Assembly (NCBI GenBank): GCA_963817955.1
Contig: CAWFQK010000004.1
Span: forward strand, 1,632,001-1,696,000
Length of the DNA stretch: 64,000 bases
DNA from: an uncultured Gemmatimonadaceae bacterium
Lineage (GTDB): Bacteria; Gemmatimonadota; Gemmatimonadetes; Gemmatimonadales; Gemmatimonadaceae
Reading direction: 5' to 3'
The notes below the pieces were generated by a model. It had not been told where the DNA came from and made no database searches. It worked only from the letters and a program-made list of their open reading frames with translations. A program made the position numbers and the translations under genes. Of this stretch, positions 1 through 64,000 are shown in pieces; positions within the stretch are counted from its first letter, which is position 1; each line of letters opens with the position of its first letter.

Positions 1-2809
1 CGCCACTGGTCAGCAGCGGCGCGTCGAGTTGGGCAACGCGGTCGCTACGCTCGGAGACGTGGGCACCAAGGTCGAGCAGTCGCAGATCGCGACGCCCGCA
101 GATCTCCTCACCGCCAAGGCGCCGGGCGTCGTCGTGCTTCCGGGATCGACGCTCGGCGGCGCGCCGACCGTGCGTGTTCGCGGCGTCTCGTCGATCAGCT
201 TGAGCAACGCGCCAATCTGGGTGGTGGACGGCGTCCGCATTGCGGCCGGCACGCTCACATCTGGAACGGACACGCAATTCTCGCTACTCAACACGCTCAA
301 CCCGGACGAGATCGAGGATATTGAGATCGTGAAGGGTCCGTCGGCAGCCACGCTGTATGGCACAGACGCCGCCAACGGCGTCATCGTGGTCACGACAAAG
401 AAGGGGAAGGCCGGCGCGTCCCGCTGGACCTATTCCGGCGAAGTCGGCAACGTCGACGATCGCACCAATTACCCGGACATGTACGCCAACTGGGGCCATA
501 CGCTGGCCAATCCGACCAAGGCGGTGCGGTGCCAGTTGTCGAGCATGGCGCCGCTGGGCACGACGCCGGCGACGTCCACCACGTGTGCCTCCGACAGCGT
601 CACGCACTACAACCTGCTCGCCGATCCCTCGCGAACGTTCGTGCACATGGGCCATCGCAGTTCGGCCGGCGCCCAGGTGAGCGGCGGAAACGATGCCGTG
701 CGTTTCTTCGCGAGCGGCGACTTCAATAACGAGACGGGGCCGATTCAGATGCCGGGCTTCGAAGTGGCGCGCTTTGACGCAAACCACGTCTCGGTCCAGG
801 ACCAGTGGTTCCACCCCCTGGCGCAGCAGCAGGAAAGCTTCCGCACGAACCTGTCCGCGGCCGTGAGTCCGACGTTCGACCTGACGGCGAATGCCGGCTT
901 CACGAAGGTGGACAATCGCATCATGCCGGAGAGCGATCTGATCATCGCGCTGCTGTACACTGGTCTGCAGAACTATGGCTTCAAGGGGCCTGGGCTGGAC
1001 AAGACGCTGACTCAGGTCAATGGCACGCCCCTCAATGACTATCTCCAGTGGGCGCCGGGCGACATCATGCAGAATGTGAACGAGAGCGACGTGCAGCGCA
1101 CCCTCGGCAGCTTCAACGCCACGTGGCGTCCGTTGTCCTGGATGCAGAATGACGGCACCGTTGGTGTCGATCTGGCCAGCGTGAACTACTTCCACTTCTG
1201 CGGCCTCAATCAATGTCCGCCGCAGAGCGCCACCGCGCGCGTCGGCAACGTGACCGACAATCGGTCCACCACGCGAAACCTGTCGGCGAAACTCGTCAGC
1301 ACGTCCAGTTGGAACGCCAGGACGTGGGCGAATCTGAAGACGACCGTCGGCGCCGACTACGTCAATCTCGAGGCCGACGCTGTCAACTCCAACGGACAGA
1401 CGTTGCCGCCCGGTGCCAGCACGGTGAACGCCGCGGCAACGATTGGGGCATCGGAAAGCCAGCCGACGGCCACGAAGACGCTTGGTCTGTACGTGCAGGA
1501 ACAGGCTGGCTTGCGCGACCGGTTGTTCATCACGGTCGCGGCACGCTCCGACCAGAACAGCGCGTTCGGAACGAATTTCCAACGGATTCTCTACCCCAAG
1601 GCGAGTGTGTCCTGGCTGGTGTCCGATGAGTCGTTCTTCCCGAAGTACAGCTGGCTCGATCAGTTCCGTCTGCGGACGTCCTATGGCGCCAGTGGCGTAC
1701 AGCCAGGCCGCACACAGGGTCTCGTGCTGTTCTCTCCAAGCACGGTGGCCATCGACACCCGTGGTGCGACGACGGGCTCGGACACCCCAGCCCTCACCGC
1801 GAGCTCGCCAGGCAACGCCAACCTCAAGCCCGAAAAGTCCGGCGAGTATGAAGCTGGCTTCGACCTCCAGACGCTGAACAACCGGGTACACCTCGAGTAC
1901 ACCTACTACAACAAGCAGACGCGGGACGCGCTGATCAGCGTTCCGATCGCCGGCTCCGCCGCCGCACCGACGTTGAGCATTCTTCAAAACGTCGGATCGA
2001 CCAGGAATTACGGACACGAGCTCCAACTCGCGGCACAGTTGTTGGACTCGCGCCGCCTGGGCTGGGATGTGACCCTCACGGGCTCGCACAACACCGCCCT
2101 GATCGTGGATCTCGGCATCGACCCATCCACAGGCGTCGCGCGCGTCATCGGCGCCGGCGGCCTCACCGAGCAACGCAACGGCCAGCCGATCAACTCGCAG
2201 TGGTATCACCCGTACACGTACGCCGACGCCAATCACGACGGCATCCTGCAGCAGTCCGAGGTGCACGTCGATTCATCGTACGCCAACTACGGCAACGGCA
2301 TTCCCCGCGATATCTTCTCGGTGCAATCCGGCTGGGATCTCTTCGGCAAGATGGTGCGGTTCACCACGATGTTCGATTACAAGGGCGGATACAGCACGCA
2401 GGACGGCATGAACAATTTCCAGTGCAACTCCACTCCGCAATCGTGCCGCGAGACGCAGGATCCCACCGCGCCACTCGCGGAACAGGCCCGAGCCATCGCC
2501 AAGACGTATGGGACGATGATTGGGATCACGACGTATAAGACGGGCGCCGGATATTTCATGAATGGCCAGTTCTGGCGGTGGCGTGAAGCGGCGGCGATCG
2601 TGCAGATGCCGGATCGCATGAGCCGTCTCTTCCGAGCGCAGAACGGATCGAACCTCGTGTTCGCTGCTCGCAATCTGCATCTGTGGACCAAGTTCACCGG
2701 CCTCGATCCGGAAGCCAACTATGGCGTTGGCGGCTCCGAAGTGCAGAACGAATTCCAGAGCAATGCCGCCCCGACGTACTTCACGATGCGTCTCAACCTC
2801 AAGTACTAA
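1..2809 (+). CDS. SusC/RagA-family TonB-dependent outer membrane receptor (5' end outside window)
   Basis: Frame is open from base 2. Plug motifs 'VRVRGVSS..PIWVVDGV' and 'LNPDEIEDIEIVKGPSAATLYG..AANGVIVVTTKKG', barrel motif 'NLKPEKSGEYEAG', C-terminal 'RLNLKY'. Confidence 0.95.
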   Translation, partial: ATGQQRRVELGNAVATLGDVGTKVEQSQIATPADLLTAKAPGVVVLPGSTLGGAPTVRVRGVSSISLSNAPIWVVDGVRIAAGTLTSGTDTQFSLLNTLNPDEIEDIEIVKGPSAATLYGTDAANGVIVVTTKKGKAGASRWTYSGEVGNVDDRTNYPDMYANWGHTLANPTKAVRCQLSSMAPLGTTPATSTTCASDSVTHYNLLADPSRTFVHMGHRSSAGAQVSGGNDAVRFFASGDFNNETGPIQMPGFEVARFDANHVSVQDQWFHPLAQQQESFRTNLSAAVSPTFDLTANAGFTKVDNRIMPESDLIIALLYTGLQNYGFKGPGLDKTLTQVNGTPLNDYLQWAPGDIMQNVNESDVQRTLGSFNATWRPLSWMQNDGTVGVDLASVNYFHFCGLNQCPPQSATARVGNVTDNRSTTRNLSAKLVSTSSWNARTWANLKTTVGADYVNLEADAVNSNGQTLPPGASTVNAAATIGASESQPTATKTLGLYVQEQAGLRDRLFITVAARSDQNSAFGTNFQRILYPKASVSWLVSDESFFPKYSWLDQFRLRTSYGASGVQPGRTQGLVLFSPSTVAIDTRGATTGSDTPALTASSPGNANLKPEKSGEYEAGFDLQTLNNRVHLEYTYYNKQTRDALISVPIAGSAAAPTLSILQNVGSTRNYGHELQLAAQLLDSRRLGWDVTLTGSHNTALIVDLGIDPSTGVARVIGAGGLTEQRNGQPINSQWYHPYTYADANHDGILQQSEVHVDSSYANYGNGIPRDIFSVQSGWDLFGKMVRFTTMFDYKGGYSTQDGMNNFQCNSTPQSCRETQDPTAPLAEQARAIAKTYGTMIGITTYKTGAGYFMNGQFWRWREAAAIVQMPDRMSRLFRAQNGSNLVFAARNLHLWTKFTGLDPEANYGVGGSEVQNEFQSNAAPTYFTMRLNLKY

Positions 2810-2833
2810 CCACCCACTCGAGGCCGATATTAT

Positions 2834-4261
2834 ATGAAGAGATTTACAGATCGCGCTCGATGGGCAATAGCTCTCGGCGCTCTCGTTGGCGGGCCGCTCA
2901 TCGTCGCGGCGTGCAGCAACGTCAAGGATCAACTGCTCGAGCCGCAGAATCCCGGCCTGATCGACCCGACCGCGGTGACGTCGGCCGCGGCCGCCTTCGC
3001 GCTCAAGGTGGGCGCGGTCGGCAAGACTCGTGTGGTCGTCGACGGCGGCGGAACGTCCGGCAACAACTGCAACAGCAATGCCGAATGTTTGTGGGAGGAA
3101 GTAGGCAGCCTCACGGACGAGTTCCATAACGCGGATTTTCAGAACACGCGTGGTGACATCGACCAGCGGCAGATCACGGACGACAATCCATCCGTTCCGT
3201 ATTCCAGCGTCACGCAGAACCGCGGCTACGTCCGCGATGCCATCAACGCCGTCCGGCAATACATACCGGACAGCACGGCGGACATCGGCGAGCTCTACAT
3301 GTCGCTCGGGTTTCTCGAGATGTCGCTCGGCGAGAACTTCTGCAACGGCATTCCGCTGGGTCACACCGTTGCGGGCGTCGTGACGTATGGAGCGCCGCTG
3401 ACCAATGCGCAGGTGCTCGACAGTGCATCCACCCATCTCGATTCGGCGTTGGCGATCAATACGGGGACGAGCGCGCAGGCGACGTTCATCCGCCAGGCAT
3501 CGTTGATTCTCAAGGCACGGATCCTCATCGACAAAGGGAACTTTGCGGCAGCCGCAGCGCTCGTTCCGGTCAGCGCGGTTCCCTCGTCGTACGCCTATTT
3601 CTTCGCCACGTCGCAGGCCAAGGGCGAGAGTCTTGGACTCTGGTCCATCGCCAACTCCACCGCTCGGCTCAGCGTGAGCGATAGCTCGGAGATCATCAAC
3701 GGCGTGGCGACACCCACAGCCAACGCGCTGCCATTCGCGTCAGCCGGCGACCCGCGAGTGCCGGTGAAGCCCGGCAGTGCCGTGACGCCGCAAGTCGTCG
3801 CGGAGGATGGTCAGACGCCCCAGTTCGTGCAATTGTTGTACACACGCTTCGATCCAATCGCCATGGTATCCGGCATCGATGCTCGTTTGATCGAAGCCGA
3901 GGCCAAGCTCAACGCCAACGACATCGCGGGCATGATGACAATCCTCAATGCGATGCGTGCGGCGCCCCCGAAGATCAGCAATTTCCAGCCGGCCGCCATG
4001 GCGGCATTGCCGACGCCGGCGACGCAGGATGCCGCCACCAGTTTGTTCTTCCGCGAGAAGGCGTTCTGGACGTTCGGTCGTGGTCAGCGTTTGAACGATG
4101 AGCGGAGGCTCATGCGGCAGTACAGCCGCACCGAAGCCCAGGTCTTCCCAACCGGCAGCTACTACAAGGGCGGCACGTATGGGCACAGCATTCAGTTGCC
4201 CGTCACGAACAACGAGCGCGCCAACCCGAACTTCACTGGCTGTACGGATCGCAATCCGTAA
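2834..4261 (+). CDS. SusD/RagB-like nutrient-binding lipoprotein
   Basis: Lipobox 'IVAAC', 'ARLIEAEA', 'FREKAFWTFGRGQRLNDERR', 'ERANPN'; lies directly after the SusC-like gene. Confidence 0.88.
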   Translation: MKRFTDRARWAIALGALVGGPLIVAACSNVKDQLLEPQNPGLIDPTAVTSAAAAFALKVGAVGKTRVVVDGGGTSGNNCNSNAECLWEEVGSLTDEFHNADFQNTRGDIDQRQITDDNPSVPYSSVTQNRGYVRDAINAVRQYIPDSTADIGELYMSLGFLEMSLGENFCNGIPLGHTVAGVVTYGAPLTNAQVLDSASTHLDSALAINTGTSAQATFIRQASLILKARILIDKGNFAAAAALVPVSAVPSSYAYFFATSQAKGESLGLWSIANSTARLSVSDSSEIINGVATPTANALPFASAGDPRVPVKPGSAVTPQVVAEDGQTPQFVQLLYTRFDPIAMVSGIDARLIEAEAKLNANDIAGMMTILNAMRAAPPKISNFQPAAMAALPTPATQDAATSLFFREKAFWTFGRGQRLNDERRLMRQYSRTEAQVFPTGSYYKGGTYGHSIQLPVTNNERANPNFTGCTDRNP

Positions 4262-4282
4262 ATACCCGGGTGCTCAATGACG

Positions 4283-4324
4283 CAAACGGCCCGCGGCGAC
4301 CCTGCCGCGGGCCGTTTGTCTTTC
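4283..4324 (+). terminator. Intrinsic terminator after susD-like gene
   Basis: Perfect 15-bp stem CAAACGGCCCGCGGC / GCCGCGGGCCGTTTG with a 6-nt loop, followed by TCTTTC. Confidence 0.8.
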
Positions 4325-4360
4325 CGCTGGCCGCGCCGTGAGGCAAGCGTTAACCGGCGC

Positions 4361-4394
4361 TTGACGCCCAAAGTGATATAGTGATATATATCAC
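4361..4394 (+). promoter_or_regulatory. Promoter/operator of the GntR(YtrA) operon
   Basis: TTGACG at 4361, tandem GTGATATA at 4373 and 4381, and perfect palindrome GTGATATATATCAC (4381-4394) ending 1 nt before the ATG. Confidence 0.65.
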
Positions 4395-4395
4395 C

Positions 4396-4815
4396 ATGAA
4401 CATCACCGTCAACGCCTCCGATGACCTTCCCATCTACCGCCAGATCATGCGGCAGATTATGGATGCCATCGCCGGTGGCCGCCTGCATGGCGGTGAGCGA
4501 CTCACGTCGCATCGCGAGTTGAGCGAACAACTGGTGATTGCGCCGCTCACCGTCAAGAAGGCTTACGACGAGCTCGAAGCCCTTGGTTACATCGAATCGC
4601 AGCGTGGACGGGGGACGTTTGTGGCGGCAAAGGTTCCGCGAACATCTCGGACCGTCGCCAGCGACCAGATCGCGGATGACGCACGAAAGCTCCTGACGAA
4701 CGCTTACCTCGCCGGTCTCCAGTTGTCCGATGTCACAAGGATCATCAGGGACGCCGATCGCGAGCTCACCAACGGCTCCGGGCCTCGGCACCGGAAGGAA
4801 CGGACCTCGGCATGA
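4396..4815 (+). CDS. GntR-family (YtrA subfamily) transcriptional regulator
   Basis: 'PIYRQIMRQI..GERLTSHRELSEQLVIAPLTVKKAYDELEALGYIESQRGRGTFV' with a short C-domain; heads an ABC operon. Confidence 0.93.
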   Translation: MNITVNASDDLPIYRQIMRQIMDAIAGGRLHGGERLTSHRELSEQLVIAPLTVKKAYDELEALGYIESQRGRGTFVAAKVPRTSRTVASDQIADDARKLLTNAYLAGLQLSDVTRIIRDADRELTNGSGPRHRKERTSA

Positions 4816-5726
4816 CGCCCATTCTGGAGTTCCGCGACATCGTACGCTCGTTCAGGCCCGGAATCCCCGTCCTCGACGGCGTCTCGTTCGCCATGAACAG
4901 CGACGAGGTCGTCGGATTGCTCGGCCGCAATGGTGCCGGCAAGACGACGCTCATTCAGATCGCGATGGGCATGCTGTTTCCGCACAGCGGCAGTGTTCGC
5001 GTGTTCGGGCTCTCGCCTATCGAACAGCCCGTGGCGGTGAAGCATCGCATTGGATACGTCTCCGAGGATCAACTGTTGCCGCCGCTCTCCAGCATCGGGG
5101 AGCTGTTCGCGTTCCACCGGCGTCTCTTCCCCACGTGGGACGTGGCCCTGGAGCGGCAGTTGCTGGAGCGGTTCGGGTTGGCGGACCGCAAGCAGAGGAT
5201 CGGGGGGCTCAGCAAGGGACAGGCGCGCCAAGTGGCGCTGATGTGCGCCGTCTGCCATCGTCCGGAACTGCTCATTCTGGACGAGCCGGCCGGTGGACTC
5301 GATCCCGTCGCACGACGCGAATTCCTGGAGACCTCCATCCAGTTGCTCAACCGTGAGGGGTCGGCCATCCTGTTCTCGTCTCACCACATGAGCGACGTCG
5401 AGCGCTTGGGCGGCCGCATCGTGCTGCTCGATGGCGGAAAAGTGCGTCTCGATCGCGGACTCGATCAACTCCGCGAAGAACATTGTGTGGCCGTGATTCC
5501 GAAACACTTGGTGGCGAACGACGCATCGCTGCGGCAGGTGGCGGGATGCCTGCGTGTGCGCGCTCTGTTCGACGAATGGCACGCAGTCTTCCAGGGTTCG
5601 CCAGAGGCGGTGCGTTGCCGCCTGAAAGAAGCGCTCGGACTCGTGGACGTGAAGTGCGTGAGCGTTCCGCTGGAAGAGTTGTTCGTGGAACTCGTGGGCG
5701 GTGAGCGCATGGCGGAGGCATCGTGA
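4812..5726 (+). CDS. ABC transporter ATP-binding protein (YtrB-like)
   Basis: Walker A GRNGAGKT, signature LSKGQ, Walker B LLILDEP, H-loop SSHH; ATGA overlap with the GntR gene. Confidence 0.95.
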   Translation: MTPILEFRDIVRSFRPGIPVLDGVSFAMNSDEVVGLLGRNGAGKTTLIQIAMGMLFPHSGSVRVFGLSPIEQPVAVKHRIGYVSEDQLLPPLSSIGELFAFHRRLFPTWDVALERQLLERFGLADRKQRIGGLSKGQARQVALMCAVCHRPELLILDEPAGGLDPVARREFLETSIQLLNREGSAILFSSHHMSDVERLGGRIVLLDGGKVRLDRGLDQLREEHCVAVIPKHLVANDASLRQVAGCLRVRALFDEWHAVFQGSPEAVRCRLKEALGLVDVKCVSVPLEELFVELVGGERMAEAS

Positions 5727-7324
5727 TTGGCCTGTTGACGCGCCGTCGTCTTCGGGCCGCCCCGATCATGCTACCAGTGGCGATACTGGCTGCCGCCAGT
5801 ACGTTCTGGTGGGGCGGGCTTGGCCTGTTGATGAGCCTTCCGTTGCTGGGCGGTGTACTCCGCTTTTCCGCAGAGCGAGCGACCGTGTTCGAGGCCGGGT
5901 TGCCGATCAGAGCACGCGATCTCTTTCTTTCGCGTGTCCTCTTCTCGCTGTTGTGCGTTCAACTGCCCATGCTCGCGTGGATCGTGGTGTCCCTCGTACA
6001 GGGCCGCCATGCGTGGCCGATGCACCTCATGATCGACGCATCATTGATCGCGGCGCTCGTCGTGATCCTGCCGTATTCCGTGAGACCGAGCGAGATGCGT
6101 CCGCCGGCATGGGCGGCTCTGCTTCCACTGCTTGCGTTGGGTGTCATTGCGGCGGCGGCAATCTATTTTTTGCCGCCGGAGGTCGCCACGATCCTGTTGG
6201 CGGTCGGGATCGTCGGGGTCTCCGCTGGGACGTTCGTTGCGATTCCCGAATCGTTCCAGGTGGCTCCTCGCTTCATGGCCGGAAAGGCCGGCGCCGTACG
6301 CGCCATTGGTCCGGGTCTCTGGCCGGTGCGCGCAGCGAGCGCGAACAGTGAGACGAACGCAGGATGGTATTGGCCGGTACTGCGTTCGGTGGTGAATCGC
6401 GGCATGCTCCTCAGCTTCGCATTCATGGCACTATTCGGCGCCCTCCACGGTCCGTGGCTCGTATACGTCACGATCTTCGCATTCAGCGGAAGCGGCTCGT
6501 CGCGCACGCACACGCGTTGGATGCATGCCCTGCCCCTGTCGCGCCGAGCGATGTTGCTGGTCCTCGTGGTTCCGACGGCCGTGACGTTGCTGGGCGGGGT
6601 CGCCGTAGGTCATCTCATTCCTCTTCCCTTTTACACGGAGTCCATGAGCCGCGGCGCGCCGAGACTACACACCCCGCACTACTACGACAATCGAACGAAC
6701 GTGCCGCTCGAGTTCTGGCAGCGCGAGCCGTCGCCCCGCGTGGGACCGATCGTGGCGCCATGGGGCGAGACCGCCGAACCGGATACACTTGCACTACCGG
6801 GCATGACCGTGTTCAACCCGTTTACGTCGCACGAAGCAAACAGCCAGCGGTTCATCGAATGGCAGTTCGAACGCGCGACCGCTGCGGTTTACGGTCACCG
6901 GATGACGATAGCCGACTACGACGCAGGTGATGCAAGGCATCGCACTCGGGTGACATCGTCTCCCCGCATGTGGATTCTGAACGGGGGTGCGACACTCGTG
7001 CTGTTTGTCATTCTGATGTGGCTTTGCGAGCGGACGTATTCTTATCGTGCCGCGATGCGACCCCACCGAGTGCTCGACATCACCATCCCGCTCATCCCAA
7101 TGGTGGCAACGGTTGCCGACTATGCCTTGGGCGTCGACCGCGGTACCGGCATCATCATTCCAGCCGCGGAAGCGCTGCTGCTGCAACTCTCGCGCACGCT
7201 GCCGCAATATCCCCTTGTCATCGTGGTTGTCGCTGCGGCACCAGTGATTGTCGCCTTCAAACTCCTCGAGTGGCAGTTCACGCGGACAGAATTCGCCGAG
7301 CGCGCCATGACTGCATCACGGTGA
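5723..7324 (+). CDS. Multi-pass membrane protein, probable permease of the ABC system
   Basis: Many TM segments; two 'LPIRARDLF'/'LPLSRRAML' ABC-2-like motifs; GTGA overlap with the ATPase gene. Confidence 0.7.
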
Positions 7325-7367
7325 TGCTGCCACACAGAATCCAATCCTCTCCCCCGCGGTTACCTGC

Positions 7368-9677
7368 ATGCGCCTCCTCCGCCGCTATCGCCCGATTCCA
7401 CTCCAGCCGGCGCTGATCCTCGGCGTCGCACTCGCCCTCAGTCTCGCGGTGCCCCACACCGCCTCCGCCCAGGGCACCGCCGCTGACTACGCACGCGCGC
7501 AACAGCTGCGCGCGCGCCAGCAGCATCTCGTCGTGGATGCGGTGGACCAGGTTCGCTGGATCGACTCCACGCCACGATTCTGGTATCGAATGTCCACGGC
7601 GGCAGGCATGGCGTTCATCGTCGCCGATGCCGAGTCGAAGCAGAAACGGCCTGCATTCGACCAGACGCACCTGGCCACCGCGCTGACGGCATTCCTTCAC
7701 CGCCCGATCTCGGCCGACTCTCTTCCGTTCGCGACGATCGATTTCGTGGACGCCGAACAGGCGATCGCATTTTCTGTCGGCACCGTGCGCCTGCGCTGTT
7801 CGCTCCGAGACTATGCCTGCGCGCGTTCCACGGACCGCCGCGGCACGCGATTCGACGCGGGCGTTGGCGGCGCGCTCTACGGCTCGCGTCCAGCCGAGGA
7901 CACCACCGAGCGCACGTCGCCCGACGGGAAATGGGCCGCCAGCACACGGAATTACAACGTGTTCGTGCGCCCCACGACCGGCGGTAACGGGTTCGTCCTC
8001 AGCACAGACGGATCAGAGGGCAACGGCTATCGCCAACGCACGCTCGTGTGGTCGCCGGACTCGCGACGGATCGCGGTGTACCGCGTCCTGCCCGGATACG
8101 GCCGCGAAGTGCATTACGTGGAGTCGTCGCCCCTGGGCCAGGTGCAACCCATCTATAGTTCGCGGCTGTACAGCAAGCCTGGCGATGTGGTCGACCGTGG
8201 CATGCCGGTCATCTTCGATGTCGTCGCCAGGCGGCAGATCGCGCCGAGCGACTCGCTCTTTCCCAACGCGTACCAGACGAGCCCCCTCGTCTGGCGTCGT
8301 GACGGACACGCGCTCACGTTCGAGTACAATCAGCGCGGACATCAGGTCTATCGCGTGATCGAGATCGACGCCGCTACGGGCAAGACCCGCGCGGTGATCG
8401 ACGAGCGGTCTCCCACCTTCTTCGAGTACTCAGCCAAGAAGTATCGCAACGATCTCGCGGATGGAAAGGAAATCGTCTGGATGTCCGAGCGTGACGGATG
8501 GAATCACTTGTACCTGTACGACGGCGCCACCGGCCGCGTAGAGAATCAGATCACGAAAGGGCCGTGGGTCGTGCGCGGAGTCGATCGCGTAGACTCCACT
8601 ACGCGGCAGATCTGGTTCCGCGCCAGCGGGATGGATCCCAAGACCGATCCGTACTTCGTTCAGTACTACCGCATCAACATGGACGGCACGGGACTCGTGC
8701 GGCTCACCACCGCCGACGCAATGCACGCGGTCACGTACTCTCCGGACATGAAGTACTACGTGGACGTCTGGTCACGCGTAGATCTGGCCCCGGTCGTCGA
8801 GCTTCGGCGCACGAGCGATCGCACGCTCGTCATGCCGCTCGAGCAGGCCAACGCGAGTGCGCTGCTCGCCACCGGCTGGAAGCCGCCGGAAGTGTTCGTC
8901 GCCAAGGGACGCGACGGCGCCACCGACATCTGGGGCATCATCATCCGGCCGACGAACTTCGATCCGACGCACAAGTATCCCGTGATCGAGAACATCTACG
9001 CCGGCCCGCAGGACTCCTTCGTGCCAAAGACGTTCAGCACGCAACTCGGCATGCAGGCCATCGCCGAGCTCGGATTCATCGTGGTGCAGATCGACGGTAT
9101 GGGGACGTCGAACCGCTCCAAGGCGTTCCACGATGTTGCGTACAAGAATCTCGGCGACGCCGGCTTTCCCGACCGCATTCTCTGGCACAAGGCCGTTGCG
9201 GCAAAGTACCCGTACTATGACATCAGCCGCGTCGGCATTTACGGCACCTCCGCCGGCGGTCAGAGCTCCACCGGTGCGCTGCTCTTTCATCCCGAGTTCT
9301 ACACCGTCGCCGTGTCCGCGGCGGGATCCCATGACAACCGCATGGACAAACTCTGGTGGAACGAGCAGTGGATGGGATGGCCCATTGGTCCCGAATACGC
9401 CGCGTCGTCGAACGTGGACAACGCGTGGCGCCTCCAGGGCAAGCTACTCCTCATCGTCGGAGAGATGGACACCAATGTGGATCCATCCAGCACCATGCAG
9501 GTCGTCAACGCGCTGATCAAGGCGCACAAGATGTTCGACCTGCTCGTGATTCCCGGCGCCGACCACACCAGCGGCGGCGAATACGGGGATCTCAAGCGGT
9601 GGGACTTCTTCGTCCACAACCTGCTCGGCGTCGAACCGCCAAACCGAAACGTCGTGGTCGAGCCGCGCCCTCGGTGA
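7368..9677 (+). CDS. S9B dipeptidyl-peptidase IV-like serine peptidase, secreted
   Basis: Signal peptide ending ASA|Q, DPPIV propeller ('[13 protein letters not shown]'), catalytic GTSAGG, DTNVD and ADH. Confidence 0.93.
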
Positions 9678-9771
9678 TGGCGACTCAGCGATTGGCGCCA
9701 TGCGCCGATACTGCATAGTGCAGCGCGCCCACGGCCTTCTCGGCCTTCCCCATAACAGGAGCAACCTCTCC

Positions 9772-10176
9772 ATGGCACTAGCCTGGAATGACGCGATGAC
9801 AACGGGCGTAGAAGAGCTCGATGACGCGCACAAGACGCTGATCCTTTGGATCAACAAGTTGACCGATGCGATGATGGCGGGAAAAGGCCAGACCGAGGTG
9901 CTGACCATTCTGAACTTCCTGGGCACCTACGCAACGCAGCATTTCTCACGCGAGGAAAGCTGCATGAACGCCTACCGGTGTCCGGCTGCCCTCGCGAACA
10001 AGAAGGCGCACGACGAGTTCCTGGCGTACTTCACCAAGATGAAGCTGGAAGTGGAGAAGAACGGTGCCACCGTGACCAACGTCCTGGCACTACAGAATTC
10101 CCTGAGCCTCTGGCTGAGGGGCCACATCATGAAGATCGATACGAGCCTTCTCGAGTGTGTCGACCGCGCGAGTTGA
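9772..10176 (+). CDS. Bacteriohemerythrin-like protein
   Basis: 'W..TGVEELDDAHKTL', 'HFSREE', 'NKKAH', 'WLRGHIMKID'; AGGAG upstream of the ATG at 9772. Confidence 0.9.
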   Translation: MALAWNDAMTTGVEELDDAHKTLILWINKLTDAMMAGKGQTEVLTILNFLGTYATQHFSREESCMNAYRCPAALANKKAHDEFLAYFTKMKLEVEKNGATVTNVLALQNSLSLWLRGHIMKIDTSLLECVDRAS

Positions 10177-10207
10177 GTAACGCTGCAATCGGTCGATACT
10201 ACGGGCG

Positions 10208-12004
10208 ATGACTTTATCCATTACAGGGCTCCCTCTTCCCCTCCCCGTGCATGCCTGGCTTCCGCTCGGGCTAGCGGCGCTGGCGCCTCTCGCGTTATTG
10301 GCAGTGTTCGCGCCACCATGGCGTCGCCAGGTACGAGGAATTGCCGCGGCGCTCGCCTTGCGAACGGTGCTCGTGCTCGGGCTCGGAACCGCAACCATCG
10401 CCACCGTTGCCACCGTCTCCGTGGTGCGGGCCGGCTTGCGCGAACTTCGCGATCGTCACGACCCCCGCCTCCACGCGCTCGCCAGCGTCATCGAGGCGAC
10501 GGCGACTGGTCGCTACAGCGCCGACGCGAGCCTCCTCCTCGCGGACTACCAATCGAGGGCAGCGAGCGGCGGATTCGTCGCGTACAGCGCGAGCGCGTGC
10601 CAATCCGCTTGCCTCATCATCGGCGATCAACAGGCTCCCGCTGTGGCGACGCTCAAATCACGTCTCGCCCAAAGCTGGCCCAAGGACCAACGCGCCGAGT
10701 ATTTCGTACGCATTGGCGATCGGCCGTTCCTGCTGCTCACGGAGCCCGTGCACGACACACGCGGTGTCGCGATCGCAAACGTGGTCGCAGGGGTCGACGC
10801 GCAGCCACTGGCGGACCATGCGACGCGTACGGCATGGACGCTCCTCATCATCTCTTATACGCTCCTGGTGGTGGTGGGCTGGAGTTCGTGGCAACAACTC
10901 AATTCCTCACTTGCCGCCCGCATCCATGCCATCACCGAGCAGATCCAGGACGGCCGGGCCGGCGAGCCGAACCAGCCGCACGCCATTGCGGGTAAGGAGC
11001 TGGGCGATCTGGCAAACAGTGTCTCCGCGTACATCCAGTCGAGGCTCGAGGAACAGCGCGAGACCGCCGAGCACCATCGCCGTCTGGCGGAACTCGCGCC
11101 TGACGGCATCATCATGTGCTCTTCCGAGGGGATCACGTTCGTGAATGCCGCCGCGCTGGCGCTCGCCGGCACCAGCGACGAGCGACACCTGCTTGGGCGA
11201 CCGATCTCGGATTTTCTCGATGTCGAATGCAGCCGAAGCGCCGAACCGGGAACCGGCGTGTTGTATCCCGGGCGGTGGCGACGGCTCGATGGCACCGAGT
11301 TGCACGCCGATATCGCTGAGATCACCGACTCGAGCCGGCAGGGCATCCAGCAATTCGTCGTGCGCGACGTCACCGACCGGCGTTTGCAGGAGGCAGCCCT
11401 GGCACACCGCGCCGAACACGACGCGCTCACGGGGCTCGTGAACCGCGGTCGCTTCGAAACGCGGCTCGAACACATGCTCACGCCCGCCGACGCGCCACAT
11501 GGGCATCCGCCGCGCTTCATTGCCGTTCTTTATATAGATCTCGATGGTTTCAAGCGGGTCAACGATCGCCACGGGCATGCCGCGGGGGACGCGGTCCTCA
11601 TCGCCGTCGCGGCGCGCCTGCGTGAATCGACCCGCGACCAGGACGTCATTGCCCGGCTGGGCGGTGATGAGTTCGCGGTGCTCCTCGACCTCGACGACCA
11701 CATCGAAGTCAACGCCGTAGCCGCTCGCATCCTGGACACGCTCCAGCAGCCCGTGCGGTTCGATGGCATGGAGCTTCGGATTGGAGCGAGCATCGGCATT
11801 GCGGACACTCGTTCCGTCGAAGCAGCACTCGCATCGCTCGGCACCGGCAACACTCCACTCTCGGCAGCAGATCTCCTGCGTGCCGCCGACGCCGCGATGT
11901 ACAGTGCCAAGGCGGGCGGCGGGCATAGCTTCGGGCGAGTGGCAGCCGTTCCCTCCGCCGCCCGCCAGAGAACAGGCCGGGCGCTCGCACCCCTCGTGGC
12001 CTGA
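10208..12004 (+). CDS. Membrane-bound PAS-GGDEF diguanylate cyclase
   Basis: TM segments, PAS ('APDGII..FVN'), 'HDALTGLVNR', 'DLDGFKRVND', I-site RDQD, GGDEF, 'ADAAMY'. Confidence 0.93.
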   Translation: MTLSITGLPLPLPVHAWLPLGLAALAPLALLAVFAPPWRRQVRGIAAALALRTVLVLGLGTATIATVATVSVVRAGLRELRDRHDPRLHALASVIEATATGRYSADASLLLADYQSRAASGGFVAYSASACQSACLIIGDQQAPAVATLKSRLAQSWPKDQRAEYFVRIGDRPFLLLTEPVHDTRGVAIANVVAGVDAQPLADHATRTAWTLLIISYTLLVVVGWSSWQQLNSSLAARIHAITEQIQDGRAGEPNQPHAIAGKELGDLANSVSAYIQSRLEEQRETAEHHRRLAELAPDGIIMCSSEGITFVNAAALALAGTSDERHLLGRPISDFLDVECSRSAEPGTGVLYPGRWRRLDGTELHADIAEITDSSRQGIQQFVVRDVTDRRLQEAALAHRAEHDALTGLVNRGRFETRLEHMLTPADAPHGHPPRFIAVLYIDLDGFKRVNDRHGHAAGDAVLIAVAARLRESTRDQDVIARLGGDEFAVLLDLDDHIEVNAVAARILDTLQQPVRFDGMELRIGASIGIADTRSVEAALASLGTGNTPLSAADLLRAADAAMYSAKAGGGHSFGRVAAVPSAARQRTGRALAPLVA

Positions 12005-12144
12005 TGAGGGAATGACCTCCCGGTCCATCTTCCATCCCAGTCTCAACTCTCGCGCAGCTCGAGCCGATACTTGAACTATCGCGTCTCCGGCTCCCCCCGC
12101 CCGCCGGCCCGCCATCACTGTTTCTCCCGTAGGAGCGAACACGT

Positions 12145-12600
12145 ATGTCGATCTCCCCCATTTCGGGCGGCTCGCCTCAGGTCTGGACCGGCGCGAGCGT
12201 GCGGACGTCCCCTTCCACGAAAATGGCGAACCTGTTCGACCAGATCGATTCGAGCGGGTCCGGGTCTATCTCGAAGAGTCAGTTCGAGCAGGCCTTCCAG
12301 ACCCTGAACCCGCCACGCGGCGTTCAGCAAGCTGGCGCCGATGCCATTTGGAACGTGCTCGATCCGAACCACACGGGCTCGGTGAACAAGCATGACTTCG
12401 TGACGGGTATGGCCACCGTCATGAAAGAGGTGCGTGCCCATCACCATTCCAGTGCCAATCCCGCCCAGACAGCCACCCCGGCGGCAACGGACTCCTTCGC
12501 CAGCATGCTTTCGACAAGCCTGAACCTGCTCAACCAGGTCACCGGGCAGGCCAGCGACGGCGCGCAGGCGAAGGGTTCGTCGATCGACGTAACCGGGTAA
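12145..12600 (+). CDS. EF-hand domain protein
   Basis: Two EF-like loops, DSSGSGSISKSQF and DPNHTGSVNKHDF; AGGAG RBS. Confidence 0.8.
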   Translation: MSISPISGGSPQVWTGASVRTSPSTKMANLFDQIDSSGSGSISKSQFEQAFQTLNPPRGVQQAGADAIWNVLDPNHTGSVNKHDFVTGMATVMKEVRAHHHSSANPAQTATPAATDSFASMLSTSLNLLNQVTGQASDGAQAKGSSIDVTG

Positions 12601-12606
12601 TCGCGG

Positions 12607-13587
12607 GTGGCAAGTGCGGCGATGACCCTCGACATGTGCATCCGCGCATACTCGTTCCAGGCCATGGGAACGGACTGCGCGGCGCACCTTGCTGGAGACC
12701 CCGCCGTCACCTCGGCCGCCGCGGCATTGGTCATCGAGGAAGTTCGGCGCATCGAGTCCACCTACTCGCGCTATCAGCGCGACAGTGTTCTCTCGCTCAT
12801 CAATCAAGCTGGCGCACGAGGTGCGTCGGTGACTGTCGATGCTGAAACCACCGGACTCCTCGACTATGCCTTTGCGCTCCATCGGGCGAGCGACGGTCTC
12901 TTCGACATCACGTCAGGCGTTCTGCGGCAAGCTTGGGACTTCGACTCGGGCCGGTTGCCGGCACCGGGCGCCATCGAACGACTCTTACCGCGCGTAGGTC
13001 TGCATCGCGTCGAATGGGACGCTCCCATTCTCCGCTTCGGCGTTGCCGGAATGGAAATCGACTTTGGGGGAATCGGAAAGGAGTATGCCGTGGATCGCGC
13101 CGCCGAGATCTGCCGCGACGCAGGGATCACGTCCGGCCTCATCGACCTGGGCGGCGACATTCGCGTCATCGGCCCGCTGCCGAATGGCGCCCCGTGGACG
13201 GTGCACGTCCGCCATCCCAGACGGCCGGATTGCGCGCTCGCCACACTGTCCGTCGCCAACGGGGCGGTGGCGAGTAGCGGTGACTATGAGCGTTTCATGG
13301 AGATCGACGGCGTTCGCTACTCTCACATCCTGGACCCAACCACAGGATGGCCGGTTCGCGGATTGGCTGCTGTAACAGTCAGCACCGACGCCTGCATCGT
13401 TGCCGGCAGCCTCGCCACCGTCGCGATGCTCAAAGCATCGAATGGCCCGGCATGGCTCCAGACACTCGGCGTCCCGCACGTGTGGATGGACGAGCAAGGC
13501 GCCGTTGGTGGCAATCGCGTACCACTTTCTCGGCCATCACTCTGGCGGCGCGAGAGGCGGGTGCAGCAGACTCGCGCTATCGGCTAA
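12607..13587 (+). CDS. apbE: FAD:protein FMN transferase (ApbE family), no signal peptide
   Basis: 'FQAMGT', 'SDGLFDIT', 'IDFGGIGKEYAVD', 'DLGGDI', 'SSGDYER', 'YSHILDPTTGWP'. Confidence 0.93.
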   Translation: MASAAMTLDMCIRAYSFQAMGTDCAAHLAGDPAVTSAAAALVIEEVRRIESTYSRYQRDSVLSLINQAGARGASVTVDAETTGLLDYAFALHRASDGLFDITSGVLRQAWDFDSGRLPAPGAIERLLPRVGLHRVEWDAPILRFGVAGMEIDFGGIGKEYAVDRAAEICRDAGITSGLIDLGGDIRVIGPLPNGAPWTVHVRHPRRPDCALATLSVANGAVASSGDYERFMEIDGVRYSHILDPTTGWPVRGLAAVTVSTDACIVAGSLATVAMLKASNGPAWLQTLGVPHVWMDEQGAVGGNRVPLSRPSLWRRERRVQQTRAIG

Positions 13588-14768
13588 GCGGAACCGTCCC
13601 CATCCTCCGGCAGCAGGATCTGGAACGTGGTGCCCTGCTCGTGGCTCGACGTGAAGCTCACTTTACCCCCCAGGTAACGCTCGCCGAACAGCTTCATCGC
13701 GAAGGTCCCCAGTCCCCGCCCAATCCCATCTTTCGTGCTGAACGACCGCCGGAAGATCTGACGTGCAATCGTCGGCGGAATGCTCCCGGGATTCCAAACG
13801 TTGAACATCGGCCGGCCGTCTCGCCGCTCGAACCGAACGTGCACCTCGGCGCCCGGCTCGACCGCCTCGAAGGCGTTCTTCACCATGTTCGTGAGCACCC
13901 GCACGAGCAGGATCGAGTCCACCATCACCGTTTCCTCATCGGCGACTCTGCCCACCTTGAGCTGCTTGCCCTGGGAGACCTCGTGCAGACTGAACAACGA
14001 TTCGAGCATGCCCAGGAAGACATTGACCGACGCGCGCTGAAACGATGTCTCGAGCTCTCCAGTTTCGCCCTGGAGCAACTGCCGGTGCTCCTCCATCTCG
14101 AGCAGCAGCCGTTTGGTGAGGATGGCGATGCGCTCGGCGGCCTGTCGCGGATCGGCCGCCTCGCCCCGCTCGAGTAGTTGGCTCCAGCCGAGGAGCCCGC
14201 CGAGCGTGTTTCGGATGTCGTGGAAGAACACCCGTTCCATCGCCTCACGACGCTTCTGGCCGCTGATGTCGTTGAGCACGAGCATCGTCACCGTCATGTC
14301 TCCGAGATCGATGGACGAAGCGCGGACCCGAAAATCGACCGCGTCGTTGCCGCTCTCGCCCTCGACCCACAGCCGGAACTCACCTGTCACCGGCTTTTGA
14401 GTCCGCTGACTGTCGAGGATCACGCGCACGGCGTTGCACGTCGCGCACACTGAACCGGTTCCACACCCCCCTGGTCCGGTTTCTCGGTTCAGGCACGCCA
14501 TTGCATCGCCGGGGCGCCGGCCGAGCAGGGTGGCAATGGAGTCTGCGTGAAACCGGCGGAGCGCCTGCGGGTTCGCGGCCAACACCTGGCGCTGCCGATT
14601 GAGGATGAACAGGAATCCATCAACGACGTCGCACAACGTGGCAACGATGGGCGAGCGCGCGACCAGCGCGATCTGCTGCTCGAGCGTTTCCGGGCTCACC
14701 AGTTCTGCGGGAACAAACTCGGTGAATTCACCCACGACGCCGTCCTTGCGTTGGGCCGATTGCATCAT
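13584..14768 (-). CDS. Soluble sensor histidine kinase with Cys-rich PAS-like domain
   Basis: H-box 'FFHDIRN', N-box 'NMVKNAFEA', 'FSTKDGIGRGLG'; C-x9-C-x5-C-x2-C motif. The start could instead be TTG 14774. Confidence 0.9.
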   Translation of the reverse strand: MMQSAQRKDGVVGEFTEFVPAELVSPETLEQQIALVARSPIVATLCDVVDGFLFILNRQRQVLAANPQALRRFHADSIATLLGRRPGDAMACLNRETGPGGCGTGSVCATCNAVRVILDSQRTQKPVTGEFRLWVEGESGNDAVDFRVRASSIDLGDMTVTMLVLNDISGQKRREAMERVFFHDIRNTLGGLLGWSQLLERGEAADPRQAAERIAILTKRLLLEMEEHRQLLQGETGELETSFQRASVNVFLGMLESLFSLHEVSQGKQLKVGRVADEETVMVDSILLVRVLTNMVKNAFEAVEPGAEVHVRFERRDGRPMFNVWNPGSIPPTIARQIFRRSFSTKDGIGRGLGTFAMKLFGERYLGGKVSFTSSHEQGTTFQILLPEDGDGSA

Positions 14769-14976
14769 ACTCAAATCTGGCTCTCCCTGCTGTGCTCAAT
14801 AAGATCTCTGCGCGGCCGATTAGACAGTTTAGCGTCCTGAATTGCATCCAGTAAGAGATCACCGCCCGATGCCGGATGGAGCGAGGTCAGCAGATGGTGA
14901 GGCATACGGCTTGCGCCGGAACCGCCGCGACCAGCGATCTGATCTCGCACCGGTCGCTCAACATGAGGCTGTTGCA

Positions 14977-15837
14977 ATGAGACGAACGTCTGCGATTCAG
15001 CCACTGATCTTCTTCGGGGTTCTCGTCGTCGGAGCCGTGATCTCCGTGTTGGCCGGTGGCTCACCGACCAGCCCCAACGTTCCGATAGCCGTCGGCACCA
15101 TCATCCTTGCATGTCTTCTGGCGGTTGCGGTGAAGGTGGCCAGCGAGTGGGACCGGGCAGTGGTGCTCCGACTGGGCCACTTTCGGTCGCTCAGCGGGCC
15201 CGGCCTGTTCGTCATCATTCCGATCATCGACACCATTCCGTACTGGATCGACATTCGCGTCATCACCGGCTCATTCAAGGCCGAAAAAAGTCTCACCCGG
15301 GACACCGTGCCGGTTGACGTCGATGCCGTGCTGTTCTGGAAGGTCATCGATCCCAAGAAGGCCGCGCTGGACGTGGCCGACTATCAGAGCGCGATCAGTT
15401 GGGCGTCACAGACTGCGCTACGCGACGTGATCGGGAAGACGCAATTGTCCGATATGCTCGAAGGGCGGGACAAGATCTCCGCCGAATTGCAGCGGATCAT
15501 CGATCAGCGCACCGAACCGTGGGGAGTGAATGTCATTTCCGTGGAGGTCAAGGACGTGCTGATCCCGCCGGGTCTCGAAAACGCGATGTCGATGCAAGCC
15601 CAGGCGGAGCGCGAGCGGCAAGCGCGGGTCATTCTGGGGGATTCGGAACGGCAGGTGGCGGAAAAATTTGGCGAGGCCGCCAAGACCTATGCCAACAATC
15701 CCACGGCGTTTCACCTCCGGGCAATGAACATGTTGTACGAAGGCCTGAAGCAGAACTCGACGATCGTCATCGTGCCCAGTACCGTCGTGGAGACAATGCA
15801 GTTGGGCGGGCTCACGGCCCTGCCGCCAACCAAGTGA
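14977..15837 (+). CDS. SPFH/stomatin (slipin) family protein
   Basis: 'EWDRAVVLRLG..GPGLFVIIP', 'LTRDTVPVDVDAV', 'QTALRDVIG', 'QAQAERERQARVI'. Confidence 0.93.
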   Translation: MRRTSAIQPLIFFGVLVVGAVISVLAGGSPTSPNVPIAVGTIILACLLAVAVKVASEWDRAVVLRLGHFRSLSGPGLFVIIPIIDTIPYWIDIRVITGSFKAEKSLTRDTVPVDVDAVLFWKVIDPKKAALDVADYQSAISWASQTALRDVIGKTQLSDMLEGRDKISAELQRIIDQRTEPWGVNVISVEVKDVLIPPGLENAMSMQAQAERERQARVILGDSERQVAEKFGEAAKTYANNPTAFHLRAMNMLYEGLKQNSTIVIVPSTVVETMQLGGLTALPPTK

Positions 15838-15846
15838 TTCGCTAGT

Positions 15847-17097
15847 CTACACGCGATCCGGCGCCCCGTTCCCAGACTCCGGAAGGCCCGCGGGATCGGC
15901 CGCAAGTCCCAGCCGGCTCACCAAGAGCGGCATCGTCGCGCCCTGCACGAGCAACGAGAGAACGGTTGCGCCGACGGTCACGGCCATCAGTACGTCGCGG
16001 CCAGCGAATGTCTCGGGTAGCGAAAGGGCGAGCACCATGGACAGTGCACCGCGCAGGCCCCCCCAGGTCAGAACGGCAGCCCAACTCCATGGCATGCGCT
16101 TTCTGACCGTTCGCTGCCCGGCAAAGAGCAGCAGCACGATGATGGCTCGAGCCACGAGCATGGCGACAAAGGCCGCCGCGATCTCGCGCCCAACGTGCAG
16201 CAACGACGCCGGCCGGAACTCGAAGCCAATGAGAAGGAAGACGATCGAGTTGAGTGCGAACCCGACATATTCCCAGAAGCTCTCGACCGCCGCCCGCGAC
16301 GCCGGGGACATCCCCAAGTCGCGCCCCTGGCGCGCACAGCACATTCCGGCGACGACCGTCGCCAGCACGCCCGAGACTCCGAGCGCGTCGGCGAGCACGA
16401 ACGATCCGTAAGCGGCGATCATCGTGAGCGCGATTTCGATCATTGGCGCATCGATGTGGCGGATCATCCGAGCGATGCCGAATCCGGACGCCAACCCGAT
16501 CAGAACGCCGCCGCCGGCGATGAGAATGAACTGGACCGATATCCACTGGGTCGATGATGCGGCACTGCTTCCCGTGAGCAGGGACAGCACGAGCGTGAGC
16601 AGGACGATGCCCGTGCCGTCATTGAACAAGCTCTCTGACTCCACCAGCGCGGCGAGATCGGAGGGTGCTTTGACTTCTCTGAATAGCGCCGTCACGGCGA
16701 CGGGATCGGTAGCCGCGACGAGTGCACCGAACACTACGCCGAAGCGCCAGTCGATCGCCGATGCGCCGGTCATGACGCGGATCAGCCCACCGAACACGGC
16801 AGCGGTTGCCAACATGCCAATGATCACGCCGGGAACGGCGAGGGCGATCGTGCTTTTCCAGACGCGGCGGAAGGCGTCGAGATCCAGATGAAATGCAGAC
16901 TCGAACAGCAGCCCGGGCAGGAAGAACGTAAAGAGCAGTTCTTTCGTGAGTCGCGGCGGACTGACGAGGCCGAGCGCTCCAATGGCCAGCCCGGTGACGA
17001 CCAGTGCAACTGTGTACGGAATCCGGACGCGGCGCACGGCAACGGCGACGGCGGTGGCGACGCAGAATAGGAGAACGAGCGTGCTGGCCGGATTCAT
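15847..17097 (-). CDS. CPA1 Na+/H+ antiporter (NhaP-like)
   Basis: 'GALVAATDPVAV', 'ESESLFNDG', 'GGLRGALS'. Confidence 0.93.
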   Translation of the reverse strand: MNPASTLVLLFCVATAVAVAVRRVRIPYTVALVVTGLAIGALGLVSPPRLTKELLFTFFLPGLLFESAFHLDLDAFRRVWKSTIALAVPGVIIGMLATAAVFGGLIRVMTGASAIDWRFGVVFGALVAATDPVAVTALFREVKAPSDLAALVESESLFNDGTGIVLLTLVLSLLTGSSAASSTQWISVQFILIAGGGVLIGLASGFGIARMIRHIDAPMIEIALTMIAAYGSFVLADALGVSGVLATVVAGMCCARQGRDLGMSPASRAAVESFWEYVGFALNSIVFLLIGFEFRPASLLHVGREIAAAFVAMLVARAIIVLLLFAGQRTVRKRMPWSWAAVLTWGGLRGALSMVLALSLPETFAGRDVLMAVTVGATVLSLLVQGATMPLLVSRLGLAADPAGLPESGNGAPDRV

Positions 17098-17241
17098 TGA
17101 GCGAATGTCGTCGAACGGCACATACGCGAATTACACCGCTCGAGCCATTCGAGAAACCGATGCATGCATGGGAATCTAATTGACCCTGCTTTTGCGCGGC
17201 CGCTCGTTCCGTCTTGCCTCGGCGCGCCGACTACGACTTAT

Positions 17242-17260
17242 TGTAAAGGCAACCTTTGCA
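17242..17260. promoter_or_regulatory. Palindromic operator-like site between the divergent antiporter and MFS genes
   Basis: TGTAAAGG-CAA-CCTTTGCA (7 of 8 pairs) in an AT-rich intergenic patch. Confidence 0.45.
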
Positions 17261-17351
17261 GTCGACCCGGCGGCCGGCGTCGAACTCCTCCAACGTCTCG
17301 TATCGTGCCGCTCGCCGCGCTTCACACGCTGTGTGTCATGGGTGTTCTCGC

Positions 17352-18605
17352 GTGAAGGGCACCTTCCGTTCGCTGAACAGCTACAACTATCGGTTGTGGG
17401 CCGGCGGCGCGCTCGTGTCCAACGTGGGCACATGGATGCAGCGCGTCGCGCAGGACTGGATCGTGCTCACCCAGCTCACGCACCAGAGCGCGACGGCCGT
17501 CGGCATCGTGATGTCGCTCCAGTTCGGGCCGCAGATCCTCTTTCTGCCGGTGACCGGTTTCGCAGCCGATCACCTGGACCTGAGAAAGCTGCTGATCGCC
17601 ACGCAGGCGGCGATGGGCGCACTCGCGTTGGGCCTCGGCATCCTCACCGTTGCTGGTCTCGTCCAGCTCTGGCACGTGTACGTGTTCGCCTTCCTGCTCG
17701 GCTGCGTCACCGCATTCGACGCGACGGCACGCCAGACGTTCGTCTCGGAGCTCGTCGCCGATGTCGACCTGTCGAACGCCGTGGCACTGAACTCGACGTC
17801 GTTCAACGCGGCGAGAATGATCGGCCCCGCGATCGCGGGCGTCCTCATCTCGGTCGTGGGATCTGGATGGGTCTTCCTGATCAACGCGGCGTCATTCGTC
17901 GCCGTGATCGGCTCGCTCGCGTTCCTTCGGAAGGAGGAGCTGCACAGGAAGGCCCGTGCGCCGCGAACCCCGGGCAGCATGGTCGAGGGATTTCGCTATG
18001 TGTGGAAGCGACCAGATCTCAAGGCTGTGCTCCTCATGTTCTTTCTGATCGGAACATTCGGATTCAACTTTCCGATCTTCATCTCGACCATGTCCGTCAC
18101 GGTGTTCCATGCCGGCGCGCATCAGTACGGCCTGTTGACGTCGGTCATGGCGATGGGGTCGGTGGCCGGCGCGCTGCTGTCGGCTCGGCGCGAGAAACCG
18201 CGCGTCGAACTCCTGTTGACGGGCGCCGGGCTGTTCGGGCTGGGCGCGGGACTCGGCGCGATCATGCCCAACTATGTGCTGTTCGGAATGGCCCTCGCCC
18301 TCGTTGGTGTGTCGGCGCAAACGTTCAGCACGACGGCGAACGGCACGGTGCAGCTCTCCACCGAGCCCGTGATGCGGGGGCGCGTGATGGCGATCCTGCT
18401 CGCGGTGGCCATGGGCGGCACGCCCCTCGGTGCCCCGATCGTCGGGTGGGTGGCGGACCGATTCGGACCACGATGGGCACTCGCCGTGGCGGCGGGCGCC
18501 GGGTGGGCGGCGGTTCTGGTGGGACTTCACTACTTGACGAAGCATCGGCAGCTCCGTATGCACGTACACGCGGGGCGCATTCGGTTCAGTTTCGACAATC
18601 AATAA
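17352..18605 (+). CDS. MFS transporter (MFS_3/DUF894-like)
   Basis: 'NYRLWAGGALVSNVGTWMQRVAQDW', 'NAVALNSTSFNAARMIGP', about 12 TM segments; GTG start inferred. Confidence 0.92.
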   Translation: MKGTFRSLNSYNYRLWAGGALVSNVGTWMQRVAQDWIVLTQLTHQSATAVGIVMSLQFGPQILFLPVTGFAADHLDLRKLLIATQAAMGALALGLGILTVAGLVQLWHVYVFAFLLGCVTAFDATARQTFVSELVADVDLSNAVALNSTSFNAARMIGPAIAGVLISVVGSGWVFLINAASFVAVIGSLAFLRKEELHRKARAPRTPGSMVEGFRYVWKRPDLKAVLLMFFLIGTFGFNFPIFISTMSVTVFHAGAHQYGLLTSVMAMGSVAGALLSARREKPRVELLLTGAGLFGLGAGLGAIMPNYVLFGMALALVGVSAQTFSTTANGTVQLSTEPVMRGRVMAILLAVAMGGTPLGAPIVGWVADRFGPRWALAVAAGAGWAAVLVGLHYLTKHRQLRMHVHAGRIRFSFDNQ

Positions 18606-18614
18606 ATTTTCACA

Positions 18615-20195
18615 ATGCGGGCCATGCTTACACTCCGGTCACACATGCGCGGATACGGCGCGATCGCCGCGCTGCTCGGATTCCTCACGCTGGCGGCAGT
18701 TCCCGCCGCGGCGCAGCGTCTCGATCCCATCCTCTACACGGTCAGCATTCCCGCGGCTGAAACACACGTTGCCGTCGTCGAGGCGCGCGTGCCGACGTCG
18801 AATCGGGCCACGGTGGAGTTGATGATGCCCGTGTGGTCGCCCGGGTACTATGTGAGAGAGGATTATGCGCAGCGCGTGCTGCACGTCGTCGCGCGATCGC
18901 CGAATGGCGACTCGCTGGCGATCGAGCAACCGCAGCCGAACCATTGGCGCATTCGCACGGGCGGGGCCGCCACGATCACCCTCCGCTACGAATTGCAGTG
19001 CGGCGTACGCTCCGTGACGGGGAATTGGGTCGGCACCGACATGGCGGTGTTGAACGGCGCTCCAACCTTCATCACGCTACTCGAGCATACGCAGCGGCCG
19101 CACGACGTTCACCTCGTCTTGCCAGCGTCGTGGCACCAGAGTGCAACGTCACTCGCCGCCGCCACCGACCACGCACCGAATCACTATGTCGCGGCGGGGT
19201 ATGACGAGCTGGTCGACTCGCCAATCGTGATGGGCAACATCTCGGTACACGAGTTCGAGGTCGCGGGCGCCAAGCACACGCTCGCCGACATTGGCGACGT
19301 TCCCGCGACGTGGAACGGGCAGCTCGCTGCGGACAACCTCGAGAAGATCGCACAGGCGAACGCGCGTTTCTGGGGCTTCCTGCCGTTCACCAAGTACGTC
19401 TTCCTGAACGTGTTTCGACAGGGCGGCGGAGGGCTGGAGCATCTCAACTCCACGCTGCTCACGTCGAGCCCGCGCTCGGAGAACGGCGGCAACCAACGCT
19501 GGCTGGAGTATGTGGCGCACGAGTATTTTCATGCGGAAAACGTGAAGCGCTTGCGTCCGGTCGAGTTGGGACCGTTCGACTACGAGCACCCGCCGGCCAC
19601 CGCAAGCCTCTGGCTCTCGGAAGGCGTGACGTCCTATTACGGCGACCTGCTCGTCACGCGATCGGGCATCGACGCGCCGCGCGATTTTCTTGCGTCGCTT
19701 TCCAAGGACATCACGTCACTCCAGACGTCACCCGGGCGGTTGGTCCAGACGCTGGAGCAGGCGTCGCTCGGAATCTTTGCCACCGGTGGATCGGGCGTTG
19801 GCGGCGACCGCAATAGCACGGTGAGCTACTACGTGAAGGGATGCGTGCTCGGATGGTTGCTCGACGCGCGCATCCAGCACGCCACCAACGGGAGGAAGAG
19901 TTTCGACGACGTGATGCGATTGGCGTATCAGCGATTCGGTGGTGTGCATGGCTTCACACCTGAGGAGTTCGTCGCGGTCGCGTCGGAGGTGGCCGGAGCG
20001 GACCTCGCGCCGTTCTTCCACAAGTCGCTGCAGACAACCGACGAACTGGACTACTCCGAGGCGCTCGCCTGGTTCGGCTTACGCTTTTCGGCGTCGCCGG
20101 ACCCGGCCAAAGCGTGGACGTTGGAAGAGCGTCCCGAGGCAACGCCGGCGCAGAAGGAGCACCTTGGCAGGTTGACGGCGGTCACTCTGAAGTAA
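18615..20195 (+). CDS. M61 family glycyl aminopeptidase (no PDZ domain)
   Basis: Signal peptide, 'MPVWSPGYY', 'GGGLEH', zinc motif 'AHEYFH', 'LWLSEGVTSYY', 'SYYVKG'. Confidence 0.92.
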   Translation: MRAMLTLRSHMRGYGAIAALLGFLTLAAVPAAAQRLDPILYTVSIPAAETHVAVVEARVPTSNRATVELMMPVWSPGYYVREDYAQRVLHVVARSPNGDSLAIEQPQPNHWRIRTGGAATITLRYELQCGVRSVTGNWVGTDMAVLNGAPTFITLLEHTQRPHDVHLVLPASWHQSATSLAAATDHAPNHYVAAGYDELVDSPIVMGNISVHEFEVAGAKHTLADIGDVPATWNGQLAADNLEKIAQANARFWGFLPFTKYVFLNVFRQGGGGLEHLNSTLLTSSPRSENGGNQRWLEYVAHEYFHAENVKRLRPVELGPFDYEHPPATASLWLSEGVTSYYGDLLVTRSGIDAPRDFLASLSKDITSLQTSPGRLVQTLEQASLGIFATGGSGVGGDRNSTVSYYVKGCVLGWLLDARIQHATNGRKSFDDVMRLAYQRFGGVHGFTPEEFVAVASEVAGADLAPFFHKSLQTTDELDYSEALAWFGLRFSASPDPAKAWTLEERPEATPAQKEHLGRLTAVTLK

Positions 20196-20340
20196 CGGGC
20201 TGAGTTGGGCCAATTGTTGCTCGGCAATTCGAGCCAACAATGGGAGGTCACATGAGATTCATCACCGTATCAGCCTCGGTGCTGACGGCGTGCGCCTCGT
20301 CGCTCGCCGCGCAGAGGGAGCGGCGTTCCCAGCCGCCCCG

Positions 20341-21594
20341 GTGACGACCGCCGTCGGTGAGGTAGAGAGAGCGCCCACTCTCGGCCACCGGGTAAACCGG
20401 CGGTGGTTGACACTCATCGGCGTAGTGGCCGTGCTCGCCATCGGCGGCCTGTGGTGGCGCTCACGCCCCGCCCCGGTCCGCTATGTCACCGCGCCCGTGA
20501 CGCGCGGCCCGATCATCCGCGGCGTCATCGCGACGGGCGCGGTGAACCCAGTGGTCACGGTACAGGTGGGCGCATTCGTATCAGGCACGATCCAGGCACT
20601 GTACTGCGACTACAACACTCAGGTGAAAGCGAATCAGTTGTGCGCCAAGATCGACCCGCGCACCTATCAGCAGACCGTCGACCAGAACGCCGCCGCGCTG
20701 GAGAGTGCGAGAGCGCAGCTCCAGAAGGATCAGGCCGCGCTCTCGTACGCAAGCATCAACTACGACCGCGACGCCCAACTCCTGGTCAAGGGCGTTGTCT
20801 CGCAGGACCAGGTCGACACCGACAAGAGCGCGCTTGGCCAGGCAAGGGCCGCGGTCGCGCTCGACGTCGCAACGATCGGCGAGCGCGTGGCCACGCTCAA
20901 GGTGGCGCAGGTCAACCTTCAGTACACCAACATCGTTTCCCCCGTCAATGGCACTGTCATCTCGCGCAACGTTGACGTGGGTCAGACGGTCGCGGCGAGC
21001 TTCCAGACGCCAATGCTGTTTCTCATAGGAAAGGATCTCACGCGCATGCAGGTGGACGCCAGCGTGAGTGAATCGGACATCGGCGCGGTGGCCGTGGGCC
21101 AGCAGGCGACGTTCACGGTCGAGGCGTATCCAAACCGCGAGTTCGTGGGGCGCATCACGCAGGTTCGCCGAGCTCCAATCACCGTGCAGAACGTGGTCAC
21201 GTACGATGTGGTGATTGCCGTCGACAACCCCGACCTGGTTCTGCTGCCGGGGATGACGGCAAACACGCGCATCGTGACAGCGCGCCGTGACGGCGTCCTG
21301 CGCATTCCACTCCAGGCCACGCGCTACACTCCCGGCGGCGTGGGAAAGGGGGGCGCCACACCCCAGCGCGCCGGAGCAAGTTCGCAGCATACCGTCTGGG
21401 TGCTCCGCGCCGGCCAAGCAGTCAAGGTGCCAGTGACCACCGGGTTGGACGACGGCACGCTCGTCGAGGTAGTCCGCGGCGACCTGGCTGTCGGTGAGCA
21501 GGTCATCACGGGCGAGGCCGGAACCGGAGCTGGAGCTGGAGCCAGAGCCGGGACGCGCCCGACGGCCCCCGGAACACCGACGCCGCGCTTGTAA
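20341..21594 (+). CDS. macA: MacA-like efflux periplasmic adaptor
   Basis: N-terminal TM, 'IVSPVNGTVISRNVDVGQTVAASFQTP', 'VSESDIG', 'LLPGMTA'; start inferred at GTG 20341. Confidence 0.88.
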   Translation: MTTAVGEVERAPTLGHRVNRRWLTLIGVVAVLAIGGLWWRSRPAPVRYVTAPVTRGPIIRGVIATGAVNPVVTVQVGAFVSGTIQALYCDYNTQVKANQLCAKIDPRTYQQTVDQNAAALESARAQLQKDQAALSYASINYDRDAQLLVKGVVSQDQVDTDKSALGQARAAVALDVATIGERVATLKVAQVNLQYTNIVSPVNGTVISRNVDVGQTVAASFQTPMLFLIGKDLTRMQVDASVSESDIGAVAVGQQATFTVEAYPNREFVGRITQVRRAPITVQNVVTYDVVIAVDNPDLVLLPGMTANTRIVTARRDGVLRIPLQATRYTPGGVGKGGATPQRAGASSQHTVWVLRAGQAVKVPVTTGLDDGTLVEVVRGDLAVGEQVITGEAGTGAGAGARAGTRPTAPGTPTPRL

Positions 21595-21627
21595 CGAAAC
21601 GTCGCCCACTCACCGATCGAGGAGCCA

Positions 21628-23712
21628 ATGGCACAACCGGTCATCGACGTCCGCGCGCTCACGAAGGTGTTCGCACTCGGCGGCACGGAGACCCGAGCGC
21701 TGGACGGCGTCACGCTCTCCGTGAGCCCCGGCGAGTTCATCGCTATCATGGGCGCGTCGGGGTCGGGCAAGTCAACGCTCATGAACATTCTGGGATGCCT
21801 CGATCGCCCCACGAGCGGGCAATACTTCCTCGAGGGCGTCGACATCGCGACGCTCGCCGAGCCGGCGCTGGCCGCCATCCGGAGCACCCGCATCGGATTT
21901 GTATTCCAGAACTTCAATCTGCTCCCGCGAACGAGCGCACTCGAGAACGTGCTGCTCCCGCTCTTCTACAGCGCGCCCCGCGGCGACGCGACCGTCCGGG
22001 CCCGCGGCGCGCTTGCCGCCCTCGGCCTGGCGAACCGCGAGGCCAACGCGCCGAGCCAGTTGTCGGGAGGACAGCAGCAGCGCGTCGCCATCGCCCGTGC
22101 CCTGATCAACGATCCGGCGATCCTGCTCGCCGACGAGCCGACAGGCAACCTCGACTCGAAGACCGCCGCGGACATCATGACCACGCTCCGCGCGCTCAAC
22201 CGCGAGCGGCGGCTGACCGTCGTACTCGTCACGCACGAGCCGGACATGGCGGCCTTCACCGACCGGATCGTCACGATGCGCGATGGCAAGATCGTCTCCG
22301 ACGTGCCCAACGTGGCGCAGGTGCCGGCCTCGGCGCCCGATGCGGAGGGCGTCGCCGCGCCGGCCATTCCGGCCCCGGCCGCTCCGTCCACCGCGACACC
22401 GCTCACCGCGTTCACGCGTATGGCACTGGTCGCCGCGTGGCGGGCGATCGCCCGGAACGGCATGCGCTCCGCGTTGACGATGCTCGGAATCTTCATCGGC
22501 GTCGCCGCACTCATCGCAATGGTGGCGGTCGGGCAAGGAGCCAACGCCGCCGTCAAGGCGCAGATCGAAGCGCTCGGTACCAATTTGCTCGTGGTCCAAC
22601 CCGGCGCGACGACCGCGGGCGGCGTGCGCGCCGGGTTCGGCAGCGCGTCGACACTCCGAACCACCGATGCCGACGCGATCAAAAAGGACGATCCCGCCGT
22701 GGCCGACGTCGCGTATCAGATCCGCCAGGTGGCCCAGGTGCAGAGCGGCGACCAGAACTGGTCCACGGGCATTCAGGGCGTGACGCCGAGCTATCTCTCC
22801 ATTCGGAACTGGCCGGTGGCCGCGGGCCGCGCGATCGACGATGAGGACATGCAGAACGGCGCGCGCGTGGCGCTGCTCGGGCAATCGGTGGTCAAGAATC
22901 TCTTCGGCGAACAATCCAACCCGATCGACGCCACAATTCTGATCAAGGGCGTTCCCCTCCAGGTGATCGGCGTGTTGTCGGCGAAGGGACAGACGGGATT
23001 CGGCCAGGATCAGGACGACGTCGTACTCATTCCCTTCTCCACCGCCGAACAGAAGGTGCTCGGCGTGTCGGCGCCCGCGACCAGCGGGACCGCCGCCGGC
23101 CAGACATACCCTGCGCCGCCGAATCCTTTCGGAATGCGGCCCAAGCTCACGGGCTACGTCAGCACCATCTACGTCCAGGCCGTCAGCACCGCCGCCATCC
23201 CGAATGCGCTGGCACAGGTCACGGCCACACTCAGACGGCAGCACGACATCCAGCCCGGCGCGGCGGACGACTTCGGCGTGCGGAACATGAGCGACATCAC
23301 GCAGGCCGCCGAGGGGAGCAGCCAGGTCATGGCAATGTTGCTCGCCACCGTCGCCTCGATCTCGCTGCTCGTCGGCGGTATCGGAATCATGAACATCCTG
23401 TTGGTGTCGGTCACGGAGCGTACCCGCGAGATCGGCATTCGTATGGCTGTCGGAGCACGCCGGCTTCAGGTACTGCTCCAGTTCCTCGTCGAATCGATTC
23501 TGCTCAGCGCCGGCGGCGGGGCTGCCGGCATCGTCATTGGCGTGGTGCTGTCGAAGGTGATCTCCGTCGTCGCGGGGTGGCCCACCGCCCTATCGCCTGT
23601 GGCGATCATCGGCGCGTTCTTCTTCTCTGCTGCCGTGGGGATCTTCTTCGGCTATCATCCCGCGCGCAAAGCATCGCGGCTCAATCCCATCGAGGCCCTG
23701 CGGTATGAGTGA
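21628..23712 (+). CDS. macB: MacB-like fused ABC ATPase-permease
   Basis: GASGSGKS, LSGGQQQR, LADEPTGNLD, 'GGIGIMNILLVSVTERTREIGIRMAVGA'. Confidence 0.93.
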   Translation: MAQPVIDVRALTKVFALGGTETRALDGVTLSVSPGEFIAIMGASGSGKSTLMNILGCLDRPTSGQYFLEGVDIATLAEPALAAIRSTRIGFVFQNFNLLPRTSALENVLLPLFYSAPRGDATVRARGALAALGLANREANAPSQLSGGQQQRVAIARALINDPAILLADEPTGNLDSKTAADIMTTLRALNRERRLTVVLVTHEPDMAAFTDRIVTMRDGKIVSDVPNVAQVPASAPDAEGVAAPAIPAPAAPSTATPLTAFTRMALVAAWRAIARNGMRSALTMLGIFIGVAALIAMVAVGQGANAAVKAQIEALGTNLLVVQPGATTAGGVRAGFGSASTLRTTDADAIKKDDPAVADVAYQIRQVAQVQSGDQNWSTGIQGVTPSYLSIRNWPVAAGRAIDDEDMQNGARVALLGQSVVKNLFGEQSNPIDATILIKGVPLQVIGVLSAKGQTGFGQDQDDVVLIPFSTAEQKVLGVSAPATSGTAAGQTYPAPPNPFGMRPKLTGYVSTIYVQAVSTAAIPNALAQVTATLRRQHDIQPGAADDFGVRNMSDITQAAEGSSQVMAMLLATVASISLLVGGIGIMNILLVSVTERTREIGIRMAVGARRLQVLLQFLVESILLSAGGGAAGIVIGVVLSKVISVVAGWPTALSPVAIIGAFFFSAAVGIFFGYHPARKASRLNPIEALRYE

Positions 23713-25210
23713 CGCGCGCTTCGCCCTGAATCGACATGTACGGCTCGCACTCGCCGCGGGTGCGCTGGTCGTACAATCGTGTCGAACGGGGCCGGATTTC
23801 GTGCCGCCCGCGCCTCCTGTCGCGCCACGCTACGCCGAGGCGATCGCCGCACTGCGTGCCCCGATCGACAGCGCGGGGCAGCACTTGGAGTTGGGGCAGA
23901 CGGTGCCGCTCCAGTGGTGGGAAGCGTTCAACTCTCCGGAGCTGAACGCGGTCGTGAGCCAGGCGGTCGCAAGCAGTCTGACACTCGCCTCCGCGCAGGC
24001 GAGCCTCGCCCAGGCCCGCGAAGTCTTGAACCAGGCGAGCGGTGGTCGCTATCCGAGCGTGGACGCCTCGGCGACCGCGGAGCGCCAGCAGAGCAGCGCC
24101 GGAGGCATCAGTGGCGCTCCGCGGCGGACAACGAACATCTTCTCAATCGGCGCGACGGTGAGCTATCCCATGGACCTGTTCGGGGGAATCCGCCGGTTCG
24201 TTGAAGAGCAGGCGGCGTTCGCCGAAGAAGCGCGGTACACTGTGGCGACGACATACCTCGCGGTGACGGGCAACGCCGTCGGCTTCGCCATCACACTCGC
24301 GTCGCTCCGGGCGCAGATCGAGGCGCTCAACGAGATCCTTGCATACGACCAGCAGAACCTCGATCTGGTCCAGGCCAAGTTCACTGCTGGCAAGGCAGCG
24401 CGGATCGACGTGCTGAGCGCACTGACGCAACTCGAGAGCGATCGCGCGCTTCTCCCTCCCGTGCAGCAACAGTTGGCGACCGCCAGCCACGCGCTGTCGG
24501 TACTCGTCGGACAGCTCCCGAGCGAGTGGTCGCCACCGCCGTTCGACCTCGCCAAGCTGGCGCTTCCGAGAGCACTGCCGGTGAGCATACCGTCCAACCT
24601 GGTACACCAGCGCCCCGACATTCTCGCAGCGGAAGCACGCCTTCACGCGTCCGGCGCGGCGATCGGCGTAGCCGGAGCGCAGCTGTACCCGAACATGACC
24701 ATCTCCGGTACCCTGGCGACACAGGCGGCGTCGACCTCAGGACTCTTCAAGGGGTCGAGCATTCTCTGGAACCTGATCGACGGGACCACGGCGCCGATCT
24801 TCCATGGCGGTGCGCTACGCGCCCAGGAGCGAGCCGCCGTCGACGCCTATGACGCCACGCTCGCGGTTTATCGTCAGACCACGCTCGCCGCCTTCCAGCA
24901 GGTTGCGGACGTTCTGAACACATTGGCGTTCGACAGACAGCTCGCAGACGCGCAGTCGCGGACACTCGCCACCTCGCGAGAGCTGTTGGGCCTTCAGCGG
25001 ATAAGCTACGACGCGGGCAAGTCGAACATCCTGCAGCTCATCGACGCACAGCGCAGCTACCAGCAGTCGCGCCTGGCGCAGACGCGGGCCTTGGCCTCAG
25101 TCTACCAGGACGTCGCGCAATTGGCGGTCGCCATGGGGGGCGGCTGGTGGCAAGCCTCGGACGCCGACCTGCGCGACTGGGGGAGCGGCGAACCGCCGGG
25201 GCAGCCATAA
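23705..25210 (+). CDS. NodT/TolC-family outer membrane efflux lipoprotein
   Basis: Lipobox 'VQSC', 'WWEAFNSPELN', 'QRPDILAAEARL', 'AMGGGWW'. Confidence 0.92.
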   Translation: MSDARFALNRHVRLALAAGALVVQSCRTGPDFVPPAPPVAPRYAEAIAALRAPIDSAGQHLELGQTVPLQWWEAFNSPELNAVVSQAVASSLTLASAQASLAQAREVLNQASGGRYPSVDASATAERQQSSAGGISGAPRRTTNIFSIGATVSYPMDLFGGIRRFVEEQAAFAEEARYTVATTYLAVTGNAVGFAITLASLRAQIEALNEILAYDQQNLDLVQAKFTAGKAARIDVLSALTQLESDRALLPPVQQQLATASHALSVLVGQLPSEWSPPPFDLAKLALPRALPVSIPSNLVHQRPDILAAEARLHASGAAIGVAGAQLYPNMTISGTLATQAASTSGLFKGSSILWNLIDGTTAPIFHGGALRAQERAAVDAYDATLAVYRQTTLAAFQQVADVLNTLAFDRQLADAQSRTLATSRELLGLQRISYDAGKSNILQLIDAQRSYQQSRLAQTRALASVYQDVAQLAVAMGGGWWQASDADLRDWGSGEPPGQP

Positions 25211-25293
25211 GGACGCCAGTATGCCGCCGGCGGCCGACTCGTGTCGTACTTTCAAACACTTACCGACGCGCTGGAGCGAGAGCCGCCTCGTCG

Positions 25294-27768
25294 TCAATCG
25301 GCCTTCAGTGAATCGGCTGGATTCGCGCGGGCCGCGTGCCGCGCCGGGATCCACATCGCGACCGCCGCGACCGCGAGCACGCTCGTCGCCGCTACGGCGA
25401 TCATCGACGGATCGCGCGGCGTCACCTCGAACGTCAGGCTTCCGAGCAGTCTCGAGAACGCGACGAAGACGAGGACGCCCGCGGCGGCGCCAGCGATGGC
25501 GATGCTCGCGCCTTCGCGCAGCACCAGCCATGGCGCCGAGGCGGGATCGAAACCGACGGCGATGCGAATGCTGATCTCGCGCGCGCGTAGCGCGACGACG
25601 TATGCGATCGCGCCGTACAATCCGACGATACCAAGCACCAGCGTGGCCGCGGCACCGACACCGAGCATGATGAGCGCAAACGTCATGCTGGCGCGCGAGT
25701 CGGCCACGGTCTGTTCCATGCTCGCCGGCCGGTGGAACGGGAGATTGGGGTCGAGCGCGCGCAGCTCTCGACGCAGCGCATTCGCGATCTCGGGAACAGG
25801 CGTTCGTGTTCGCACGACGAAGGCCAGGTCGCGTGTCGTCGTCTTGGCGGTCGTATCTCCATTCGGCTCCGCCGGGAAATAGACCTCGGGCACCGCGGGC
25901 AGCGTGAGCGTCGAATCGCGTACGTCGCCGACGACGCCGACGATCGTGAACCACGGTCCAGTCGCCGACGAGCGAATGCGCTTCCCCACTCCGGTGCGCC
26001 CCGTCTGGTCGTGCCACACCTGCTCGACATACTTCCGGCTTGCCACTGCCTCGAGCGCACCTCGGCGCACATTCGCGTCGTCGTAGGTCCGTCCGGCGAT
26101 GAGTGGAATGCGCATTGTCTCGAAGTAGCCGCTCGACGTGGACGTCGCCTGCACGATTGGGGGCAGGTCGGTGTTCGACGTTCGCCCGTCATCACCCCAG
26201 ACGGTCACGCGATACGGAAAGCCTTCGATCTCGAGTGGCAGCTTCGCCGTCGTCGCCACCGAGGCAACGCCAGGCAATTGACGGAAGCGAGCAATCGCGT
26301 TGCGGTAGAAGGCAGCGGCATCCTCGTCGTGTCGATAAGACGCACCAGGGAGAAACGTCCAGAAGGTGAACACGTTGGACGCCTCGAATCCTGGACTCAC
26401 GTGACGCAACCGCAGCATGCTGCGTCCGAGAATGCCGGAACCCGCGAGCAGCGCAAGCGACATCGCGACCTCGACGCCGACGAACACCGCACGTAGCCGG
26501 CGTGCCGAGCGGGAGTCGGTCGCCGTGCGGCCGGCGTCGCGTAGCACGGACATAGTTGCATGGCCGCGCCCGCGCAGCACGCCGATGAGCGCTGTCACCA
26601 GCCCGAAGGACACCAGGAACAGCGCCGCGATACCAACGACTGGTGCATCGATGCGCACTTCGTCGAGCCGCGGCACGCCCACGGGCGCGATTCGCACGAG
26701 CAAGTGCAACGCGAACCATGCGATGATGAGACCGAGCACAGTGCCAGCGGTCGCGACGAGTCCACCCTCGAGCAGCAGATCGCGCCACACGGTTCCGGCC
26801 GACGCGCCGAGCGCGCGGCGCACGGTGAGCTCGCGCTGACGCCACTCGGTTCGCACGAGCACGAGCGACGCGACGTTGCTGAACGCGACGACGACGAGCA
26901 GCCCGACGACGGCCGCCGTCATCCACAGAATGCGATCGAACCCGGCGATGACGTCATCGCGCATGGCGTGCAGCACGGGTGCGATGCGCGTCTTCCGCAT
27001 GACCATCGCCGTCGCTACGCCCGGCGCCTGCTCCGGAAAACGCTCGGCTGCACGTCCGAGAATGTGAGTGAGCTCGAGGCGTGCGGCCTCGATGGAGACG
27101 CCGGGTCGCAGGCGTCCGATACCGTCGAAGCCGAAAGTGCCGAGATAGAGCGGGTTCGTCGCGTCGAGTGGAATCCACACGGGCGTGCGCGACTCGGGAA
27201 ACGCAAAGGCGTCGGGCATGACGCCGACGATCGCTCGCTGCACGCCGTTGATGTTGATGGGTTTCCTGAGGATCGCAGGATCGCCGGCAAAATGCGATCG
27301 CCACAAGCGTTCGCTAATGAGTGCGACACCGGGCGCCCCCTTGGCTGCGTCAGCGTCGACGAGAAGGCGGCCGATCATGGGACGCACGCCGAGCACGCCG
27401 AACACAGTGGGCGTCGTCCAGGCGGCCCGTACGCGCTCGGGCGCGACGTCGCTTCCAGTATAATTGAGCGTTGCCGCGAGCGTGACGAAGACGCCCGTGG
27501 CTTCGAAGCTCCTGGTGCTCTCGCGATAGAGGGCGTACGTGCCGAGCGATTGCTTGGCCACCGGGATATCCACGCCTGGTAGCGTGTGCCACATGCCGAC
27601 GAGCCGATCCGCGCGCACATACGGCAGCGGACGCAGAATCACGGCGTTCACCAGGGCAAAGACGGAACACGCGGCGGCGACTGCCAACGCGATCGTCGTG
27701 AGGCTCGCCGCGGTGTAGGTGCGGGCGCGAGCGAGCGACCGCGCGGCGAAGCGAATCTGTTCACGCAT
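25294..27768 (-). CDS. Duplicated MacB/FtsX-type ABC permease (ADOP-like)
   Basis: Two MacB-PCD/FtsX halves; 'RQRELTVRRALGA' and 'RAREISIRIAVG'; no cognate ATPase nearby. Confidence 0.9.
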   Translation of the reverse strand: MREQIRFAARSLARARTYTAASLTTIALAVAAACSVFALVNAVILRPLPYVRADRLVGMWHTLPGVDIPVAKQSLGTYALYRESTRSFEATGVFVTLAATLNYTGSDVAPERVRAAWTTPTVFGVLGVRPMIGRLLVDADAAKGAPGVALISERLWRSHFAGDPAILRKPININGVQRAIVGVMPDAFAFPESRTPVWIPLDATNPLYLGTFGFDGIGRLRPGVSIEAARLELTHILGRAAERFPEQAPGVATAMVMRKTRIAPVLHAMRDDVIAGFDRILWMTAAVVGLLVVVAFSNVASLVLVRTEWRQRELTVRRALGASAGTVWRDLLLEGGLVATAGTVLGLIIAWFALHLLVRIAPVGVPRLDEVRIDAPVVGIAALFLVSFGLVTALIGVLRGRGHATMSVLRDAGRTATDSRSARRLRAVFVGVEVAMSLALLAGSGILGRSMLRLRHVSPGFEASNVFTFWTFLPGASYRHDEDAAAFYRNAIARFRQLPGVASVATTAKLPLEIEGFPYRVTVWGDDGRTSNTDLPPIVQATSTSSGYFETMRIPLIAGRTYDDANVRRGALEAVASRKYVEQVWHDQTGRTGVGKRIRSSATGPWFTIVGVVGDVRDSTLTLPAVPEVYFPAEPNGDTTAKTTTRDLAFVVRTRTPVPEIANALRRELRALDPNLPFHRPASMEQTVADSRASMTFALIMLGVGAAATLVLGIVGLYGAIAYVVALRAREISIRIAVGFDPASAPWLVLREGASIAIAGAAAGVLVFVAFSRLLGSLTFEVTPRDPSMIAVAATSVLAVAAVAMWIPARHAARANPADSLKAD

Positions 27769-27834
27769 GACGCCCTCTTACCTTCGTGCCGTTGGTGGAC
27801 GGTGGGGACAGCGTCGTGTAGTAGTCCCCTCGCG

Positions 27835-28167
27835 TCAGGAGGTTCCGCTCTTGACGTGACTCCGGACGTTGAGTGGGCGGATGCGCTGGATATTCTTCGC
27901 GTCCGCCGAGTGCTGCACGTAGTAGATATCCCACACGAGCTGCGCGTTGAGCCACGACTGGCCGCTCGCACCGAACAGACGCTCAAGGCGGAGTGCCGTA
28001 TCGGGCGTAACGCCCCTCTTTCCCTTGACGATCTCGTTCACGCGATTGAGCGGGACCTCGATGCGCTTGGCCAGCTCGACCTGCGTCATGGAGAGCGGCT
28101 TCAGGTAATCCTCCAGGAGAATCTCCCCTGGGTGCGCCGGTGGCTCGTGCGTAGGAATACGGACCAT
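27835..28167 (-). CDS. higA: HigA/VapI-family antitoxin, orphan
   Basis: 'HPGEILLEDYLKPLSMTQVELA..RVNEIVKGKRGVTPDTALRL..WLNAQ'; RBS GAGG. Confidence 0.9.
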   Translation of the reverse strand: MVRIPTHEPPAHPGEILLEDYLKPLSMTQVELAKRIEVPLNRVNEIVKGKRGVTPDTALRLERLFGASGQSWLNAQLVWDIYYVQHSADAKNIQRIRPLNVRSHVKSGTS

Positions 28168-28190
28168 GATGTCCTCGCCATGCAATTAGA

Positions 28191-28267
28191 TACCCATGGA
28201 ATGAGCACTACCCTAGCTGTCGGACTACCCCGTGCGTTGAGCTTACCCCTAAAACACCTGCCTACCC
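28191..28267. repeat. Five TACCC motifs with about 18-bp periodicity
   Basis: TACCC at 28191, 28209, 28226, 28244 and 28263, just upstream of higA. Confidence 0.55.
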
Positions 28268-28432
28268 GGTTCCCCGTCAACCATGGAACGCATGAAGCGT
28301 TGTGGGGCGTTGACCCCATCTTCACCACCCCGATCACCGGACTGACGTCGAGCATCTGGAGCGCATGGTTCAACGCTCCCGGCGATCCTCGACACGTCAT
28401 CGGAGACTGTTTACGTTGCGGTAAGAGGCGCG

Positions 28433-28867
28433 ATGTCCACGCCCGAGGTTCCATCGGGCGGCGCCAGCGGATCACCGAGAGGTACGAGGGTTTATCCCGA
28501 TGCACGAATGACGCGGTCGCATCACGCGTTTCTTGATAGACGTCCCTTGACTGAACTGATAGAGGCGCGGCAAACGAACGCAGAGTCGCGCTTGGTCGAG
28601 GCGATGCGCGAGCTCGCCGCGCTGCTCGAGAAGGAAGCGAGCAGCTTAGAGTGTGGACGACCGTCTGCCAGCTTGCTTGCAGTCGACCAGTTTCCGATTC
28701 GCTCGCTCGCCATGCGCATCGAAATGTGGCGCTCTGAAATGGTGCTGAGCTCGCGGCTGGGCACGGCCCTCTCGCGCGACTCCAAGGAGCGCCCTCGAAC
28801 GGCGCACACCGCCAACGGTTCGCCGATCGCAACCGTCATTCCGCCAGATCCAGGCGGAGCGATGTGA
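28433..28867 (+). CDS. Hypothetical protein
   Basis: ATG after AAGAGG; helical-looking sequence with no recognisable motif. Confidence 0.35.
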   Translation: MSTPEVPSGGASGSPRGTRVYPDARMTRSHHAFLDRRPLTELIEARQTNAESRLVEAMRELAALLEKEASSLECGRPSASLLAVDQFPIRSLAMRIEMWRSEMVLSSRLGTALSRDSKERPRTAHTANGSPIATVIPPDPGGAM

Positions 28868-29051
28868 AGTGATCGCACCGCTCGCCGTTCAGCGATCCGC
28901 CGATAGCTTTGCGCAGTCGACAACGACGGACCTGCGCGCAAGACATTGACGCGAACCGCGCGACGAGGTCTCCGTGTGCGACATGTGGGATCGTTGTAGG
29001 TGGCGCAGCGACGTACTTGCTCCTTCACGCCGGAACCCGTATTCTCCGAGT

Positions 29052-29279
29052 ATGGACTTTCGCGGCAGAATCACGATCGAGCCAGGCAAGCGGAGCGGCC
29101 AGCCGTGTATTCGCGGACTCCGCATCACCGTCGCAGATGTTCTCGACTATCTGGCGGGCGGCATGAGTGAGGATGACATTCTCACCGATTTTCCCGACCT
29201 CGAGCGTGAGGATATCCGGGCGGCTCTGGCCTTTGCGGCGGATCGCGAGCGCCGGCTTCGGGGCGACACCGCGGCGTGA
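29052..29279 (+). CDS. DUF433 antitoxin (VapB45-like)
   Basis: 'RITIEPGKRSGQPCIRGLRITVADVLDYLAGGMSEDDILTDFPDLEREDIRAAL'. Confidence 0.93.
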   Translation: MDFRGRITIEPGKRSGQPCIRGLRITVADVLDYLAGGMSEDDILTDFPDLEREDIRAALAFAADRERRLRGDTAA

Positions 29280-29635
29280 GCAGCTCGGGCTCTCCGCGCC
29301 TTCTCCTCGACCAGAATCTCGCCGCGAGCTTGGTCCGCCGTCTCTCCGACCTCTATCCCGAGTCGGCACACGTGCGTGAGATGGGCTTGGCCAGCGCCGA
29401 CGACGAAACGATCTGGAATGTCGCCGCCGCGAACGGGTACGTGATTGTCACTAAGGACGATGACTTCAGACAACGGAGCCTCCTGCGTGGCCCGCCGCCG
29501 TACGTTGTCTGGGTGCGCTTGGGCAACTGCCGGACTGCCGAAGTCGAAGCGTTGCTTCGCGGTCGCGTTATCGATGTGCGTGCGCTCGTTGCGGACCCCG
29601 ATGCAACCCTGCTCATCCTTTCGCATCTTCCCTGA
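29276..29635 (+). CDS. DUF5615 PIN-like toxin (VapC45-like)
   Basis: 'RLLLDQNL', 'ADDETIW', 'IVTKDDDF', 'PPYVVWVRLGN'; GTGA overlap with DUF433. Confidence 0.92.
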   Translation: MSSSGSPRLLLDQNLAASLVRRLSDLYPESAHVREMGLASADDETIWNVAAANGYVIVTKDDDFRQRSLLRGPPPYVVWVRLGNCRTAEVEALLRGRVIDVRALVADPDATLLILSHLP

Positions 29636-29716
29636 CTGCACGTCGAATTCTTGCGTCTCTGTTCGCTAGAAGATATGACTGGGCTGGTGACGTTCGGCTG
29701 ACCTCGTGAGGTCTCT

Positions 29717-29815
29717 ATTCACCTGAGGATCGAACTTGAGCGCGAAGAGGACGGGCGGTGGATCGCACGGGGTGAACGCGGGGCGGTCGGTGTGGCACGA
29801 CGCGGGTGGCTGTAG
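29717..29815 (+). pseudogene. HicB-family antitoxin N-terminal remnant
   Basis: Reads IHLRIELEREEDGRWIA and then loses similarity; GAGGT RBS precedes ATT rather than ATG. Confidence 0.65.
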
Positions 29816-29842
29816 CCCAGCCGCTTCGTGCGGCCGCAACAG

Positions 29843-30580
29843 TCACGCCCGCTCTGATAGACGAGCCTTGGGCAATGAAGAAGAAGCGCTCGAGCCAGGC
29901 TCGCCATCACGGATGCCGAGATAGCTCAAAACGAGTCGCGTCACCTCCGCTACGAGCTCGGCGTGCGTGAGAGACGGTTGGCTTGGGATGTCGTTGAACA
30001 GCAGCCGCTCCTGAAGAATCGACGCCGCGGCGGACAGCGCGAACGGTACGGCGATCTCGGGATGCCGATGGGCGATGTCGGACGCGTGCGATTCGAACAG
30101 ACGCTGGAGATCCGCGTACGTGCCCGCGTTGAGCGCCGCGGCGCGCTTGCGGAAATCGGCGTCGGGATGCGTGCGGGCGTACAGCACGAGCGCGCGGAGC
30201 AATGGACGGTGCAATCGATAGCCCTCCGCGATTCCGGTGACGAGCGAGGCGGCGAGCTGCCGGAGCGTGGCCCGCTGGAGCTTTCCGGTCGCCAGGGCTC
30301 GGGCATTCGTCGCCGCGACGCGCTCGAAGTAGCGCGTGTACACGGCGCGCAGGACCGCGTCCTTGTCACGAAACCGCCGATAGACGATGCCGAGCGAGAC
30401 GCCGGCACGATCGGCGATCGCCCGCAGCGTCGCCGCGTCGGCGCCGCCTTCGCGCAACAGCTCCTCGGCTGCCTCGAGCAGACTCTCGGTCGTGGCCTGG
30501 CTACGCTCCTGCTGCGCGGGCAGGGGCTGGTCGAGCAGATGTGACGCGCGGGCGGACCGCGACGGTTTGGACGGAGCCAT
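29843..30580 (-). CDS. TetR/AcrR-family regulator
   Basis: 'QQERSQATTESLLEAAEELLREGG..TLRAIADRAGVSLGIVYRRFRDKDAVL'. Confidence 0.93.
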   Translation of the reverse strand: MAPSKPSRSARASHLLDQPLPAQQERSQATTESLLEAAEELLREGGADAATLRAIADRAGVSLGIVYRRFRDKDAVLRAVYTRYFERVAATNARALATGKLQRATLRQLAASLVTGIAEGYRLHRPLLRALVLYARTHPDADFRKRAAALNAGTYADLQRLFESHASDIAHRHPEIAVPFALSAAASILQERLLFNDIPSQPSLTHAELVAEVTRLVLSYLGIRDGEPGSSASSSLPKARLSERA

Positions 30581-30593
30581 TGACAGGAAATTA

Positions 30594-30635
30594 ACGTGAT
30601 CGTATGATCACATATACGTGATCGCTCGATCACAT
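30594..30635. promoter_or_regulatory. Twin TetR-type operators
   Basis: GTGATC-N4-GATCAC at 30596-30611 and 30618-30633, 22 bp apart, between the divergent tetR and protease genes. Confidence 0.8.
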
Positions 30636-30680
30636 CATAGCACGCGCACCCGCGTTCGTCCATCGCTCGAGGATCTTCCC

Positions 30681-31817
30681 ATGACCGCGTCGCCGATCGT
30701 CGTTCCCTTCACGCTCCGGTTCGACCACATCCTTCTCGACGCACGGGTCAACGGCATTCCGGCCACGCTGGTGCTCGATACCGGTTCCGGGGCGAATGTG
30801 CTCGACGCCGAGTGGGCGACGCAGCTCAACCTCGCGGCGGGCCGTGCGGCGCAGGCGCTCGGCTCCGACCGCGTCTCGATCACCATGGCGACGATCGACG
30901 CGTTGGAGCTGGGCGACGGCAGCGTCGCGTTGCGACACGAGACGGTCGCGCTCGTGCCGCTCGGCGAGGTGAGCGCCCAACACGGGCGGCACATCCACGG
31001 CACGATCGGCTTTCCGTTCTTCATGAAGTACGTCGTCGAGATCGACTATGAGGCCCGCGTGCTTCGACTGTACGATCCGGCGGCGTTCACGTACGAAGGG
31101 GCCGGATCGCGCATGGCCGTCGACCTCTCGATGCGCCTGCCGCTGCTCGACGCGGAATTCACCGGGCGTGACGGCACGTCCATGCCGGCGCGGCTGCTGC
31201 TCGACCTCGGGACGGGCAGCTACGCCTCGGTGCTCACGCGGCCATTCGTGGCTCGCCACGAGGACACCCTCACCGCCGGCCCGACATTGAGCCGTGTGCT
31301 CGGCACCGCGGTGGGTGGCTCGATCGTTGGCCGCGTCGCCGCTCTCGATGCGTTGACGCTGGGCGGCGTCCGGATTCCGAAGCCGATCGTCGCGCTCCCG
31401 GACGAGGGACGCGGGTTCTTCGCGGTGACGTGGGCCGACGGGACGCTCGGCGCACCGGTCCTTCGCCGCACGCGGCTCATCCTCGACTATTTTCGTAAGG
31501 AAATCATCATAGAGCCTGGGCCGGGGATGAACGCGCCATTCGCGTATGACGAAAGCGGAGTGACCTTTCGGATGACAGGCTCCGAGTTTGAGAACGTCGT
31601 GATCGACGCCGTCGCTGATGGGTCGGCAGCGGCGCGCGCCGGGATTGCCGTTGGCGATACGCTGCGCACGCTCGATGGCGAGGCGGTGTCGGGGTCGTCG
31701 CTCGAGCGAGTCAGCACGTTGTTCTCGAGTCCACCGGCGAGGTACGTTTTGGGGCTCGAGAAGGAAGGACAGGCTCGCGACGTTCTGCTTGATCTCGAGG
31801 CGAGCGCTCTCGGTTAG
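30681..31817 (+). CDS. Aspartyl protease with two retropepsin-like domains and a PDZ domain
   Basis: 'LVLDTGSG' and 'LLLDLGTG', 'GTIG'/'GTLG', PDZ 'GSAAARAGIAVGDTL'. Confidence 0.88.
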   Translation: MTASPIVVPFTLRFDHILLDARVNGIPATLVLDTGSGANVLDAEWATQLNLAAGRAAQALGSDRVSITMATIDALELGDGSVALRHETVALVPLGEVSAQHGRHIHGTIGFPFFMKYVVEIDYEARVLRLYDPAAFTYEGAGSRMAVDLSMRLPLLDAEFTGRDGTSMPARLLLDLGTGSYASVLTRPFVARHEDTLTAGPTLSRVLGTAVGGSIVGRVAALDALTLGGVRIPKPIVALPDEGRGFFAVTWADGTLGAPVLRRTRLILDYFRKEIIIEPGPGMNAPFAYDESGVTFRMTGSEFENVVIDAVADGSAAARAGIAVGDTLRTLDGEAVSGSSLERVSTLFSSPPARYVLGLEKEGQARDVLLDLEASALG

Positions 31818-31908
31818 CGGACTGTTGAACTACGCGTGCATCGCCAGCGCGGTGGCAAGAGAACTCGACGCGGGTCGCCATAGAGTCGCCGAAGAGGTGC
31901 ATCTTCAC

Positions 31909-32413
31909 GCCGCAATGAAGTGTTCAATTCTCGGAATGAGGTGGATGAACGCCGAAGGCAGCTGAACGTCTAGCGCAGCCAACTGGACGGTTGCCGAGGT
32001 CGCCTGATCGAATCCCGCAATCGGCTGATCGAACCCCAAAGTCGAATGACCGTTTGCCGAGGTCGAGTGAACGATCGCCGAGGTCGAGTGACCGTTTGCC
32101 GAGGTCGAGTGAACGTTTGCCGAGGTCGAGTGAACGATCGGCGAGATGGTGTGGTCGATCGGCGAAATGAAGTGACCGATCGCCGAAATGGAGTGGTCGG
32201 TCGCCCAAATGGAGTGGTCGGTTCGCCCAAATGGAGTGGTCGATCGCCCAAAGGGAGTGGTCGATCGGCGAAATGACGTGACCGATCGGCAAAATGAAGT
32301 GGACGATCTCCGAAATGGAGTGGTCGATCGCCGAAATGGGGTGACCGATCGCCGAAATGAGCTGACCGAGCGCCGAAATGACGTGGACGGTCGTCGAAAT
32401 GACGTGGGCGGCC
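31909..32413. repeat. Degenerate 21-bp tandem array, about 24 units
   Basis: Units such as GCCGAAATGGAGTGGTCGATC and GCCGAGGTCGAGTGAACGATC; one 22-bp unit at 32203. Confidence 0.92.
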
Positions 32414-32457
32414 TCCCAATCCAAGTGGCCAGGTTTCCAAGCCGCCGGGCGCGGTTC

Positions 32458-33651
32458 TCAGTGAGGAGCCAGCGCTCGTACCAGCTCGTGGAAGTTCTCG
32501 AAACCATCGCCGGGCAAATCGATGCGGTTCGTGACCGCCATCATTCTCACCGCGACGAGACGCTGGTCGGGATAGATGTCGATGTATTGCCCGAACGAGC
32601 CACTGGCCTCGTACCCGATCATGCGGCCGAACTCTTGACGCTCCAGATTCATTCGGGTATGCGTACTGGCTTCGCCGTACGGCTCCCAGTACTTCTCGCC
32701 GAACGCGGCGCGGAGACCCGCACCGAACGCTTCGGCCGATTCGTAACGCCCTCGCGCTGTCGTTGCTTTGCGGATGAAGGCCGAATCGGCTCCCGCCGCG
32801 GCGAGCGCACGAATGCGTTCGTCGTCGATGACGAACGTGGTGTGCTCTGGGATGAGCCACCACAGGAGCCCGATGCGCGGCTCGAGGGGCGAGCCACGCA
32901 TGATCGCGTCGAACCACTCGGGCGCGATTAGCTGTGTTCCGTTCCAACGTCCACGGTCCAGCACCAGCTGGCCCAGCTTCGCCATGTCCTCCGGAAGAAT
33001 CTGCAGGCGCGCGTACGAGTATGGGTTCCCGGCACTGTCTCGCACCCAGACGAAGTCGGTGATCCCCAGCGGGCCGAACACGTCGCTCCGGAGGAGCTCA
33101 TCCATCTTCTTGCCGGATGCTTTCTGCACGATGCCGGCGAGGAGGTTCACCGCCTTGTTGTTGTAATAGGAGCGTGTTCCCGGTGCGTCTGTCAGTTCGG
33201 CCGCGAGCGCGAGCTGCACGACGTCAGGGCTCGACTCGACCTCCTGGCTTCCCTCGACCTGCATTCCAGAAGTATGGTCGAGCAACTGCCTGATCGTGAT
33301 CGCCTGCTTCTTTCCCTGCTTCCATTCGGGATAGTACTTCGACACCGGGTCGTCGATCGACCGGATGGCACCCGTCGTCACGAGCCGGCCAATCGCGAGA
33401 TTGACCACGGACTTCGTCGCGGACATCGCCTCGATGCGCTTTGGCGCCTTACCGAAGTACCAAGCGCCCACCTTCCGACCATCCTTCCAGACGACGACGG
33501 CGTCGGAGTGCGCGGCCTCAGCGGCACGCAGGAGCTGTTGTAGCGCCGGCGCGTCGATGCTTCCGGACGAGGCCTGGCAGGATCCGCGAGACGCCGTGGA
33601 GGCGATGAGGAGTGCCAGCGCGAATAGGGATCGCTTGATCATGCCGGACAT
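32458..33651 (-). CDS. Serine hydrolase, class C beta-lactamase fold
   Basis: Signal peptide, SxxK (SATK), 'TIRQLLDHTSG', YxN (YNN), 'ASGSFGQ'. Confidence 0.9.
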   Translation of the reverse strand: MSGMIKRSLFALALLIASTASRGSCQASSGSIDAPALQQLLRAAEAAHSDAVVVWKDGRKVGAWYFGKAPKRIEAMSATKSVVNLAIGRLVTTGAIRSIDDPVSKYYPEWKQGKKQAITIRQLLDHTSGMQVEGSQEVESSPDVVQLALAAELTDAPGTRSYYNNKAVNLLAGIVQKASGKKMDELLRSDVFGPLGITDFVWVRDSAGNPYSYARLQILPEDMAKLGQLVLDRGRWNGTQLIAPEWFDAIMRGSPLEPRIGLLWWLIPEHTTFVIDDERIRALAAAGADSAFIRKATTARGRYESAEAFGAGLRAAFGEKYWEPYGEASTHTRMNLERQEFGRMIGYEASGSFGQYIDIYPDQRLVAVRMMAVTNRIDLPGDGFENFHELVRALAPH

Positions 33652-33885
33652 ACTCGCCCGTTACGAGCGCCGCAGCAATGGCGGGATAAGACCCACGCGG
33701 GATCGTCCGCGTCCAAACCAAGAAGCTCGAGTGGCGCCGCCGCCGGCAATTTGCCTCCTAGGGATATTGCATTTTGACTACTGGCACTATTGCAAAGTGT
33801 CGATTGGCGGCGCTGCATTATGACTATTCGTGCCGTTGCACAATAGCGACCGCCCCTGCCCTCGTGCTGGCCCGGCCGGTGCCGG

Positions 33886-34188
33886 GTCCGCGACCTCCGG
33901 GTCTACGCCCAGGCGGCCGACGCGACGGTACTGCACTGCCGCGATAACACCGGCCTGGAGGTAGACGCGATCGTCGAAATGGCGGATGGACGCTGGGGCG
34001 CCTTTGAGGTCAAGCTCGGCCAAAGCCGACTCGACGAGGCGGCGGCATCGTTGCTGACCTTCGCTGCGCGTGTGGATACCGCCAAGTGCGGGAAACCGGC
34101 GGCCCTCGTGGTGATTGTCGGCACGGGTTACGGGTACGTGCGGCCGGACGGAGTGGCAGTCGTGCCGATCGGATCCCTCGGCCCGTAG
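33886..34188 (+). pseudogene. 3' fragment of an AAA+ ATPase / DUF4143 protein
   Basis: 'VRDLRVYAQ..HCRDNTGLEVDAIVE..WGAFEVKLG..RPDGVAVVPIGSLGP'; the ATPase part is absent. Confidence 0.8.
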
Positions 34189-34583
34189 CGTCGCATGTCG
34201 GTCGTGTGAAGAGCCACCGGTCTGTTCCCTCACTCGGTATTGCAGTCGGAGCCTCAACGCTTAGCTCTTGGCCTTCCTTGCGCGTTGATGGCCATTCGTT
34301 TTGCTCAACGTCTCGTGACAGCCGCGCCGAACCCGATACAAGACTCCCTCAGGCGCGTGACGTTCGTGATTCTCGCGGTTGTCGCCACTGCGATACTCCC
34401 CACGTTGGCGCGGCTCCGTTTCCTCGAGCCACTCGAGTTTCTGCAGTATGAGTAGCAATCGTCGTCAGCAGCCGAACAACTACATTGTCGACGGATCCGG
34501 CGTCATCATCTAACGTTCGAGTGGATTCAACGGCCCCGAGCTGCTGTTGAAACTGGCGACGCTTTTCCCGTGACCATGGATAC

Positions 34584-35507
34584 GTGACCATATCTGCCAA
34601 GAGCCGAGCTGCCACAGTCTCGGTAGTATCGAACAGCACTCTCGTGCTGCTGAAGTTCGCCGTCGGATTCCTGTCTGGTTCGGTGAGCATCATCTCTGAG
34701 GCGATCCACTCGGCGATCGACCTGTTGGCTTCCCTCATTGCATGGGTGTCGGTCAGCAAGTCCGACAAGGCCGCCGATGCGGAGCACCCATACGGGCATG
34801 GAAAGGTCGAGGCGATATCGGGGGCCGTCGAAGCGGCGCTGATCATCGTGGCCGCGATCTGGATCGTGGTCGAGGCGGTGAGGAAGATCGCGCACGGCGG
34901 CGAGGTGGAGCACCTCGGCATCGGGACGGCAGTCATGGTCGTCTCCGTCATCGTCAACATCCTCGTGTCGCGGCATCTCTTCAGGGCCGCCAAGCGAGAG
35001 GACTCCCTGGCGCTCGAGGCAGACGCGCATCACCTGTCCACCGACGTCTATACGTCGCTTGGCGTCGCCGTGGGACTGGCCATCGTGTGGAGCGCGCGGA
35101 CGTTTGCCGGCACCAATGCCCTCGACATCGTCGATCCACTCGTCGCCATGGCCGTCGCCCTGTTCATCCTGAAGATCGGCATTCAGTTGACATTGAGTGC
35201 AGTCGGCCACCTGCTCGACCAGAGCCTGCCCGCGGACGAACTGCAGAAGATCGAAGCCATCTTCAGGAGTCATCAGGAGGTACTGGAGTGGCACAACTTG
35301 CGAACACGCAAGTCGGGCAGCCAGCGCTATGTGGACGCGCACGTTACGCTGCGCGCGGACCTGACCCTGAGCATGGCACACGCTGCGGCACACCAGATGG
35401 AGCAGGCGATCAACACAGCCCTGCCATCGGCACAAGCCACACTTCACGTGGATCCGCCTGAGGTTCTGCCGCTGCATCGTCGGCCCAACGGCGTGATACC
35501 GGCATAG
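34584..35507 (+). CDS. Cation diffusion facilitator (FieF-like)
   Basis: 'SEAIHSAID', 'HPYGHGKVE', 'ADAHHLSTD', 'LRTRKSG..YVDAH'. Confidence 0.93.
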   Translation: MTISAKSRAATVSVVSNSTLVLLKFAVGFLSGSVSIISEAIHSAIDLLASLIAWVSVSKSDKAADAEHPYGHGKVEAISGAVEAALIIVAAIWIVVEAVRKIAHGGEVEHLGIGTAVMVVSVIVNILVSRHLFRAAKREDSLALEADAHHLSTDVYTSLGVAVGLAIVWSARTFAGTNALDIVDPLVAMAVALFILKIGIQLTLSAVGHLLDQSLPADELQKIEAIFRSHQEVLEWHNLRTRKSGSQRYVDAHVTLRADLTLSMAHAAAHQMEQAINTALPSAQATLHVDPPEVLPLHRRPNGVIPA

Positions 35508-35560
35508 AGATCATCGGCCGGCATTATCTCCAGCTTCTCGACACCGACACCACAGACAGC

Positions 35561-38077
35561 TCAATCGGCGCGCAGCGCCACGACTGGGTCGACGCTCGAC
35601 GCCCGCCGCGCGGGAACCCAGCTCGCGGCAAGGGTGGCGAGACCAAGCAGCCCGACAATCGCGCAGTACGTGACCGGGTCCGTTGGAGAGAGATCGAAGA
35701 GCAAACCCTGCAAGACACGCGTGCACGCGAGGGCGCCGGCGAGTCCGAGTATCACACCGACCGATACCAGCGTGACTCCCTCGCTCACGACGAGACGCCG
35801 CACGCTGTGCTGGTCGGCGCCAAGCGCCATGCGAATCCCTATCTCGCGGGTCCGCGCCGTGACGACGAGGGCCATCACGCCATAGATCCCGACGACGGCG
35901 AGCGAGAGCGCTGTCGCGGCGAAGAGACCGAGCAGCACAGCGCTGAACCGCGCTTGGGCCGTGGCGCCCGCAACCAGCGCCGTCATTGGTTGGATGTCGT
36001 AGACGGGATACTGTGGCGCCAACTCGGCGATCGCGCGCCGAGCACTCGCGGCCAGGGCGACCGGGTCACCGCCGACGCGGACGAAGATCATCATTTGCGA
36101 GGCTGGGGACTGTGCATACGGGAGGTAGACTTCAGGCTTCGCCAGCGAATCGATGAACTGTCGTACATCGCCTACGATGCCGATCACTTGCGCCTGCGCG
36201 CCGTTGATGCCGACGCGCTTCCCGAGTGGATTCTCGCTCGGCCAGAAGGCGCGCGCCGCGGCTTCGTTGATCAGCGCGACGTTCGGGGCGCCGGCTCGGT
36301 CCGTACTCGCAAAAAACCGTCCGCGCTCGAGCGGAGTTAGTACGGTCGCAAACCACGTTGGCGTGGCCCAACTCACACGAACGCCCTGCCTGGGCGCACC
36401 GTCGACTCTGGCTCGGTCGGGGAATTCGATAGGCGTACGGAAGCACCCGCCCCCGAGCGGCGGACAACTGTTGAGAGATGCGTCAACAACCCCGGGGAGC
36501 GCACGCAGTCGATCGAGCAACTCAGTATAGAACGCGGGCATCGATTGCTGTTCGCCACCGGAAGGAATCGTCAGGCGCAACGTGAGCACGTGCTCGGCGC
36601 GGAAGCCGCGGTCGACCGTCATCAGCTTGCCAAAGCTACGGATCAGGAGGCCCGATCCGGCCAGCAGAATCATTGCCAGCGCAACCTCGACGACGACGAG
36701 CATGCGTCGGCCGCGGGCGCCGCGTTGCCGTACGTCGCTGTCGCCGGACATGGCTTTCATGTTCTCTGATACCGACGCTCCCGTCGCCTGCATCGCGGGA
36801 ACGAGTCCGAATACAATGCCCACGACCAATGTGATCGCCAGGCTGAAGGTCAACGCGGTCCAGTCGACGTGAACTCCCGAAAACGTTACGGCGCCAAGCC
36901 CGTTCAACGTGTCGTTGCCCCTCGAAGCCATCACGTCCGGATCGACAGTGCTGAGAGCACGCGCGCCGATCCAGGCAACGGCGATTCCCGCGACGCCCCC
37001 GAGTACGGCCAGCAGGATGCTCTCCGTGAGCAATAGACGGACGATGCGCCGCCGCGTGCCGCCGAGCGCGAGACGGACGGCAATTTCGCGACGGCGCAGG
37101 CTCGACCGCCCCAGCAAGAGATTGGCAACGTTGACGCAGGCGATGAGCAGCACACACGCGACGGCACCAAACACAACGAGGAGCGCTCGGCGAATGATCG
37201 GGGACACGCGAATGTCATCCAGCGGTCGTGCGGTGGCGCCCCAGTGGCTACCGTCCGAGTCCTGTTCGTTGAACGCATCGCGCACACGCACGCCGAGCAG
37301 CTTGACCGCGGTAACCGCCGCGGCGACGCCGATGCCGGGCTTCCGCCGCGCCACCATGAAGAACTCGTGCGATTGCGACTCGCCCAGCTCGTCCGCGGTA
37401 CGGGTGGTGATCGGAATGAACACATCGGCTTGTCCACTCAGCCCGCGAAAGTCGCGGGGCGCGACGCCCACAACCGCATACTGCTTGCGATCGCCGGCGC
37501 CGTTCCTCCACGAGGCGCCAAGGTCCGAGACGTCGACCGTGTTGCCAACGATGCTCGGATCGCCGCCGTACCGCCGCTGCCACAATGAGTACGAGATGAT
37601 GACCTGACGCTCGGCATCGGCATGCGCATCGACGCTGGGATCGAAGTCATGGCCCCAGCTTGGCGCGAGACCGAGCGTGCGAAGGTAGCGACCGCCGACG
37701 AACTCACCTTGGATCAGCTCGACCTAGCCGCTCGTGATGGTGAATTGTTGAGGCGTGTACAGCGAGATGTTGGAGAATACCGATTGCGCGTCTCGAAACA
37801 CCGCGTACTTGGGATAGGACCACACCATGTCATCACGGGCCCTGATACCGCCCTGCGCCGGCGATGTGAGGGACACCGTCATGAGCTGCTCGGGTGTGGC
37901 ATACGGCAAGCGCCGCAGCAAGAGTGCATTCACAGCGCTGAAGATCGCCGTGGTCCCGCCGATGCCGATGGCGAGCGTGAGCACGGCGACCGCTGTGAAT
38001 CCGGGCCGGCGCGCGAAGCCGCGCGCGGCGTAGCGGAGGTCCTGTATCAGAGTATCGAAATACTCGGTGACACGCAT
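35561..38077 (-). pseudogene. ADOP-like duplicated ABC permease with an in-frame amber stop
   Basis: ORFs 37724-38077 and 35561-37585 share a frame; a single TAG at 37724-37726 interrupts 'FTITSG*VELIQGEFVGG'. Confidence 0.85.
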
Positions 38078-38223
38078 CGGTCTCTCCCGGTCTCATGCGA
38101 GGAAGTCGTTCCGCATCAAAATGGGTCCCGCGTCACGATCATGCCAAGAGTACGACACAAAGAGACCACGAACCAGGATTTTAGGGCGCCGCGCGGGGTC
38201 GAGCGTTCAACCAGGCGCAGCAT

Positions 38224-38283
38224 CTACGGAAACTACCGTTGACAGACGCCTTCGCGCTCCGTAGTCTACTGGAAAGGCCGTAG
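38224..38283 (+). promoter_or_regulatory. Sigma70 promoter with two BlaI-type operators
   Basis: TTGACA(38239)-N17-TAGTCT(38262); CTACGG-N6-CCGTTG (38224) and CTACTG-N6-CCGTAG (38266) overlap the -35 and -10 boxes. Confidence 0.75.
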
Positions 38284-38312
38284 CCCAATCACCAGAATCC
38301 GACTACTACCAG

Positions 38313-38687
38313 ATGAGCGACATCTACTTCCCGCCGCGCGAGCTCGCCGTGATGAGCGTTCTCTGGCGACTCGGCTCCGCCACCGTTGCGGACGTGCGCG
38401 ACGCACTCGAGGAAGACCTCGCGTATACCTCCGTTCTCTCGGCATTGCAGACGCTCGAAGAGAAGGATTATGTGCGCCACGAGGCCGAAGGCCGCGCGTA
38501 TCGCTACTTCCCCACCGTGGAAGCCGAGCGTGCAGGCGGCAGCGCGCTCGCGAGGATCCGCGACGCCATCTTCCACGGCTCGGCGGAGCGCATGTTCGCG
38601 CAGATGGTCTCGGACAAGAAGCTCGGCCGCAAGGAGCTGGAGCAGATGCGCCGGCTGCTCGCCGAACGCCTCGGAGAGAGAAAGTGA
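38313..38687 (+). CDS. BlaI/MecI/CopY-family repressor
   Basis: 'RELAVMSVLW..ATVADV..LAYTSVLSALQTLEEKDYVRH..GRAYRY..FHGS'. Confidence 0.93.
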   Translation: MSDIYFPPRELAVMSVLWRLGSATVADVRDALEEDLAYTSVLSALQTLEEKDYVRHEAEGRAYRYFPTVEAERAGGSALARIRDAIFHGSAERMFAQMVSDKKLGRKELEQMRRLLAERLGERK

Positions 38688-39708
38688 TCGGGCTCGTGGT
38701 GTACGGTTTGGCCGTCGCGCTGTTGATGATTGCCGGCGCGCGCGCCGCCGAGTGGCTCGTGCGCGGCGCGGGCCTGCCGGTTCGATGGGTGTGGGTCGGC
38801 GCGATGGTCGCCACACTCGCGTTGTCGTTCGCGGCCGTGAGCCGCGCCGTCCGCTCGACTGCCGCTCTGCCAACGTATGTCGTTGCCGATGCTTCCGCAC
38901 GGCAGGTGACCGAGAGTCTGACGCAGCCGACGCTGGGAAGCCGCCTCGCGGCGACCGTTCTCGCGGCGCAGCACTCGTTGAATGATGCACTGGCGCGCGC
39001 GACGGCCATCGCACGGCGCGACCTGTCGCCGACAATCGTCAGCGCAGCGATCGCACTCTGGGTGCTCTCCGGCGTCATCCTGCTGATGACCTTCGCCATG
39101 GTACAGCGCCGCATGCGCCGCGTGCGGGGCGCATGGCCGGTCGCCGATATCGCCGGTGCGCGGGTGCGTATCTCGCCGACGATCGGACCGCTGGTCGCCG
39201 GCGTGGTTCGTCCGGAGATTGTGGTCCCCCGTTGGCTGCTCGGCCGTGCAGCGAACGAGCAGCGGATGGCCATCACGCACGAGGCTGAGCATGTGCGCGC
39301 GCAATCGCCCCGGCAGACATCGGCCGCCTCGAGGTCAACAAGAGCGCGGCGTCTGGTCACGACACGATTCGGATGTGGACGAAACGCGCTGCTGCGGCCG
39401 CTCAGATCGTCCCCGAGGGCGAGCGGCGCGTCGCTTACACCATCGACGGCAAGGCAGGCAGCGACACCGTGTGGCTGAACACGCCACGAATGCCCTATCT
39501 CATAAAGGGGATACCGGCGATCGAGAACGCGCCCGTGATGTTCCTCGATGGCGTGCGCGTCAAGCCGACGGTCCTCCAATCGATCGATCGCACCCAGATC
39601 GAGAGCATCGACGTCGTCAAAGGCCCGTCCGCCGTGGAGCTCTATGGTCCGGATGCAGCGGCAGGCGCGATCGTCATTCGTACGAAGAAGGGCGCGAACA
39701 GGGATTGA
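38684..39708 (+). pseudogene. BlaR1-like M56 peptidase fused to TonB-plug-like domains, with internal deletion and frameshift
   Basis: 'GPLVAGVVRPEIVVP..HEAEHVRA' breaks at about 39300. Another frame resumes with 'IAPADIGRLEVNK' and 'IESIDVVKGPSAVELYG..GAIVIRTKKG'. Confidence 0.8.
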
Positions 39709-39740
39709 CGGCGCAGGCTCACAACGTCCACTTCGCCGGC

Positions 39741-40050
39741 ATGCGCCAGTTCATTATCGTCTTTCATCGCTGGGCCGGCCTCGTGGCGCTGGCGTTCATT
39801 GCGGTCGCCCGCTCCCGCTCGACACACTGATCGCCCACGCGCGCGCGGCAGTTCCCGGTCCGCCACCGATCAGCGTGTCACTCTCGCCCGCCGACGGCCG
39901 CGCGGACGTCGTACAAGCTGGGATCCATCAGATCTTGGTCGACCCGTAAACGGGACGTGTCTTCGGCCACCGTACGATGGCCGAGTGGAACAACACGCTT
40001 CCGCGGCGCCTGCACGTGCCACCGGTCTGTTGATGTGGTGGAACGGGCGA
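39741..40050 (+). pseudogene. Collapsed PepSY-associated TM-helix gene
   Basis: Pieces in different frames: 'MRQFIIVFHRWAGL', 'PLPLDTLIAHARAA..ILVDP*TGRVFG', 'TGLLMWW'. Confidence 0.7.
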
Positions 40051-40388
40051 CGTTCGCACTCCGCGTTCAAGCGCGCCGCAGCGGGTCGCTCGGCGCAGAT
40101 TAGCAGACTGTTGAAATGGTGCTGGACAGGAGTCAGATTAGGTCGCTCAGGATGACAAGCCACGATCTTCGCAGGCGCGTTTACCGATTGCTGGCGATTC
40201 ACTCGTGGTTCTACAGTTTGTTAGGCGCGACGAGCAACCCGAGGCGGTTTCGGAACGCGCCGGATTCTCCCCAGTCATTGACATGTGCTACTTACGACAA
40301 GATCAGCAATGACTTATGATAGATCGTGCAAATGAGCCACGGAGCCGAGGGTTTGCGTGGCCCCGCGCGAGTCTATAGGGTTTTCTGC

Positions 40389-41507
40389 ATGCAGCATACG
40401 TCGATATTCGCGGTCGCTTGCCTGCTGCTCGCAGCGGCGCCGGCTCGAGCCCAACTCAACGCGACTGTGTCACGAGACTCGGCGCGACTCACCGGGACCG
40501 TGCGAGACGCGACCGGCGCGCCGCTCGCCGACGTTGAAGTGTTTATCGCCGGCGCAGCGCAGACCGTGCGCACGACGGGCACGGGAGGCTTCGCGCTCGC
40601 CGCCACCCCGGGCAATCTCGACGTGTGGTTCCGGCAAATCGGAAGCCAAACGGTTCGGTACCTGTGGGTAGCCCGGCTGGGGGAAGAAACCCACATCGTC
40701 GTGACGCTTCAGGCGCTGCCCCACACGCTCGATCCGGTTGTGGTGCGTGAGCGTGAGGACAAGCGCTTTCGAGGTACGGCGACGGTCCGAGGCGTGGTCG
40801 TAGACTCGGGCGGAGTGCCGATCGAAGATGCCGAGGTGCAGGTGATCGGCGCACACGCTGACGGCGCGACACGCGCGAACGGCGGCTTCATCTTCGACCG
40901 TCTCCCGTCGGGTTCGTTGCTGCTCCGTGTTCGGAAGTTCGGCTATGCTCCCAACGCACTCTCACTGCAGCTGGACGCCGGGGACGATCGCGAACTCGTG
41001 ATTCGACTGCGACGTTTGCCGACCACACTCGACCCGGTAGTGGTCCAGGCCCAGAGCGGCTACAGCGCCGCGGAGGCAGCGTGGGACGAGTTTGAGCGCC
41101 GCCGCCGCTGGCGCTCAGCCGGCGATATGGTGCTGGGGCCTGCCGACCTACAGCGGTACGGTTCGCTCCCCCTGGACATCGCAACGAAGTACATCTTGAA
41201 TGGGGTGGAGGAACTGCCGAAGATGCGTCAGCAAGGCCGTGTGACGAGCTTCGGCCACGTCCACTCTCGTGGCGCGCCGCCACCCGCGGCGCTCAACGAT
41301 GTGTGCATTCTCGAAAATGGCATCCACGCGCGATACCAACCGATCTCCGTGTACAGCGCGGACGACATCGAGATGCTCGAGGTGTACCCAACGAACACGG
41401 AACTGTCAGGCACCGTCGCGGCACGAATGGACATGGTCCCGCGTTGCCGCTCGGACGGGTTGGCCCACCCAACCTACTATGTCGTTTGGCTCAAGGGCGC
41501 ACGGTAA
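40389..41507 (+). CDS. Secreted protein with two carboxypeptidase-regulatory-like domains and a plug-like tail
   Basis: Signal ending ARA|Q; 'GTVRDATGAPLADVEV' and 'GVVVDSGGVPIEDAEV'; 'DIEMLEVY'. Confidence 0.8.
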   Translation: MQHTSIFAVACLLLAAAPARAQLNATVSRDSARLTGTVRDATGAPLADVEVFIAGAAQTVRTTGTGGFALAATPGNLDVWFRQIGSQTVRYLWVARLGEETHIVVTLQALPHTLDPVVVREREDKRFRGTATVRGVVVDSGGVPIEDAEVQVIGAHADGATRANGGFIFDRLPSGSLLLRVRKFGYAPNALSLQLDAGDDRELVIRLRRLPTTLDPVVVQAQSGYSAAEAAWDEFERRRRWRSAGDMVLGPADLQRYGSLPLDIATKYILNGVEELPKMRQQGRVTSFGHVHSRGAPPPAALNDVCILENGIHARYQPISVYSADDIEMLEVYPTNTELSGTVAARMDMVPRCRSDGLAHPTYYVVWLKGAR

Positions 41508-41714
41508 GAGAGGCGTGGAACGCGAATCAGCAAGGCGACCAGCCCTCACGACCCCGCCAGTTACGGGGCGCACAGTTGGCGACCGCGGGATGGGCCACCA
41601 GGCCAACAAGCAGATCCCGCAGCGACCCCACGGTCCGCGCCTTGAACGGCTGGCGCCGTGTGCTGGTGAAGCGCGTGCCGTAGAATGTGCGTAAGAATAC
41701 TGCGTACCGAACGG

Positions 41715-44172
41715 TCAGCGCACCGTGCCGACGCACGTGGCGGCCGTGTTCAATCCCACCAGTTTCGACAGCACCAGCAGGGCGTCCACCGCGGTCACGT
41801 CACCGTCACAGTTCGCGTCCCCGTTCGGATAACGAATCGCGCCGGCCGGCAGCGGCAATCCGACGACCGCCGAGAGGATCGCCTGCGCATCGAGCGCCGA
41901 CAGCGTGCTCGAGTTGGTGATGTTGCCCCGCAGCGCCGCCGTGCTGGTGCCCAGTGAGAAGACGCCCCGTCCGTACGTCCCTGCGATCAGGCGCCCGCGC
42001 GCGCCGTCGTAGACGAGATCGGTGATCGGCACGTTGGGCAGCGATGCGGCGAGCGGGGTCCAGGAGGTCGTCCCGAGCGGCAGTGCGAACACACCGACAT
42101 CGGTCGCCACGTCGATCTCGCGACTGCCCCGTTGCATCACGATGCTGCTCACGGGTGCATTCGGGAGGTTGTACGAGATGTCGGTCCACGAGCCGCCGGT
42201 ATTGACGGTCTTGAACACGTGTCCGGAGCCGTATCCGCTCACCGTGAGCCACGCCGTCTTGGGGTCGAGGGGATCGACCACGATCCGTGTGATGGCGCGG
42301 TACGGCAGTCCGCTGGTGATCGTGGTCCACGTGACGCCGAGATTCGTGGTGATGGCCACCGTGCCGTCGCCTGCTCCCGTGTAGATGGTGTTCGTATCGG
42401 CCGGCGAGATGGCGACGGTGGCGATGCCGCCCCCGCCCGAGGTGAGGTCGGGGCTGATCGCCGTCCAGGCGTCGCCGCGATTCGCGGAGCGGTACAGCCG
42501 GTACGTACCGTAATACAGCACGTTAGTGTTCAGCGGATCCATCAGGGTCGGCAGGATCCATTCGGACCGGTCGCCCGTGTTGATGCCACTATTCTTGAAT
42601 GACCAATAGCTGCTCCCCGGATCGCGCCGACCGACGCCGTGCGCGGCCGAACCCGAGGCGAACGTGAGGTACGCCGTGGTGCCAGCGCGGTCGTACAATG
42701 AGTATCCGCCATCGCCGCCCTGCACGGACGTCCATGCGGCCGCACCCGTCCACTCGGCCGTGCCGTTGTCCTGCGCGCCGCCGAGAATGCTCGACGGGTT
42801 CACCGGGTTCACTCCGATGCCGGCGTAGAACTGCGTGATGTTGAGATTGGTGTTGAGGTGCGTCCAGGTGACGCCGCCATCGACGGAGCGGTAGACGCCG
42901 CCGTCGTTGCCCGAATAGATGGTGGTCGGCGTTTGCGGATCGAAGGCGATCGCGTGGTGATCGACGTGGACAGTGCTCCCGCCCACGTCGGTGAACGTCG
43001 CGCCGGAGTTCGTGGACTTGTAGAACGAGAAACCGCCGAAGTAGATCGTCGTAGGTGTCGTGGGGTCCACGGCAAGGTACATGTCGTACCAGCATTGCGA
43101 GTTGCAACTCGCACCGGTCGCGGCGACGCTGTTCCACGTGGTGCCATTGTCCGGGCTCGTCCACACCCCGAGCAGTTTAGCGGTGTTGACGTTCTCAACG
43201 GTGGCGTACAGCACGACGGGCGCCACCGCCGTCACGGCGAGGCTGATGCGCCCGACGTTGCTGGTGGGGAATCCGGCGAGGTGGCTCCACGTGAGGCCGT
43301 TGTCAACGGACTTGAAACCCCGTTGCCAGCGCTGTTCGAGAGTAGATGCTTCCAACCGCCGCGTACAGCTCCCCCGCGTTCGGCGTGGCGATGAGGTCGG
43401 TGATGGTGCCACTGAGCACCCGCGTCCACGTCGTGCCGCTGTCGGGCGACCGGTACACGCCCGTCGCGCTGGCCGCGAAGACGATCGTTGTGCTCGTCGA
43501 GCCGGCCGTCGCCCGGTCGACCAGCATCTTGCTGATGGTGGCCGAGTAACTGCTGGCCACGAAGATGCTGCCGCCGCGCTGGCTCCAGGTCGTGCCACCA
43601 TCCGTGGACACTAGGATGCCACACCCCTGGTAGCCCCCGAGGTTGAAGTTCTCCTCACCGGTGCCGGCGTACACGATCTGCGGATTCACGGGATCGAGCG
43701 CCACGCTTCCCATGGCCAACCCGCATTCATTGTCCGTGAGCGGCGTCCACGACGTGCCGCCGTTCGTCGTCTTCCACACGCCGCCCGACGCCGCACCGAT
43801 GTAAATGATCTGGGAGTTCGTCGGGTGAACCGCGATGCTGTTGATCCGGCCGGCGTAGTTCTGGCTCGCACTCACCGTGATCGGCGCCGGTCCAAGCGCG
43901 CTCCACGATTGCGACGACACGAACAACGAGAGCGATGCTGCGCTGCGCCCGCTGCGCGTCTGCGGCCACTGCACCTGCATTTGTGTCAGGGCTGCCTGAA
44001 GCGCGCCGTCGGGCACGCGATCGAGCGGGAAGGCGCGTTGCCCGTAGAAGGCATCGTAGCGCGCGCGCTGGTTGTCCTGCTGTGCGCCCACGCGTGCGGG
44101 GATCGGGGCGAGCGCCAGCGCGCTGGCGAGCGTGCCGAGCCACATGCGGCGCACACCGTGAGCTGCGGTCAT
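41715..44172 (-). CDS. Secreted BNR/Asp-box beta-propeller protein (GH74/VPS10-like) with C-terminal dockerin; frameshifted at about 43314-43342
   Basis: Many S/T-x-D/N-x-G-x-T/S-W repeats, 'GRINSIAVHP', 'HVDHHAI', 'GGAQDNG', 'GTYGRG'. Two 1-nt losses interrupt IYSSNSAGNGVFKS. Dockerin repeats GNITNSSTLSALDAQAIL and GDANCDGDVTAVDALLVL. Confidence 0.85.
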
Positions 44173-45056
44173 CGTGGCGACTCCAGAGTTAGCGCGATGC
44201 AATTGCTCGTGCCCGCGATAGTGCGGACGCAGATGTCGAATTTGCCGGCGCCGATGCGTTGTGGCGGCACTTCTCCCTTGGCGGGGAATGCGTCAGGCAA
44301 CAGGAAGCGCAACGTCTTGCCGTCGTCCGACCGCAGCTCGGCCATCGCCACGCCGCCGAACAACACCACGTTGCCCTCCGGTCGGAAGCCCGAGCCGTGG
44401 ATGATGACCGGCACGAGACCGCCCGGAACGATCGTGGCGCGCGCCGGGTCCAGCCGGTCGACGCGGGGCACCCCCGGCGCATCGGGGGCGGCCGGAGTCA
44501 CTGGCCGGTGCACCGTATCGCGCCGTTCACCGATCCCCACGACGTCGGTGTGTTCAACGAGCGTGGCACCGCTCGTCGAGTTCAACTCCAGGAGTCGCAG
44601 CGTCATCGTCCCCGGCGCGGCGCTCGCCGCCCTGCCGTGGACGGGCGCGAAGTCGAGCTGCAGCAACGACCCCGATGTGAATCCACCCGACGCGGCGCCC
44701 GCGATGTCGGCGCGACCGGCGCGGGTGAGGTTCGCGACTTCAGCTCCCATGGGCGCGGGAACGAAGTGCACGGCGAGAACGAACGTCGAGTCGTATTCGA
44801 TGGCGACGTGAAAGCTGCCGAGACGAACCCCGGGAGCGGGGTGCAGGCAGAGGCGCACCGTGCGCACCGTATCACGCACCGCTGCGGGCGCGAGATCCAG
44901 CGAGAGGCGTGACGCCGTGGACGCGGGATGAGCGGCCGCACAAGCGGGAGTGCCCTGCGCCATCGCGCCAGAGGCCGCCATGGCGGCGAGCATCACGCCG
45001 GCCCACCATGGACACACCTGCCGGACCGACGACGCCCGCTCGGCATCGGACGTCAC
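44169..45056 (-). CDS. Secreted cohesin-like + IPT/TIG domain protein
   Basis: Signal ending AMA|Q; 'LGSFHVAIEYDSTFV..ANLTRAGRADIAGA..LLQLDF'; 'PRVDRLDP..VIIHGSGF..VVLFGG'. Confidence 0.72.
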   Translation of the reverse strand: MTSDAERASSVRQVCPWWAGVMLAAMAASGAMAQGTPACAAAHPASTASRLSLDLAPAAVRDTVRTVRLCLHPAPGVRLGSFHVAIEYDSTFVLAVHFVPAPMGAEVANLTRAGRADIAGAASGGFTSGSLLQLDFAPVHGRAASAAPGTMTLRLLELNSTSGATLVEHTDVVGIGERRDTVHRPVTPAAPDAPGVPRVDRLDPARATIVPGGLVPVIIHGSGFRPEGNVVLFGGVAMAELRSDDGKTLRFLLPDAFPAKGEVPPQRIGAGKFDICVRTIAGTSNCIALTLESPR

Positions 45057-45568
45057 CGCAAGCTACGGTCGAGGCGCAAGGCGGCGAGCGGCCGGAGCTT
45101 CGCGATGCGGCTCGTAAACCGGACCGTATTCAGCTCGCCGATCGTCAGCGCGAGTGTCGGCTTGGTGATCGCGACGCGCGCACGAAAGTGCAGAACGAAC
45201 AGCCGGCTGTCGGGAATTCCAGTCGCACTGGCGCCGGCAATCACCACCACGCTGTCGAGCGCATTCACCGCTCGCATGACGCCAGGCACGGCATCGTCCG
45301 ACACGAACTCGAGTTGGGCCGCGTCGTATCGCAGCCGCGCGACGAAGCTCGCTACCTGCTCGCCGCCGCCGGCCGCGTCGACATTGCCGCTCACGACCAG
45401 GCTGGCACCCGCCGGCAGCGCGCTGTCCGACACGACCACGTAACTCAGTCGCTCCGGTGTCGCGATCGCCGCGGACGCCTTCGGAGCGGTCGGTACGATG
45501 TCATCCCTGCACGCCGCACAGACCAGCGTCACGAGGAGCACTCGCCCGATCGTCGACATATGTGTCAT
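45053..45568 (-). CDS. Lipoprotein with a single cohesin-like domain
   Basis: GGAGGGAGG RBS, lipobox 'VCAAC', 'VASFVARLRYDAAQLEFVS..VNALDSVVVIAGA..LFVLHFRAR'. Confidence 0.75.
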   Translation of the reverse strand: MTHMSTIGRVLLVTLVCAACRDDIVPTAPKASAAIATPERLSYVVVSDSALPAGASLVVSGNVDAAGGGEQVASFVARLRYDAAQLEFVSDDAVPGVMRAVNALDSVVVIAGASATGIPDSRLFVLHFRARVAITKPTLALTIGELNTVRFTSRIAKLRPLAALRLDRSLR

Positions 45569-45591
45569 GCCCTCCCTCCGTTCGCGTCTCA

Positions 45592-48438
45592 TCATCGGAT
45601 CACCACGGGATGCGAGATGGCCAGTGTCGTACCCAACACGCTGGTGAACGTCGTCGCCGCCGTGAGCTCCGTGGCGAGCAGCGTCAGGAAACCGGCTCGT
45701 CCCGTCGTCGAGGCGGCACGGAAGGTAATCCGGCGCAACTGGACGGTGCCCGCGAAGCCCGACGACGATGCGGCGGTGATCAAGAGCGAGCCGTTCGCCG
45801 CGTTCGCCGTACCGACCGTCGCACCGACGCTGCTCGTACCCTCGGCATCGCTCACGTAGATGAGCTGCAGAGGATCCCACGTCACCTCGACCGTTGCCGC
45901 GCCGAGACGCGTGGCGCTGCGCATGTCGGCGATCACCGTGAGCGTGAACGTCGTGTCGTGCTTGATGTCGAATCGCGACAGGTCGGTGCGCAGGACCGGA
46001 CCTCCGGCGGTCGCGATCGCGAAGAGGACCGAGTCCTTGGCCGCGACGTTGGCGGTAGATGTGGCGACGAGCATCGTCTGCCCGCGCGCGATCGGCGTCA
46101 CGACGCCCGCACTGCTCACCGATGCCGCGGAGGCCTCCCGGCTCACGTACGTGAGCGCCGGCGACGACATCGACCGGCCGTATTGGTTCACGGCCGTGAA
46201 GAGTCCGGCTGTCGCATAGGCGGTGTCGCTCACCACCACGTCGCCGAGGGTCCACGTCACGGACGTGGGCGTGCCGACCGCATTCGTGACGTTCGCGCTG
46301 CCCGTGATGCTGTTGGCGTCGAGCGCCGTCACCGCGTACGTCACGCCGATACTCGTTCCCGTGGCGTACGAAGTGCTCGCGACACCCGACGCCGACGTCT
46401 GCGACGTCGCGGGTGTGAACACGCCGCCGCCAGCGGCCGACCCTACGCTCCACGTGATGGTGCGACCGAGCAACGACACAAAGTTACCGTTGGCGTCGAC
46501 GAGCTGCGCGGTCACTGAGACGCTCGCTCCTGCCACCGGTGTGCTCGTCGTGGTCCCTACGACATACCGCGCGGGCGCTCCCGGGACTGTCGTGAGCGAG
46601 AGGCTTCCGCTCACCGACGCGTTGTCGGTCGCCGTAATCTGGTAGACCCCGATGGCGGTTCCCGTCGTCAACGACACCGTCGCGAGCCCGTTCGCGTCCG
46701 TCGTGGACTGCGCGGACGCGAACGTGCCACCCGATCCGGTCTTCGTCCATGTCACGACGCGCCCAGCGAGCCGCACCGCACCGCCAGACACGTTCGCCAG
46801 CTGTGCACTGATTGTCGCGGCCGTCCCCGCCACCGGCTGGACGGTGTTCGACGTGACGACGTACCGGGTCGCGGTGTTCGGGACGAACGTGATCGCCGTG
46901 CCAGGCAGCGCGACGCCGTTGAGCGTCGCGTTCACGGTCGCCGACGACGGTGCGTTCGGCGCGGTGAGCGTCGCCGTGTAGGTGCCATCGTGGTTGTCGG
47001 TCGTCGTCGACACTGTGCTAGTGGTCGCCGAGATCACGACGATCCCGCCGGATACATGCACGACATTGGTGTTGGCATCGCGCAGCTGCACGGTGATCAT
47101 CACCGTAGAGAGACCGTCGGCCGCGAGCACGGTAACACTCGGCTGCACGGTCGAGCGCGCGGCCGACGCCGGGCCGGCGACTGACGTGAACGTGGCGCTC
47201 GTCCCGGTGAGACCGCCGCCGTCGGTGGCGGTGACGGTGTACGGTGACACGAGTACGGCGGTGGTGTACGACACCGTCGCGACGCCCGTGGCTCCGGTCG
47301 TCGACGTTGGCGTCGCGAACGTGCCCGCCGCGCCCGTCGCGCTCCATGTGACGACAGTACCGGCAGTCGACACCGCGTTCCCGTTCGCGTCGGCCAGTTG
47401 GGCGGTGATGGTCACCGCTGCTCCCGCCACGGGCGACGTCGTGCTCGGCGTCACCGTGTACTTCGCGGCCGGCCCCGCCACCGACGTGATCGCGGCGCTC
47501 GTTCCCGTAAGCGTGCTTGCGTCCCGGGCCGTGACCGTGCCGCTGCCGACCGTCTTAGGCGTGGTGTATTGCACGGACACTTGACCGCTGGCATCGGTGG
47601 TCGACGTCGGCGTCGCGAACGAACCACCGGCGCCTGTCGTGCTCCACGTGACGACGCGGCCCGCAGTCGCAACGTTGTTGCCGTTTGCATCGACCACTTG
47701 CGCGGTGACGGTCACGGCGGCACCGGCGACCGGAGCGGTGCTGCTGAGCGACACCGTGTAGTTCGCCGGCGCGCCCGCCGTGACCGCGAACGGCGCCGAC
47801 GTGACCGTCGCCAGTCCCGTCGAGGAAAAGCTCAGTGTACGGCTGCCGGTGGTGCCGGCGATGCCGAGCGTCGTGAACGTCGCGACGCCGCCCGACGCGG
47901 AAACGGTGGTCGATCCGCTGAGCGTGCCACCTCCCGACGCGATGTCTGCGGTGACCGCGGTCGCGGCGCTGGTGAGATTACCACCAGCGTCACGAACTTC
48001 GATCGCCGGCTGCACACCGAACGACGCTCCGGCCGCGGCACCGGACGGTTGCGTGTTGATGAATAGGGTAGCCGGCGTGCCCTCGACGACCGTGATTGCG
48101 GCGCTGGCCGAGGAGACGCCCGACACCGACGCCGTGATGTTGGTCGAGCCGATCAATGCCGCGGTGACGAGACCGGATGTATTGACGGATGCGACCGTGG
48201 GTACCGAGGAGACCCACGTGAAGCTCTGTCCCGAAACGGGCGTGCCCGCCCCGTTGAACGCCGTCGCCGAGAGCTGCGACGTGGCGCCTCCCGCGAGCTG
48301 GACGGGACCCACCGGTGCGACCTCCACGCGCCGCACAGTGTTGTCGGGGGGAGTAGGTGCCAACGGCTCGCCGCTGCAACTCAGCACCACGGCACCGAAA
48401 ACCGCGACGGTGAGTGCACGGAGGTTCGCCGTCAGCAT
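45592..48438 (-). CDS. Large Ig-repeat (Big_1/Big_2, invasin-like) lipoprotein with C-terminal cohesin-like domain
   Basis: Lipobox 'VLSC'; repeated 'PVAGAAVTxTAQLxDANGN..VTW..STTDAxG'; C-terminal 'LGAATVEVTWDPLQLIYVS..ANGSLLITAA..RITFRA'. Confidence 0.82.
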   Translation of the reverse strand: MLTANLRALTVAVFGAVVLSCSGEPLAPTPPDNTVRRVEVAPVGPVQLAGGATSQLSATAFNGAGTPVSGQSFTWVSSVPTVASVNTSGLVTAALIGSTNITASVSGVSSASAAITVVEGTPATLFINTQPSGAAAGASFGVQPAIEVRDAGGNLTSAATAVTADIASGGGTLSGSTTVSASGGVATFTTLGIAGTTGSRTLSFSSTGLATVTSAPFAVTAGAPANYTVSLSSTAPVAGAAVTVTAQVVDANGNNVATAGRVVTWSTTGAGGSFATPTSTTDASGQVSVQYTTPKTVGSGTVTARDASTLTGTSAAITSVAGPAAKYTVTPSTTSPVAGAAVTITAQLADANGNAVSTAGTVVTWSATGAAGTFATPTSTTGATGVATVSYTTAVLVSPYTVTATDGGGLTGTSATFTSVAGPASAARSTVQPSVTVLAADGLSTVMITVQLRDANTNVVHVSGGIVVISATTSTVSTTTDNHDGTYTATLTAPNAPSSATVNATLNGVALPGTAITFVPNTATRYVVTSNTVQPVAGTAATISAQLANVSGGAVRLAGRVVTWTKTGSGGTFASAQSTTDANGLATVSLTTGTAIGVYQITATDNASVSGSLSLTTVPGAPARYVVGTTTSTPVAGASVSVTAQLVDANGNFVSLLGRTITWSVGSAAGGGVFTPATSQTSASGVASTSYATGTSIGVTYAVTALDANSITGSANVTNAVGTPTSVTWTLGDVVVSDTAYATAGLFTAVNQYGRSMSSPALTYVSREASAASVSSAGVVTPIARGQTMLVATSTANVAAKDSVLFAIATAGGPVLRTDLSRFDIKHDTTFTLTVIADMRSATRLGAATVEVTWDPLQLIYVSDAEGTSSVGATVGTANAANGSLLITAASSSGFAGTVQLRRITFRAASTTGRAGFLTLLATELTAATTFTSVLGTTLAISHPVVIR

Positions 48439-48781
48439 CCGACGACGTCCTTCGCCCGTCAACGGCCAACCGCCGTCATAGGCCGGGAGATCTCACGAAC
48501 AACGGCGAGCCCGGCTCGACCGAATGACGGCATTCGACAATTGTGCACTGCGGGGACTCCAAGAGAGGGAGGTACTGCGCGCCCCCGGACTGCTCGAGTT
48601 TGCGGTTGTCTTGGCGAGCGGTGACGAGCCTCATCATGCAATCACCCAGAACACGCCAACAGCCCCCGAGTGCCAGACCATTTAGCACAGAATTAGCATA
48701 AACAGTACGCCCAGCCTGAGGTCCCGTCAATAACGAATTTTCCTCGATTCGGCCTTGCGACTGTGCGAGACGCCTTGCGTA

Positions 48782-48881
48782 GACGCTCGATGCTCGGCGC
48801 GCGGGGACCCAGCTCGCGGCAAGGGTGGCGAGGCCCAGCAGCGGTCCAATCGCGCAGTAGGTGACCGGGTCCGTTGGAGAG
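48782..48881 (-). repeat. 100-bp copy of the 3' end of the ADOP gene (35591-35690)
   Basis: 89/100 identical by manual alignment, same orientation; encodes SPTDPVTYCAIxxLLGLATLAASWVPARRASSV. Confidence 0.9.
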
Positions 48882-48990
48882 CGTAGCACTACCGAGGGGT
48901 GGAGCCAGAGAACTCCAACTATGAAAGTTTGGTGTCCAGTGCCTGCGTGACATCACGTTGATGGCGGCCTCGGGAGTCGTGACGCTGGCC

Positions 48991-49665
48991 CTACCATACG
49001 AACGGCACCAGCCGATAACGAACCTTCCGCCGGTATTCCTTGTACCCGGCCAGCTCTGCCGACAAGAATCTCTCTTCGTCGAAGATGCGGGCGATCAGGA
49101 CGAACAGCAGGCCGAATGATACTGGGAGCGCCGCCCAGGACCCCAGGGCTGGTGGTGTGGAGAGAATCAATAGACCGCCTCCCGCGTACATGGGGTGACG
49201 AATGATGGCATACGGCCCATGCTCGATCACCCTCTGGTCGCGTGCCACCTCGATGGTACCACTCGTAAACCGATTGGCACGGAAGACTGCAAAGACGATA
49301 ACGAAACCGAGCACCACGAGCGCGTTGCAGAAGATCACGACAACGCTGGGGACATGCGTCCACCCGAATCGGACGTCGAGTCCCGACACGACGAATATGC
49401 CGATGAACAGAATACTGGCGGCGGATTGGATGACCTGTTGGCTCCGGCGAATCTCCGCCATTGGCCCGGCATACACACGGCGCGCCAGCAATTCTCGATC
49501 ATTCCGGATCAGCCAGCCCGTGATGACCACCGTGCACGAGCCGAAGACTCCGAGATACACCCACGCCTGCCAGTAGCCAACAGACCCTGCGGACACGAAG
49601 AGCGCGACAGCAAGGACAAGGATGAGAAACAACAGACCCAAGAATGCTCGTGTGATCAATCCCAT
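48991..49665 (-). CDS. Isoprenylcysteine carboxyl methyltransferase (ICMT/PEMT) family membrane protein
   Basis: 'QRVIEHGPYAIIRHPMYAG', 'RIFDEERFL..GYKEYRRKVRYRLVPFVW'. Confidence 0.92.
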   Translation of the reverse strand: MGLITRAFLGLLFLILVLAVALFVSAGSVGYWQAWVYLGVFGSCTVVITGWLIRNDRELLARRVYAGPMAEIRRSQQVIQSAASILFIGIFVVSGLDVRFGWTHVPSVVVIFCNALVVLGFVIVFAVFRANRFTSGTIEVARDQRVIEHGPYAIIRHPMYAGGGLLILSTPPALGSWAALPVSFGLLFVLIARIFDEERFLSAELAGYKEYRRKVRYRLVPFVW

Positions 49666-49704
49666 TCTGATGCTCCTCTTCGCGGACCTTGTGGGGGCCA
49701 GGCC

Positions 49705-50100
49705 TTACCGCCGTTTGGGCTGTTTGCGAGAACGAGCGACGTCTGGCTCGCGTGACCGCAGGGCCGCCTTCGCGATAGGTTTCGCCCACTCCGGGATGGA
49801 GTCGAGCGGCGCAACGTGCTCGACGTTGCCGCGCGTGGTGCGGAGCAGCAAGGTAGGCAGGGGCCGCAGCCCCGCGAGTGGAGGCGCCTCGCGCGTGTTG
49901 TCGAATACTTCGAGCGACGTGAGCAGCGGCAGGAGTTCGACGAGGTGCTGGCGGCTGCGGTCGTAACGCTCGCGGATCTTTGTCTCGGGGATATCATATC
50001 CGCCGGCGGCCTCCACGGCCTGTGCCAGCACGCTGCTCTTGCCGGCGCCGTTCACGCCGGCGATGACATACAACCGCGCGCGTCGGTGAGAAGGTGTCAT
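49705..50100 (-). pseudogene. Zeta-toxin-like P-loop ATPase with in-frame internal deletion
   Basis: 'IAGVNGAGKSS' is joined after only about 11 residues to 'GGYDIPETKIRERY..VFDNT'; the central core expected in this family is missing. Confidence 0.72.
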
Positions 50101-50137
50101 CGCTCGCACGCCGAACGGTCGCGTGCTGCGGCGCCCC

Positions 50138-50563
50138 TCATCCGCCGCGCGAACGCGATCGCCTTGCCGCAACGAGCGCCGCGCGCCCCATGTCCTCGGG
50201 GGAAGTCGCGAAGCCGCGCGCGATGCCAGCCGTGGTCTCAGGGCGCTGCATCTCGCGCAACAGCGCGTCGAACTCAGCGCTGAGCGTGTCGAGCACGCGC
50301 GTGTCCCCTCGCGCCAGGGCCCGATAGCGGTCGACCGAGATCAACACGGCGCGTGGCACGTTGTGGCGGGTAATGACCACGACGTCATCTCCGGCCGCGC
50401 GGTCGAGCACTCGACCGAACTCGTTTTGCGCGTCGGTCGCTGAAATCTCGACTTCGGCGGCATCGGCGACCGGCCGATGGTTCACCGTAGCCGGCTCGGC
50501 CGCTTCGATTCGCGCGACAACTCGCTTTGCCCTCTTCATCGGCACCCGGATCCGTTTAGCCAT
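50138..50563 (-). CDS. Phd/YefM-family antitoxin
   Basis: 'ISATDAQNEFGRVLDRA..VVITRHNVPRAVLIS'; inverted repeat TTTAGC-N7-GCTAAA (50555-50573) over the start codon. Confidence 0.88.
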   Translation of the reverse strand: MAKRIRVPMKRAKRVVARIEAAEPATVNHRPVADAAEVEISATDAQNEFGRVLDRAAGDDVVVITRHNVPRAVLISVDRYRALARGDTRVLDTLSAEFDALLREMQRPETTAGIARGFATSPEDMGRAALVAARRSRSRGG

Positions 50564-50720
50564 TATCGCTAAAACTACGGACGGCGCCGAACTCCTCGCA
50601 CGCTGCCATCGTGACGTGCTCCTTCGACCAGAGGAGACGATGGCATTGGTCTCGAACGAAGCCGTGTTCGACGCCTACGCCGTCACGCGGCTCTGGTAGA
50701 CTGGGCGATCACTGTGTGTG

Positions 50721-51956
50721 TCAGGGGACCGGCAGGTGCGTCAAGGGGAGCGTCAGGCCGACATCGGGCAACACAGCCTCGATGATCCACGCGCGAAAAA
50801 ATGGATCGTCACAGGTGTAGCGGGCGCCGTCATGCACAAGGAGATCACGTCCCGTGAGGGTCGTCAGCGTCTTCGCCATGCGGCTCGTGGTACCGAGCGA
50901 GAAGCGCTGCAACACGGCGGACGTGGTCAGGCGGGCCTCGCCAGCCGCAACGGCGCGCAGACAGTTCTGCTGCAGGGCGGTCAGCGATTTCCAAGAGGCC
51001 TCGTATTGCGGCCGGCGTTCATCCACAATCCGACGGAGTGGCACGTCCAGAGCAGTGGGGCTGAGTTGCCCCGTGGGGCGCGCGACCTCGGCGGCTGTCT
51101 CCGCCAGCGTCCGCACGTCCCGGGTCCGCGGTCCAGCGAGCGCGATGAGGGCGCGCCCACAGCCCCGCGCGGTGATCCCCATCTGCGCGAACCGATCCTC
51201 AATCCACGCAGCGAAGTGGTCCTCGGGCAGGGGCCCGATTTCGTAGCGTCGGGCGAGATTGTGCATGGGGCCGTGCTTCGGGTCGCTGAGAGCATTGATG
51301 AGTGCGCGATCCGAGCCCGCGAACACATACGACACGTGTCGATGCTGCTGGATGGCCGCCCGGACCTGCCGCATGGCGCTCACGCTCGGCGCCTCGGACG
51401 CCTCCCGCCCCAGGCGTTCGATCTCCTGGAACTCGTCGAGAATGACGCCCAAGTGGACCTTGTGTGCTTTCGCCTGCTCCTCCAGTGTGTCCAGCGCCGC
51501 GACGAGCCGCGTCCGCTGTTCATGGAGAGGCGCTTCACGGAACGACAGTGTGGGAATTGGAATGAGCGTGCCGTCCGACCGCGCGCTCATCTCGAGCTTG
51601 AACTGCAACTGGTGGGCGAGGGCCGTGACCAACGTGCCCCACGATTGACCGAGCGCCGTCGCTGCTTCCGCCGCGAGCCGCGTCGTCATGTCCTCGATGG
51701 TCGTCGCGCTCCAGAGATCGAGGTAGAGCACCGGGGCTTTCTTTTTCTGATGCTGCAGGTCGTACTGGACGGCGCGCAGCAGGCTCGTCTTGCCGATGCG
51801 GCGCAGGCCCACGACGAGCAGGTGTCCGCCCGGCGTCTGGAGGGCCTGGGCGATCGCCCGGCGTTCCACCGCCCGGTCCGTGAAGTCGTCCCCCACGTGC
51901 GCGATACCAGCACCGGCGAACAGGTTGGGGGACACCAGGGAGCGACGGGATGCCAT
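50721..51956 (-). CDS. P-loop ATPase (ATPase_2/AAA-like) with C-terminal winged helix
   Basis: 'FTDR', Walker A GLRRIGKTS, Walker B VILDEFQ, 'FAGS', 'DPFFRAWI'. Confidence 0.85.
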   Translation of the reverse strand: MASRRSLVSPNLFAGAGIAHVGDDFTDRAVERRAIAQALQTPGGHLLVVGLRRIGKTSLLRAVQYDLQHQKKKAPVLYLDLWSATTIEDMTTRLAAEAATALGQSWGTLVTALAHQLQFKLEMSARSDGTLIPIPTLSFREAPLHEQRTRLVAALDTLEEQAKAHKVHLGVILDEFQEIERLGREASEAPSVSAMRQVRAAIQQHRHVSYVFAGSDRALINALSDPKHGPMHNLARRYEIGPLPEDHFAAWIEDRFAQMGITARGCGRALIALAGPRTRDVRTLAETAAEVARPTGQLSPTALDVPLRRIVDERRPQYEASWKSLTALQQNCLRAVAAGEARLTTSAVLQRFSLGTTSRMAKTLTTLTGRDLLVHDGARYTCDDPFFRAWIIEAVLPDVGLTLPLTHLPVP

Positions 51957-52339
51957 GAAGCCTCGGGGCCACAGAACCACCAACGAAGGGCGTAACGACA
52001 CCCTAATCTAGTGCCTGAAAAGGCAGTGCGCAAAGAGGCCCTATGTAGGGCGCTCCAGGTCACTGCGCAACAGGGGGACGAGAGGACACGCGAGCGGCGT
52101 GACGTGGTAGCAGGATCTGGCGGAGCACCCGCGGCCGAATGGCGCCGCGGCGGTGTGGGCCGTGAAGCGACAGTTTCGCCGGGTAAAGAACCATCGTCCT
52201 TTGCCCTTGCTCAAGCAGGCCCTTCAGAACAAACTCACCAACACGAAATCCGCCGCGGCGTAAGCCGCCTCACCGCGCGGTAGCGCCTGAAGGTCAACTG
52301 CTGGCGGGACAGTTCCTCCTCGAAATCCGTGTAGAGTCA

Positions 52340-53278
52340 ATGCGCAAAGCCTTTGTCGGCGTCACCGATCAGGACTGGTACGAGTTCCTCAGTTACCGTC
52401 CTGATGTCCTGGAAGCCAACTTCTGGCAGCCGGGCGGCCGGACGCTGTTCAAGGCGCTCTCACCCGGAGACCTGTTTCTCTTCAAGTTGCACAGCCCGAA
52501 CAACTACATCGTCGGCGGAGGGTTCTTCGCCCACTCATCGCTGCTACCGGTATCGCTGGCGTGGGAGACTTTTGGCGCGTCAAACGGTGTTGCTTCGCTA
52601 TCGGAGATGCGGCGCAGGATCGAGAAGTACCGGCGTGACCCTGCTCGGCAGGGTGACGATTACACAATCGGGAACACCATTCTCGAACAGGTATTCTTTT
52701 TCACGCGCGATGCGTGGATCCCCATGCCATCGGACTTCGCCCTGAACATCGTGAGTGGCAAGACGTACGACCTGGAGGTTGGAACGGGCCGCGATTTGTG
52801 GCTTGCCCTGGATGCGCGGCTCCAAGCCGGCGGCGCGACCTCGCCTCAGCGTAACGTCAGTGAAGGCGCAGTCGCGCGCATGTTCTCGGATCCCGTGTTG
52901 GCGCGACGCCGACTTGGACAAGGCGCATTCCGGATTCTCGTGACGGACAACTACCAGCGGGAATGCGCCATCACCCGGGAGCATACACTGCCGGTGCTTC
53001 AAGCCGCGCACATACGGCCGGTCACTCAAGGGGGCGAGCACGCAGTGACGAACGGGCTCCTACTCCGGTCCGACGTCCACACGTTGTTCGACCGCGGATA
53101 CGCGACAATCACTCCGGACTTTCGCTTTCGCGTCAGCCCAAGACTCGGCTCAGATTGGCGCAACGGAAAGATCTATTACGAGCTCGATGGTAAGGAAATC
53201 CATCTCCCTACGGACGAATCATCTCGACCGGAAAGGTCGCTCCTGGAATGGCATTCCGACTCGGTGTTCCTGCGATGA
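52340..53278 (+). CDS. HNH endonuclease with N-terminal PUA/EVE-like domain (putative restriction nuclease)
   Basis: 'GVTDQDWY..NFWQP..PGDLFLFKLH'; 'RLGQGAFR..Y..CAIT..LQAAHIRP..NGLLLRSDVHTLFD'. Confidence 0.88.
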   Translation: MRKAFVGVTDQDWYEFLSYRPDVLEANFWQPGGRTLFKALSPGDLFLFKLHSPNNYIVGGGFFAHSSLLPVSLAWETFGASNGVASLSEMRRRIEKYRRDPARQGDDYTIGNTILEQVFFFTRDAWIPMPSDFALNIVSGKTYDLEVGTGRDLWLALDARLQAGGATSPQRNVSEGAVARMFSDPVLARRRLGQGAFRILVTDNYQRECAITREHTLPVLQAAHIRPVTQGGEHAVTNGLLLRSDVHTLFDRGYATITPDFRFRVSPRLGSDWRNGKIYYELDGKEIHLPTDESSRPERSLLEWHSDSVFLR

Positions 53279-53646
53279 GCGCCACACCAGACCGGTTGGC
53301 GAAGGTACAAGAGCGCCTGAAACAATTCGTAGCTGAGCGGCAGTGGGCACAGTTTCACGACCCCAAGAATCTCGCGATGGCGGTTGCGAGCGAAACAGGT
53401 GAGCTCGTAGCCGAGTTGAGATGGGTCTCGAGCGACAATGCCGACGACTTCGCCGCGATCCCGGAGCATCGGATCAAGCTCGAACACGAAGCGGCCGACG
53501 TGGCGATTGCACTCTTGTTGTTCTGCGATAGGATTGGCGTCGACTTGCTTTCAGCGATCGACCGAAAGATCGACATCAACGCGGCAAATTATCCGGTCCA
53601 GTTGTCCGCAGGTACGGCAGAGCGACCGCAGGTGCGAAGGTCGTGA
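53275..53646 (+). CDS. MazG-like nucleotide pyrophosphohydrolase (DCTPP1-like)
   Basis: 'FVAERQWAQFHDPKNLAMAVASETGEL', 'HEAADV', 'KIDINAANYP'; ATGA overlap with the HNH gene. Confidence 0.92.
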   Translation: MSATPDRLAKVQERLKQFVAERQWAQFHDPKNLAMAVASETGELVAELRWVSSDNADDFAAIPEHRIKLEHEAADVAIALLLFCDRIGVDLLSAIDRKIDINAANYPVQLSAGTAERPQVRRS

Positions 53647-53662
53647 TGCGAGCTTTCGCCTG

Positions 53663-56600
53663 ATGAGTCTTCCACGCGGCCTGTACGACCTTGTCGTCAC
53701 ACAAGCACTCGCGCGTTCGTTCGACCAGATCGCTCCAGATGCGTTCGACGTCCGTAATCTCACGGATGACGAGGCCCCCGACCGGTTTATCGATGCGCTC
53801 GCGGCCCAACTCAAGGCGATCCTCGCCGACTTTGCACGCGGTGAGCCGGAGCAGGCGGTTGCCCAGCTAGAGCTGATCAACGGTCTACTGAGCCATGTGC
53901 GCGAGGCGCATCCCAGTGTCGGCGCCCTAATCGAGCCGCTGGCGGCGCCGCCTCAGATTCTCCGCGCCGTCCGAAGCGCGGCCGACGCGCAGCCGATCGC
54001 GCCAGAGACTGGCCTTGCCACACCATGGCTGTTTACGGCTGGTCGTGGCTCTCCGTCGCTCCTTGCGGAGCTTCGCCGCGAAGCAATGGCCTGCGATCAA
54101 ATCGATATTCTCATCAGCTTCATCACGGTGTCTGGTGTTCGCAAGCTGATTGACATCCTGCGCGCGGCAACCGCTGCTGACGCATCAGGCAAAGGCAGAG
54201 CGCGCATTCGTGTACTCACGACCACGTACACGGGTGCCACGGAGATCGGCGCCCTGGATGAACTTGCGCACCTGAACGGCTGCCAAGTCAAAGTCTCACT
54301 CGACGGTCGCCGCACGCGGCTCCACGCGAAGGCCTGGATTTTTCACCGGCGTTCGGGTTTCGGTTCGGCCTATGTAGGAAGCGCCAACCTCTCGGGCGCT
54401 GCGCTCATGGGCGGCCTCGAGTGGACTGTGAAGTTCACGGAGCGCGGGCAGAGTGTTCTCTATGATCGCGCGAAAGCGCACTTCGACACGCTCTGGCTGG
54501 ACGACGAGTTCACGACGTACTCGCCGGACGATCCAGCGAGCAGAGCAGCTGTTGCCGAGGCGCTCGGACGTGAGGGACATGAAGGCACGAGAGTGTTGCC
54601 GCTGTATTTCGACATTCAGCCAAAACCTTATCAGCGTGACATGCTCGAGCAGCTCGCACGTGAGCGCGAACATGGCCGTACGCGGAACCTGCTGGTCGCC
54701 GCTACCGGCACGGGGAAGACGGTCGTTGCTGCTTTGGACTATCGGGAAACATGCTCGCGTCTCGGCCACCGGCCTCGCCTGCTGTTCGTAGCGCACCGCG
54801 CGCAAATCCTCCGACAAGCGCTGCGCACATATCGAGAAGCCTTGCGCGACCATTCCTTCGGCGAATTGCTCACGGGTGGGGTCACGCCACTGCAACACGA
54901 GCATCTATTCGCATCCATCGATACTCTGGCCTCGCGTGATCTCGTAGCGCGACTCGGGCCCGATTACTGGCATACTGTCGTGATCGACGAATGCCATCGG
55001 CTCGCCGCCGACCGGTTTGACCGGTTGGCCACGGCGATTCGGCCGGCAGAACTGTTGGGTCTCACTGCGACGCCGGAACGTTCTGACGGCAAATCCATCG
55101 AACGCTACTTCACGTCGCGACCAGACGGGTCACCAGCAGTCGAGCTCCGATTGTGGGATGCTCTGGACATGCAACTGCTCTCGCCATTCGAGTACTACGG
55201 CTGCGATGACGACACGGACTTTTCGGACGTTCCGTGGAATCGTCCTGGCGAAGTCGCCGCCGTCGATCTGTTGGTCAAGAGCAACCGTGCACGGGCGAAG
55301 ATCGTCATCGACGAGTGGCGCCGGCTATCGGGCAACCCTGTCGCTGGCAAAGCGCTCGTGTTCTGTGTCTCTGTTGCGCACGCCGAGTTCATGGCGCGGC
55401 AGTTCAACGAGGCGGGATTGCCGGCGCTTTGCATCACCGGTGACACCCCAAAGATCGACCAAGTGCGCGCGCCGAAGCGGCTCGCGGCTGGCGAGGTATG
55501 CGCGCTAGTGACGGTGGACCTGTACAACGAAGGAGTCGATATACCCGGCGTCGACACCTTGCTCCTATTGCGGCCGACACAAAGCGCTCTGCTGTTTCAG
55601 CAGCAGATTGGCCGAGGACTTCGTCTATTCCCGGGCAAAGAAAGTTGCCTTGTGCTCGACTTCGTCGGGCAGCAGCGCGTTGACTTCCGCTTCGATCGCC
55701 TGCTCTCTGGCATAACTGGGTTGACACGCCATCAACTGATCGACGCAGTGGAGCATGGCTTCAGCGGTTTGCCGCCTGGCTGTCACATCCAATTGCAGCA
55801 TCAGACGCGTCAGCAGGTGCTTCGTAGTCTCAGAACTCTGGTTCAGCAGAACTGGAGACGTCTTGCCGCCGAGGTACGTAGTTATGCTACCGTGCGGCGC
55901 ACGCGCGACGTCAAACTCGGCGAGTTCCTGCACGACCAGCGAATTCCGATTGAGGATGTCTATCGTTCCAGTGCGCCAAGCGGCTGGACGACACTGAAAC
56001 GAGCTGCGGGTCTGCTGCTTGGCAGCGCCCCGGAGGGCGAGGCAGAGCTCTCACGCCGATTTGGAGATCTGCTTCACCTCGACGATCCGGCTCAACTTGA
56101 GTTGATTCGTCGAGTCGCCGACGTGCGCGCGGACTTCAGCCCGACGTCCGGGACCGAGCGGTTACGCGCACAGATGCTGACCTATCAGCTAGACAGTGGG
56201 CGCCAGCCAGTGCCTTACGCCGACATGGTGAGACGCGTTGCGGAGAGACCCCATTGCGCGGAGGAGCTTGGTGAGCTCGCCGCAGTGCTCTCATCTCGTT
56301 CCCGCTTGGATGAACGGGCGGTGCCGCACATGGAGGACGTTCCGCTTCAGCTACACGGCGCTTACCGGATTCGCGAGATCCTGAGTGCCGTCGGGCACCT
56401 CACCGAGAACCGCCGCGCGCCGTTTCAAGCCGGTGTGCTACCCCTGAAGGGTCGGAAGACGGAATTGCTGTTCGTCACGCTCGACAAGAGCGAAGGCTTT
56501 CACGATCGGATTGCATATCATGACTATGCCGTGAGTTGCAGCCACTTTCACTGGCAAACGCAGAACACTGCCGGGCCAAATACGAATTCTGGTCGGCGGT

Positions 56601-56806
56601 ATTTGGAAAGTGTCGAGAACGGCTGGCGTTTTCAGCTGTTCGTGCGGATGACGAAATCTGATCCATATCGCGTCTGCGGCCCGGTACGTCTCGACAACCC
56701 GGACGACATCTCGGGTGACCGGCCGATGAGCATCACTTGGACGATGGAGGTTCCGCTTCCACCAAGACTGTTTGGCGAATTCAGTGTGTTGCGTGGTCAA
56801 GGCTGA
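53663..56806 (+). CDS. PLD(HKD)-SF2 helicase-DUF3427 protein, SauUSI-like type IV restriction enzyme
   Basis: 'LHAKAW..GSANLS..LEW', 'ATGTGKT', 'DECH', 'TATPER', 'QQIGRGLR', C-terminal 'FVTLDK..YHDYA..FHWQTQ..LFVR'. Confidence 0.9.
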   Translation: MSLPRGLYDLVVTQALARSFDQIAPDAFDVRNLTDDEAPDRFIDALAAQLKAILADFARGEPEQAVAQLELINGLLSHVREAHPSVGALIEPLAAPPQILRAVRSAADAQPIAPETGLATPWLFTAGRGSPSLLAELRREAMACDQIDILISFITVSGVRKLIDILRAATAADASGKGRARIRVLTTTYTGATEIGALDELAHLNGCQVKVSLDGRRTRLHAKAWIFHRRSGFGSAYVGSANLSGAALMGGLEWTVKFTERGQSVLYDRAKAHFDTLWLDDEFTTYSPDDPASRAAVAEALGREGHEGTRVLPLYFDIQPKPYQRDMLEQLAREREHGRTRNLLVAATGTGKTVVAALDYRETCSRLGHRPRLLFVAHRAQILRQALRTYREALRDHSFGELLTGGVTPLQHEHLFASIDTLASRDLVARLGPDYWHTVVIDECHRLAADRFDRLATAIRPAELLGLTATPERSDGKSIERYFTSRPDGSPAVELRLWDALDMQLLSPFEYYGCDDDTDFSDVPWNRPGEVAAVDLLVKSNRARAKIVIDEWRRLSGNPVAGKALVFCVSVAHAEFMARQFNEAGLPALCITGDTPKIDQVRAPKRLAAGEVCALVTVDLYNEGVDIPGVDTLLLLRPTQSALLFQQQIGRGLRLFPGKESCLVLDFVGQQRVDFRFDRLLSGITGLTRHQLIDAVEHGFSGLPPGCHIQLQHQTRQQVLRSLRTLVQQNWRRLAAEVRSYATVRRTRDVKLGEFLHDQRIPIEDVYRSSAPSGWTTLKRAAGLLLGSAPEGEAELSRRFGDLLHLDDPAQLELIRRVADVRADFSPTSGTERLRAQMLTYQLDSGRQPVPYADMVRRVAERPHCAEELGELAAVLSSRSRLDERAVPHMEDVPLQLHGAYRIREILSAVGHLTENRRAPFQAGVLPLKGRKTELLFVTLDKSEGFHDRIAYHDYAVSCSHFHWQTQNTAGPNTNSGRRYLESVENGWRFQLFVRMTKSDPYRVCGPVRLDNPDDISGDRPMSITWTMEVPLPPRLFGEFSVLRGQG

Positions 56807-56962
56807 CGCGCTGCGATCGGGCGCTCGGAGCTTCAGGTCAACTCCAGCTTGAGCGTCCGCCGGACGGACTTCAACTGCGACGCAAGGATGCGATCCGTGC
56901 CGCCAACCTAGCCAGTGGTCGGATTCCTGGTATATTCAAAATGAATATCACCGGAGGTCCTC

Positions 56963-57400
56963 ATGGCAAATCTGTCGGTCAACCTCCCGCCCGATCTCGA
57001 ACGGTCTCTGCGCCAACTCGCGCTCGTGGACCGGCGCAGCCTGACGGACGTCGTAGCAGACGCCCTGAACCTCTACTTCGCGTTGCCAGACGCCGGGCGC
57101 CGGGCGTTCCATACCGTCGCGGGCGTCGGCACGGCCGAGGAGCGGCGGCGGCTCGCCACTCAGATGGCCCGGGCGGCGGCGGGCATCAGTTACGAGGTCG
57201 CCGCACGGCGGGCGCTCGAGACGAGCGACCATCCGTCGCTATCAGCCGAAGCCCTCGCGCACCAGGACAACGTGGATCACGCCGTCGAAAGCCTCCTCGC
57301 GACGACCGAACCCAGGGCAGGCGCGTCCCGAGACAGCGCGGGGCCGGCGCGCCGGAGTCGCGCGAGTGGTGCGTCGGGTCGAGGGCGCCGCTCGGCCTAA
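56963..57400 (+). CDS. Ribbon-helix-helix-like putative antitoxin
   Basis: 'LSVNLPPDLERSLRQLALVDRRSLTDVVADAL'; GGAGG RBS; upstream of a PIN gene. Confidence 0.6.
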   Translation: MANLSVNLPPDLERSLRQLALVDRRSLTDVVADALNLYFALPDAGRRAFHTVAGVGTAEERRRLATQMARAAAGISYEVAARRALETSDHPSLSAEALAHQDNVDHAVESLLATTEPRAGASRDSAGPARRSRASGASGRGRRSA

Positions 57401-57418
57401 GCCATCCACCGCAATCCC

Positions 57419-58144
57419 ATGCCGGACTCGACCCCCCCCGGCGCATCGCGAGCCGGTCGTCGCGCGATAGAAACGGCGCACCCGACCGGAATCACCGATT
57501 CGCCGGCCCTACTCCGCTGCTGCGTCGATCTCAACGTCTGGCAGAATGCCGACCGGGCCCGCTTCGCTGCGCGACTGGCGCCCCAGTCTCCGTCGGCGGC
57601 AACCGAGATCATCGGTCTGCTCGCTGCGGGCCAAGGACCGGCCGGGCCGCTGCAGATGGTGCTCTCGGCGCGGATGCTTGGCCACTATGAGGCCGTGCTG
57701 CAGCGCAACCTCGGTGTCGCGCCGGAGGCGGCGAGGGCGCTGACCGACGCGATGGCCGACATGGCGCGATTAGGACCACTGGGGATTGACCCGCTCCTGA
57801 TTGTTGACGGCGGAGTCTACCCGAACCCGGACCCCGAGGATGCGGCGATCATTGAAGTAGCCTTGGCGGGCCAAGCCGACCTGCTCGTCACGCGTGACGC
57901 CCACCCCTTCATGGGACCCAACGTCCGTCCGATCGGAAAGATCCCGATCGGCGTTGCAGGTCACGTGATCTCGGCTGGCCGACCGCCGTTGCTCGTGGCT
58001 CAGCCTCCGCTTGCCTTGCACGTGCTGCGGCACGGCATCGCAACGCCCTGGCCGGATTGGCTGGTACGTGCCGTCGCCGCGGAGCATCGGGAGGTAGTGC
58101 GACGTGTGAGCGCACGGCGCGAGCATGAGGCACGTCGAAAGTAG
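57419..58144 (+). CDS. PIN-domain protein (putative VapC-type toxin)
   Basis: 'CVDLNVW' and 'DPEDAAIIEVALAGQADLLVTRD'. Confidence 0.78.
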   Translation: MPDSTPPGASRAGRRAIETAHPTGITDSPALLRCCVDLNVWQNADRARFAARLAPQSPSAATEIIGLLAAGQGPAGPLQMVLSARMLGHYEAVLQRNLGVAPEAARALTDAMADMARLGPLGIDPLLIVDGGVYPNPDPEDAAIIEVALAGQADLLVTRDAHPFMGPNVRPIGKIPIGVAGHVISAGRPPLLVAQPPLALHVLRHGIATPWPDWLVRAVAAEHREVVRRVSARREHEARRK

Positions 58145-58361
58145 CGAACGGTTGGCGCTATCGCGGCTACGCAGCGTGCCTGCCGCTACTCTGGGCCCGC
58201 GCAGGGAATGCGCGCGAGCACGTCGCGCACAGGGTCTCTGCTTCCCGCTCGGAACGATGGCCGTGTTTCAGAAGCAGCGGCCCAATACAGCTGGCCCTGG
58301 CTACAGCCGCAGCACGCATGTGAGGTTCTTGACGAGAGCCACCTTGATGTGACGGTCGAGG

Positions 58362-58712
58362 TCACAGGGCTGCCCACTCGATCACGCGTACACGGCCAAA
58401 CTCAGGGAAGCTCGATGGCGCCACAGCAGCGATGAGCTCGAACAGTCGCTTCGTCAAGTGCTCATCGCCCCGCACATTCTCCAGAGTGGGAACGTGCGAC
58501 CCAATTGTGATACCACGCGCAGCAGACCGTGTCTCGCGTTGGCCATCGGGGAACAGCCACAGTTCTACGTTGCCCTCATCCTCCGGATGGCGATACTGGT
58601 ACACGGTCACCTGCAGATGCGCCCTCATCAAGAGGCGATCTGTAACGTGGCGCTCGGGAAGGATGATGAAGGCCCGTTCGAGACCGCGCGGCCGCACCTG
58701 CACGATCGCCAC
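58362..58712 (-). CDS. Hypothetical protein, possibly 5'-truncated
   Basis: Globular-looking ORF; the frame stays open upstream without a clear start. Confidence 0.3.
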   Translation of the reverse strand: MAIVQVRPRGLERAFIILPERHVTDRLLMRAHLQVTVYQYRHPEDEGNVELWLFPDGQRETRSAARGITIGSHVPTLENVRGDEHLTKRLFELIAAVAPSSFPEFGRVRVIEWAAL

Positions 58713-58862
58713 TGCCCTCGGGGCAGCTCGCCAGAAACAAGCACGACGGACGCTGGCGTAATGTCGGGCGGGAATCCCGCCAACTGCTTTGAGTCTGCCA
58801 ATGGAACCCCGACTGTTGAGGTCGTGACTATCGCGGCACGGCCGTCGGGCGCGAGCGAGCGA

Positions 58863-61547
58863 TCAGGATGCCTGTAACGCCACGATCGGCGCCACCCGCA
58901 TCGCGCGCCGCGCCGGCACGAGCGTCGCCAACAGGGCAACCATTCCGAGCAAACCAACGACCGCGCCGAGCGTGAGCGGGTCCGTCGGCGCCACGCCGAA
59001 CAACTGCTCGCGGAGCAGGCGCGCTGTCAGCAGCGAGAGTCCCACGCCAAAGACCGCGCCGAATGCGATCGGAGCGAGACCGCGACCCAGCACCAAGCGC
59101 CAGATGTGCTTCGGCAACGCGCCGAGTGCGACGCGTACGCCGATTTCCTGGGTGCGTTGGCTGACGAAATACGACACCACACCATAGATGCCGACGGCCG
59201 CCAGGAGCAGCGCGATCACGCCGAGCGTCGAGAGCAGGAGCGTATTGAATCGCTCGGTTGCGAGAGACGCGGCCAGGAATTCGTCCATGGTGTGCGAGCT
59301 CGCGTATGGCAGCGACGCGTCCACGGACATCACACCGTGATGAATCGCCTTGCTCATGGCACCGGCGTCGCCGTTGGTCCGCGCGACGAGAACGAGCGAT
59401 CGTTGAATTGCCGGCCACAGTTCCGCGGGGGTCTGCGTGAAGGGCAAATACAACGTCGGTTCGACGGGTTGAGTCAGTGAGGCGTCATGCACGTCACCGA
59501 CGACACCGATGACCTCCATCAGGTTCGGTCCTGGATGAAAGCTCAGCGCGTCGATCCGTTTACCGATTGGATTCTGGCCAGGCCACAGCTTGGTCGCGAG
59601 AGACTTGCTGACGAGCGCGACGAGTGGCGCACCGGCGGCGTCCGTCGGTCGAATGTCTCGGCCGCCAAGGATGGGAATCCCAAGCGTCGCAAAGTAATTG
59701 GGTGAGGTAAGACGAAACGCGACGCTCGATCGCTCGCCATCAGGTCTCGCGGAGCCCTCGACGTCGGCGCTGGTATTCATGTGTCCTTCGTTGGACAGCG
59801 GCGCAACCGAAACGAGCGCGGTCGACCGCACGCCCGGCACGCGCGACGCCGCCTCTTCTATTCGGCGATAGGCATTGAGCACCTGCGCCGAATCGGGATA
59901 GCGCGTGCCGGGCAGCAGCAGCCGAGCCGCGAAGACGTTGTGCGCCGAGAAGCCGGGGTCAACGTGCTGCGCGCTCCACGCGCTGCGGATGAGCAGGCCG
60001 GATCCAGTCAGTAATGTCATCGCCAACGCGACCTCCGCGGCGACGAGCGTCGCTCGCAGCCGGTCGCGGCCGCCGCCGCTCGACCAGCGGCCACCCTCGC
60101 GCAAGCTCGCCTGAAGCGCCGAGTCCGCGCCGCGCACGGCGGGCAAGAGACCGATGAGCACACTCGTCACGACCGCTACGGCCATCACGAAGGCGAGCAC
60201 CGCGCCGTTCATGCCGGCTTGATCGAGCCTCGGCACTTCCTGAGGCGCGATCGCGACGAACCCTTTGAGCAGTGCGAACGCCACGCCGACTCCGCAGACG
60301 GCGCCGGCGAACGTCAACATCACGCTCTCGACGAGCAGCTGACGAACGAGACGCGCGCGACCGGCGCCGAGCGCCGCCCGGATCGCGAGCTCCTTGGCGC
60401 GCACGGTGCCGCGCGCCAGCAGCAGATTCGCCACGTTCACGCAGGCGATCAACAGCACGAACGCCACCGCGCCAAGCAGCACGAAGAGTCTCCCACGATA
60501 GTTGACCACGAGCTGATCGCGGAATTCCTGGACGTTCATGCCGTGGCCCCCGCCCACGACGGGGTTGGCACGTTCGAGCGTGTGCTCGGCCGCGCGCGCG
60601 GCGGCAGCGGCCTGGCCGATTGTAACGCCGGGCTTGAGGCGGCCGATCAGCGCAAGAAACCCGCTGCCGTATTCGGTGCGCTCCGCGCTCGTGAGCTGCA
60701 TCGGCACCCAGAGATCGTTGCCATTGCGGAGCATGTCGAACGACGCCGGCATCACACCGATCGCGGAATACGCTTCGCCATTCAACTGAATCGTTCGACC
60801 GAGCACGGTGCTGTCGCCCGCCAGGTCTCGCAGCCACATCCGGTGGCTGAGCAGGACCACGTGCGGTGCTCCCGGCTGGTCATCGCTCGGGAGAAAGCCG
60901 CGGCCCAGGATTGGTGAGGCGCCGTACACGTGCAGAAAGTCGCCGGTCACCTTACCGCCGCCGATCACCAACGGCTCGTTGCCGTGAAGGTAGGTGAACC
61001 CGAAACCGTCGATCGTGGCGGCCGCCGCATCGAAGATCTGTGACAACCCGCGCATCGCCGAGAACTGTGCGCCGCTGGCCGCGCCGACTTCGGCGCCCTG
61101 CTTCGTGGGCGTGATGGCGACGATGCGCTCGGGGTGCGGGAAGGGCAATGGCCGCAGCACCACGGCGTCGAGCACGCTGAAGATGCACGCCGTGGCGCCG
61201 ATGCCGAGCGCGAGCGTGCAGATCGCGATGCACGTGAAGAGCGGCGCGCGGCCGAGCTGTCGAAGCGCGAACGACGCGTCCTGTCGCAGCTCATTCCAGT
61301 ACTCGGCGCGCGAGCGACGCTGATCTCGCTCGCGCGCCAGACGCCGGCACGCAGCGTCGATGTCGGCACGATTGCCGAAGCGGCGCTGGGCTTCGGCGCG
61401 TGCGTCGGAGTCGCTCATGCCGCGCCGTACGAGATCCTTCATCGTCATCTCCAGATGAAATGCCAATTCCGCGGCGACTTCTTCGTCCACCGATGTGCGG
61501 CTTCGCGGCAGGCGGAACTCTGTCCGGCGGGCGTGGTCGCGAGGCAT
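58863..61547 (-). CDS. ADOP-family duplicated ABC permease with N-terminal prefix domain
   Basis: 'VDEEVAAELAFHLEM..RRFG', 'QDASFALRQL', 'IACVNVANLLLAR..ELAIRAALGA', 'QRTQEIGVRVALGA'. Confidence 0.93.
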   Translation of the reverse strand: MPRDHARRTEFRLPRSRTSVDEEVAAELAFHLEMTMKDLVRRGMSDSDARAEAQRRFGNRADIDAACRRLARERDQRRSRAEYWNELRQDASFALRQLGRAPLFTCIAICTLALGIGATACIFSVLDAVVLRPLPFPHPERIVAITPTKQGAEVGAASGAQFSAMRGLSQIFDAAAATIDGFGFTYLHGNEPLVIGGGKVTGDFLHVYGASPILGRGFLPSDDQPGAPHVVLLSHRMWLRDLAGDSTVLGRTIQLNGEAYSAIGVMPASFDMLRNGNDLWVPMQLTSAERTEYGSGFLALIGRLKPGVTIGQAAAAARAAEHTLERANPVVGGGHGMNVQEFRDQLVVNYRGRLFVLLGAVAFVLLIACVNVANLLLARGTVRAKELAIRAALGAGRARLVRQLLVESVMLTFAGAVCGVGVAFALLKGFVAIAPQEVPRLDQAGMNGAVLAFVMAVAVVTSVLIGLLPAVRGADSALQASLREGGRWSSGGGRDRLRATLVAAEVALAMTLLTGSGLLIRSAWSAQHVDPGFSAHNVFAARLLLPGTRYPDSAQVLNAYRRIEEAASRVPGVRSTALVSVAPLSNEGHMNTSADVEGSARPDGERSSVAFRLTSPNYFATLGIPILGGRDIRPTDAAGAPLVALVSKSLATKLWPGQNPIGKRIDALSFHPGPNLMEVIGVVGDVHDASLTQPVEPTLYLPFTQTPAELWPAIQRSLVLVARTNGDAGAMSKAIHHGVMSVDASLPYASSHTMDEFLAASLATERFNTLLLSTLGVIALLLAAVGIYGVVSYFVSQRTQEIGVRVALGALPKHIWRLVLGRGLAPIAFGAVFGVGLSLLTARLLREQLFGVAPTDPLTLGAVVGLLGMVALLATLVPARRAMRVAPIVALQAS

Positions 61548-61584
61548 CAGCGGGTGCGGTGGGTGGTGAAGCGCGCCGGCCGCG

Positions 61585-61905
61585 TCAGGTGCCGGGGAGG
61601 AGGATCGGCGTCACGAGCGCGACGAACTGGGCGAAGTCGCTCGCCTGAGCCTTGAGCTGGCGACGACCTTTCGGCGTGATCGTGTAGAACTTGGCTTTGC
61701 GTCCCAGCTCCGAGGTCCCCCATTCCGCCTCGATCCATCCATCGCGTTCCATGCGATAGAGTGCGGGATACAGCGAGCCTTCTTCGACGCGGAGCTCGTC
61801 GCCGGTGCGTTCGTGCAACCAGCGGACGATGCCGTAGCCGTGTCGTGGTCCGAGCGACAGCGCCTTGAGGACGAGCGCGTCGAGTGTGCCGTAGAGAGCG
61901 TCCAT
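61585..61905 (-). CDS. PadR-family transcriptional regulator
   Basis: 'GTLDALVLKAL..HGYGI..EEGSLYPALYRME..GRKAKFYTIT'. Confidence 0.94.
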   Translation of the reverse strand: MDALYGTLDALVLKALSLGPRHGYGIVRWLHERTGDELRVEEGSLYPALYRMERDGWIEAEWGTSELGRKAKFYTITPKGRRQLKAQASDFAQFVALVTPILLPGT

Positions 61906-61960
61906 ACGCGAACCAGTAAGCGTTGCGGAGAGAGTGGTGAAACCCGCGAGGAGGCGATGC

Positions 61961-62006
61961 CCTAGATGTCTAGGACTATGGTAGCGTGGATGCCTAGCTG
62001 TCAAGG
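61961..62006 (-). promoter_or_regulatory. PadR promoter with two operators
   Basis: CCTAGA-TG-TCTAGG (61961-61974) and CCTAGC-TG-TCAAGG (61993-62006); the second contains the minus-strand TTGACA. Confidence 0.75.
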
Positions 62007-62069
62007 CCTCATGGGGGCGACGCCTCTCGTAGGCGAGTTCGAGGGATATCTCCCGGGGCTTGCCGGCTA

Positions 62070-62085
62070 ATGCTAGTACTAGCAT
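62070..62085. promoter_or_regulatory. Operator of the RelE/XRE toxin-antitoxin locus
   Basis: Perfect 16-bp palindrome ATGCTAGTACTAGCAT ending 8 nt before the toxin ATG. Confidence 0.75.
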
Positions 62086-62093
62086 ACTCCGGC

Positions 62094-62474
62094 ATGGCCG
62101 ATCGTCCCCCGCTAAAGCCGGTCGAGTGGATGGGCTCCTCGCTCGACGACCTGCGCGACTTCCCCGAAGGGGTCCAGGACGAGGTCGGATACGCGCTCTA
62201 CGCCGCGCAGCGTGGGGAGCACCCGCCGTAGGCCAAGCGGCTCAAAGGCGACCCCGCAGGCCTAATCGAGCTCGTCGAGGACTTCGACGGCAACACCTAT
62301 CGCGCGGTGTACACGGTGAAGCTGCGAGGGGCCGTGTATGTGCTCCATGTCTTTCAGAAGAAATCCACGCGCGGGATCGCCACGCCCCGGCACGAAATCG
62401 CGCTGATCAAAGAGCGCTATGCTCGCGGGCGTGAGCATCACGCGACGCACTACGGTACCCTGGAGGATCGATGA
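62094..62474 (+). pseudogene. RelE/ParE-family (Gp49-like) toxin with in-frame TAG; absent from the ORF track
   Basis: MADRPPLKPVEWMGSSLDDLRDFP..GYALYAAQRGEHPP*AKRLKG..TYRAVYTV..VYVLHVFQKKS; TAG at 62229-62231. Confidence 0.88.
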
Positions 62475-62818
62475 CAGCGAAGAAGACAGCGGCCCAGAAG
62501 GCCATCCCAGTGACGCGCGGCAGCGGCAACGTCTTCGCCGATCTCGGACTCGCGAATCCCGAGGACCGGCTCGCCAAAGCAGAACTCGCGCTCGCTATCT
62601 CGCGCGCGATCAAGGAACGCGGGCTGAGCCAGCGTGAGGGGGCAACGCTGATGGGGATCGATCAACCGAAAGTCTCGCACGTGCTGCGCGGCCGGCTCGC
62701 CGATTATTCCACCGAACGGCTGATGAATTTCCTCAGAGACCTCGGCCGTGATATCGAAATCGTCGTGCGCCCGGCGCCGAAGTCGCGGAAGCGCGGCCGG
62801 CTGCACGTTGCCGCGTAA
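62471..62818 (+). CDS. XRE-family HTH antitoxin
   Basis: 'GSGNVFADLGL..KAEL..GLSQREGA..GIDQPKVS..STERLM..LGRDIEIVV'; ATGA overlap with the toxin. Confidence 0.92.
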   Translation: MTAKKTAAQKAIPVTRGSGNVFADLGLANPEDRLAKAELALAISRAIKERGLSQREGATLMGIDQPKVSHVLRGRLADYSTERLMNFLRDLGRDIEIVVRPAPKSRKRGRLHVAA

Positions 62819-62883
62819 CCACGCACGCAACGACGAGCACTTGCGCGTTTCGCGGCCCAAGACTGCACCGCTGGCCCTGACAG

Positions 62884-64000
62884 CTACAGCCGCGGCACGC
62901 CTGCCCTCGCGCGCAGCCCGCGTACGAGGTCATCGTACTGGCGCTCATCCTCCGCCGCCTGCTCCGGTGACTGCACCGCCCAGCGTGGATCGGTCAGGTG
63001 CTGGTAATGGAGCCGCTCGATGGTCTCGAGTCCGGCGCCGTCGTTTACGAGCGTCTGGAGCAGGCGTGCGAACGTCAGCCCCTTGGGGAAGCGCACAACC
63101 CGCTGCATCGCGACGTCGCGGCCGGCGAAGAAGTCAGCCGAGGATACAGGGGCCGCCAAATCCGGGGCGATCCATGGCCGCGATTCGTCGGTCGTCCAGT
63201 CGCGCCAGTAGACCGTCGAGATGCGCGTCACGAGACCGCTGTTCGGCAGCGTGATTCGGTGCGGGTCGCCCCAGGAACTCGGAGCGCCGCTCGTCGGCTC
63301 GCCGACAAAGAGCGCGTTCGACAGCCGCTCCATGTCGCTCGCCGCGTTCACCGCCGCCGAAAACGTGTCGCGGTCGATGAGGGTGAACGTGGCGCCCAGG
63401 CGGTCGAAGGACCCATTGCGGATGATCTCGAGCAGCAAGGCGCGGAACTCCTGATTGTTTCCGCCATGACAGCCGCGAAGGTCCAGGACGAAACGGTCCA
63501 CCGGAGTCGCCCGGTTCGCCGCATCGAGCCGCGCCGCGAACAGCGCCACCGACTCGTCCGGTGTGCCGCCGATCACGTGTACGCGGACGACGAGCGTTCG
63601 CGAATCCATGAAATACTGCATCTCCATGTTGTGTTGCGCCGTCGCCATCATGGTGGTCGACGAGCCGGCCCGATCCACCCACGTCGGCTCGTTCCCGCTC
63701 GCGATCGGCGCGAGCACGACAGAGTCGTGCGATCCATCTGGCCGCTCGAGTTCGAGCGCCACACGGTCGGCGCTCGCCACGATGCCCGTTGACGACAGCA
63801 CCTCGGCGGCCGTGGCATACTGCGGGGCGTTGAGTCGGAACCCCATGTCATTGTCGCGGCTGACGAACGGCTGGATTGCGAGCAGCGCACTATCCACCGG
63901 ATGTCCACCGATTCCGACCACCCGTGCGCCGACCAGCCGGCGCCATTCCGGCGTGCTGGCGATGATGAACACGCCGTCGGTGAACCAGCGCAAGCGGACC
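62884..64000 (-). CDS. S41-like peptidase domain protein (5' end outside window)
   Basis: 'VLDLRGCHGGN', 'TFSAA', 'FVGEPT', 'ITLPNSGL', 'IAPD'. Confidence 0.75.
   Translation of the reverse strand, partial: VRLRWFTDGVFIIASTPEWRRLVGARVVGIGGHPVDSALLAIQPFVSRDNDMGFRLNAPQYATAAEVLSSTGIVASADRVALELERPDGSHDSVVLAPIASGNEPTWVDRAGSSTTMMATAQHNMEMQYFMDSRTLVVRVHVIGGTPDESVALFAARLDAANRATPVDRFVLDLRGCHGGNNQEFRALLLEIIRNGSFDRLGATFTLIDRDTFSAAVNAASDMERLSNALFVGEPTSGAPSSWGDPHRITLPNSGLVTRISTVYWRDWTTDESRPWIAPDLAAPVSSADFFAGRDVAMQRVVRFPKGLTFARLLQTLVNDGAGLETIERLHYQHLTDPRWAVQSPEQAAEDERQYDDLVRGLRARAGVPRL

Follow-up and report, generated by a model that had tools for sequence, protein, structure and literature searches.

A candidate non-cellulosomal cohesin-dockerin tethering cassette in a soil Gemmatimonadaceae bacterium

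No natural protein "plug and socket" is better known than the cohesin-dockerin pair, which is widely used in synthetic biology. To our knowledge, almost all functional understanding of the pair comes from the cellulosomes of Gram-positive anaerobes. The clostridial cellulosome, with its CipA-type scaffoldin and type I dockerin enzymes, is built from the same module families as those described here. Peer and colleagues are said to have described non-cellulosomal cohesin and dockerin modules in 2009 (Peer et al. 2009). The cohesins of the Clostridium perfringens glycoside hydrolase/toxin complexes (2jh2, 2vo8, 2w1n, 2o4e) and of Archaeoglobus fulgidus (2xdh) are single modules that join proteins outside any cellulosome, as would be the case here. 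In Clostridium thermocellum, OlpA and OlpC (3ul4, 4dh2) are envelope anchors whose single cohesin takes a dockerin protein directly, without a scaffoldin; they serve many cellulosomal enzymes and are attached to the Gram-positive wall by SLH modules. Cohesin/dockerin "adhesins" are reported from syntrophic sulfate-reducing bacteria and ANME archaea, with a proposed role in adhesion (PMC10553843). Our literature search for cohesin or dockerin in Gemmatimonadetes/Gemmatimonadota returned nothing on the topic, as judged by titles and the beginnings of abstracts, and for cohesin/dockerin together with outer-membrane lipoproteins the titles among the matches listed were mostly engineering studies or reviews.

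Here we describe a tightly packed four-gene operon on the minus strand of a soil Gemmatimonadaceae bacterium, taken from the open reading frames of the whole window (the 64,000-nucleotide stretch of DNA that was analysed). The genes, G1 to G4 in the direction of reading, follow each other with a 23-nt gap (G1/G2), a GTGA overlap (G2/G3) and an ATGA overlap (G3/G4, with the G4 start at 44172), so that the packing given in the preliminary description agrees with the ORF coordinates. A promoter and terminator scan of 41300-49000 returned one plus-strand promoter-like site and no terminators. The same genome holds a second, paralogous locus (contig C2), which again encodes a stalk lipoprotein, a cohesin lipoprotein of small size and a propeller with a dockerin, the last an intact 853-aa ORF; two dockerin-bearing proteins are found in the 4.5-Mb genome, one per locus.

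In our view the operon is probably a tethering cassette of a diderm, self-contained and non-cellulosomal, in which cohesins and dockerin are inferred to bind one another; most likely it serves to tether a single cargo protein of its own and is not a cellulose-degrading machine. G4 would be a Sec-exported Asp-box beta-propeller carrying a C-terminal two-repeat calcium-loop dockerin, which would be captured by cohesins on the lipid-anchored proteins encoded just upstream. The short anchor G2 and the long Ig-stalk anchor G1 may hold the cargo on the membrane at two distances, and G3, a non-lipidated protein with a cohesin and a TIG domain, is a third possible socket; the pairing of any one of these cohesins with the dockerin is putative. 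The locus thus has three sockets for one plug, a ratio that a plain one-to-one tether does not account for.

The propeller gene, its frame break and its dockerin-like tail

G4 encodes a propeller of the Asp-box/Sortilin-Vps10 type, with nine matches to the Asp-box pattern, and it is not one open frame in the window. The N-terminal fragment (43303-44172, minus strand) holds the signal peptide and the first Asp-box blades and ends at a premature stop after 289 codons, and the C-terminal fragment (41715-43325, minus strand), in a different frame, holds the remaining propeller and the dockerin tail and is open for 536 codons. Sortilin-Vps10 (PF15902) matches the C-terminal fragment with 52.3 bits (E 5.1e-14, above the cut-off of 33) and the N-terminal fragment with an E of 3.5e-6. 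The C-terminal fragment and the orthologue at locus L008, an intact protein of 840 aa, share 71% identity, and in the ESM Atlas clusters of G4 relatives Dockerin_1 is found in 96% of the members and Sortilin-Vps10 in 100%. Hence, of the secreted propeller with a two-repeat dockerin that had been claimed initially, the propeller and the dockerin-like tail stand, while the single frame does not.

The break (43316-43339, minus strand) consists of two deletions of one base each, at 43339 and 43316, which lie 23 nt apart, give a net change of -2 and were scored against the L007 contig (92.7% identical, and 96% around the break). An extra base is present at both sites in soil-metagenome contigs of runs X1, X4 and X20 (three of the four runs compared), and the G4 orthologues read through in L007, L008 and L009. 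Over the 1.26 kb of the rest of G4 that is covered by L007, no further frame-breaking change was found. We conclude that G4 either was inactivated recently or is misassembled here. Programmed frameshifting was also weighed and dismissed, since two separate deletions would be needed and the bases are simply present in the relatives. A Tat signal, suggested by an "RR" in the window and in L007, was rejected as well, the "RR" being lacking in L008, L009 and the C2 paralogue.

There is an appreciable chance, short of even, that the locus is a decaying remnant in which G4 is a true pseudogene and the anchors either have no cargo left or work with the paralogous one from C2. Two frame-breaking deletions so close together, with an early stop, are what such decay would leave, and both the intact relatives, with their extra bases, and the intact paralogue fit the same picture. 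However, the lack of any other frame break and the long open frame downstream are what one would expect if the assembly were wrong or the event very recent, and the deletions are not checkable against reads, because none of the public runs searched held the window's own sequence (best share of words 0.24).

The dockerin-like tail of G4 (41718-41951, minus strand) has two repeats, and across 16 orthologues two tandem repeats are visible, about 22 residues long and each with a calcium loop and then a helix. Pfam Dockerin_1 (PF00404) is matched at E <= 0.01 by 14 of these 16 tails. The window copy itself stays under the Pfam cut-off (18.2 bits against 22.9), so that the Dockerin_1 check proposed earlier is sub-threshold here and clear in the relatives and in the C2 paralogue, whose tail reaches 44.5 bits, above the cut-off, and is matched by the profile of the window-clade tails at E 9.3e-22. 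Both repeats also align with the Ruminococcus flavefaciens dockerin 5m2o_B (PDB phmmer E 0.0018). These similarities support a dockerin-type assignment for the tail. The second loop is canonical (GDANCDGD...D) and the first is degenerate (GNITNSST...D), with N, T and S where the ligands D, N and D are usual; calcium binding by the first loop of the window tail is therefore doubtful on its residues. Two Cys of the tail are conserved. The complex predicted for the G2 domain and the dockerin tail scored 0.25 against a mark of 0.32, in a run without controls, and counts neither for nor against binding.

The stalk lipoprotein and the side of the membrane

G1 (45592-48438, minus strand) starts with an ATG at 48438, the start in the ORF list being a TTG at 48462, and encodes a predicted lipoprotein of about 950 aa; its lipobox (...VVLSC), like the other lipoboxes and signal peptides of the operon, was assigned by eye. 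About 790 residues of Ig-like repeats, roughly eight domains (Pfam Invasin_D3 3e-26, Big_1 1.5e-20 and Big_2 3e-5), form a stalk that is followed by a C-terminal cohesin-like domain (45595-45999, minus strand), in line with the long Ig-stalk lipoprotein of the preliminary description. Pfam Cohesin matches this domain with 19 bits (E 0.004), under its cut-off of 24.1, and BLASTP links the domain to the C-terminal end of the paralogous C2 stalk lipoprotein (E 1e-12). The architecture is repeated in the relatives' loci L008, L009 and L030, and a G1-like relative (P0040) carries five Big_1 domains and a Pfam Cohesin match of 35.6 bits.

That the cargo is displayed outside the outer membrane, as the preliminary description has it, is an assumption. 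Diderm lipoproteins face the periplasm by default, and it is possible, if rather unlikely, that the same modules work there, with a periplasmic propeller held by lipoproteins of the inner membrane or of the outer membrane's inner leaflet and with no surface display. By eye, a Sec-type signal peptide is all that G3 and G4 carry for export, G1 and G2 read as plain lipoproteins, and G4 is without the T9SS tail that is present in several cohesin proteins of other phyla matched by our cohesin profile; no route across the outer membrane was identified. Against a periplasmic location, arrays of Big_1 and Invasin_D3 are typical of extracellular passengers, and the G1 stalk would, if extended, be about 30 nm long, which exceeds a typical periplasm. 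The conserved Cys pairs are compatible with the periplasm or the exterior.

Cohesin-like domains and the conservation of the gene pair

G2 (45053-45568, minus strand) is a predicted lipoprotein of 171 aa that is essentially one cohesin domain (45056-45454), as had been proposed. Its 25 homologues are 169-180 aa long, with an invariant Cys20. Pfam Cohesin gives 13 bits for G2 (E 0.12, cut-off 24.1 bits), while among the 52 members of the small-lipoprotein family 19 match PF00963 at E <= 0.01, and the profile of this family, searched against the PDB, returned ten matches that are all cohesins (best E 0.0025). An AF2 model built from the 52-sequence alignment has a pLDDT of 88.7 and supersedes an earlier, poor one from 26 close homologues (pLDDT 55.2). 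With this model, cohesins are the best Foldseek matches (E down to 1e-6, TM-score normalised to target length 0.73-0.77), and in a wide structural search with VIA-align cohesins take all of the 19 top ranks (Z 10.4-13.9, with an rmsd of 2.3-3.0 A over 117-127 residues), followed by pilin and adhesin beta-sandwiches at a Z of 9.2 or less. The C. perfringens and A. fulgidus cohesins match best (Z 13.4-13.9, Foldseek E 1e-6 to 1.5e-5), and OlpA and OlpC reach 12.6 and 11.5. The jelly-roll beta-sandwich of cohesins, which was to be sought by Foldseek, is thus found for the G2 domain. The members of this Gemmatimonadales family are named "hypothetical protein" wherever a source names them, with no precomputed Pfam domain; a fold and a likely role are here assigned to these small lipoproteins.

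G3 (44169-45056, minus strand) encodes a secreted protein of 295 aa with an N-terminal cohesin-like domain (44517-44912, minus strand), for which Pfam Cohesin gives no match, and a weak TIG-like domain at about 44268-44468 (E 0.026, under the Pfam cut-off); TIG is matched at E 5.7e-4 in the related representative P0032. G3 orthologues are present at L008, L009, L030, L031 and L032, and an hhalign comparison of the G3-type with the G2-type domain family shows that they are homologous (99.8% probability, E 1.5e-27).

The domains of G1, G2 and G3 are 26-29% identical to one another, and the sequence pattern that the preliminary description had noted in all three is recovered in their alignment. 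The direct Pfam Cohesin check, also suggested there, gives sub-threshold matches at the right place in G1 and G2 and none in G3. A profile of the three window domains and their orthologues (A4, with the G1 domain as row 1) has 1218 representatives among its matches at E <= 1e-3, of which 273 reach E <= 1e-10. Pfam Cohesin is found in 22 of the 40 matches scanned, these being taken from the 150 matches listed. The profile reaches a protein with eight cohesins, a CBM3 and a dockerin (E 1.1e-17), a protein with 14 cohesins, and the single-domain P0059 (E 4.6e-20), which has a Pfam Cohesin match of 32.1 bits. Searched against the PDB, the same profile gave no significant cohesin (best match an unrelated transacylase at E 0.1, best cohesin E 0.67), an early small profile (A1) gave no matches, and NCBIfam gave none for G1, G2, G3 or their C2 paralogues. 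Taken together, the profiles and, for G2, the modelled fold support a cohesin-type assignment of the three domains.

The same four genes occur in the same order at L008 and L009. At 12 of 13 loci from 12 family genomes, the cohesin gene is followed immediately by an ORF of 845-1032 aa with a dockerin tail, the downstream region of the thirteenth being cut by a contig end; with cohesin and dockerin-propeller genes as neighbours at 12 of the 13 loci, the two are co-conserved. Among the 150 sampled genomes of the family, the G2 type is present in 12 and the dockerin tail in 24, and all 12 G2-positive genomes are dockerin-positive. A cohesin-profile match was also obtained in eight of the 12 other dockerin-positive genomes, within about 3 kb of the dockerin in seven, one of these seven matches being weak (E 9.3e-4). 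In the three genomes of the same genus, a search with the G2 profile did not find the cassette, and a dockerin tail is present in one of the three. Neither the fold nor the co-conservation, which were the grounds for refutation that were run, came out against the cohesin/dockerin reading.

It is unlikely that the domains have the cohesin fold and yet do not bind dockerins, being generic beta-sandwich adhesin or glycan-binding modules that neighbour the propeller through a common substrate. The pairing is predicted from sequence and context, pilin and adhesin sandwiches come next in the structural ranking (Z about 9), and three sockets face one plug, all of which would suit such modules. However, the cohesins stand clearly above the other folds (Z 10.4-13.9 versus 9.2 or less), the sequence profiles tie the domains to scaffoldin cohesins, and the neighbour is nearly always a dockerin-bearing gene specifically.

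The cargo and the comparison with known systems

The propeller had been described as an enzyme, which is not borne out. Against the PDB, G4 matches GH74 xyloglucanases (E 1.2e-16 to 1e-6) and 3b7f (E 1.6e-12). In the L008 orthologue an Ala aligns, with high posterior, to the Asp of "ARTDIGG" in 6p2m_A, the first catalytic Asp of GH74. An Asp is missing at this position from all 15 orthologues, the 14 that are aligned there having A, S, Q, N or G and L034 being unaligned. A "GD" of G4 falls on the "GD" of 6mgl_A, presumably the second catalytic Asp of GH74 in the C-terminal propeller, in a weak local alignment of 5.6 bits. The NCBIfam "F510_1955 family glycosylhydrolase" model gives the propellers 105 and 136 bits, below its cut-off of 175. 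As judged from these alignments, the likeness of G4 to GH74 is one of Asp-box blades only, and a binding module or a non-GH74 activity is more likely than a xyloglucanase. H-x-D-x-H, Q-D-N and D-G-G residues are invariant among the G4 orthologues. One structural report describes the propellers of Vps10 as receptors, not as enzymes, and counts the 3b7f family as uncharacterised (PMC2716378). Hence the Asp-box fold class does not settle the function of G4.

A true cellulosome-like multi-enzyme complex for polysaccharide degradation, for which the cohesin and dockerin modules and the GH74 matches of the propeller (E 1e-16 to 1e-6) might speak, is very improbable, and the cellulosome-like modular enzyme display proposed earlier is not upheld, given two dockerin-bearing proteins in the whole genome, one cohesin per anchor protein, the Ala at the first catalytic Asp of GH74 and no CAZyme or CBM family found by Pfam or NCBIfam in the cassette proteins.

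What is conserved in this aerobic soil diderm lineage is a minimal pair, a lipoprotein socket gene followed by a plug-bearing cargo gene, and this makes it a clean and directly testable case of a cohesin-dockerin role beyond cellulosomes. More tentatively, diderms of several phyla might hang receptor-like, non-enzymatic propellers with dockerin tails on lipoprotein cohesins that act as general membrane hooks, the cargo here being parked at two heights (on the short anchor or on the stalk of about 30 nm) or let go to a soluble adaptor, the cohesin-TIG protein; we hold this to be possible and on the doubtful side. If true, it would be a protein-sorting or display device of the cell envelope, unrelated to polysaccharide breakdown.

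The cassette is a variant of the known non-cellulosomal use of cohesin and dockerin, of an "anchor plus cargo" type. Compared to the clostridial cellulosome, no multi-cohesin scaffoldin, CBM or set of dockerin enzymes was found here. The reports of "adhesins" in syntrophic bacteria and ANME archaea likewise place cohesin/dockerin proteins in diderm bacteria, outside cellulose degradation; they were identified by domain annotation, and the excerpted text does not describe an operon of lipoprotein anchor and propeller cargo (PMC10553843). As in the case of the GH74 xyloglucanases, the Vps10/sortilin proteins and YP_299179.1 (3b7f), the G4 propeller is made of Asp-box blade repeats, and it lacks the first catalytic Asp of GH74. 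Unlike OlpA and OlpC, the anchor here is a lipid, with one cargo per locus. Finally, whereas C. perfringens is a monoderm and A. fulgidus an archaeon, the present locus belongs to a diderm and combines predicted lipoprotein sockets and an Asp-box propeller cargo in a conserved socket/plug operon.

Layout of the operon and the frame break in its last gene

The source genome comprises 4.53 Mb in 9 contigs (window, C4:1632001-1696000), and the named homologues of the operon are Gemmatimonadaceae or Gemmatimonadales metagenome bins. On the minus strand, four genes follow one another head to tail: G1, the Ig-stalk cohesin lipoprotein (45592-48438, starting at an internal ATG at 48438; the ORF list starts at a TTG, 48462), G2, the small cohesin lipoprotein (45053-45568, after a 23-nt gap), G3, the secreted cohesin and TIG protein (44169-45056, GTGA overlap with G2), and G4, the dockerin-tailed propeller (start 44172, ATGA overlap with G3). 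The neighbours appear unrelated (a CarboxypepD_reg protein, a BlaI/BlaR1-like pair, a PEMT/ICMT-type methyltransferase, a Phd/YefM antitoxin and an AAA ATPase), and a pattern scan of the operon region gave no useful promoter or terminator. The Phd/YefM-type antitoxin gene (50138-50563, minus strand) shares 35 nt with a 155-aa ORF that has a P-loop-like GAGKS motif and no Pfam match; the two (together window 49705-50563) are a possible toxin-antitoxin pair.

The four genes are real as given in the preliminary description, which however missed that G4 is broken in the window into two minus-strand ORFs, 43303-44172 and 41715-43325, whose frames differ. Compared to the related locus L007 (92.7% identical overall, 96% around the break), single bases are missing from the window at 43339 and 43316; the other gaps in the alignment of 2782 bases together amount to 6 bases and keep the frame. 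Related soil-metagenome contigs carry the extra base at both sites in three of four runs, the contigs of the fourth ending at the site, and G4 is intact in L007 and in two further related loci, L008 (840 aa) and L009 (837 aa). The break is either a real inactivation or an assembly error; the window's own sequence was present in none of the public sequencing runs searched. Elsewhere in the window, a BlaR1-type M56 peptidase ORF (38684-39478, plus strand), whose tail resembles out-of-frame sequence, runs into a 111-aa ORF in a different frame that matches the TonB-receptor Plug domain (39373-39708). This pair (38684-39708) may be another frame-shifted gene, in which case it would point to indel errors in the assembly of this genome.

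Cohesin domains and the dockerin tail

G2 consists of a signal peptide, a short linker, one cohesin-like domain and little else. In G1, Pfam matches to Invasin_D3 (3e-26), Big_1 (1.5e-20) and Big_2 repeats precede a C-terminal domain of ~135 residues, and G3 combines an N-terminal cohesin-like domain with a weak TIG match downstream of it (E 0.026). Identity among the three domains is 26-29%, and the sequence pattern proposed earlier is present in their alignment. The Pfam Cohesin scores of G2 (13 bits) and of the G1 domain (19 bits) lie below the cut-off of 24.1, and small profiles found no significant cohesin in the PDB. Searching 1.84 billion representatives with a profile of these domains plus orthologues gave 1218 proteins at E <= 1e-3, of which 273 reached E <= 1e-10. 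Of the 150 matches listed, 40 were scanned with Pfam, and Cohesin was found in 22. Among these 22 are single-domain proteins, G1-like proteins with a Big_1 stalk and a C-terminal domain above the Pfam Cohesin cut-off, and multi-cohesin proteins of 1707 aa (8 cohesins, a CBM3 and a dockerin) and 2059 aa (14 cohesins). With the family profile of the small lipoprotein, all ten PDB matches were cohesins (best E 0.0025), and hhalign found the G3-type and G2-type families to be homologous (99.8%, E 1.5e-27).

A G2 model built on 52 diverse small relatives reached a pLDDT of 88.7, against 55.2, a poor value, with 26 close homologues. Foldseek ranked cohesins first for this model, with 2jh2 (E 1e-6, target-length normalised TM-score 0.73-0.77), 2xdh and type I and II cohesins as best matches. 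In an independent structure search, rows 1-19 were all cohesins (Z 10.4-13.9), superposing at rmsd 2.3-3.0 A over 117-127 residues, and pilin-type sandwiches scored lower (Z <= 9.2). In summary, Pfam alone makes no call, but the deeper profile evidence and, for G2, the fold evidence are clear; by sequence, the domains of G1 and G3 are probably of the cohesin type too.

The final ~78 residues of G4 (41718-41951, minus strand) form two repeats, both of which align with the Ruminococcus flavefaciens dockerin 5m2o_B (E 0.0018). Pfam Dockerin_1 scores the window tail at 18.2 bits (cut-off 22.9) and matches 14 of 16 orthologous tails at E <= 0.01 (best 7e-12); in ESM Atlas clusters of G4 relatives, mostly Gemmatimonadota, it occurs in 96% of members and Sortilin-Vps10 in 100%. 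The cohesin and dockerin modules recognised earlier are thus borne out by profiles, the G2 fold and the orthologous tails. Of the two calcium loops, the second is canonical in the window's clade, and the first is degenerate, reading N-I-T-N-S-S in place of D-x-D/N-x-D-G. This clade (the window, L008, L009 and L030) is also the one with the full four-gene layout, a coincidence that proves nothing, as the genomes are kin. At least 90% of the 16 aligned tails share two cysteines, the first within the second calcium loop and the other close to the C-terminus, and these may form a disulfide clasp.

Co-conservation of cohesin and dockerin genes

The same four genes occur, in unchanged order, in L008 and L009. 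The G2-type profile was positive in 12 of 150 other family genomes and in none of three same-genus genomes. At 12 of the 13 loci examined in the 12 positive genomes, an ORF of 845-1032 aa with a terminal dockerin profile match comes after the cohesin gene on the same strand; at the 13th, the contig ends. The dockerin tail occurs in 24 of the same 150 genomes, including all 12 that are G2-positive. A broader cohesin profile was positive in eight of the remaining 12, within ~3 kb of the dockerin in seven (one weakly) and on another contig in one, and four had no match. These counts are not independent, as the genomes are kin, and the proposed linkage of cohesin and dockerin genes holds. The smallest conserved unit pairs the small cohesin lipoprotein with the dockerin propeller; the window's clade and a few others have in addition the long-stalked G1 and the TIG protein G3.

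The same genome has a paralogous three-gene locus on contig C2 (895798-901123; L014:6796-12123), all on the minus strand. It encodes a 775-aa Big_2 stalk lipoprotein whose C-terminus matches the G1 cohesin domain (BLASTP 1e-12; hhalign E 7.6e-6), a 165-aa small cohesin lipoprotein (E 1.8e-9 with the three-domain profile) and an 853-aa propeller, here in one intact frame, whose dockerin is canonical (44.5 bits). No further convincing dockerin was found in the genome outside these two loci. By eye, an ORF just past the C2 locus (L014:12275-13516) appears transposase-like, and an adjoining 609-aa ORF (L014:2916-4745, minus strand) appears to have TPR-like repeats and a C-terminal GGDEF-like segment.

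A predicted tether compared with known cohesin-dockerin systems

G4 is an Asp-box propeller (Pfam Sortilin-Vps10, 52.3 bits, above the cut-off) with nine Asp-box pattern matches. An intact orthologue matches GH74 xyloglucanases (E 1.2e-16 to 1.6e-6) and the uncharacterised protein 3b7f (E 1.6e-12). The segment holding the first catalytic Asp of GH74 aligns confidently, with Ala in its place, and none of 15 orthologues has Asp there; hence, G4 is not assigned to GH74, and calling it an enzyme went too far. An H-x-D-x-H motif, Q-D-N, D-G-G and a Cys pair, among others, are conserved in at least 14 of 15 G4-like proteins. Asp-box propellers span glycosidases, non-enzymatic Vps10 receptors and one uncharacterised bacterial family (PMC2716378).

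The cassette is most likely a dedicated anchor-plus-cargo tether of cohesin and dockerin modules, as predicted here, and not a cellulosome, since no multi-cohesin scaffoldin, CBM or recognised CAZyme was found and each locus has a single dockerin; the term "cellulosome-like" therefore claimed too much. "Surface" likewise overreaches. With ~790 residues, the G1 stalk may extend roughly 30 nm, a length that would speak for a cell-surface location.

A literature search found nothing on cohesins or dockerins in Gemmatimonadota. Non-cellulosomal cohesin and dockerin modules have reportedly been known since Peer et al. in 2009. Many of the cohesin-domain relatives are multi-cohesin proteins with a terminal T9SS sorting tail of the Por_Secre_tail, CHU_C or FlgD_ig type (P0030, P0034, P0041, P0042, P0075, P0083 and P0099), which suggests that surface proteins of diderms other than Gemmatimonadota commonly carry cohesin arrays. 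Non-cellulosomal dockerins are mentioned for Omnitrophota (PMC10066038), and cohesin and dockerin proteins have been proposed as adhesins in syntrophic sulfate reducers (PMC10553843).
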